From the IMG/VR virus record IMGVR_UViG_3300025513_000049, positions 1 through 26,433 of that record: a stretch of DNA of 26,433 bases. The stretch is one strand, 5' to 3'. Shown here one piece after another: positions 1 through 26,433 of this stretch. The position numbers were made by a program, and so were the translations under genes. The notes under the pieces are model-generated. The model was not told the origin of the DNA, did not search any database, and saw nothing but the letters and a program-made list of their open reading frames with translations. The DNA is from a virus (taxonomy: Duplodnaviria; Caudoviricetes). Position 1 is the stretch's first letter, and each line of letters begins with the position of its first letter.

Positions 1-1
1 G

Positions 2-163
2 GTACGACAATGTGCACACGGTGTGATGACGGCGCGTAGTGGGCAGAGTGCCCGTGGACCGTGGAAGGCGTACATGTGCCCGACACCCAAGGGTACACCG
101 GGTCAATGTCAAGCACAGTTCCTTGACAACAAGAGTGCCGAATGGAACTCGTTCGCTGCGTAA
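2..163 (+). CDS. 3' end of a Cys/His zinc-finger-like phage protein (partial)
   Basis: Frame 2 reads VRQCAHGVMTARSGQSARGPWKAYMCPTPKGTPGQCQAQFLDNKSAEWNSFAA*, a C-x-HG-x-M...W-x3-CP...QC pattern; open at the window edge. Confidence 0.8.
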   Translation, partial: VRQCAHGVMTARSGQSARGPWKAYMCPTPKGTPGQCQAQFLDNKSAEWNSFAA

Positions 164-170
164 CTAAACT

Positions 171-212
171 TAGTGTGGGCAGGTTGACAGGGAAGCGGTC
201 TGTCCACACTAT
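171..212 (+). promoter_or_regulatory. Hairpin after the stop codon, overlapping a candidate SigA promoter for the downstream ncRNA
   Basis: TAGTGTGGGCAGGTTG (171-186) pairs with CGGTCTGTCCACACTA (196-211) using G-U pairs, loop ACAGGGAAG. TTGACA (184-189), 17 nt, CACTAT (207-212) would start transcription near 217-220. Confidence 0.45.
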
Positions 213-216
213 TCAT

Positions 217-436
217 GGTGGTGCGAAGCGGTAACGGCGGGACCGTGCACGGTAAGCGACTAAGCCGGAGGGAACTTTTTGGAAACTCACCGGGGTCTAG
301 CCACACTCTACGGAGTGTGCCACGCCGATAACGTGGAACGCTGACCTCACAGGGGGTCCATGCTCAAGGGATCTTCATTACGGCGCGACGTGTGTAATTA
401 TCGTTGATCCGTGGGTTCGACTCCCACACACCACCA
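217..436 (+). ncRNA. Unclassified ~220 nt structured RNA with tRNA-like acceptor stem and T-arm
   Basis: GGTGGTG (217-223)/CACCACC (429-435) then A436; T-arm GTGGG-TTCGACT-CCCAC (411-427); AGCGGTAA (227-234)/TTATCGTT (398-405); internal hairpins include CACACTC-TACG-GAGTGTG (302-319, UNCG loop). Fills an intergenic gap with no credible ORF. Confidence 0.7.
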
Positions 437-460
437 CCCCACCACGCAAGAAAGGGAAAC

Positions 461-1240
461 GTGAGAACACTAGACAGGGCGGTACGCTCACTTGACAAAG
501 GTGGTGCAGCATTACACTTACCGTTCCGTTCATGGGCAGACAAGCATATAAGTATCCGTCGTGGTGAAGTATCCATGATCGCAGGTCCACCCGGTGCAGG
601 TAAATCCACCGTGGCCCTAGCCCTCGCACTTAAAACACAAGTGCCAACCTTGTACGCTAGTGCTGACAGTCACGAATCCACCATGGCAATCCGATCCGTG
701 TCCATGATAACAGGTTTACCACAATCCGAAGTCGAATCACGCATGATGATGGACGTTGATTGGGCTAGCGGTTTACTGAAACAATACGGCAGTCACATCA
801 AATGGATGTTCGATGCCAGCCCCACACTAGGCGACCTTGAAGATGAGATCAACGTGTACCGTGAACTGTACGGTTCCGACCCCGAACTTGTGGTAGTAGA
901 CAACGCCGTAGATATTACTCACGAGAGTGGTGACGAGTTCGGTTCGTTGCGTTCACTGATGCGTGAAGTTAAATGGTGGGCACGTGAAATGAACTCAGCC
1001 TTCCTCATCCTGCATCACACCAGCGAATCGTACAACAGCAACCCTTGCCCACCACGGGCAGCGTTGCACGGAAAGATCGCACAAATACCTTCACTGATCC
1101 TCACCCTGTCATCCGAACAGCCCGGACTCATGGCCGTTGCACCAGTAAAGAACCGTTACGGGCCAGCGGATGCCACGGGTGGCACGGCAGTGTGGATGAA
1201 CTACTCGCCAGAGTCAATGCTACTAAGGGACATGGAATGA
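461..1240 (+). CDS. DnaB/RecA-like replicative helicase (ATPase domain only)
   Basis: Walker A GPPGAGKS, Walker B LVVVD, ILHH and KNRYG arginine-finger motif; GTG start at 461 behind AAGAAAGGG. Confidence 0.9.
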   Translation: MRTLDRAVRSLDKGGAALHLPFRSWADKHISIRRGEVSMIAGPPGAGKSTVALALALKTQVPTLYASADSHESTMAIRSVSMITGLPQSEVESRMMMDVDWASGLLKQYGSHIKWMFDASPTLGDLEDEINVYRELYGSDPELVVVDNAVDITHESGDEFGSLRSLMREVKWWAREMNSAFLILHHTSESYNSNPCPPRAALHGKIAQIPSLILTLSSEQPGLMAVAPVKNRYGPADATGGTAVWMNYSPESMLLRDME

Positions 1241-1737
1241 GAGTGGGGAGTTTGTTCACTGGTTACGGTGGCCTCGACATGGCTGTCGGTGGGAAACTCG
1301 CGTGGTACTCAGAGATTGAGCCAGCAGCCTGTCAAGTGCTGACAGCCCATTACCCAGATGTTCCCAACCTTGGAGACATCACAAAAATTGATTGGGCATC
1401 TGTTCCACCAGTTGACATTTTGACTGGCGGTTATCCATGCCAGCCATTTTCCCATGCAGGAAATAGGAAAGGTAAAGATGATGAACGACACCTCTGGCCT
1501 TACGTTCGAGACGCCATTGACGCGCTTCGACCAAGTTACGCAATCCTGGAGAACGTCGCAGGACACATCACTTTGGGATTTGCCGATGTCCTCGCCGACC
1601 TTGCCAGCATCGGGTTCGATGCGCAATGGGGAACTTTTCGAGCGTCCGATGTTGGAGCGCCCCACCAGCGCAACCGGCTCTTCATCGTTGCCTACCCTTG
1701 CAACTCCGGACACAATGGAATCATTACCAGTGCGTGA
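1237..1737 (+). CDS. C5 cytosine DNA methyltransferase, N-terminal part (motifs I-VIII)
   Basis: FTGYGG (I), GYPCQPFS (IV), ENV (VI), HQRNRLF (VIII); ATGA overlap with the helicase stop. Confidence 0.92.
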   Translation: MRVGSLFTGYGGLDMAVGGKLAWYSEIEPAACQVLTAHYPDVPNLGDITKIDWASVPPVDILTGGYPCQPFSHAGNRKGKDDERHLWPYVRDAIDALRPSYAILENVAGHITLGFADVLADLASIGFDAQWGTFRASDVGAPHQRNRLFIVAYPCNSGHNGIITSA

Positions 1738-2212
1738 AGGTGAAGCCTATGAGAAAGCCAAGCGACGTGGTAGTGGTCTGAGTGTGCGTGAGGACTCAGG
1801 CAACTTGCGGGAGCAAGTAGTTCATAACCTGCCTACCCCGACCGCTCGTGACTACAAAGACACGACGGTTCGCATGGAGCCGCACCGGCCTAACGACACA
1901 GACACAATTAACAGGGCGCTGGCAAGCATTACAACAACCGGAACCGCGTGGGGTAAGTACGAGCCTGCAATACGACGCTGGGAAAACCTCACACGCGAAG
2001 CACCTGAACCCACAGTCCCACACAAAGACAAACGCAGACTCAACCCCGTGTTTGTCGAATGGATGATGGGTTTACCGGAAGGGCACGTTACAGGGCGTGG
2101 GCTTACACCAGCGAAAGAGTTAAAAATGCTCGGTAACGGTGTCGTGCCGCAACAGGCGCGTGCCGCTGTCAATCAACTAATGGGGAGGATGGGTAATGTC
2201 GGCAGCCAATAA
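1478..2212 (+). CDS. C5 cytosine DNA methyltransferase, C-terminal part (TRD, motifs IX-X), in an overlapping +1 frame
   Basis: LPTPTARDYKD, RRLNPVFVEWMMGLP (IX), LKMLGNGVVP (X); SD AATAGGAAAGG (1462-1472) precedes ATG ATG at 1478/1481. Start position is uncertain. Confidence 0.85.
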   Translation: MMNDTSGLTFETPLTRFDQVTQSWRTSQDTSLWDLPMSSPTLPASGSMRNGELFERPMLERPTSATGSSSLPTLATPDTMESLPVREGEAYEKAKRRGSGLSVREDSGNLREQVVHNLPTPTARDYKDTTVRMEPHRPNDTDTINRALASITTTGTAWGKYEPAIRRWENLTREAPEPTVPHKDKRRLNPVFVEWMMGLPEGHVTGRGLTPAKELKMLGNGVVPQQARAAVNQLMGRMGNVGSQ

Positions 2213-2558
2213 AGCAAAAGGGAGCAAGTGGGAGTCTGATATAGAATCCTATCTGAACGACGTTGGTATTAAAGCGCGACGCTTACCCCGTGCCGGGGCG
2301 AAAGATATTGGTGACGTAGCAATCACACTCAAGTCAGACAAAGTGATCGTGGTTGAAGCAAAGAACGTGGCATCAGTGACGTTGAAAGAGTTCCTGCGAC
2401 AGGCCGAAGTAGAAGCAGACAACTATGAGTCTAAATACAAGAACGTATGCTACCCTGTTGTCATGGTTAAAGCACGCCAACAAGGTGTTGGTGAAGGTCG
2501 CGTCATTATGACGTTGGACACGCTACTCAACTTACTCAAGTGGGAGGGCTTATCGTGA
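2196..2558 (+). CDS. Holliday junction resolvase, Hjc-like PD-(D/E)xK nuclease
   Basis: NKAKGSKWE...GAKDIGDV...VEAKN motif arrangement; replication operon context. Confidence 0.85.
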   Translation: MSAANKAKGSKWESDIESYLNDVGIKARRLPRAGAKDIGDVAITLKSDKVIVVEAKNVASVTLKEFLRQAEVEADNYESKYKNVCYPVVMVKARQQGVGEGRVIMTLDTLLNLLKWEGLS

Positions 2559-2713
2559 CTGACGCTAGGCTCCCCATTGCAGAGGCATACTTCACAAAGT
2601 ATTATTCTTACCTTTCCAAATACTTCGAGATCGCAGTTGTTTTTGGTGGCGAAGAAGCCAAGAGACAATTCTATGCCGATCACAACATGAACCCTGACGG
2701 AAGCACGAAATGA
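2555..2713 (+). CDS. Hypothetical 52-aa protein (MTDARLPIAEAYFTKYY...)
   Basis: GTGA overlap with the upstream stop and ATGA overlap with the downstream start; fills the gap exactly. Confidence 0.7.
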   Translation: MTDARLPIAEAYFTKYYSYLSKYFEIAVVFGGEEAKRQFYADHNMNPDGSTK

Positions 2714-2732
2714 CTGACGCTAGGTTCCCCAT
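2556..2732 (+). repeat. 22-nt direct repeat (2556-2577 and 2711-2732) at two consecutive gene starts
   Basis: TGACTGACGCTAGGCTCCCCAT vs TGACTGACGCTAGGTTCCCCAT, one mismatch. Confidence 0.9.
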
Positions 2733-3108
2733 ATGGCCAGTGCTCGAACACTACGGGTGGACGTTACCATCACCGCGTGGAGTGTGGCAGACAGTGAAGT
2801 GTGGGGCACACGACGACAGTCACATGTCCTGCCGTGTCAGTGAAGATGCCGGTCAAGTAAAATGTTTAGCATGTGGATTTTCGGGCGACGCTATCGCGGT
2901 CGTTCAACACTACGAACAGTTAGGATTTAAGGATGCTCTCACTAGATGCGAAGAACTCACTGGAACAAGCGACAGCAGCGTACGAAACACAAGTGGATCA
3001 GGTCGCGGGTTATCTGGCAGCAAGGGGAATAAGTCAAGAGGCCGCGTTTACACACCGCCTCGGCTTCGTGGCCGATCCTCTGGTGGGACACGAACGGTAC
3101 GTGGGTAG
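2710..3108 (+). CDS. DNA primase zinc-binding (CHC2) subunit
   Basis: CGAHDD-x3-SC...CLACGFSGDAI; the low-complexity tail overlaps the next gene. Confidence 0.88.
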   Translation: MTDARFPIWPVLEHYGWTLPSPRGVWQTVKCGAHDDSHMSCRVSEDAGQVKCLACGFSGDAIAVVQHYEQLGFKDALTRCEELTGTSDSSVRNTSGSGRGLSGSKGNKSRGRVYTPPRLRGRSSGGTRTVRG

Positions 3109-3550
3109 ACTTGCTATCCCCTACGTCACGCCTACGTGTGTCACTGACGTTCGCTTCCGTGCTGTTAACGATGACGATTCTCCGAAGTATCTGTCGCGTG
3201 AGGGAGCCGAAACCCACCTATACAACGTGAAAGCGTTCGAGATGGACTCAGATTTTATTGCCATATGTGAAGGGGAAATGGACACGATCATCTCCCATAG
3301 CATGTGTGGTATTCCTACGATAGGATTAGCGGGTGCTAACGCATGGAAGCCTTGGTATGCTAGGGCTTTCGCTGATTACCATAAAGTGTTTGTGTTAACT
3401 GATGGTGACCAGCCGGGTAGGGATCTTGGCAAGAAGATCGCGCAGCAGATTGATGTGGCGGTAGTAGTGTCCATGCCTGACGGGATGGATGTGAACGAAG
3501 TGTTTATTCGTGACGGTGTTGAAGGTGTCAGAGGAAGGATCGGGTTGTGA
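2933..3550 (+). CDS. DNA primase catalytic TOPRIM subunit
   Basis: YLAARGI, RLAIPY, PKYL, ICEGEMD, DGDQPG, MDVNE motifs. Confidence 0.92.
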   Translation: MLSLDAKNSLEQATAAYETQVDQVAGYLAARGISQEAAFTHRLGFVADPLVGHERYVGRLAIPYVTPTCVTDVRFRAVNDDDSPKYLSREGAETHLYNVKAFEMDSDFIAICEGEMDTIISHSMCGIPTIGLAGANAWKPWYARAFADYHKVFVLTDGDQPGRDLGKKIAQQIDVAVVVSMPDGMDVNEVFIRDGVEGVRGRIGL

Positions 3551-3732
3551 ATCCTTGGGTGTGGTTTAGTATCGGTGGCGTGGCGTTCATCGTTGTCGGT
3601 TTCATCACTGACCGTTTAATTATGCGTGTCACAGGATGGGCTCAAGAGCGAGACATTAACAGGATCATCGCTGATGAGGTTGTTGAACAGTTCCGTAGGG
3701 AACAATCGAGTCGGAGGGAAGATCCACTATGA
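3547..3732 (+). CDS. Small membrane protein
   Basis: N-terminal hydrophobic stretch WVWFSIGGVAFIVVGFI; 4-nt overlaps on both sides. Confidence 0.75.
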   Translation: MNPWVWFSIGGVAFIVVGFITDRLIMRVTGWAQERDINRIIADEVVEQFRREQSSRREDPL

Positions 3733-4028
3733 CCGACATGCAACTGTTTAGTGCCGATGCTAGGGCAATATATAAATACATGGAAGACGTACTCATCAGT
3801 AAACAGTTAGACTACGGCCCCGGTAACATTAACAACGCGCCCGGTGGCCCACTCAACGGTTTACTGGTTCGCATGAACGACAAAATGGAACGACTCAAGC
3901 ACCTGAATTACCATGCGGAAGGTGAACCACAAAACGAATCAATAGACGACAGTCTGCTAGACATAGCAAACTATGCTGTTATCGCTATGATGGTGAGGGC
4001 TGAGACATGGCCGACAAACATTTCGTGA
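3729..4028 (+). CDS. DUF1599 / nucleotide-modification-associated domain 1 protein
   Basis: KQLDYG-x2-NI...GLLVRMNDKMERL...ESIDDSLLDIANYAVI signature. Confidence 0.8.
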   Translation: MTDMQLFSADARAIYKYMEDVLISKQLDYGPGNINNAPGGPLNGLLVRMNDKMERLKHLNYHAEGEPQNESIDDSLLDIANYAVIAMMVRAETWPTNIS

Positions 4029-4138
4029 CATTAAGAAACTACCGTGTGTGTACCGAATGCAAAAACGGTTTCGTTCCCTCGGACCCACCATCCGTTTACA
4101 CGTGCCTGACGTGCCGTTCATTGGCACCTTGTGCCTGA
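4007..4138 (+). CDS. 43-aa zinc-ribbon microprotein
   Basis: MADKHFVTLRNYRVCTECKNGFVPSDPPSVYTCLTCRSLAPCA*, two CxxC pairs; SD-like GGTGAGGG upstream. Confidence 0.65.
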   Translation: MADKHFVTLRNYRVCTECKNGFVPSDPPSVYTCLTCRSLAPCA

Positions 4139-4259
4139 CACGGTACACAAGTGTGGCTTTTGCATGACACAATACCACGACAACTGCCGGAGGGTAATAG
4201 TGTACTTCGATAAGACATGGACATGTGAATGCTTACACGACGAAGGGGGCACCGAATGA
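4131..4259 (+). CDS. 42-aa Cys/His-rich microprotein
   Basis: MPDTVHKCGFCMTQYHDNCRRVIVYFDKTWTCECLHDEGGTE*; stop overlaps the next ATG. Confidence 0.7.
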   Translation: MPDTVHKCGFCMTQYHDNCRRVIVYFDKTWTCECLHDEGGTE

Positions 4260-4396
4260 AACGTGTTATCAAGAAATATAACCGACCCGGATTCACGATG
4301 CACACGCTAGATGTTTGGCGGTTCAGTTTCAGTTTCACTGTTCGCGGGAAAAACTTTCATCAAGCAATCCTCAACGATCAACACAAGGTGGGATAA
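4256..4396 (+). CDS. Hypothetical 46-aa protein (MKRVIKKYNRPGF...)
   Basis: ATGA overlap upstream, TAATG overlap downstream, SD GAAGGGGG. Confidence 0.65.
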   Translation: MKRVIKKYNRPGFTMHTLDVWRFSFSFTVRGKNFHQAILNDQHKVG

Positions 4397-5139
4397 TGAA
4401 ACGAACCGTGGTAATTAGTGACCTGCAAATCCCCTTCGAGGATCGCAAAGCCGTTGATGCCGTCGCGGAATTCATTGAGGACTTCAAACCTGACAGTGTT
4501 ATCAGTGTGGGTGACGAGTCCGATCTCGCACCGCTGTCACGCTACTCGCTAGGCACACGTGGAATGTACGAAGGTAACCTTGGTGCCGAACGAGACCGCG
4601 TAGTGGACGTACTAGGTATGCTGAAAGTACAGCACATCACGCGCAGCAACCACCTTGACCGGTGGTTCGCTGCACTCTCAAGAGTACCAGCGTTCGAGAC
4701 AGTACCCGAAATGAAACTAGAAACGTTCTACAAGTTTGAGCAGTTAGGTGTCACCTACCACAAAGATCCGTGGTCACCAGCAAAGAACACGCTACTCATG
4801 CACGGTGATGAGGGCGCCATGAGCAGTAAGTCAGGACAAACAGCCTTAGGTTTAGCGTTACGTACCAACACAAACGTTGTGTGTGGTCATACGCACCGTC
4901 AAGGTATTTCTAGTACCACGTTCACGTGGCTTGGTAACAAGCAACCCAAGACCGTGTTCGGTTTCGAGGCGGGGACACTCGCAGACTTCAACTCTCCGGG
5001 TATGCGCTATGCGAAGATGAAGAACTGGCAGCAAGGATTCGGCTTGCTGTATGAGGATGGTAGTAACGTCACGCCAGTGGCAATACCGATAGTGAACAAA
5101 TCTTTTATTGTAGAGGGGACGATGTACAAATGGAGATAA
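4396..5139 (+). CDS. Calcineurin-like metallophosphoesterase
   Basis: ISDLQ, VGDESD, SNH, HGD, GHTH motifs; start set at MKRTVVISD. Confidence 0.9.
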   Translation: MKRTVVISDLQIPFEDRKAVDAVAEFIEDFKPDSVISVGDESDLAPLSRYSLGTRGMYEGNLGAERDRVVDVLGMLKVQHITRSNHLDRWFAALSRVPAFETVPEMKLETFYKFEQLGVTYHKDPWSPAKNTLLMHGDEGAMSSKSGQTALGLALRTNTNVVCGHTHRQGISSTTFTWLGNKQPKTVFGFEAGTLADFNSPGMRYAKMKNWQQGFGLLYEDGSNVTPVAIPIVNKSFIVEGTMYKWR

Positions 5140-5741
5140 AAGAGATGACTATTACCGATAGTGAAATTAAACTAGCAAAGCAGGGGGCACAAGGCGCGTA
5201 CCGTGCAGGGCGTGGACTGATAGACCTCGGGGATCTTATCGGTGAAGCGAACATGTGGATGGTGGAAAACTATCGTAAGGTAGTGACGTGGAGAGATGAA
5301 GGTCGCCACGGGCACAACAAACTCCGGCAAGCGTGTCGTCAGCGTTGCCTTACTGTGATCGCACGGGAACGTAAGAAGCGTTCCGGTCTTAAAGGTGGGG
5401 ATCTTTTCTTTTACAATCCTCAAATGGTTCGTGAACTTATCGCAGACATTTTCAGTGTAGATGATTGGACTACTAGCGGTGTTGATAATGGTGAGTTGCG
5501 GGGCAAATCAGTGCCCTCTGAGGGTGGAAACAAACTTGCTATGGTGGTTGATGTGCGTGGTGCTTTCTATTCTCTTACCGTGGACGACAGGGCTGTCATT
5601 GAATCGTTGTATCGTGACGGTGAGTCGTTTACACAGGTAGCAGTCACACTTGATGTTGCTGAGCGTACCGTTAGGCGCAAGGAAGAACGTATCCTTGAGA
5701 AGATTGTTGAACGGTTGGGTGGGGAGTCACCCTTCAGGTAA
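5130..5741 (+). CDS. Phage sigma-70-family-like RNA polymerase sigma factor
   Basis: Region-2-like DLGDLIGEANMW and region-4 HTH LTVDDRAVIESLYRDGESFTQVAVTLDVAERTVRRKEERILEKI. Confidence 0.8.
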   Translation: MEIKEMTITDSEIKLAKQGAQGAYRAGRGLIDLGDLIGEANMWMVENYRKVVTWRDEGRHGHNKLRQACRQRCLTVIARERKKRSGLKGGDLFFYNPQMVRELIADIFSVDDWTTSGVDNGELRGKSVPSEGGNKLAMVVDVRGAFYSLTVDDRAVIESLYRDGESFTQVAVTLDVAERTVRRKEERILEKIVERLGGESPFR

Positions 5742-5848
5742 GTGACCCCCCGTTAGTAAGCCACACTATGCCCGGTTGGGCATGTTCTGGCGTACTTTCT
5801 CCCTAACTAAAGCGTCAAAATACACCCGATATTAGGGGTGAATTGACG
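5721..5848. terminator. Hairpin cluster where the two transcription units converge (candidate U-less terminators)
   Basis: GGGGAGTCAC/GTGACCCCCC (5721-5751), ATGCCC-GGTT-GGGCAT (5768-5783), CGTCAA..CACCC/GGGTG..TTGACG (5813-5848); no U-tracts. Confidence 0.45.
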
Positions 5849-5868
5849 GTTTACAGATGATTCACTCA

Positions 5869-6564
5869 TCACTTCACCTCCGGCGCGTCGCAGCGTTCGA
5901 TTGATGTGATGGACGGGTTTGGAGGTGAATCGTTTGGAGCGAGAATGTTAAGGCCAACCATGATTGCCCCGTGAGCAAAAAAAACTGTCCCTTCAAAAGC
6001 CTTTTCGTTATATGTAGTAGTCACCCGCACCCACTCATGTTCTTTCAAAGTTGGTATCAGTTCGGCAGGTGTAGGCGGGACGTATAGGGTTAGGTTGCAT
6101 TCGTAGTTTTGTTGATAAGTATCGCCAGAACTACGGTAATTCCATTCACCCAACTTTTCATGCCAGTCAGTCAGTGCTACCGTCCACGGCTGAGTGGAAA
6201 GTTCCGACAACACCCGATCCCCAAACTTAAACTTTGGTTGCGGGTGAATAGTTACTCCACCTTCTGCGCCAAGATTCTCTACCGAAACTTCCGTGCCGTC
6301 CAGTAGATACCCTTTCGTGACATTGGCTTCAATAGTGCCAGATCCACCACTTATACCGGGGTTATAGCCTCCACCGCCGCCAGCGCCTGCCTGCCACCGT
6401 TTCCCCAAGTTAAAAGAAATAAATCTTGCTAGTTTAACGTCAGCGGTGTGCTCTTTTTCTAGTTCCGCAATCAACTTAGCGTGATCCTCGTACCGCACCC
6501 ACGCGCCTTCCCTGTTCGGACTCATGCACGAGTCGTACAACCTATGTCTATTTATTTCACTCAT
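5869..6564 (-). CDS. Mosaic hypothetical protein with Gly-rich linker and KOW/SH3-like segment
   Basis: 231-aa ORF from MSEINRH; contains GAGGGGGYNPGISGGSG and PKFKFGDRV; SD GAAGGAG. Confidence 0.8.
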   Translation of the reverse strand: MSEINRHRLYDSCMSPNREGAWVRYEDHAKLIAELEKEHTADVKLARFISFNLGKRWQAGAGGGGGYNPGISGGSGTIEANVTKGYLLDGTEVSVENLGAEGGVTIHPQPKFKFGDRVLSELSTQPWTVALTDWHEKLGEWNYRSSGDTYQQNYECNLTLYVPPTPAELIPTLKEHEWVRVTTTYNEKAFEGTVFFAHGAIMVGLNILAPNDSPPNPSITSIERCDAPEVK

Positions 6565-6841
6565 CACTTTCTCCTTCATCTTCTAGTACCACTAGGTCCT
6601 CGTACTGTTCAGCACCTAGACGTTCGCGTTCAGCACACGCATACCCTTCGCTATCAGCGATCACGTTGCTGAGGACGGTGACTGCCCGGGAGAGTTCTCC
6701 CGGGTGGTCAGGTGTCCACGGATCAAACAAGAACGTGGCTTGCATCTTCACCATGTGGTCCTTGTGCCTGACACCATCAATACTGAGCAGAGACAAACGC
6801 TCGGGGCTTAACGGTCGTGGCTCGCGATACGGGTCACTCAC
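6557..6841 (-). CDS. Hypothetical protein (MSDPYREPRP...)
   Basis: Overlaps its neighbours at both ends; GTG start chosen at the upstream stop. Confidence 0.7.
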   Translation of the reverse strand: MSDPYREPRPLSPERLSLLSIDGVRHKDHMVKMQATFLFDPWTPDHPGELSRAVTVLSNVIADSEGYACAERERLGAEQYEDLVVLEDEGESDE

Positions 6842-6920
6842 TGTCATCACCCTTGTCGTGGTCACTGTCGTCATGCCTGTCATGCTCCGTGTTTACCAGT
6901 AAATCTTTAAACTTACCCAT
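6834..6920 (-). CDS. 28-aa Asp/His-rich micropeptide
   Basis: MGKFKDLLVNTEHDRHDDSDHDKGDDSE*; SD AGGAAG; 8-nt overlaps on both sides. Confidence 0.5.
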   Translation of the reverse strand: MGKFKDLLVNTEHDRHDDSDHDKGDDSE

Positions 6921-7092
6921 TGTCTTCTTCCTTCCTGCTGTTGATGAGTTCCAGTATCTGTCGCGCTAAAGTGTACGCTTCGTCTTCACTGAAGATCAGT
7001 GTCGTGTCGTCGTTAGCCACACGAATGTTGTTGTCCTTAACGTACGTTACTTTCAATGGTTCAACGTCGTGCTTTGAAAACAAACTAAACAT
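6913..7092 (-). CDS. Hypothetical 59-aa protein (MFSLFSKHDVEPLKV...)
   Basis: Hand-translated ORF that fills the gap; SD GGAGAG. Confidence 0.7.
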   Translation of the reverse strand: MFSLFSKHDVEPLKVTYVKDNNIRVANDDTTLIFSEDEAYTLARQILELINSRKEEDNG

Positions 7093-7098
7093 TATCGC

Positions 7099-7362
7099 TC
7101 ACTCTCCATTCATTACGTGTGTCATTGACCCGGGATTCTCAAACTTTTCTTCCAGTATTTCCTCAACGTGTAAACGGATCTCGTAATCCGTAGGATACTC
7201 GTCGTAAGTAAACTCGTGGTCAATAATAGTTTCCTCACTGTTGTATGCGTGAACAGTATACGTGTCATCCGTCCACTCATGCACACAAATATCGTAACCT
7301 TCGATCTTGTCACGCTTCTGTTTCTGTATCAACCAAACAGGTTTCGGTTCAGTCATCATCAT
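7099..7362 (-). CDS. Acidic hypothetical protein
   Basis: SD AAGGAG followed by five tandem ATG codons (7354-7368); exact start ambiguous. Confidence 0.75.
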   Translation of the reverse strand: MMMTEPKPVWLIQKQKRDKIEGYDICVHEWTDDTYTVHAYNSEETIIDHEFTYDEYPTDYEIRLHVEEILEEKFENPGSMTHVMNGE

Positions 7363-7477
7363 CATCATCTCCTTTTCCCATCTTGACTGTTGGTATATCC
7401 AAACAGTCACACTCCACCACACATTCACACTTGTCAAACAACCTGTCGCAGCAGTAATGCCAACCACAGTTAGTCAT
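7349..7477 (-). CDS. 42-aa Cys-rich microprotein
   Basis: MTNCGWHYCCDRLFDKCECVVECDCLDIPTVKMGKGDDDDD*; overlaps both neighbours. Confidence 0.6.
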   Translation of the reverse strand: MTNCGWHYCCDRLFDKCECVVECDCLDIPTVKMGKGDDDDDD

Positions 7478-7721
7478 CATCGTCACCATCAATCGGTGTA
7501 GGCAACGTGATAAGGCTACCACACAAAGCACACACCCCGTCAAGTAAATACCACGCAACCTCACGGTCATCATCAAACTTTAAGCACGCAATAAACGTGT
7601 CACACCCGCAAGGGCACACGCACGTCGGTATACCACGGTAATCCGTGCCCTCACCTCGCATGATACCATCAAAAACTGTTACAAGTAAAGGGTTTTTTCT
7701 CTTAACTTTTCTACCAAACAT
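7470..7721 (-). CDS. Zinc-ribbon protein
   Basis: DYRGIPTCVCPCGC...LDGVCALCGSLITLPTP; TAATG overlap at the start. Confidence 0.8.
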   Translation of the reverse strand: MFGRKVKRKNPLLVTVFDGIMRGEGTDYRGIPTCVCPCGCDTFIACLKFDDDREVAWYLLDGVCALCGSLITLPTPIDGDDDD

Positions 7722-8218
7722 TATGAACAACCCCTAACCTTGTATGATGTTTGCGCCCAATGCGAACGACCAGCACCATGATTCCACACTAACCAGAACG
7801 CCATATCCTGCCAGTACATTGACCAATCATTAACCTTACTAGCCCGCAACGTTCGACCAATCTTGATAGCCGAATCTTTAGGTAAAGTTAAGCGTAACTC
7901 ACGCTGTATCATCCAACCAGCACCAACACCCATCTTTTTTGACAGTTGATACGCGCCACGATACTTACCCGTGCCATTGTTAGCGCCGTAAGCATGACGC
8001 GACTCATGCCAACGGATACAACGACGCAACGCCTCCGTCCTCGCAACAAAAAACCTTCCAGTGTACAGGCTTGCACCGTGATACTTTTTTTGTCCACGAT
8101 CCAACACTTTAATGTTCACCTTGTCACCGTAAGGACGGTGGTACACGCCTTCACCCGCCACCGACACACCAGCGGGTGTGAGTGCAAGGCTAGTGGCCAG
8201 TATTATTTCCTTAATCAT
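7721..8218 (-). CDS. Secreted lysozyme-fold transglycosylase-like (Rpf/SLT-like) protein
   Basis: Signal-peptide-like MIKEIILATSLALTPAG; CIRWHES catalytic Glu motif, N-x5-RGAYQL, QD and C-terminal HW. Confidence 0.75.
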   Translation of the reverse strand: MIKEIILATSLALTPAGVSVAGEGVYHRPYGDKVNIKVLDRGQKKYHGASLYTGRFFVARTEALRRCIRWHESRHAYGANNGTGKYRGAYQLSKKMGVGAGWMIQRELRLTLPKDSAIKIGRTLRASKVNDWSMYWQDMAFWLVWNHGAGRSHWAQTSYKVRGCS

Positions 8219-8507
8219 CTTGCACCCCGATCAGTTTCGTTATCAGTATCCGTGACCTGTCAGGCCCCGGTTCCGGTATGTTCCTAGACAAAGCATTCTC
8301 AGCCTGCTTCACAGTCCAGTACGGACCCCACGTAAACAAACCGAGACTACATTGTTGAACAACAACATAAGTTTCCCTCGCAAACACTATGTCGGCGGCA
8401 GATACTAGGACGCTACGCGACAGTGACTCCACGTCATCATGTTCAGTGTCCAGCAAAGCAGTAACCTGCCGTATCTCCCCGATCCTAGGCAGGAATACGC
8501 TAGACAT
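8211..8507 (-). CDS. Hypothetical protein
   Basis: 98-aa ORF with 8-nt overlaps on both sides. Confidence 0.75.
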   Translation of the reverse strand: MSSVFLPRIGEIRQVTALLDTEHDDVESLSRSVLVSAADIVFARETYVVVQQCSLGLFTWGPYWTVKQAENALSRNIPEPGPDRSRILITKLIGVQDD

Positions 8508-8781
8508 TACTTAACCCAGAGTCAGGTTCCGTGTACCTTATGCCACGTTCGATTCTTATATTAACCATTTCGCGTGGACTCATGCCACCCCAGAAACCGT
8601 ATTCTTCGTGATGTAAAGCCCATTCACCGCAATCTTTCACGACAGGGCACTCGCCACATATGACCCTTAGCGTGGGATTCATTACCCTACTAACTCCGGG
8701 CCCAACGAAGTACGCCTCGCCACCAATACTCCGGCACGTTCCACTTAACCAGTCGATGCTCGTGTATTCTTTACATGCCAC
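8500..8781 (-). CDS. whiB: WhiB-family Fe-S transcription factor
   Basis: W-x3-C...ICGECPVVKDC-x-EWAL...GFWGGMSPRE: four conserved Cys plus the G(I/F)WGG turn. Confidence 0.92.
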   Translation of the reverse strand: MACKEYTSIDWLSGTCRSIGGEAYFVGPGVSRVMNPTLRVICGECPVVKDCGEWALHHEEYGFWGGMSPREMVNIRIERGIRYTEPDSGLSNV

Positions 8782-8938
8782 GGTACACACCGTCCTTCGT
8801 GTAGTTAGTCCACTTAATTATGGCGCAGTCTTGAGTGCAGTAATGCTCACCGTCGTAGGTAACCCAATGGAATGGTACTGTTGGACTGTTCACTACACGA
8901 TCACAGTAGTCGCAACCCACTGTCTCTTTGATACTCAT
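8771..8938 (-). CDS. 55-aa TRASH/YHS-like Cys microprotein
   Basis: MSIKETVGCDYCDRVV...YDGEHYCTQDCAII...; SD AAGGTG. Confidence 0.7.
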   Translation of the reverse strand: MSIKETVGCDYCDRVVNSPTVPFHWVTYDGEHYCTQDCAIIKWTNYTKDGVYRGM

Positions 8939-8939
8939 G

Positions 8940-9131
8940 TCACTTCACCTTTTCTTGTAGTTTTTCTATACTACTATCATCATAACCCAACATGTCTACG
9001 GCTAGCACCGCATAATCCAGCATGGCCGGGTCCGAGTATGGTTGCGGCCTAGGCTTGAACCCTTTGAACTCGCAGAAACGCTCATACAGTACACGTCCCA
9101 TCAAGTATTGTACCTTTAGTTCGTCATCCAT
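8940..9131 (-). CDS. Hypothetical protein (MDDELKVQYLM...)
   Basis: SD GAGGA; overlaps the upstream stop. Confidence 0.75.
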   Translation of the reverse strand: MDDELKVQYLMGRVLYERFCEFKGFKPRPQPYSDPAMLDYAVLAVDMLGYDDSSIEKLQEKVK

Positions 9132-9243
9132 TACTGTCCTCATCTTTCCACGGGCATTCTGCCGCTAGTCGTGCCGCTAGACGCGGCTTGAACACCGCTT
9201 CGCGTCGGCATAATTCCTCAATCCAATCACATGTAGCACACAT
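9124..9243 (-). CDS. 39-aa CxxC microprotein
   Basis: MCATCDWIEELCRREAVFKPRLAARLAAECPWKDEDSNG*; SD AAGGAAGG; TGATG overlap. Confidence 0.6.
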   Translation of the reverse strand: MCATCDWIEELCRREAVFKPRLAARLAAECPWKDEDSNG

Positions 9244-9416
9244 CACATTCCTTCCTTTTCATAATCGTACACTTCACCATCAAGATAATCGTAATAGTGA
9301 TCTTCCGTAAACATGCAGTAGAACATGGATATTAGTACACCGATGCCGACTAACACAACGAGTACTAGGCCAGTACGCACACCAATGTCTAGTGTTGCCC
9401 AAAGAATATCAGACAT
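9243..9416 (-). CDS. 57-aa single-pass membrane protein
   Basis: MSDILWATLDIGVRTGLVLVVLVGIGVLISMFYCMF followed by an acidic tail; SD GAGGA. Confidence 0.7.
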   Translation of the reverse strand: MSDILWATLDIGVRTGLVLVVLVGIGVLISMFYCMFTEDHYYDYLDGEVYDYEKEGM

Positions 9417-9585
9417 GAAAATTCATCCTCACTTTCATAACCCTGAACTCTACCCATTCTTGTTCGGCACGGTAATACGCCAGCATTTTCTTAGACTCCG
9501 CTACCGTGTCGGTTACGGATACGGATTCCCAACCGTAACCGTCACCGTGCCAGCCTTGAATTTCGTAACCGTATAGTTCACTCAT
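9409..9585 (-). CDS. Hypothetical early protein (YEIQG-x2-G-x-GWE type)
   Basis: ORF with upstream AAGGATAGGTGAG; alternative GTG start at 9594. Confidence 0.8.
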   Translation of the reverse strand: MSELYGYEIQGWHGDGYGWESVSVTDTVAESKKMLAYYRAEQEWVEFRVMKVRMNFHV

Positions 9586-9623
9586 CTCACTCACCTATCC
9601 TTATCTGTTTAGTTAGCACACTA

Positions 9624-9689
9624 CTTTAGTGTCCTACCAAGAGCCACCATGCCGACAATAACATGGTGACCCAAGGTAATGCACTAAAG
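9624..9689 (-). other. Intergenic hairpin A (66 nt)
   Basis: Minus strand CTTTAGTG-CAT-TACC-TT-GGGTCACCATG-loop10-CATGGTGGCTC-TT-GGTA-GGA-CACTAAAG. Confidence 0.85.
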
Positions 9690-9690
9690 A

Positions 9691-10500
9691 CTAGCCTGTG
9701 ATTCGCACTGGCATCAGTAAGTAATCCCACTTGACGCCGTTATGTGCCTCCACATAGTCAAGCATGGCCGGTTTAAGGTTAGTGGTGAATCTAAATCTTA
9801 TGGGTGCATCCTTCCAATGAGGGATCTTCGCGACATCCGCAAGATATGTCGGATTGTAGGACGCGAACGTAACGCTACCCTGCGACAGCATCTCATCCGT
9901 TGGCACTAACGACCGCCATTTTGGGAATTCACCGTCGATAGTTCGCACCGGGCGCACAATACGCTCACTAGGGTCACCGTATTCAATGGTTACCGTGTCA
10001 CGACCGACGAGTGTGACCGTAATCATGTCATGCTCACTATTATTCCACGCTATTTTTTTAGGCAACACTTTGACTAGTTCGGCGGCCACCGTGCGAGGCA
10101 ACAAGAATCCGCCCTCACCTACCGTAACCGCGTACGATTCTTTCCGTGTCACACCTACCACCATACGGTAACGGTCGGTAGTAATCACAGTGATCTCGTT
10201 ATTGGACCATTCAAACTTTATCCCCGTGAGTACGGGTAGCGTGTCATCTTTGCCTACGGCCACTAGCGCGCCGATAAGCATGTCGCGAAACGAAACACCT
10301 AACATAGTAAATGTTGGCGCGGTAACGACATTTTCCGGGGTGAATCCCACACTATTATCGACCGCATGCATCTTAGTGCTACCGTCGCGTGAATATTCCG
10401 GCGACAAATCCCCGGAACCTAACGGTGCACCTACCGGGATAATCTCCACTTTAGACATGATCCCACTAGACACGATGTCATTCTTGAATCCTGTATACAT
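9691..10500 (-). CDS. Truncated DNA polymerase III beta-clamp (DnaN)-like protein
   Basis: DDTLPVLTGI, TTDRYRM, GEFPKWRSLVP, YNPTYLADV and C-terminal YLLMPVRI match DnaN domains II/III; domain I is absent. Confidence 0.85.
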   Translation of the reverse strand: MYTGFKNDIVSSGIMSKVEIIPVGAPLGSGDLSPEYSRDGSTKMHAVDNSVGFTPENVVTAPTFTMLGVSFRDMLIGALVAVGKDDTLPVLTGIKFEWSNNEITVITTDRYRMVVGVTRKESYAVTVGEGGFLLPRTVAAELVKVLPKKIAWNNSEHDMITVTLVGRDTVTIEYGDPSERIVRPVRTIDGEFPKWRSLVPTDEMLSQGSVTFASYNPTYLADVAKIPHWKDAPIRFRFTTNLKPAMLDYVEAHNGVKWDYLLMPVRITG

Positions 10501-10530
10501 AATCTAATCCTATCTATTCTGTTATGACGA

Positions 10531-10594
10531 TAATCTATCGCCATGAAACGACACTAGCATACCTTGCCTAGTGTCGCAACATGAAACTAGATTA
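10531..10594 (-). other. Intergenic hairpin B (64 nt)
   Basis: Minus strand TAATCTA-GTTT-CATG-TT-GCGACACTAG-loop10-CTAGTGTCGT-TT-CATG-GCGA-TAGATTA. Confidence 0.88.
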
Positions 10595-10600
10595 AATCAC

Positions 10601-10816
10601 CTACTTCCCGGAATAAAGGCAATCGTAATACGTTGGCGTCACAGTATCTAACCACGTCGTAAAATCTAATTGCCTATTGCCCCCCAACTTATACGTTGCC
10701 AGCATATCGAAGTCGGTATGTAACTCCACGGTGTCACTACCGATAATCCACGTCCACCATTGCCCGATACGGTTAGCGCGTTGCGCGGTCATGATACCGT
10801 CGCGTGAATAAATCAT
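10601..10816 (-). CDS. Hypothetical early protein
   Basis: 71-aa ORF preceded by AGAATAGGAAGG. Confidence 0.8.
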   Translation of the reverse strand: MIYSRDGIMTAQRANRIGQWWTWIIGSDTVELHTDFDMLATYKLGGNRQLDFTTWLDTVTPTYYDCLYSGK

Positions 10817-10929
10817 TTTGTTACCTTCCTATTCTTAATCCATACGATATGGCACTGGCAATAATCCCATACCATGTCGCATTGCTCACAAGTAATTCCA
10901 TTAGTCGAACGATACTCTGTGCGTTTCAT
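10813..10929 (-). CDS. 38-aa Cys microprotein
   Basis: MKRTEYRSTNGITCEQCDMVWDYCQCHIVWIKNRKVTK*; ATGA overlaps on both ends; SD AAGGTG. Confidence 0.7.
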   Translation of the reverse strand: MKRTEYRSTNGITCEQCDMVWDYCQCHIVWIKNRKVTK

Positions 10930-11159
10930 GTTGTCACCTTGCCCAATTCGGCACTGACCACCGGGTAAGTAGGACGACCGTAGTCATGCAAAGTCATTAC
11001 AGACTTGTCAGACTTACAACCGAAACAATACACTCCCGAAAGATAAGTGTTACAACTAGCGCACACTATAACCAACTTAGGATCAAACTTGTCTTTCGAA
11101 GTATTGTGCCAACATCCTGTGCTGTTGTACCCTGAAAACTCGCAATAAATACATTCCAT
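10926..11159 (-). CDS. Cys-rich zinc-finger-like early protein
   Basis: CIYC...CWH...CASC...CFGC; alternative GTG start at 11171. Confidence 0.75.
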   Translation of the reverse strand: MECIYCEFSGYNSTGCWHNTSKDKFDPKLVIVCASCNTYLSGVYCFGCKSDKSVMTLHDYGRPTYPVVSAELGKVTT

Positions 11160-11193
11160 GATCTTTCCCACTTTCCTATCCTCACCTAACCAA

Positions 11194-11249
11194 TTTGATT
11201 AAGTAGCAAGCCCTAGCGCCTAAGCACTAGAGCAAACTAACTATTCAAA
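11194..11249 (-). other. Intergenic hairpin C (~56 nt)
   Basis: Core 11204-11239, minus strand TAGT-TT-GCTCTAGTGC-TTAG-GCGCTAGGGC-TT-GCTA, with G-U pairs on the minus strand. Confidence 0.8.
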
Positions 11250-11511
11250 CTCTCACCTGATGAATAACGTCCACCGTGAAGCGATCACCGCCTAGGTGGG
11301 AATGGCAACCGTCGCACATTGACCAACTAAAGTTAGGCTCACCTTTGTCACTACTAATATCCGTGTAACTATCCACGCGCAAAAGATAGGACATGAATTG
11401 GTAACCCAACTCGTTAGTGTCTTCTTTACCTTCGAATACCCCGTGGCCTGTCATGTAGCAATCCACGCAAATATCTGCACTGTAAATAATTAGTTCTGGT
11501 GTCGCACTCAT
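11245..11511 (-). CDS. Early protein with two CxxC motifs
   Basis: ICVDC...FSWSMCDGCHSHLGGDRF; preceded by AGAATAGGAAGG. Confidence 0.85.
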   Translation of the reverse strand: MSATPELIIYSADICVDCYMTGHGVFEGKEDTNELGYQFMSYLLRVDSYTDISSDKGEPNFSWSMCDGCHSHLGGDRFTVDVIHQVRV

Positions 11512-11529
11512 GTCCTTGCCTTCCTATTC

Positions 11530-11598
11530 TTGTCCTATTGTTAGGACATAGCCGAACCTAGGTTCCCCTAGGTCAGACTATGAAACAACACTAGACAA
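11530..11598 (-). other. Intergenic hairpin D (69 nt, GNRA loop)
   Basis: Minus strand TTGTC..TGTT-GTTT-CATAGTC-T-GACCTAGG-GGAA-CCTAGGTT-C-GGCTATG-TCCT-AACA..GACAA. Confidence 0.85.
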
Positions 11599-11600
11599 CC

Positions 11601-11915
11601 TTACATGCACTCCCCAACAAACTCTAGTACCGACTCCACGGCGAACGGCGCATAAACATATACTTCAGCCTTATCTCCCCCCCAATTAACTTCCACACTC
11701 GCGCCACTATCCTGGAAAGTAACCCAACAATTAGGACCACCTAAAGTAACCGCTACTTCGACACTCACCAGAGTGTTGCCGTAGCCATAAGTGCAACGCG
11801 TATCTAAACAATCATCCAAATATGCCATAGCGTCGAATACCTTACCGTTGGCAACAATCTCACGCAAATCGTCCGCAATACTATCGGCGTATTCTTGACT
11901 CAAATTATCAGACAT
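11601..11915 (-). CDS. Acidic early protein (TLGGPN...NWG motif)
   Basis: 104-aa ORF preceded by AGAATAGGAAAGG. Confidence 0.85.
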   Translation of the reverse strand: MSDNLSQEYADSIADDLREIVANGKVFDAMAYLDDCLDTRCTYGYGNTLVSVEVAVTLGGPNCWVTFQDSGASVEVNWGGDKAEVYVYAPFAVESVLEFVGECM

Positions 11916-11946
11916 GACTAACCTTTCCTATTCTGTCGTAACGTAT

Positions 11947-12011
11947 CCGCTTTGGATACTACACAATACACTGACTCACTCGCCTAGTGTACCGTGTGCT
12001 ATTGAAAGCGG
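11947..12011 (-). other. Intergenic hairpin E (65 nt)
   Basis: Minus strand CCGCTTT-CAATAGC-ACACGGTACACT-loop-AGTGTATTGTGT-AGTATCC-AAAGCGG. Confidence 0.8.
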
Positions 12012-12047
12012 GCCAAGATGTCGTGCCTCACTCATGCGTTCATTGTT

Positions 12048-12197
12048 TCACTCTTCCACTAATAGTTGTCGGAATAAAGCCTTAGCCTCTTCTAAAGTGT
12101 AGTCAATGTATCGCTGTCGCACCAGATAACCTAAGTCATCCAAGGCTGATAGTGTGAATCCGTCCACGCCATATTGCTCTACGGTAATGTTATTCAT
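12048..12197 (-). CDS. 49-aa early protein
   Basis: MNNITVEQYGVDGFTLSALDDLGYLVRQRYIDYTLEEAKALFRQLLVEE*; SD AAGGA. Confidence 0.8.
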   Translation of the reverse strand: MNNITVEQYGVDGFTLSALDDLGYLVRQRYIDYTLEEAKALFRQLLVEE

Positions 12198-12206
12198 GTC
12201 TAATCC

Positions 12207-12497
12207 TTAATTGTAGGCAGGCCGGTTAGCCTGATCAAAAGTAGAATATGTCACCTTGACATACGGCCTAGGCACATAGTCGTCGTCGTTCACAATAGGT
12301 TCGACTAGGTTCGTCGAAACATTAACCCGTTCGCGTGTTGTCCTACGTCGTGGCTTTTTGCCATAGGCAGGATAGTAACCCGTTGGTGACGAACTACTAC
12401 GCAAGCCATACACACTAGGGTTAGGTCTTGCACTCACCCTAGCCAGATTTAATGGCGTACCACTTCCGAACAACGACGCGCTATTGGCGCGTGACAT
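12207..12497 (-). CDS. First early gene, basic and probably disordered protein (MSRANSASLFGSG...)
   Basis: ATG at 12497 behind AGACTAGGAAAGG...GGTGG; contains KKPRRR. Confidence 0.7.
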   Translation of the reverse strand: MSRANSASLFGSGTPLNLARVSARPNPSVYGLRSSSSPTGYYPAYGKKPRRRTTRERVNVSTNLVEPIVNDDDYVPRPYVKVTYSTFDQANRPAYN

Positions 12498-12552
12498 GAA
12501 TACCACCAAGCCTTTCCTAGTCTGAGATACTTGCGTATCTTCCAATAAATCA

Positions 12553-12581
12553 ACCTTACTACTTTTGGTTCATGTAGTCAA
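12553..12581 (-). promoter_or_regulatory. SigA-type early promoter P1
   Basis: TTGACT (12581-12576), 17 nt spacer, TAAGGT (12558-12553), pointing into the leftward operon. Confidence 0.75.
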
Positions 12582-12678
12582 GTACCTAGCGGAAAGAATT
12601 TTGGGAGAGGATCACCGGCGACCGGCTTCTTGATCCACGCTCCCCGAACTTTCCGGTTGCTACTTGCTTACAGGGATT

Positions 12679-12706
12679 ACATTACTCCGATCTCAGGAAA
12701 GCACAA
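12679..12706 (-). promoter_or_regulatory. Second candidate SigA-type early promoter P2
   Basis: TTGTGC, 16 nt spacer, TAATGT; weaker -35 match. Confidence 0.5.
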
Positions 12707-12727
12707 GGGGCAAAACGGACATTCACA

Positions 12728-12743
12728 TGTGATCTACGTCACA
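12728..12743. promoter_or_regulatory. CRP/GlxR-type binding site
   Basis: TGTGA-TCTACG-TCACA matches the TGTGA-N6-TCACA consensus exactly. Confidence 0.7.
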
Positions 12744-13000
12744 CTCATTGTCCGATATGCGGAACTTTCGACCCCCGACCCAATACATGCCCGTCAATCC
12801 TAGGCCCTCAGAATGGACGACAGAGCCACGTCCGATAACCGGAGTCCTGGCCTACACATAACGGACACACACAACAACAACGCACCACCCGCAAGGTAGT
12901 TGCATCTGCATTGGTTTGGTTATTGCAAGTTGTTTGCAGGTGCGAACGGTTTGCAGGTGTATGTAGTGTGGGTTCAGGCCGGTTAGGTTAGGCTTACCTT

Positions 13001-13047
13001 ACGGGGTACCCCGTCGGTTGGCCTATACCCCCTGGGGGTATACCCCC
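13001..13047. repeat. Clustered perfect palindromes
   Basis: ACGGGGTACCCCGT (13001-13014), TATACCCCC-T-GGGGGTATA (13024-13042), GGGGGTATACCCCC (13034-13047). Confidence 0.85.
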
Positions 13048-13056
13048 GTACCGTGG

Positions 13057-13116
13057 TTACCCACCAGTAACTTACGGTAGCGTAGGTTACGGTAGCGTAG
13101 GTTACCCATCAGTAAC
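13057..13116. repeat. Four tandem 15-bp units, TTAC-N6-GTA(A/G)-(C/G)
   Basis: TTACCCACCAGTAAC / TTACGGTAGCGTAGG / TTACGGTAGCGTAGG / TTACCCATCAGTAAC. Confidence 0.9.
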
Positions 13117-13619
13117 TTGACCCCATGGATGCTTAGGTGGCCGCGGAGGGTAGTATATATATAGGGGTACCTTTCTTGCGGGTTATATTGTTTGGGGGCT
13201 ACCGTATTGTCCGGTTTGTACACATAGTTTACAACAATGTTGTAACAATTTACTGTTTTCTTGTTTTTTGTGTCCAAAAGGGTGTCCGAAACGAGGATAT
13301 ATATATAGAAAGTAAAACCGTACGGTACTGTAAGCGAGTGCTTCTTGCACGAGCGCACATCGCTTCGGTTTACGTTGAAGGCACTACGAAGTAGGTGCCG
13401 GTAACTCACCCTTCGTTGCTTCGCCTCAGGGTTCGTTTAACGGTTACTGTTTCTTGGGGCACTTCGCTCAGTCGTCGCTTCGCTCCTCCTTCGCTCAGTA
13501 GTTTCAACGCCGATGCTAATAATTGTACGCCAATGGGGGTACCCTCTCCTACACCCCTGTTAACACCCTAGTCAACATTGCTGTGTACACAATTTTTTTT
13601 TAACGGAAAGGTTGTCTCC

Positions 13620-15497
13620 ATGGCTGCTGCGGGCCGTAAGGCTGGTACTGTTGCCGAGGCTAAAATCTTGTTCCTTGAGCAGTTACAGTCCGGTATGACT
13701 ATTAAGGCCGCGACTAATGCTACTGGCCGTAATATTACGACGTATGAGCGTTGGCGTCGGGATGATCCTGAGTTTGTGTCGGCGGTTGAACGTATCCGTA
13801 ACATGAGGAACGTGTCTGGTGTACGTACGGGTGTTCACATGTCGTTCCCGGAGTTTAGTGAAAAGTTTCTTGGTGCCCGCGTTTTTCCTCACATGCAGAA
13901 TGTGGTGGACATGATTGAGGGTGGGAAGCCTTCGTGGGTTCATCCTAGTATGACCCATGAGGGTGGGGAACCTGACCTTATTATTGCGAACATGCCACCA
14001 GAACACGCGAAGACTACGAGCATAACAATTAATTATGCTGTGTACCGGATTGCTATGGACCCTAACGTTCGGGTTTTGATCGTTTCGAAGACGCAGAGTA
14101 TGGCGAAGAAAATGCTTTTCGCTATCAAGACTCGTTTGACGCATCCCCGCTACGCAGACATGATCACCCAGTACGGTCCGGTGGGTGGTTTCGATAAGGA
14201 TGCTGAAGCGTGGAATCAGGACATGATCTACATTTCTGGTAATGCCCGTGACAGTGGCGAGAAAGACCCCACTGTGCAGGCTCTTGGTATTAGGGGCCAG
14301 ATTTATGGTGCCCGTGCCGACCTCATTATTTTGGATGATGCTATTGATAGTATTAACGCCCACGATTATGAGCGACAAATAGATTGGATACAATCTGAGG
14401 TTGTCTCCCGAATTTCTTCATCAGGTGCCTTGCTAGTGGTTGGTACACGACTTTCCAGCAAAGACCTTTACTCAGAGTTACGTGACCCGAAAAGGTACCC
14501 TGATGAGGAATCCCCTTGGTCATACTTGGGTATGCCTGCCGTCTTACAGACAGACGAGGACCCCCTAAAATGGGTGACGTTGTGGCCTAAATCCAATCAG
14601 ATTGAGATTGGGGCTAAAGGGGCAGACACAGAACCAGACGAGGACGGGCTGTTCCCTAAATGGAACGGCACAAAATTATCTAAGAAACGCAAACGTATGA
14701 CACCGCGAGTGTGGAGCATGGTGTATCAGCAGCAGCAGGTTGCTGATGAATCCATTTTCACTATGGAGTCGTTGCGTGGAAGTATTAACGGTAACCGTAT
14801 GACTGGTCCTATGCCTAAAGGTATGGTGAACTGCCGACAGAATGGCATGGATGGTCTCATTATTATTGCTGGCCTCGACCCTGCCACTTCTGGGCACACC
14901 GCCGCCGTAGTTATTGGCCTAGATCATTACACGAACAAACGATACGTACTAGACGTGTACAACAAGGTGGGTACTACACCTGAAGAGATCCGGGATCTTA
15001 TCAAGAACTGGACTGACCGTTATGGGGTAGTTGAATGGAGAATAGAAAAAAACGGTTTCCAAGGGTTCCTTGTCCATGACCGCGAAATAAACCAGTATTG
15101 TGCTGGGCGCGGTGCAAGGATCATGCCCCATTTTACTGGCAACAACAAGCATGACGCCGATTTCGGTGTTGCTTCTATGACAACTTTGTGGGCAGGGTGG
15201 GAAGATAAACATCACCTTGTAGAGTTACCGTCCACTCACGGTTCTGAAGCAGCCAAAGCAATGGTAGAACAACTCGTTACTTGGTCGCCTAACGCACCTA
15301 AAGGAACGAAGACAGATATTGTTATGGCTTTGTGGTTTGCTGAACTTGGTGTTCGTGACCGTATCACGTTGCGGGGCAACTACACTAGGTCACACGTAAA
15401 GAACTCTTTCCTTACCCCGTGGGATAAATCGAATCAGATTACAGTTGACCTTGTTGACGCTGAAGCGCAGCAACGTTGGCAAACTATTGGTGTTTAG
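13620..15497 (+). CDS. terL: Terminase large subunit with N-terminal HTH domain
   Basis: Walker A MPPEHAKT, Walker B LIILDD, VVGT, YQQ, nuclease GLDPA and DIVMALW; SD GGAAAGG before ATG 13620. Confidence 0.95.
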   Translation: MAAAGRKAGTVAEAKILFLEQLQSGMTIKAATNATGRNITTYERWRRDDPEFVSAVERIRNMRNVSGVRTGVHMSFPEFSEKFLGARVFPHMQNVVDMIEGGKPSWVHPSMTHEGGEPDLIIANMPPEHAKTTSITINYAVYRIAMDPNVRVLIVSKTQSMAKKMLFAIKTRLTHPRYADMITQYGPVGGFDKDAEAWNQDMIYISGNARDSGEKDPTVQALGIRGQIYGARADLIILDDAIDSINAHDYERQIDWIQSEVVSRISSSGALLVVGTRLSSKDLYSELRDPKRYPDEESPWSYLGMPAVLQTDEDPLKWVTLWPKSNQIEIGAKGADTEPDEDGLFPKWNGTKLSKKRKRMTPRVWSMVYQQQQVADESIFTMESLRGSINGNRMTGPMPKGMVNCRQNGMDGLIIIAGLDPATSGHTAAVVIGLDHYTNKRYVLDVYNKVGTTPEEIRDLIKNWTDRYGVVEWRIEKNGFQGFLVHDREINQYCAGRGARIMPHFTGNNKHDADFGVASMTTLWAGWEDKHHLVELPSTHGSEAAKAMVEQLVTWSPNAPKGTKTDIVMALWFAELGVRDRITLRGNYTRSHVKNSFLTPWDKSNQITVDLVDAEAQQRWQTIGV

Positions 15498-15506
15498 GAG
15501 TAATTA

Positions 15507-17384
15507 GTGAATGAACTAACAGGTGGCAAGGGCACAGAAGATGTGCCTATGCGCGAACTTAGGGGCTTGTACACCCGCACCAAGACCCGTTTCACTGCCC
15601 GCGATACCCGTATGCAGAACGTTCTTGCTGTACGTCAAGGCCGTATGCGTGACGTTTTCCCTGCCCTGTTCCCTGAAGGCCCCTTCGATGGTGGCATTGT
15701 GGCGAACATGGTGGATGTTGCGGCCCGTGACCTGTCAGAAGTACTAGCACCATTACCATCTTTCAACTGTTCCTCATCTAAGATGACTAACGACACGGCT
15801 CGTGCTTTCGCTGAGAAACGCACACGTATCGTTAACGGTTATTTGGATAACAGCGGCCTGCAAATACAAATGTACACGGCGGCTGACCGCTACTTCACTT
15901 ACGGTTTCGTTCCCAGCATCATCGAAATTGATGACGATAACAAAATGCCAAGGATTCGTTTCCTTGACTCTATCGGTGCATACCCAATCTTCGACCGTTG
16001 GGGAATGATTACCGCTGGTTTCTTTTCTTTCTTCAAGTCCCGCGACGAACTCATGGTCATGTACCCCCACACTCGGGGTATCCTTGAGACTCCCGGTGGT
16101 GGAGGGGGCAACGATCTTATAGAGATTGTTCGCTACCACGACAAGCACGTTGATATGATCTTCATGCCCCACAAAGAAGGCATGATACTAGAATCAGTCA
16201 AGAACCCTGTGGGTGAATGCCTCCTAGAATGGACTCAACGTCCCGGTGTTGATGAAGAATCACACGGACAGTTCGATGACGTCCTAGCAGTACAGGTTGC
16301 TAAGGCAAGGTTTGCCTTACTGAGCCTTGAGGCCGCACAGAAAAGCGTACAGGCACCCATCGTGCTGCCACCTGACGCACAAGAAATGACGTTCGGACCT
16401 GACTCTATCATCCGAACTAACAGCGGTGACCGTGTACGCAGGGTAGCCCTTGAGGTTCCTTCTGCCGCTTTCGCCCAACAAGGTGTACTTGATCAAGAGT
16501 TACGGCAGGGTTCACGTTACCCTGACGCACGTAACGGTAACGTTGAGGGCAGTGTTGTTACTGGCCGTGGCGTTCAGGCACTCATGTCAGGCTTTGACAC
16601 GCAGATCCGTACAGGTCAAGCCATGTTTGCCCGCACCCTTGAACGTCTTGTTCGCAAATCGTTGATGCTTGACGACACACTGTTTGCTACTGTAAGCAAA
16701 ACTGTTCGCGGTAACGCCGACGGTACCCCGTATGAGGTGAAGTACCGCCCAGAAAAAGACATTGACGGTGACTACACTGTTGACGTTCAGTACGGTCTCA
16801 TGGCCGGACTAGACCCCAACAGGGCACTCGTGTTTGGTTTGCAGGCCCGTGGAGACAAACTGATTTCCCGTGACTTCCTTCGCCGCCAAATGCCTTTCTC
16901 TTTGAACGCCTCAGAAGAAGAACAACAAGTAGACATAGAAGAACTCAGGGATGCGTTGAAGCAGGCTGTCGCGGGTTACGCACAAGCCATACCTATCCTT
17001 GCACAGAACGGTCAAGACCCCGGAGAGATCCTTGCACGTCTATCCCAAATCATTATTGGTAGGCAAAAAGGTTTACCGATGGAAAAGATTGTCTCAGAAG
17101 CCTTCGCTCCTGAGCCTGCTCCCATGCTGCCGGGGGTTGAACAGTCAGGTGTTGATGACCCTAACGCTGAGATGCTGGGTCCCTCTGGCGAGGTTCCCCC
17201 CGGCGGTGATGGTAACGAACTACCGGGCCTAAATGATGCCACTGGTCAACTCCGTGGGGTTGCACCGGGACAGTCCGGCATGAGTCCGGGTGGTGCACCT
17301 GACATGCAAACCCTTCTCGCGTCCATGGGTTCTAATGGGCAACCTAACTTACAGGCTGGCGTTTCACGCCGCCTACCTATCTAA
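15507..17384 (+). CDS. Portal protein
   Basis: 625 aa directly after terL, helical core and Pro/Gly-rich C-terminal tail; SD AGGAG. Confidence 0.85.
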   Translation: MNELTGGKGTEDVPMRELRGLYTRTKTRFTARDTRMQNVLAVRQGRMRDVFPALFPEGPFDGGIVANMVDVAARDLSEVLAPLPSFNCSSSKMTNDTARAFAEKRTRIVNGYLDNSGLQIQMYTAADRYFTYGFVPSIIEIDDDNKMPRIRFLDSIGAYPIFDRWGMITAGFFSFFKSRDELMVMYPHTRGILETPGGGGGNDLIEIVRYHDKHVDMIFMPHKEGMILESVKNPVGECLLEWTQRPGVDEESHGQFDDVLAVQVAKARFALLSLEAAQKSVQAPIVLPPDAQEMTFGPDSIIRTNSGDRVRRVALEVPSAAFAQQGVLDQELRQGSRYPDARNGNVEGSVVTGRGVQALMSGFDTQIRTGQAMFARTLERLVRKSLMLDDTLFATVSKTVRGNADGTPYEVKYRPEKDIDGDYTVDVQYGLMAGLDPNRALVFGLQARGDKLISRDFLRRQMPFSLNASEEEQQVDIEELRDALKQAVAGYAQAIPILAQNGQDPGEILARLSQIIIGRQKGLPMEKIVSEAFAPEPAPMLPGVEQSGVDDPNAEMLGPSGEVPPGGDGNELPGLNDATGQLRGVAPGQSGMSPGGAPDMQTLLASMGSNGQPNLQAGVSRRLPI

Positions 17385-17394
17385 GGAGCAAACA

Positions 17395-18009
17395 ATGGCC
17401 GTAAAGCCTAGAGTTAAATACGACTCGGATGGTAACAAGTATGAGTGGAGCACAAAGTCCGGGACATGGGTCAGGACGAAGGGTGCTGTTGCCGTCAAAA
17501 GGGAAGAGGCGGCGGCCGCTAAAATAAAGAGCGCAAAAATGGTTGCCGACTACAAGAAGAACGACTCTGCCCGTGCAGCAATGGCGGCACGTAGAGCCAA
17601 AAATCAGCCTGCTAAACCTGCTACCACTACCTCCAGCGCAAAGAGCAGATTGCAGAAAACCACGAACCAGACTGCCAAAACCCAAGAAACAAATAAACCT
17701 AAAACTACTCCTACTTCCACAACCACACCTCAGCCAAGCGCGAGTGCTCCTTCTAGGGGTTCTAGTGCTTCTTCCAAGGCAAGTAAACCTGCCACTAAAA
17801 AGCCAGTCGTTTCCCAATCCAAAACCATGTACGTCAAGAAGGGCGACATGGTTAACGGCAAGGAAGTAAAGAAGGGTTACGTTGCACAGTACGGTAAGCC
17901 TGAACGTAAGGTTACTGGTGTGGTTAAACTTGTTGTTGACACTACCCGTGGTAAGGCTGGCTCTAAGGTTGAAGTTAAAAAGGGACGTTATAACAAGAAG
18001 GGTAAGTAG
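17395..18009 (+). CDS. Basic Lys/Ala/Thr/Ser-rich low-complexity protein
   Basis: ATG 17395 behind AAGGAG; 204 aa. Confidence 0.85.
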   Translation: MAVKPRVKYDSDGNKYEWSTKSGTWVRTKGAVAVKREEAAAAKIKSAKMVADYKKNDSARAAMAARRAKNQPAKPATTTSSAKSRLQKTTNQTAKTQETNKPKTTPTSTTTPQPSASAPSRGSSASSKASKPATKKPVVSQSKTMYVKKGDMVNGKEVKKGYVAQYGKPERKVTGVVKLVVDTTRGKAGSKVEVKKGRYNKKGK

Positions 18010-18010
18010 G

Positions 18011-18277
18011 GTGGCTTCCACCCCTGACCCTCGCTTAAAGAAGGCGGGTGTTACTGGTTTCAATAAACCTAAACGTACACCCAGCCACGCCACTAAGTCT
18101 CACGTTGTTGTTGCAAAGGAAGGCGATCAAGTTAAAACGATTCGCTTTGGACAACAAGGTGTTACTGGTGATAAGCAACCTTCCGCTAGGCAGGCTTCGT
18201 TTAAGGCTCGTCACGCAGCAAACATTTCTAAAGGTAAAATGTCAGCGGCTTATTGGGCCGATAAAGTCAAATGGTAA
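18011..18277 (+). CDS. Small basic phage protein (KSHVVVAK...IRFGQQG...SAAYWA type)
   Basis: 88-aa ORF starting 1 nt after the previous stop; motif pattern recognised from phage hypothetical proteins. Confidence 0.85.
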   Translation: MASTPDPRLKKAGVTGFNKPKRTPSHATKSHVVVAKEGDQVKTIRFGQQGVTGDKQPSARQASFKARHAANISKGKMSAAYWADKVKW

Positions 18278-18288
18278 AGGGATAAACA

Positions 18289-18408
18289 GTGGATAAAAAA
18301 CCAGCAAAAAAGGCCACGACTGCACCAAAGAAAAAAGTTCCTAAAGGTTCCCATATGATGCCTAATGGTTCAATCATGAAGAACTCAGCAATGAAGAAGA
18401 AGTATTAG
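18289..18408 (+). CDS. 39-aa Lys-rich microprotein with HMMPNG motif
   Basis: MDKKPAKKATTAPKKKVPKGSHMMPNGSIMKNSAMKKKY*; SD AAGGGA. Confidence 0.75.
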   Translation: MDKKPAKKATTAPKKKVPKGSHMMPNGSIMKNSAMKKKY

Positions 18409-18410
18409 TA

Positions 18411-18584
18411 ATGGCAGAGAAGAAGCCGTTTTGGGAAAAAAAGAATCCAAAGAAAACTTCCACTCCTTTAACTGCTGCACAAAAAAGCAACGCTAAGGCT
18501 AGAGCCAAGAAAGCCGGTCGTCCTTACCCTAACTTGGTTGATAACGCTGCTGCCAAAAAATCCTCATCAAGTAGAAAGAAGTAG
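18411..18584 (+). CDS. 57-aa basic microprotein (AGRPYPNLVDN motif)
   Basis: MAEKKPFWEKKNPKK...AKARAKKAGRPYPNLVDNAAAKK...*. Confidence 0.8.
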   Translation: MAEKKPFWEKKNPKKTSTPLTAAQKSNAKARAKKAGRPYPNLVDNAAAKKSSSSRKK

Positions 18585-18588
18585 CGGC

Positions 18589-18714
18589 ATGTGTATGTCT
18601 TGTGGTTGCTGGATGGACCCTGAAAGTAAAAGTGAACCGAACCATCCGGAGAATTCAACTGTAATGCCTAACGTTAAAACAACGGTAGGTCCTCTTCCTA
18701 AGAAAGGTAACTAA
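18589..18714 (+). CDS. 41-aa microprotein with N-terminal MCxxCGC
   Basis: MCMSCGCWMDPESKSEPNHPENSTVMPNVKTTVGPLPKKGN*. Confidence 0.7.
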   Translation: MCMSCGCWMDPESKSEPNHPENSTVMPNVKTTVGPLPKKGN

Positions 18715-18715
18715 C

Positions 18716-18829
18716 ATGGCAGCATCAGCACCAACACAACCGCCTCTTGACGGTCGCAACTCACCAAAGCCCGGAGATAAAGGACAGATCATGTTCAGTA
18801 CTAATCCCGGTGGAACTAAAGGTAAGTAA
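18716..18829 (+). CDS. 37-aa microprotein
   Basis: MAASAPTQPPLDGRNSPKPGDKGQIMFSTNPGGTKGK*; SD GAAAGG. Confidence 0.7.
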   Translation: MAASAPTQPPLDGRNSPKPGDKGQIMFSTNPGGTKGK

Positions 18830-18864
18830 AAAACTATTGTCGTTAAAACAAGGAAGGGTGCATA

Positions 18865-19155
18865 ATGAACGGTAAACCTGCAAGTAGGGACATTGGTATG
18901 CACATTTCTTGGGGTGACATCAGGTGCTCTGTTATCGCTGAAGGGCGCTCGTGGAGTCCTGATGTTGCCGACGATATGGTTAACCGCATGGGTGACTTGT
19001 GGGAAAACACTCTCCGCAGCATTTCCGATACCGGATACTTTGATGGTGAAGAAGAAGAAGAGGATGAAGAGGACGAGTACGGTCCCACTCCTAGTAAAGA
19101 ACTTATTGACCCGTACGTTATTAGACTGAGTGAGGATGGTGAGGTGAGTGGCTGA
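18865..19155 (+). CDS. Hypothetical protein with acidic tail
   Basis: SD AGGAAGGG; EEEEEDEEDE tract. Confidence 0.8.
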   Translation: MNGKPASRDIGMHISWGDIRCSVIAEGRSWSPDVADDMVNRMGDLWENTLRSISDTGYFDGEEEEEDEEDEYGPTPSKELIDPYVIRLSEDGEVSG

Positions 19156-19621
19156 AGGCCAAGGTGGTCCACGCACACCTCGTAACCCTGCACCCGTGAG
19201 CGCACCGGGTTCTATGTCTCGTCGTACTGACGGACAGGTTATGCCTCAAATGACTGGTATGCCTTACGGTGAGAACAGCGACTTTAACGAAATGCAGTCT
19301 TCCGCACCTATGAGTGCAACGAACATGCAAGGCCCACGACTCAAAGGTAAGAGCGCCCCCCCTGCCGGTATGGGTGGCGGTTCTAGTTCCACCCCTTTGT
19401 TTAGTGACACGCAACGACCTGACGAACCTGTTACTGCTGGTGCCCCGTTTGGTCCCGGTAGTGGTTCTCAATCAATAATGGGTTCAGTGGAACAATCTCG
19501 TTCCGACGCTTCCGCAATCAAAAAGTATCTTCCCGACTTGATAAGAATGGCTGAGAGTGAAGATTCACTAGACGGATTCAAAAGGTTCGTTCGCCATTTA
19601 AGAAACGTTCAGGGTTCTTGA
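19148..19621 (+). CDS. Pro/Gly-rich putative virion protein
   Basis: 157 aa; PAPVSAPGSMSRRTDG and RPDEPVTAGAPFGPG; SD GAGG. Confidence 0.85.
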   Translation: MAEGQGGPRTPRNPAPVSAPGSMSRRTDGQVMPQMTGMPYGENSDFNEMQSSAPMSATNMQGPRLKGKSAPPAGMGGGSSSTPLFSDTQRPDEPVTAGAPFGPGSGSQSIMGSVEQSRSDASAIKKYLPDLIRMAESEDSLDGFKRFVRHLRNVQGS

Positions 19622-19773
19622 TGCCTTCTTTACAAGAAAACATTGACGCTGTTGTCGGTGCTATCGGTACACAAAACATAGGTATCGTGTGGGGTTTGTC
19701 TAACGTTAAATGGTCGAACGTTCAAGACCGTGACGATTTTTTGCAAAACATTATCAACAGGGAAGGTGGGTAA
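19621..19773 (+). CDS. 50-aa hypothetical protein
   Basis: MPSLQENIDAVVGAIGTQNIGIVWGLSNVKWSNVQDRDDFLQNIINREGG*; TGATG overlap, abuts the next start. Confidence 0.75.
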   Translation: MPSLQENIDAVVGAIGTQNIGIVWGLSNVKWSNVQDRDDFLQNIINREGG

Positions 19774-22700
19774 GTGGCTGAAGATAAGAAGCCTAAAGGC
19801 CCAACAGCAGGTGCGCGACCTAAGAACTGGGTTGCCATCAAGTCCCTTTCCGGTGGCGTATCCTCACCCACAAATAGTACACTACAGGAAACTATTGGTG
19901 AGCCTAGAAACTTTCGGAACACTGCACCTATTTCTCGTCCTGACGCACCAGAGTTAACTGAAGGTTTACCTGAAGAAGCCCAAGACAACTCTTTCCTTGG
20001 CGGCTTCCTGAACCTGATGGACAGGGCTGTTCCTGACGACCTTGGTGGACTTATCCGTGGCGAGACTGGTTGGATTAACAACGTTCCTTTTGCTGGTGAC
20101 GCTTACGAGAACACTGCCGGTCGCGTACTTGGCACTGGCCTAGATGCTGGTTCTGCTGTTGTTAACGCAATGAACTGGGGCAGTGAGAAAATGAACCACC
20201 TTGGTGCCGCTGCCTTCTCAGCGTTACCCGGTGGTATAGAAACTTTGACGTGGGATCAGGCAAACGACATTAGTTTAGGTCAGGTTGTTACCGCCAACTC
20301 TGCCATAAACAACAATAGTTTTGGTGGGTGGCTTATCAACGTTGCCACGTTGCAGACTCCTTTCGCTTTGATGTCTGCGAAGAGTGAGAGCGACGACCCT
20401 AACAACGCCTTGTATTTAGAAAACTTCAATATCCTTAACAAGGAACAACGCGAAGCGGCTTTCGAGTCTGGTGGGCTTGGTCAAACAATGTCCGGTTACG
20501 CTGACGCCATTTGGATGGTTGCCGCTGACCCTACTATTATTGGTGGTAAAGCCAGCAGCATTCTTCGCATTGGAAGTAAGGTTGGCGAGTTCGGTGGTTT
20601 GAGTAACCAGTCGTTGCGTACCGCTAAGCAAGTGAGTTCTTTTGCTGACCGCAACACGGAGCAAGCAGCCATCATTGCTAAGTTTGGTGGGGACTACAAG
20701 GCAGCAATAAACAGTGGAGAGTTAAGCACTGAGGGTGTCCGGTTAGCGGACGCTCTTAATGGTACTGCTGATTCTTTGATTAACAGTGTCTACGTAAAAA
20801 ACTCTCCCCGCAAAAAAACCACTCTAGACATTCTCGCTAACGAAACTTCTATGAGTAACCCTGCTGAGGGCGCTCTTGTCCTTAACGCCATATCTGGTCA
20901 TGCTGACTCGTGGGTTAAGATTCGTGAAGTCAACAAGGACTTGTACGACAAGTTGAGCACTTCGATGAACCAAAACATTTTTGATCCAGTTCCCGGTTCT
21001 GCTGCGGCAGACAACATGGTTGGCGAAATCTCTGACATGACCACTGATCAGGCTAAGTTTGGTGACGAACTGATTGAGGAAGCAGAGAACGCCCGTGTTG
21101 CTGCGATTGCTGATGAAGCAGGAGTTATTGACGGGGCACCTCCTGTCGCGGATGAAGCATTGGATGTTTTCTCCGGTCAACTTATTGAACGTGGTGGCGC
21201 TAGGATTGGTGCGCCTCTAGTTCGTGCTGCTGGTGCTTACCGTCGTGGTGCAGCGTCAACTAACTTGCAACGTAACCCTCTTCGTAAAGTACAGGTGCCA
21301 CCCACGATTCCCGGCAATGGTCATCTTGTTTATGATGCTATCGAGAGGACAGCCAGTTCACGCCCAATCACTGCTATACGTTGGGTTGGTAAAGGCACAC
21401 CTAACGGCATCGTTGATGTTAAGGGTGGTGACGGCGAGAACAGTCACCGTGAGATTGCGAACTGGCTTCGCCGTTCATCAATCCAAACGGACGAGGCAAC
21501 CATTTACTTTAACGATTTTGTTGCTGCTCAAAGCCCAGCGGATCGTATCGCTGTTATTGACCGCATGGAACTTGCCTACGTTAAGACTGTTGCCACGAAG
21601 AAAAACATTACTCCTGAAGCGGCACAGGCAGTCTACGATGGTTACAAGGCTAAAAGAGCCATGACTTTAAGAAACATTTCTAAAACTAAAACAAAGTTTT
21701 ATGCTGATCCTGACACAGGCGAGATGATTAAAGTTCCCATGTTTTATGCTGAACTCGACGCAACCATACCAATGATTGACACAAAGATTTTTTCTCGCGT
21801 TGTTGGTGGACATCAAGAAGCCCTTCGCACGGTTGAGAATCTTACAGAACTTGCCGACCAAATAAACAAGGTGTGGAAACTTAGTGTTCTCATCCGTTTA
21901 GGTTACACGCAACGTAACATTGCAGAAGGTTTCCTTCGTGGTGTTGCAGTGTCCGGCATGATTATGGCTAACCCTCAAGCGTTCGCTGCGTTGCCTGCAA
22001 ACATTCTTCTTTCTGCTTCTGTTCGCCGTGGACTGAAAGGTGTCGCAACTCAAGAAAGAGTTCTTGTACAAGCGCGAGACAACCTTGATAATGCTCGTGG
22101 TGTTTTGAATCAGGTTTTCAAAGATGCTGGTATTGCAGCGGGAGTCAGTCTTCGTAACGACGCTGCTGCTTTAACCTCCCAAATAAGCAAACTTAAGAAA
22201 GTCAAAACCGTTGAGTCTGCTGCTCAAATAAAAAAACTTACCAGCAAACGTGACCGTTTACTAGCCAAGGCCAACAAGATTGAGTTAACAAAAACTCAAC
22301 CTCGCCTCGGTCAAATGAACGCGGCTCGCATAGAACAAAACGAAGCGATCCGTAAAGTTGATGAACTCTCTAAAGAGATCGAAGACGCTTTAACTGTTCT
22401 TCGCATTAAAGATTCTCGTCGTAAACTTCTTGGCAAAAAAGGTAACGTTGTTGCTAAGGACGCCAACGGCGAAGACATTATTTACGCTGGCGCTTTCGAG
22501 GGTCCCGCTGGACGGGCGGCACTGCTATCCTCTTCCGCTGACTCTACCGTACGTAACGTCTTCGAGGGTTCCTTTCAGTCTCGCATTAGTTCTAGGAATG
22601 CCCAGCACGACTACGACAAGATTGATCCTTCTAAGTTGGCACCGGCAGAAATGAATGTTTACTGGGCTGAGTACGCGGTTCGCATTAACCGTCGGTACGC

Positions 22701-24828
22701 CACAGATCCTGTTGCTCAAATGATTATTAGAAACGAACCAATCGAAGACATTAAGGCTTGGTTTACTTCACCTGATGGTATTCGGTACCGTAAAGATCTT
22801 GGTTCACCGAAGAACCCGATGGGTAACTCTACGGAAATTGATACTTACTTGTCTAAGGCTATACAGCGTCTTGACTACGAGTTGCCTCAAGGTTCACGTC
22901 TACGTGAAATATCTTTACGCGGTGACCTGACCTCAACGGAAGTTATTTCCGCTATCGGTTCTTCCGAACTTCCTGTTCTTGTTGGTCGCCTTGGTAGTGA
23001 CGAGGCGGTCGGTTTGTTTAAGGGTGCAGCAAACAAGGCAGACACTATTTCTTCAAGTTTAATGAAAGGTTTGGGTAGTATTCCCGAAGACAAACTTCTT
23101 CGTCACCCTTTTTACAACAACGTTTATATTGCGCGGCAGAAAGAACTAGGAAGACTTGCCCAAGATCAAGGGCAGGATCTTACTTCCTCTGTGGTGCAAG
23201 GTCGTATTAACAGGTCTGCTCACTCTTCGGCGTTGAAGGCAACACGTGAAACAATGTACACAATTGAAGAGTTGTCTAACGTTTCACAGTTACTGCGCTG
23301 GGTGTCACCTTTCTTCCCTGCCTTTGAGAACGCTATCCGCACGTGGGGTCGTATTGCTTACGCGAACCCTGCCGTTCTTGGTTACGGTAATCTTTTGTGG
23401 AATGTTCCTAACTACATGGGTATGGTTGTTGACGAGAACGGCGATCCTGTTGCTCGCTCAAACATGCTTAAGGATGAAAACACTTGGGTTATTTTGCCCA
23501 GAGAGATTAACAACATTCTTCAAAAGAGGGGAATCATTTCTCCGGGTCAGCCGATGCGTGTGCGCCAGTCCGGTGCGAACGTTGTCTTTCCCGGTGCGGA
23601 GTTTTGGTTTCCCGGTGCAGGTCCGGGTCTTGCTGTCCCGCTGGCTGCTATCCTTCGCAACAAACCTGAAGATCAGGAACTGTTAAAGAACATTGTTGGT
23701 GAAAACATTTACCGCCAGATTGTTCCTAACGGTAACGTCAACACTAACCTTGTTGATTCGATGCTTCCTACGTTTGTTCGTAGGGTTAAGCAAATGTGGC
23801 AGGGTGAAACTTCCGACACTGCTTACATTTCTTTGTTTAACGACATGGTTGAGGATGCGTACATTAACGCTCAACTTGAAGGTAGAAACATTTCTTCTAA
23901 AGATTACGCTAAGATTGAAAGTGACGTTGACAAGTTTTGGCGCTGGCAGATTGGTGCCGCTGCTATTGCACCGTTCCAGTCTGCGTACGCTTCACCTCAC
24001 CAGTTGCAGCGTGACTCTTGGCGTAAACTTATTGACGACCAATCCATTCCTTACATTGATAAGATCAAGGCTTTCAAGGAAGAGTTCGGTTACGAGTATC
24101 TTGCTATTACTCGCTCTACTTCCGCTAACGAAACTGGCTTGAACCCTAACTTAAAAACTTGGTCTAGGATCGTTGAGAATCCTAGTTTGGTTCGTGACCT
24201 TTACAACATAAACCCTGAACTTGTTGGCATGTTTGGCAACATGGGTTCGTTTGATGACCCGTTTTCTTACGCGGTTTACGGTGAGTTCTCTGGCATGAAG
24301 ATTGGTTCTGACGGTAAACCTGTGCGTTCTAAACTTAAACCGGATCAGGTTCTTCGCAACAATCAGGTTGTTGACGGATGGTCGGAGTACTTTCAGTTAA
24401 TGGATGCCATTGAAAGTAAAGTTGTTCAGTCTGGTTTTTCTAGCCTGCAAGTTAAAGACGCACAGCCTTTGCGCGATATTCGTGATGAGACTATTGCTTT
24501 GTTGTCTGTTAAGTATGAGGCTTGGGGTCAGGAGCGTTCTTCTTACGAAAATAGTCTTCCTGACTTTATTGTTGGTGCAAGAATCCTTGTCAAGAACTCA
24601 ACGATTCTTAATGAGGACAGCACCATGAGGGCACTGTCCGATTATTTGACGTTGCGTGAAGCGATATCGGATAAACTTTCTCAGACGAGTGACAGTGACA
24701 TACGGAATTCTTTGAAAGACATTGGTTACGCTGCCGCTTTTGATTTAAGGCAAAGCGATATTGGCTTCGCTGATTTTTATGACAAGTATCTTTCTTCCGA
24801 CGACTTTAGGAAAATATATGGCTCCTAA
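19774..24828 (+). CDS. Very large putative internal virion/ejection protein
   Basis: 1684-aa ORF in the structural operon, helical and Ala-rich with a coiled-coil-like stretch; function inferred from size and context only. Confidence 0.7.
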   Translation: MAEDKKPKGPTAGARPKNWVAIKSLSGGVSSPTNSTLQETIGEPRNFRNTAPISRPDAPELTEGLPEEAQDNSFLGGFLNLMDRAVPDDLGGLIRGETGWINNVPFAGDAYENTAGRVLGTGLDAGSAVVNAMNWGSEKMNHLGAAAFSALPGGIETLTWDQANDISLGQVVTANSAINNNSFGGWLINVATLQTPFALMSAKSESDDPNNALYLENFNILNKEQREAAFESGGLGQTMSGYADAIWMVAADPTIIGGKASSILRIGSKVGEFGGLSNQSLRTAKQVSSFADRNTEQAAIIAKFGGDYKAAINSGELSTEGVRLADALNGTADSLINSVYVKNSPRKKTTLDILANETSMSNPAEGALVLNAISGHADSWVKIREVNKDLYDKLSTSMNQNIFDPVPGSAAADNMVGEISDMTTDQAKFGDELIEEAENARVAAIADEAGVIDGAPPVADEALDVFSGQLIERGGARIGAPLVRAAGAYRRGAASTNLQRNPLRKVQVPPTIPGNGHLVYDAIERTASSRPITAIRWVGKGTPNGIVDVKGGDGENSHREIANWLRRSSIQTDEATIYFNDFVAAQSPADRIAVIDRMELAYVKTVATKKNITPEAAQAVYDGYKAKRAMTLRNISKTKTKFYADPDTGEMIKVPMFYAELDATIPMIDTKIFSRVVGGHQEALRTVENLTELADQINKVWKLSVLIRLGYTQRNIAEGFLRGVAVSGMIMANPQAFAALPANILLSASVRRGLKGVATQERVLVQARDNLDNARGVLNQVFKDAGIAAGVSLRNDAAALTSQISKLKKVKTVESAAQIKKLTSKRDRLLAKANKIELTKTQPRLGQMNAARIEQNEAIRKVDELSKEIEDALTVLRIKDSRRKLLGKKGNVVAKDANGEDIIYAGAFEGPAGRAALLSSSADSTVRNVFEGSFQSRISSRNAQHDYDKIDPSKLAPAEMNVYWAEYAVRINRRYATDPVAQMIIRNEPIEDIKAWFTSPDGIRYRKDLGSPKNPMGNSTEIDTYLSKAIQRLDYELPQGSRLREISLRGDLTSTEVISAIGSSELPVLVGRLGSDEAVGLFKGAANKADTISSSLMKGLGSIPEDKLLRHPFYNNVYIARQKELGRLAQDQGQDLTSSVVQGRINRSAHSSALKATRETMYTIEELSNVSQLLRWVSPFFPAFENAIRTWGRIAYANPAVLGYGNLLWNVPNYMGMVVDENGDPVARSNMLKDENTWVILPREINNILQKRGIISPGQPMRVRQSGANVVFPGAEFWFPGAGPGLAVPLAAILRNKPEDQELLKNIVGENIYRQIVPNGNVNTNLVDSMLPTFVRRVKQMWQGETSDTAYISLFNDMVEDAYINAQLEGRNISSKDYAKIESDVDKFWRWQIGAAAIAPFQSAYASPHQLQRDSWRKLIDDQSIPYIDKIKAFKEEFGYEYLAITRSTSANETGLNPNLKTWSRIVENPSLVRDLYNINPELVGMFGNMGSFDDPFSYAVYGEFSGMKIGSDGKPVRSKLKPDQVLRNNQVVDGWSEYFQLMDAIESKVVQSGFSSLQVKDAQPLRDIRDETIALLSVKYEAWGQERSSYENSLPDFIVGARILVKNSTILNEDSTMRALSDYLTLREAISDKLSQTSDSDIRNSLKDIGYAAAFDLRQSDIGFADFYDKYLSSDDFRKIYGS

Positions 24829-25615
24829 TTCTAATATCCTTGATAACGCTTTGAGTAAAGTTAATAATGAGAATGTTGACAATACTGGAAACGCAGACTT
24901 TGATGACACTTCCATCTTTGTTAGTGGGTCACCGAACACTTCTGGTGTACCTAACTACTTGAGTGGGAACTTTAACAAACAGAACGTTATGACTGTCGGT
25001 CAGTTGAAGCAGAGTGTTGAAGAACTGTTTGCTACTAAAGATCCTTCATCTAAGGCCATTGCACAAAACTTGTACAAGGCTGGGTTTATTAGTAAGTCTC
25101 AGAGGGACACTGGTTTAAGTGTTGCTAAGTATGGTGTCGGTAACGCTGCCGCCATGTATGCCGCTTACACTCGCGTTGAGGGTTCACGGTCGGTTTCTTT
25201 TGAGGACTGGCTACCTTGGTATGCTAACTCCCAACCAGATCCTGATGAGGGTGGCGGTTCTGGCGGTGGTGGATACACTGGCCCTACTACTTCGACTAGT
25301 GTCTCTATCACTGACTCGGAAGACGTGTCTCGCTCGTTGAACACTTTCGCTGTTGACATGCTTGGTCGTAACTTGACTGACAGGGAACTGAAGAAGTACT
25401 CGAAGGCTTACACTGCCGCTGAGAAGGACTCACCGCAGGTGACTGTTTCTACTCCCGGCGTTGGTTCCAATGAGAGTGTAACTGAACAAACTGTTACTAG
25501 GGATACTATTGCCAAAAACATTTTGCAGGATAGTCCGGCGTTTGCCGACAATGTGATCAAGTCTGATGTTCTTGAAATGTTTTTTAACAGGTTAGGTGGG
25601 AACACTGGTGGCTGA
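24818..25615 (+). CDS. Putative virion protein
   Basis: ATG 24818 behind AGGA; 265 aa with a GGGSGGGG linker. Confidence 0.8.
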   Translation: MAPNSNILDNALSKVNNENVDNTGNADFDDTSIFVSGSPNTSGVPNYLSGNFNKQNVMTVGQLKQSVEELFATKDPSSKAIAQNLYKAGFISKSQRDTGLSVAKYGVGNAAAMYAAYTRVEGSRSVSFEDWLPWYANSQPDPDEGGGSGGGGYTGPTTSTSVSITDSEDVSRSLNTFAVDMLGRNLTDRELKKYSKAYTAAEKDSPQVTVSTPGVGSNESVTEQTVTRDTIAKNILQDSPAFADNVIKSDVLEMFFNRLGGNTGG

Positions 25616-26433
25616 AACTATTAAAGAAAAAAGGGCTAAGCGGGCCGCAAGGGTTGAGGGTTTGCGTCAGGAAGAGATCGCGGATTCTATCGCTAAGTAT
25701 TCTTATTTCAAGTTACTTGTTGAGTCTAACCCTGAGTTGCAGGGTTACTTTCAGGATCTTAAGAAGATCATTAAGGCTAGCCCTACGGGAACTATTACTC
25801 AGGATGAAGTTAACAACGCTACCCGTGGCTATGATTACTTTACTACTTATGACTCCGATCAGCAAAAGTCTAAGATCGCTCAGGCTCTTGACTTACAAAA
25901 CAACACTAACTTGTATCAAGAGTCTGTCGACGCGAAGAAAACTGCGATTGTTTACACGGCCCGTCAGAAGGGTTTAACTCTTAGCGAAGATGTTTTGAAC
26001 GAAATGGCTACGTTGTCTCGTTTCAACGACTGGTCGGACATTGAACTTGATAATGCTATTGGTGCGGAAACGATCAGGTTTATTTCTGGTGGCGGTCAGG
26101 CCGGTGGTGACGCTGGAACGGTTCAAACACAGTTGTTGCAGTGGGTTAACAAGAACGGGCTGAGCCTTAATAGCGCTCAGGTTGCCCGTTACGTTGAGTC
26201 AAGCGCCTTTGGGGGAACCGACTTGGAGAGTATTAAACAAAACATTCGCAACACTTACATGACTGGTTCTTACCCCGCGTGGGCGGATCGTATCTCTGCC
26301 GGTGCTGACCCTTCCGATATTGCTGCACCGTACAAGCAACGCATGGCTTCACTGTTGGAAATTGATCCTGACAGTATTGATTTTAATGACGTAATGTTAA
26401 GCCAAGGTATGCAGGGTGTTGGTGCTGACGGCA
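25608..26433 (+). CDS. Putative virion protein, truncated by the window end
   Basis: GTG start MAETIKEKRAKRAARVEGLRQEEIADSIAKYSYF...; frame appears open to the end, which explains its absence from the ORF track. Confidence 0.8.
   Translation, partial: MAETIKEKRAKRAARVEGLRQEEIADSIAKYSYFKLLVESNPELQGYFQDLKKIIKASPTGTITQDEVNNATRGYDYFTTYDSDQQKSKIAQALDLQNNTNLYQESVDAKKTAIVYTARQKGLTLSEDVLNEMATLSRFNDWSDIELDNAIGAETIRFISGGGQAGGDAGTVQTQLLQWVNKNGLSLNSAQVARYVESSAFGGTDLESIKQNIRNTYMTGSYPAWADRISAGADPSDIAAPYKQRMASLLEIDPDSIDFNDVMLSQGMQGVGADG

What the first reader, a model, noticed from the sequence alone, without database searches (positions are those of the whole stretch)
217..436. tRNA-mimic ncRNA of ~220 nt: acceptor stem and T-arm enclosing a ~160 nt structured insert
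Seen: 7-bp acceptor-like stem GGTGGTG/CACCACC followed by A; a textbook T-arm (GTGGG-TTCGACT-CCCAC) with one extra A before the acceptor 3' strand; no D-arm; and an 8-bp stem (227-234/398-405) in the anticodon-stem position. That stem closes a multi-hairpin domain: GGCGGGACC/GGTCTAGCC (236-244/294-302), a 7-bp UACG tetraloop hairpin (302-319), CCACG/CGTGG (320-336) and GACCTC/GGGGTC (343-358). G-U pairs and the UNCG loop favour a plus-strand RNA. Knowledge: the topology resembles the tmRNA tRNA-like domain, but tmRNA is ~360 nt with a G3-U70 pair and an ...AA tag, none of which is seen. YrlA RNAs are tRNA mimics but are permuted and linked to Ro60/Rsr, which is not in this window. Inference: a possibly undescribed phage tRNA mimic, for example an anticodon-nuclease decoy, an RNase P processing/stability element, or a regulatory leader for the helicase 24 nt downstream.
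Basis: partly seen in the sequence, partly recalled or inferred. Interest (0 to 1): 0.88.

Follow-up and report, generated by a model that had tools for sequence, protein, structure and literature searches.

The report
Phage tRNA look-alike with self-pairing tip
Several uncultured phages, likely of actinobacteria, carry an uncatalogued sequence that keeps the top half of a tRNA but has a long conserved paired stalk where the anticodon arm should be, and in most relatives (not this copy) the stalk ends in a self-complementary loop, so it is predicted to be an RNA that pairs into a two-headed tRNA look-alike that would act as a decoy for host tRNA-binding proteins.

Summary
The element is real and selected. 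Ten aligned copies (nine besides the window) from related phages keep acceptor stem, T-arm and the extra A. 19 of 47 model pairs change on both sides (0/500 shuffles). It is an optional cassette: near-identical sister phages lack it, and one carrier has it away from the helicase, facing a convergent gene, so it is not simply a helicase leader.

Homologs support a five-way cloverleaf: acceptor, D-like hairpin, a ~145-nt rod ending in a three-way junction, variable hairpin, T-arm. In 8 of 9 tip loops examined the rod ends in a 6-8-nt self-complementary sequence that switches between different palindromes, the signature used for OLE/GOLLD intermolecular kissing loops. The window copy has a UACG loop there instead.

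No Rfam or ARAGORN call. It fails tmRNA (no G3-U70, no tag, A47 and D-loop A replaced), YrlA (unpermuted, no TROVE) and intron tests. Best guess: an RNase P-released, probably dimeric tRNA mimic acting as a decoy. Expression, dimer and target are untested.

The parts
217..438 (+). Whole predicted ncRNA: tRNA-like head with a long rod in place of the anticodon arm; discriminator A436, then C437 C438, no encoded CCA
   Evidence: 188 bits with model R1, which was built from it
217..223 (+). Acceptor stem 5' strand (pairs with 429-435); G+1; U3-A70, not G3-U70
   Evidence: helix 1
224..246 (+). Near-invariant 5' block: linker plus D-like hairpin (229-232/242-245), or alternatively a 3-bp D arm 224-226/234-236 around a tRNA-type D loop
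247..393 (+). Long irregular rod: P1.5 247-251/389-393, P2a 256-258/384-386, P2b 261-263/378-380, P3 267-271/372-376, P4 about 275-283/357-368, P5 295-301/340-345 with bulged U298
   Evidence: self-pairing beats cross-pairing: 0.7% of 5040 and 0.3% of 720 permutations
302..319 (+). P6, rod tip; UACG tetraloop here, a 6-8-nt palindromic loop in 8 other members
320..336 (+). P7 hairpin, second arm of the three-way junction
   Evidence: helix 9 (4 of 6 pairs change on both sides)
242..253 (.). 12-nt palindrome found only in the window and L112; possible substitute self-pairing site (speculative)
394..410 (+). Variable-arm-like segment (weak hairpin here, strong in L077, L101, L104) ending in invariant C48 at 410
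411..428 (+). T-arm (5 bp, loop UUCGACU) and the invariant extra A428
429..435 (+). Acceptor stem 3' strand
461..1240 (+). DnaB-like helicase gene, usual downstream neighbour
   Evidence: phrog_243, E 6e-69
2..163 (+). 3' end of the upstream gene (phrog_364; its counterpart in L077 matches Pfam Phage_gp49)
171..211 (+). Separate upstream hairpin, also present in phages that lack the element

Best explanation
It is a conserved, optional phage cassette predicted to encode a non-coding RNA that host RNase P would likely cut out of the replication operon, that keeps a tRNA-like acceptor and elbow, that likely pairs with a second copy through the palindromic tip of its stalk in most family members, and that would then act as a two-headed decoy for a host protein that recognises the top half of tRNA. 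SHOWN by calls: covarying structure, patchy presence, no coding signal, switching palindromes, loss of alanine and tag features. INFERRED: transcription with the flanking same-strand genes; RNase P cleavage at 217 (G+1 in 10 of 10, U-1 in 8 of 10, 7-bp acceptor, T-arm); 3' trimming and CCA addition (no copy encodes CCA); kissing-loop dimer. GUESSED: the target, most plausibly a tRNA-sensing or tRNA-attacking anti-phage or stress protein, because the near-invariant 5' block and T-arm are more conserved than cutting alone should need and presence is as patchy as for counter-defence genes. The window copy has traded the palindrome for a UACG loop, so it may be a monomer or may use its own 12-nt palindrome at 242-253. 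My odds for the steps: structured RNA under selection 0.95; acts in trans 0.7; family dimerises 0.65; decoy role 0.35-0.4.
For: Covariation: 19 of 47 pairs change on both sides, 0/500 shuffles, slid controls 4-7 pairs; cross-pairing tests. Relative to the window, the 5' block is 79-93% and T-arm plus acceptor 63-96% identical, while the rod is 38-61% identical (L112 apart) and helicase third codon positions of four carriers are 40-53% identical. Patchy: 5 of 56 helicase loci carry it upstream, 7 of 50 whole records and 3 of 13 near-complete ones carry it, and the window, L005, L018, L043, L044 and L053 each have a close sister without it at that site. Different site in L105 and in the distant phage L106 (terminase 25% identical). 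Tip loops: 7 of 8 non-window loops hold a Watson-Crick palindrome of 6 or more nt, the eighth an 8-nt one with two G-U pairs; about 0.1 expected per loop; 1 of 16 control segments. Inner tetramers switch among CUAG, GGCC, CCGG and CUGG; adjacent bases cannot pair within one strand, the argument used for OLE and GOLLD bridges (bioRxiv 10.1101/2024.12.08.627333, passages). Precedent for a tag-less phage mimic inhibiting a host system: DS6A TLD (PMC4131195, PMC11915505, passages).
Against: No expression, processing or binding data. The window copy and L112 lack the tip palindrome. I defined the tip loops after noticing the pattern; single-loop shuffle p values are only 0.03-0.2 (1.0 for L109 on Watson-Crick pairs); members are related; homology of the L077 and L106 tips is assumed from position. 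In the predicted monomer ensemble the palindrome is mostly paired in L105 (0.17 unpaired), L077 (0.21) and L060 (0.34). The comparative fold of the window is 6.7 kcal/mol above its MFE (-76.5 vs -83.2). Only 10 aligned sequences; helices were chosen on the same alignment they were counted on. L099 has C in place of the Levitt G15, L105 has U56, L112 and L106 lack A73. No partner gene co-occurs, so nothing points to a target.
Confidence: 0.38

Rival explanations
1. The tRNA-like head is only a maturation and stability handle; the working part is the rod, which oligomerises or binds a protein as a small counterpart of OLE/ROOL/GOLLD-type RNAs.
For: The rod has many covarying helices and conserved bulges and a palindromic tip; phage RNAs of unknown function are known to form homo-oligomers.
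Against: Sequence conservation is highest in the head, not the rod; L106 keeps the head and a palindromic loop with most of the rod gone.
Confidence: 0.27
2. A tmRNA-derived antagonist like the DS6A TLD: it soaks up SmpB and damps trans-translation.
For: The 5' block scores above all 65 tRNAs on a tmRNA profile in most members (0.7 vs at most -2.4; shuffle p 0.006); G7, C48 and C59 match tmRNA; three members have tmRNA-like T-arms; a long helix leaving the head recalls H2.
Against: The same block scores far below real tmRNAs (most 7-20) and scores 3.5-6.6 on the tRNA profile; the window scores -5.3 on the tmRNA profile. A47 (31 of 31 tmRNAs) is absent in 10 of 10, the D-loop A (28 of 31) is G in 10 of 10, no G3-U70, an extra A after the T stem. 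DS6A keeps the G3-U70 pair and scores only 19 bits with R1.
Confidence: 0.1
3. A cis-acting cleavage/stability signal (t-element-like) that splits the operon and tunes helicase expression.
For: Directly or nearly directly upstream of the helicase in most carriers, including the distant L077; RNase P-type features.
Against: L105 sits at the end of an operon facing a convergent gene; most helicase loci lack it; a 145-nt covarying rod and a dimer loop are not needed for a cutting signal.
Confidence: 0.12
4. A selfish or catalytic insert: a tRNA interrupted by a self-splicing intron or ribozyme, or an RNA-mobilised element.
For: Patchy, cassette-like presence with clean empty alleles and short ATGA/GTGA overlaps at the 5' junction.
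Against: In-silico excisions give no shared anticodon: 0 tRNA calls in 3 of 10 members and scattered anticodons in the rest; no Rfam intron or ribozyme match; no reverse transcriptase in 5 of 5 carrier records.
Confidence: 0.07
5. A single-stranded DNA signal (replication origin or primase site) next to the replication genes rather than an RNA.
For: Lies between a gp49-like gene and the helicase; starts with GCGAAGC, a stable DNA mini-hairpin (recalled, no call).
Against: Invariant G-U pair, one-sided G-C to G-U changes, a G-U palindrome, canonical T loop and acceptor ends; absent from most relatives although an origin would be essential.
Confidence: 0.03

Closest known systems
Tag-less tmRNA TLD of mycobacteriophage DS6A (PMC4131195, PMC11915505; passages read)
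   Same: Phage-encoded, unpermuted acceptor plus T-arm, no anticodon, no tag; reported to inhibit a host system
   Different: DS6A is about 80 nt, keeps G3-U70, the UCGAC D loop and the AC linker. This RNA lacks these, has an extra A after the T stem, a D-like hairpin, a long rod and a palindromic tip.
tmRNA (RF00023)
   Same: Ends form acceptor and T-arm around a large insert; partial likeness of the D region; G7, C48, C59
   Different: No G3-U70, no conserved tag frame, SmpB-side A47 and D-loop A replaced; only an 18-nt T-arm match at 18.5 bits in L077
YrlA and Yrn1 Y RNAs (PMC4201824 passages and one section part; bioRxiv 10.1101/312249 passages)
   Same: tRNA mimics with strongly conserved D/T elbow sequence, also in actinophages
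   Different: YrlA is circularly permuted and lies next to Ro60. Here the order is unpermuted, the 5' motif reads TGCGAAG rather than GNCGAAN0-1G, and no TROVE gene is found in 5 of 5 carrier records.
OLE, GOLLD and ROOL homo-oligomeric RNAs (bioRxiv 10.1101/2024.12.08.627333, passages)
   Same: Phage or bacterial ncRNAs whose loops switch between palindromes and pair between molecules
   Different: Far larger, no Rfam match, and not built as a tRNA whose anticodon arm carries the dimer loop
Allo-tRNAs and tRNA-Sec-like RNAs (PMC5389517, passages)
   Same: Irregular acceptor branch, long D stem with short loop, variable arm, five-stem junctions in some, found in phages
   Different: Those have 8/4 or 9/3 branches and an anticodon arm; this one is 7/5 with a bulged A and has no anticodon loop

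Membership tests
tmRNA | G3-U70 and alanine acceptor | tested here: not met
   U-A or A-U at 3-70 in 10 of 10
tmRNA | Tag reading frame with stop and hydrophobic end | tested here: not met
   No shared frame or tail in three-frame translations of 11 members; no ARAGORN tmRNA
tmRNA | Conserved D-loop and linker bases on the SmpB side | tested here: not met
   A47 in 31 of 31 tmRNAs vs 0 of 10; D-loop A in 28 of 31 vs 0 of 10
tmRNA | 7-bp acceptor and T-arm formed by the two ends | tested here: met
   with one extra A
tmRNA | SmpB binding | not testable with these tools
   needs a binding assay
YrlA Y RNA | Circularly permuted tRNA domain (T before D, closed acceptor) | tested here: not met
   D-like block first, T-arm last, open acceptor
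YrlA Y RNA | 5' GNCGAAN0-1G motif | tested here: not met
   First position is T in 10 of 10 (motif); the other positions match in 10 of 10 except the final G in L099, so a loose likeness remains
YrlA Y RNA | Ro60/Rsr gene within 4 kb | tested here: not met
   0 of 5 carrier records, 3 of them complete; host-encoded Rsr not tested
Canonical tRNA | Anticodon arm and 8-9 connector | tested here: not met
   ARAGORN 0 genes in the window and in 9 of 10 loci; only the weak member L084 gets an overlapping tRNA-Glu call
Canonical tRNA | T loop, C48 and D-loop GG for an elbow | tested here: inconclusive
   T loop and C48 conserved; which GG docks cannot be told from sequence
Intron-containing tRNA (group I) | Excision restores a tRNA with a conserved anticodon; intron core | tested here: not met
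OLE/GOLLD/ROOL-type oligomeric RNA | Covariance-model match | tested here: not met
OLE/GOLLD/ROOL-type oligomeric RNA | Loop switching between palindromes | tested here: met
   8 of 9 tip loops; not in the window copy
OLE/GOLLD/ROOL-type oligomeric RNA | Physical oligomer | not testable with these tools
   needs native gels, mass photometry or cryo-EM

The most novel reading that the evidence does not exclude
A new class of phage RNA: a tRNA whose anticodon arm has become a long stalk ending in a self-recognising kissing loop, so that two copies join tail to tail into a rigid, two-headed tRNA mimic that cross-links or titrates host tRNA-binding machinery (defence toxins, stringent-response or ribosome factors), with each phage lineage using its own palindrome.
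Probability: 0.3. Interest if true: 0.9.

Novelty: new variant of a known kind. Interest (0 to 1): 0.72.

Why it matters
Phage tRNA mimics with known roles are few (the DS6A TLD, YrlA). This family is not in Rfam, is swapped in and out among otherwise near-identical phages, and joins two motifs I did not find together in print: a tRNA-like head under strong sequence selection and a dimer-type palindromic loop at the anticodon end. The 122-nt and ~200-nt members are small enough for direct tests of dimerisation, RNase P processing and protein partners, which could reveal a new RNA-based counter-defence or a new RNA quaternary design.

Tried and rejected
ARAGORN and Rfam (E-value mode) on the window and homolog loci found nothing over the element. 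No sigma-70-like promoter or intrinsic terminator in 1-700. BLAST of the element or of three homologs against cultured phages and of one against plasmids gave only short T-arm or chance matches. The exact 3' pattern found nothing. Pattern scans returned many chance hits, dropped after reading because no T-arm or matching acceptor followed: 4 of 9, 22 of 27, 7 of 15, 34 of 40, 2 of 2 bacterial-genome hits, 2 of 8. So no member was found in GTDB species genomes with that exact pattern, which does not exclude diverged ones. L084 (37.8 bits, GC-biased, degenerate) was left out of alignment A1 and of the palindrome count; L112 was not counted separately from the window there; L060 has an assembly gap. 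A peptide reading frame starting at 214 (38 codons in the window) was rejected: homologs shift frame and show no synonymous changes in the conserved block. My early idea of a pseudoknot between 248-253 and 264-267 was replaced by helix P1.5. Group I, group II domain V, HDV-like and T-box likenesses were considered from memory and dropped for lack of matching pairings or Rfam hits. No gene family was present in all five carriers and absent from the four non-carriers compared (crude six-frame clustering; three of the carriers complete). The look-up of sequencing runs: no RNA holder listed. Eight paper searches (listings and abstract starts only, except the papers named) showed no description of this RNA. 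In PMC10690425 motif and contig-id searches of the readable supplements found nothing, but its model and alignment files could not be read, so one of its 10,006 candidates could be this motif. Mao et al. 2009 was not seen, only cited by two papers.

Full report
CONTEXT. The window is a whole 26.4-kb virus record with WhiB, a DnaB-like helicase, split primase, terminase and portal genes. The closest cultured helicases with a named host are from Streptomyces and Mycobacterium phages, so an actinobacterial host is likely. The element (217-436) lies between a gp49-like gene and the helicase start at 461. ARAGORN and Rfam do not call it.

HOMOLOGS. Among 56 helicase loci, five carry the element upstream (L005, L018, L043, L044, L053), while phages with 98-100% identical helicases (L001-L004, L006, L045) lack it cleanly. 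Pattern scans added L099/L107, L105, L077 (helicase 46% identical), the 122-nt L106 and a doubtful 101-nt L084. With model R1, 7 of 50 whole records and 3 of 13 near-complete ones match; 71 further loci gave only three already known contigs. On a helicase tree carriers are scattered, and most sit beside a near-identical non-carrier. L105 lies after a sigma-like gene facing a convergent ORF, and L106 lies beside the terminase of a distant phage. Short ATGA/GTGA overlaps at the 5' junction suggest exchange by recombination at gene boundaries (inference). No tRNA genes (20 stretches), TROVE or reverse transcriptase were found in carrier records, and no gene tracked the element.

STRUCTURE. On 10 aligned sequences RNAalifold and manual adjustment gave 47 pairs. 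93% of cells pair and 19 pairs change on both sides, against 8.3 in shuffles (0/500) and 4-7 in slid controls. The helices were chosen on this alignment and the sequences are related, so this is strong but not independent support. The model is a five-way cloverleaf: acceptor 217-223/429-435, D-like hairpin 228-246, rod 247-393 ending in a three-way junction (P5, P6 302-319, P7 320-336), a variable hairpin, T-arm 411-427 and an invariant extra A428. Each member's rod strands pair better with their own partners than with those of other members (0.7% of 5040 and 0.3% of 720 permutations do as well). Energy z-scores are modest, and the comparative fold of the window is 6.7 kcal/mol above its MFE. 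The head is far more conserved in sequence (79-93% and 63-96%) than the rod (38-61%) or helicase third positions (40-53%). A possible short ORF through the 5' block is not conserved in frame.

THE TIP. In L104, L105 and L060 the P6 loop has the same layout, two bases, six bases, then UCA, and the six bases are three different palindromes. L099, L101, L077 and L106 also have Watson-Crick palindromes of 6-8 nt in their tip loops, and L109 has an 8-nt one with two G-U pairs. About 0.1 per loop is expected, and 1 of 16 control segments has one. Central bases cannot pair within a strand, so switching among CUAG, GGCC, CCGG and CUGG points to pairing between molecules. The same reasoning supported cryo-EM bridges of OLE and GOLLD (passages), and single palindromic loops typically give dimers (PMC7357161, passages). 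Against this: the loops were picked after the pattern was seen, single-loop p values are weak, three palindromes are predicted mostly paired in the monomer, and the window copy has a UACG loop, with a separate 12-nt palindrome at 242-253 shared only with L112.

ANCESTRY AND MEMBERSHIP. I compared the head with 31 tmRNAs and 65 tRNAs fetched here (no actinobacterial host genomes were reachable; three actinophage tmRNA-type sequences were included). The D region is tRNA-like before the GG and tmRNA-like after it, and scores between the two sets. The T-arm side shares G7, C48 and C59 with tmRNA but lacks A47 in 10 of 10. G3-U70 and a tag frame are absent, so it is not a tmRNA. DS6A's tag-less TLD, reported to inhibit tmRNA (PMC4131195, PMC11915505, passages), keeps those features and is a different RNA (19 bits). 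It is not YrlA: unpermuted, motif mismatch, no Ro60. It is not an intron-split tRNA or an allo-tRNA (PMC5389517, passages). Whether it arose from a tRNA or a tmRNA is unresolved. PMC3968760 and PMC9004378 were read as passages for background only.

MECHANISM. Most likely the RNA is transcribed with the replication operon and released by RNase P (G+1 in 10 of 10, U-1 in 8 of 10), then trimmed and given CCA, since none is encoded. It would present a tRNA-like acceptor and elbow without any decoding loop and, in most lineages, dimerise tail to tail. The excess conservation of the head argues that something reads its sequence, and the patchy exchange among sister phages fits a host-dependent benefit such as counter-defence. 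I put the whole decoy model at 0.38. Rivals: a functional rod with the head as a handle (0.27), a cis-acting cutting signal (0.12), an SmpB sink (0.10), a catalytic or selfish insert (0.07), a DNA signal (0.03). None of the processing, dimer or target steps has been observed.

NOVELTY. No Rfam family, no look-alike among this scan's earlier findings by sequence or place, and no description in eight paper searches; the unreadable supplements of PMC10690425 remain a gap. Earlier notes of this scan describe several anticodon-less tRNA look-alikes in other genomes (unchecked), so the broad kind is common. What is distinctive here is the long covarying rod, the palindrome-switching tip and the mobile distribution. 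Verdict: real, undescribed as far as searched, a new variant of phage tRNA mimic, interest 0.72.

Noticed in passing
window 171-211; L001-L006, L007, L022, L025, L043: A long hairpin with GGGAAGC in its loop lies between the gp49-like gene and the helicase, with stem changes that keep pairing; it is present with or without the tRNA-like element and may be a separate regulatory or processing motif. L005 has the stem with another loop.
   Followed up: partly
L305 about 1999-2101, minus strand: An unrelated ~100-nt RNA-like element with a long acceptor-like stem, a tmRNA-like D region and a 6-bp T stem; 20.6 bits against RF00023, no ARAGORN call, followed by further T-loop-like hairpins. Possibly another tag-less TLD.
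   Followed up: partly
L106 2365-2720: ORF-poor stretch with several hairpins downstream of the short family member; overall folding no better than shuffles (z 0.51).
   Followed up: partly
window 1240-1737 and 1454-2212: DNA methyltransferase encoded as two overlapping ORFs in different frames (phrog_363 and phrog_1008); the primase is likewise split at 2710-3108 and 2933-3550.
   Followed up: no
L007, about 2835-2990: The same intergenic slot holds a different structured-looking insert (several hairpins, no T-arm), and L001/L002/L004/L005 hold a small ORF there: the slot before the helicase is a hotspot for exchangeable cassettes.
   Followed up: no
L084 238-341: Degenerate 101-nt relative with an intact 5' block but a distorted T and acceptor stem; ARAGORN reads an overlapping tRNA-Glu at 264-337.
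   Followed up: partly
L311 1168-3843: Array of 19 tRNA calls in a viral contig, including one with a CUA anticodon (1954-2029), which may indicate amber read-through.
   Followed up: no
window 10500-13570 and 18296-19148: Long stretches with few or only short ORFs, including the switch between the leftward genes and the terminase; not examined for RNAs beyond the negative Rfam scan.
   Followed up: no

What the first reader, a model, noticed from the sequence alone, without database searches (positions are those of the whole stretch)
9624..12011. Array of five sequence-unrelated but architecturally similar 56-69 nt hairpins punctuating the early genes
Seen: every intergenic gap long enough between 9.6 and 12.05 kb is occupied by a long interrupted hairpin (9624-9689, 10531-10594, 11194-11249, 11530-11598, 11947-12011). 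Four begin at or within a few nt of the stop codon, and each ends shortly before the next gene's SD. A, B and C share a 10-11 bp apical stem, a tandem U-U/U-U mismatch and a 4-bp stem; D has a GNRA loop; B-E contain CTAG in or next to the apical stem. Plus-strand A-C mismatches become G-U pairs on the coding strand and there are no U-tracts, so these look like mRNA structures rather than classical terminators. Knowledge: T7 early mRNA is cut into cistrons by host RNase III at such intergenic stems, and integron attC sites are also structure-defined gene spacers. Inference: a gene + hairpin + SD cassette system, most simply RNase III processing/stabilisation of the early transcript; alternatively binding sites for a phage protein or structure-specific recombination sites for shuffling early genes.
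Basis: partly seen in the sequence, partly recalled or inferred. Interest (0 to 1): 0.85.

Follow-up and report, generated by a model that had tools for sequence, protein, structure and literature searches.

The report
Swappable mRNA hairpins between actinophage genes
Five long RNA hairpins sit between the small early genes of a salt-lake virus of actinobacteria, are kept by matched base changes in related viruses and mark places where genes are gained or lost; they likely tell the host enzyme RNase III where to cut and protect the long early message, as in phage T7, but no cut has been shown.

Summary
The five hairpins are real: z -5.6 to -9.1 on the coding strand, 0 of 200 shuffles. The phage is a distant relative of Streptomyces cluster BF (Beephvirinae) podoviruses, and the hairpins punctuate its leftward early arm.

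They are not one-offs. Each type has relatives with compensatory changes, and stop-hairpin-SD units occur across the family (89 distinct elements, including cultured BF phages). None has a U-tract. Size, position and U.U-containing internal loops match T7 early RNase III sites folded the same way.

The same hairpin type follows different genes in different relatives and is often duplicated around optional genes. Natural deletions run SD-to-SD or start at the hairpin foot, so the linkers act as gene-swap joints, like T4 PeSLs but without a promoter.

Best reading: RNA processing/stabilisation sites for host RNase III (0.55), reused passively for recombination. Rival: uncut stabilisers or U-less attenuators (0.25). 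Integron-like attC sites are not supported. No RNA data exist, the strict E. coli RNase III box is not enriched, and some close relatives keep only one hairpin. This scan noted similar arrays in other actinophages before (unchecked).

The parts
12590..12655 (-). Candidate leader hairpin upstream of the first early gene (weaker, not strand-biased)
   Evidence: z -3.5 minus and -3.9 plus; one compensatory change in L005 read from the alignment
12207..12545 (-). First early ORF (up to 112 aa), unknown function
   Evidence: conserved in L003 and L005; no PHROG, Pfam or NCBIfam hit
12048..12197 (-). 49-aa early ORF upstream of hairpin E
   Evidence: 55-aa homologues in L003 and L005
11947..12011 (-). 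Hairpin E (25 bp, two 2x2 loops)
   Evidence: 100% paired in 3 homologues, 2 double changes, not significant with n=3 (57/500)
11922..11932 (-). SD-like AATAGGAAAGG; swap breakpoint region (11922, 11934, 11942)
11601..11915 (-). 104-aa early ORF
   Evidence: homologue in L095 behind a different hairpin
11530..11598 (-). Hairpin D (25 bp, GGAA loop, 3x3 pyrimidine loop 15 bp below the apex)
   Evidence: 7 homologues 99.3% paired, 9 pairs double-changed, 0/500 shuffles
11519..11528 (-). SD-like AATAGGAAGG; one end of the natural deletion 11180-11529
11245..11511 (-). 88-aa optional ORF (phrog_3034 partial); lost together with hairpin C in a population variant
11194..11249 (-). Hairpin C (21 bp, UU/UU loop 10 bp below the apex, U.C 14 bp below)
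   Evidence: lower 11 pairs 98.5% kept in 6 homologues but little covariation (64/500); 86% identical over 79 nt in L025
11174..11180 (-). SD-like GATAGGA; other end of the 11180-11529 deletion
10926..11171 (-). 81-aa ORF (ATG start at 11159 also possible), Cys-rich
   Evidence: weak DZR hit, E 0.097
10813..10929 (-). 38-aa ORF filling the apparent gap; overlaps both neighbours by ATGA
   Evidence: sequence; homologues in 8 loci
10601..10816 (-). 71-aa ORF (60 aa in relatives)
10531..10594 (-). Hairpin B (24 bp, UU/UU loop and 3x3 lower loop)
   Evidence: 11 distinct homologues 94.2% paired, 4 pairs double-changed, 0/500 shuffles
10508..10514 (-). SD-like GATAGGA
9691..10500 (-). DNA polymerase III beta-clamp-like gene (269 aa)
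   Evidence: PF02767 E 1e-11; TIGR00663 below cut-off
9624..9689 (-). Hairpin A (26 bp, UU/UU loop 13 bp below the apex, 2x2 loop 18 bp below)
   Evidence: 5 distinct homologues 96.7% paired, 5 pairs double-changed, 0/500 shuffles on cells
9594..9605 (-). SD-like GATAAGGATAGG; swap breakpoint at 9612 just upstream
9409..9594 (-). 58-61-aa ORF downstream of hairpin A; skipped in one population variant (9410-9582)

Best explanation
The five elements are conserved RNA hairpins between genes of the phage's early arm that are likely cut by host RNase III to split and protect the long early mRNA, and their linkers mark sites where optional genes are gained and lost, likely by ordinary recombination between similar copies. 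SHOWN: fold, coding-strand bias, covariation, family-wide spread, absence of U-tracts, and gene exchange at the linkers. INFERRED: one polycistronic transcript runs leftward from about 12.6-12.9 kb; RNase III binds the 21-26 bp stem and nicks the 3' side of an internal loop; the upstream message keeps a protective 3' hairpin and the downstream message starts 20-50 nt before its SD. Two cut registers remain open. One is the UU/UU loop 10-13 bp below the apex, by T7 analogy (3' side near 9640, 10546, 11208). The other is the lower loop 14-18 bp below the apex (near 9633, 10539, 11202, 11545), which is the better conserved. Because the hairpin foot and the SD-like (A/G)ATAGGA motif repeat, crossing-over there would add or drop a whole SD-gene-hairpin unit with its expression signals intact.
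For: Fold and z-scores. Early gaps of 45-150 nt fold at z<=-3 in 46 of 91 cases versus 2 of 19 other gaps; coding strand more stable in 80 of 91 (automated gene calls, 30 shuffles, so noisy). Covariation of types A, B, D. 89 distinct elements from 32 stretches: median 33 rungs (includes chance flanking pairs), median 23 nt before the next start, 0 of 89 with 5 or more T in 8 nt downstream, U.U the commonest mismatch. 210 G.U versus 49 A.C rungs in 54 cluster representatives. A shared rung motif around the pyrimidine loop scores 302 versus 192-225 in 16 shuffled controls. T7 early gaps folded the same way give 24-33 rungs ending 9-16 nt before the next start. The T7 R1.1 cut (position 5887, PMC8708148 passages) lies on the 3' side of a U.U-containing loop under a 10-bp stem. 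Six related SPO1 hairpins of 24-29 rungs show the same layout (6 of 16 gaps). RNase III wants about two helical turns, and internal loops limit it to one cut that leaves a protective 3' hairpin (PMC1540722). S. coelicolor RNase III cuts at an internal loop of an intergenic hairpin (PMC10126417). No phage RNase III in 0 of 5 records. Relatives end units with short U-tract terminators (L036 and L068; L100; Manuel and FlowerPower). Gene exchange.
Against: No cleavage or RNA-end data. The strict E. coli proximal-box triple is not enriched (10 of 54 versus 10.6 expected); only a relaxed WWG version is (27 of 54 versus 18.4 +/- 3.1, 2 of 1000, a variant chosen after looking). In the T7 register the pb2 position is mostly C-G or G-C, an E. 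coli antideterminant. The first pyrimidine mismatch sits at no single distance from the apex (peaks at 8-11 and 17 rungs). A and E lack an upper WWG box. L003 and L005 keep only E ahead of a long hairpin-free gene run, and L038, L068 and L081 have few or none, so the elements are dispensable. The window's own convergent-end hairpin (5751-5721) also lacks a U-tract. The host is inferred, not shown.
Confidence: 0.55

Rival explanations
1. Uncut RNA barriers. The hairpins act as U-less terminators or attenuators, or as 3'-exonuclease blocks that stabilise the upstream cistron after other nucleases cut, and so set a gradient of early gene expression.
For: They start at the stop codon, where terminators sit. 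U-less terminators were reported for the early region of actinophage phiC31 (Ingham 1995, title seen only in a reference list). phiC31 gaps hold stop-proximal U-less hairpins. The window's convergent-end hairpin has no U-tract.
Against: Mycobacterial RNA polymerase does not terminate at U-less structures (PMC3993855 abstract). Relatives use short U-tract terminators at unit ends. A plain barrier does not explain unpaired loops kept at fixed places while the paired sequence changes, nor a 21-26 bp interrupted stem. The promoter scan found no re-initiation signal in the linkers.
Confidence: 0.25
2. Binding sites for a phage or host RNA-binding protein (or RNase III binding without cutting) that controls translation or antitermination of the next gene through the tandem U.U / G.U motif and the conserved (A/G)ATAGGA.
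For: Shared G-C, U.U, G.U, C-G rung motif. Predicted alternative folds pair the SD in B, C and D (mean unpaired probability 0.24-0.40). (A/G)ATAGGA occurs 6 times in 3.4 kb of early arm versus 2 in 22 kb elsewhere and resembles the cluster K SAS core. Binding without cleavage is known for RNase III.
Against: No candidate protein identified; the small early ORFs are freely exchanged. The motif is degenerate and absent in E. The SD-pairing folds were not tested for conservation.
Confidence: 0.12
3. Structure-specific DNA recombination sites (attC-like or REP-like) used by a recombinase to shuffle early genes.
For: Gene content changes at the linkers (22 of 36 alignment-end clusters in 23% of the span). 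One clean SD-gene-hairpin deletion and one insertion (L025 versus L026). 3 of 4 complete metagenomic relatives encode a tyrosine recombinase.
Against: 0 of 89 elements carry attC R-box pairs. Loops are symmetric mismatches, not extrahelical bases. Crossovers fall at two or more places (5' foot, inside the stem, SD), not one fixed base. No PF00589 match in hairpin-rich G008, Manuel or FlowerPower, while G002 and G005 have one and few hairpins. The recombinases score far below the integron-integrase cut-off (best 56 versus 265 bits). G000 itself is only 65% complete.
Confidence: 0.05
4. Chance folds or palindromic DNA operators/promoters (ESAS-like or phiC31 early-promoter-like).
For: Actinophages have conserved intergenic inverted repeats before SAS motifs.
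Against: Pairing is conserved while sequence is not; G.U exceeds A.C about fourfold; promoter-like hits 9 versus 12 by chance and none in the linkers on the coding strand.
Confidence: 0.03

Closest known systems
RNase III processing sites of the phage T7 early mRNA (R1.1 from PMC8708148; the names R0.3, R0.5, R1, R1.3 are recalled)
   Same: Intercistronic, in a terminal early operon; 24-33 rungs; 9-12 bp apical stem over a U.U-containing internal loop; end shortly before the next start; no U-tract.
   Different: T7 sites share an AAGG/CCUU box; the window's five fall into sequence-distinct types. Here the loops are symmetric and usually two per stem, the stem begins at the stop codon, and the host is actinobacterial. 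Cleavage not shown.
Bacillus phage SP82/SPO1 early-mRNA RNase III sites (SP82: Panganiban and Whiteley 1983, title and citing passage seen in PMC4838370; the SPO1 assignment is recalled)
   Same: Six related SPO1 hairpins of 24-29 rungs, three starting at the stop codon, with a 10-bp apical stem, a U.U mismatch below it and CUAG in the 5' arm, between small early genes.
   Different: One sequence family with an asymmetric loop in SPO1; several families with symmetric loops here; different host phylum.
PeSL elements of T4-type phages (PMC2839356, PMC4122927)
   Same: Stop codon, stem-loop, SD and start in one intergenic unit; flank optional ORFans; recombination between copies adds or removes genes.
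   Different: PeSLs contain a sigma-70 promoter and a terminator-type stem; no promoter found here; stems here are long and interrupted; mini-circles not tested.
SAS/ESAS of cluster K mycobacteriophages and cluster EF Microbacterium phages (PMC3203893, PMC7302621)
   Same: Conserved SD-overlapping motif with a GATAGGA core before small non-structural genes, preceded by an inverted repeat.
   Different: ESAS is a sequence-conserved 17-bp inverted repeat whose authors saw little support for mRNA hairpins; here pairing is conserved by compensatory change, and the 13-bp SAS consensus is not matched beyond the core.
Integron attC cassettes
   Same: Gene followed by a variable-sequence hairpin; cassettes are gained and lost.
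   Different: No R boxes (motif recalled), no extrahelical-base pattern, no integron integrase, no fixed crossover.

Membership tests
Phage intercistronic RNase III sites (T7/SP82 type) | Located between cistrons of an early polycistronic unit, on the coding strand | tested here: met
   (the transcript itself is inferred)
Phage intercistronic RNase III sites (T7/SP82 type) | About two helical turns with internal loop(s) and 9-12 bp or more on one side | tested here: met
   21-26 bp; T7 comparison; requirement from PMC1540722
Phage intercistronic RNase III sites (T7/SP82 type) | Structure conserved by compensatory change | tested here: met
   A, B, D 0/500 shuffles on cells paired; C and E not significant
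Phage intercistronic RNase III sites (T7/SP82 type) | Proximal/distal box sequence as defined for E. coli RNase III | tested here: inconclusive
   strict 10 of 54 versus 10.6; relaxed 27 of 54 versus 18.4; distal box not tested; actinobacterial specificity unknown
Phage intercistronic RNase III sites (T7/SP82 type) | rnc-dependent cleavage in vivo or in vitro | not testable with these tools
   needs RNA data or an enzyme assay
Intrinsic terminators | U-tract directly after the stem | tested here: not met
   0 of 89 with 5 or more T in 8 nt; window tails; none of A-E in the terminator scan
PeSL | sigma-70-like promoter within the element | tested here: not met
   (consensus scan only; other promoter types not covered)
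PeSL | Flank optional ORFs and coincide with indel boundaries | tested here: met
PeSL | Mini-circle formation | not testable with these tools
   needs inverse PCR or long reads of infected cells
Integron attC | R''/R' boxes (RYYYAAC ... GTTRRRY, recalled) | tested here: not met
   0 of 89
Integron attC | Integron integrase | tested here: not met
   G000 is 65% complete, so its own missing part was not seen
SAS/ESAS | 13-bp SAS consensus and sequence-conserved 17-bp inverted repeats | tested here: not met
   only the GATAGGA core is shared; arms differ in sequence among A-E
Rfam families | Match to a curated RNA family | tested here: not met
   no match in the region at E<=5

The most novel reading that the evidence does not exclude
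Beephvirinae-like phages run an integrase-free gene-cassette array. Interchangeable SD-gene-hairpin units are shared across distant phages (terminases only 66% identical), and each hairpin is at once an actinobacterial processing signal with its own code (a tandem U.U / G.U motif unlike the E. coli boxes) and the joint for cassette exchange. New early genes would therefore arrive pre-packaged as self-stabilising mRNAs.
Probability: 0.25. Interest if true: 0.8.

Novelty: new variant of a known kind. Interest (0 to 1): 0.55.

Why it matters
Processing of phage early mRNA is established for T7 and SP82. I found no paper describing such elements in cluster BF phages (open-licence library only).

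The same units exist in cultured Streptomyces phages (Manuel, WRightOn, Immanuel3), and an rnc null mutant exists for S. coelicolor, so the idea is directly testable. The 54 sequence-distinct natural stems are a ready substrate panel for defining actinobacterial RNase III specificity.

The linkers also give a concrete route by which small unknown early genes, often host-takeover or anti-defence genes (an ArdA-like gene lies in the BF array), move between phages.

Tried and rejected
Searches that found nothing useful:
- Megablast and blastn against cultured phages: no match.
- Rfam: nothing relevant.
- No RNA holder listed among public runs; this says nothing about expression.
- Prophage/host search in bacterial genomes: one weak, uninformative hit.
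- Earlier scan notes by place: none.

Dropped or limited results:
- A second laying of DNA contigs gave no data, so population breakpoints rest on 4 runs.
- L088 matched the C pattern by chance. It was wrongly included, which I do not use; omits it.
- One search used a structure shifted by one column and is replaced.
- A covariance model of type B finds B copies, D copies in L026 and L098 (E 9e-5), one L016 element (E 0.0015) and a weak L083 hit, but not A, C, E, the window's D, BF, T7 or SPO1 hairpins. There is no single sequence family.
- Stretches L055, L062, L082, L083, L085 and L086 showed few or no elements but may not be early arms; they were left out.
- The picker found only C and D in the window; A, B and E were added by hand.

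Ideas rejected:
- A leaderless promoter at TAGGAT before the clamp gene: it reads TAGGAC in L093-L095.
- CTAG as a special signal: enriched in the arm (7.7 per kb versus 2.6-4.5) and in 30 of 54 clusters, but at no fixed position and partly due to TAG stops. Left unexplained.
- DNA versus RNA folding energies: they do not discriminate.
Full report
CONTEXT. The window is a 26.4-kb virus record, 65% complete. It carries helicase, primase, phosphoesterase, sigma-like, WhiB-like, terminase and portal genes. Its terminase is 45.7-47.5% identical to those of Streptomyces cluster BF phages (Beephvirinae), which are podoviruses with short direct terminal repeats (PMC9753666, part 1 of 2 read). Gene order matches Manuel and FlowerPower, with a leftward arm of small genes at the genome end. 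The host is therefore inferred to be actinobacterial. Six runs holding 90% or more of the stretch's sampled words are labelled salt lake metagenome. 'Early' is inferred from position and gene content.

OBSERVATION. A-E fold on the coding strand at -25.0 to -36.4 kcal/mol, z -5.6 to -9.1, with 0 of 200 shuffles as good. A, C, D and E are four of only five minus-strand hairpins passing a strict whole-window filter; B fell under the cut-off. The apparent gap at 10817-10925 is a conserved 38-aa ORF. 'Sequence-unrelated' holds for 8 of 10 pairs only; B/D and B/E share 12-15 nt.

SELECTION ON PAIRING. Homologues came from metagenomic relatives. Type A: 5 sequences, 96.7% of cells paired, 5 pairs changed on both sides. 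Type B: 11 sequences, 94.2%, 4 pairs. Type D: 7 sequences, 99.3%, 9 pairs. All three beat 500 of 500 shuffles on cells paired, and slid registers fall to 26-52%. The tool warns that relatedness inflates the shuffle control and that a structure taken from one member favours itself. C (lower stem only) and E are fully compatible but not significant. In type B the apical sequence is replaced almost wholesale while the lower 3x3 loop stays largely unpaired. The UU/UU loop closes in one B variant.

FAMILY-WIDE. Cultured BF phages have hairpins from the stop codon to a conserved ACAAGGGAGAGA-type SD, several with a U.U or UU/UU mismatch 8-10 bp below the apex. L016, L017, L029, L030, L036, L043, L058 and L084 show the same layout. 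Early gaps fold at z<=-3 in 46 of 91 cases versus 2 of 19 other gaps. From 32 stretches I collected 89 distinct elements, none followed by a U-tract, in 54 sequence clusters after adding A, B and E by hand. A shared motif around the pyrimidine loop scores 302 versus 192-225 in shuffled controls (clusters are not phylogenetically independent). The trait is not universal: L003 and L005 keep only E, and L038, L068 and L081 have few or none.

GENE EXCHANGE. L003 and L005 are 87-94% identical to the window on both sides but replace the segment between 9612 and 11922/11942, that is, just downstream of E and of A. L025 and L026 differ by a 325-nt SD-gene-hairpin C unit bounded by ATAGGAA and ACAGGAA. 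C and D are 86% and 80% identical to the window there, although the terminases are 66% identical. In 4 DNA runs, contigs join 11180 to 11529 (loss of the 88-aa gene with C, SD to SD) and 10600 to 10926, and diverge at 9612, 10595, 11595 and 11934. C types follow three different genes, D types three and B types three or more. L093, L097, L102 and L104 carry two B copies around an optional 78-80-aa gene. Alignment ends fall in the linkers in 22 of 36 clusters against 23% of the span. That figure is inflated by ends caused by apical-stem divergence and by the general selection for breaks at gene borders; hairpin-free junctions (10944-10949) also break. The direct evidence is the duplicated hairpins and the SD-bounded indels.

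MECHANISM. Folded with the same script, four T7 early gaps give 24-33-rung hairpins ending 9-16 nt before the next start; one gap has none. The R1.1 cut at 5887 (PMC8708148 passages) lies on the 3' side of the loop under a 10-bp stem. Six of 16 SPO1 gaps hold related hairpins of like geometry. SP82 early-mRNA RNase III sites are cited in PMC4838370 (passages); their identity with the SPO1 hairpins is recalled. PMC1540722 (part 1 of 7 and passages) gives the helix-length rule, single cuts at internal loops and the E. coli boxes. S. coelicolor RNase III cuts beside a [4/4] loop in the rpsO-pnp hairpin (PMC10126417 passages; PMC4681348 passages). No phage RNase III was found (0 of 5 records).

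Against this: strict boxes are not enriched, and the relaxed version was chosen after inspection. New E. coli sites also fit the consensus poorly (PMC5371410 passages), so this test is weak in both directions. I commit to RNase III processing at 0.55.

RIVALS. Terminators: no U-tracts; mycobacterial RNA polymerase needs one (PMC3993855 abstract); relatives use canonical terminators at unit ends. However, U-less terminators are reported for phiC31 (title only), and the window's convergent-end hairpin has no U-tract. Protein-binding sites cannot be excluded. attC: no R boxes. Tyrosine recombinases occur in 3 of 4 complete relatives and in G021 but not in G008, Manuel or FlowerPower, and they are not integron integrases.

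KNOWN SYSTEMS. It works like the T7/SP82 sites; membership awaits cleavage data. It shares the shuffling role of PeSLs (PMC2839356 parts 2-3 of 6; PMC4122927 part 1 of 3) but lacks their promoter. It shares only the GATAGGA core with SAS/ESAS (PMC3203893 and PMC7302621 passages). I read no supplements. Nine literature searches showed no description of these elements in BF phages; PMC13097060 was seen only as a listing, and subscription papers are not covered.

VERDICT. Real, selected RNA structures that double as gene-swap joints: a new variant of a known kind. Earlier notes of this scan describe similar arrays in other actinophages (unchecked, not counted as evidence), so the pattern is probably common. 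Its value is that cultured BF phages make it testable now. Interest 0.55.

Noticed in passing
window 13055-13118: Stretch with a short tandem repeat, 77-97% conserved in otherwise unalignable relatives L021, L025, L026, L045 and L058; probable genome-end or packaging signal.
   Followed up: partly
window 12590-12655 (-): Interrupted hairpin in the early leader with a compensatory change in L005; possible sixth site, analogous to the one before T7 gene 0.3.
   Followed up: partly
window 6673-6717: Strong hairpin on both strands inside the 108-aa ORF; the best 70-nt fold of the window (-43.7).
   Followed up: no
window 5721-5751 (-): 12-bp hairpin where the leftward arm meets the sigma-like gene; no U-tract on either strand.
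   Followed up: partly
window 10601-10640: An extra stretch of about 40 nt extends the 60-aa ORF of relatives to 71 aa just before hairpin B.
   Followed up: partly
window 9691-10500: Beta-clamp-like gene in the early arm, flanked by hairpins here and in L016; relatives differ at 10328-10432.
   Followed up: partly
L003:5967-8007 and L005 equivalent: The replacing cassette encodes an amidoligase-like (PF12224) and a class II glutamine amidotransferase-like protein; similar starts are seen in L068.
   Followed up: partly
L036 early arm; L097, L098, L104 C-type loops: Five L036 hairpins share a GTTTAAAC loop region; C-type loops occur as GTAA and as its reverse complement TTAC, suggesting loop inversion.
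   Followed up: no
L105, L106, L107 (G002, G003, G005) and G021: Divergent tyrosine recombinases in some relatives but not in the two BF phages tested; these members may be temperate.
   Followed up: partly
window 9200-12600 (-): (A/G)ATAGGA occurs 6 times here versus 2 in the other 22 kb scanned, and resembles the cluster K SAS core.
   Followed up: partly
window 1454-2212 and 2710-3550: DNA methyltransferase gene; primase split into two overlapping ORFs as in Manuel.
   Followed up: no
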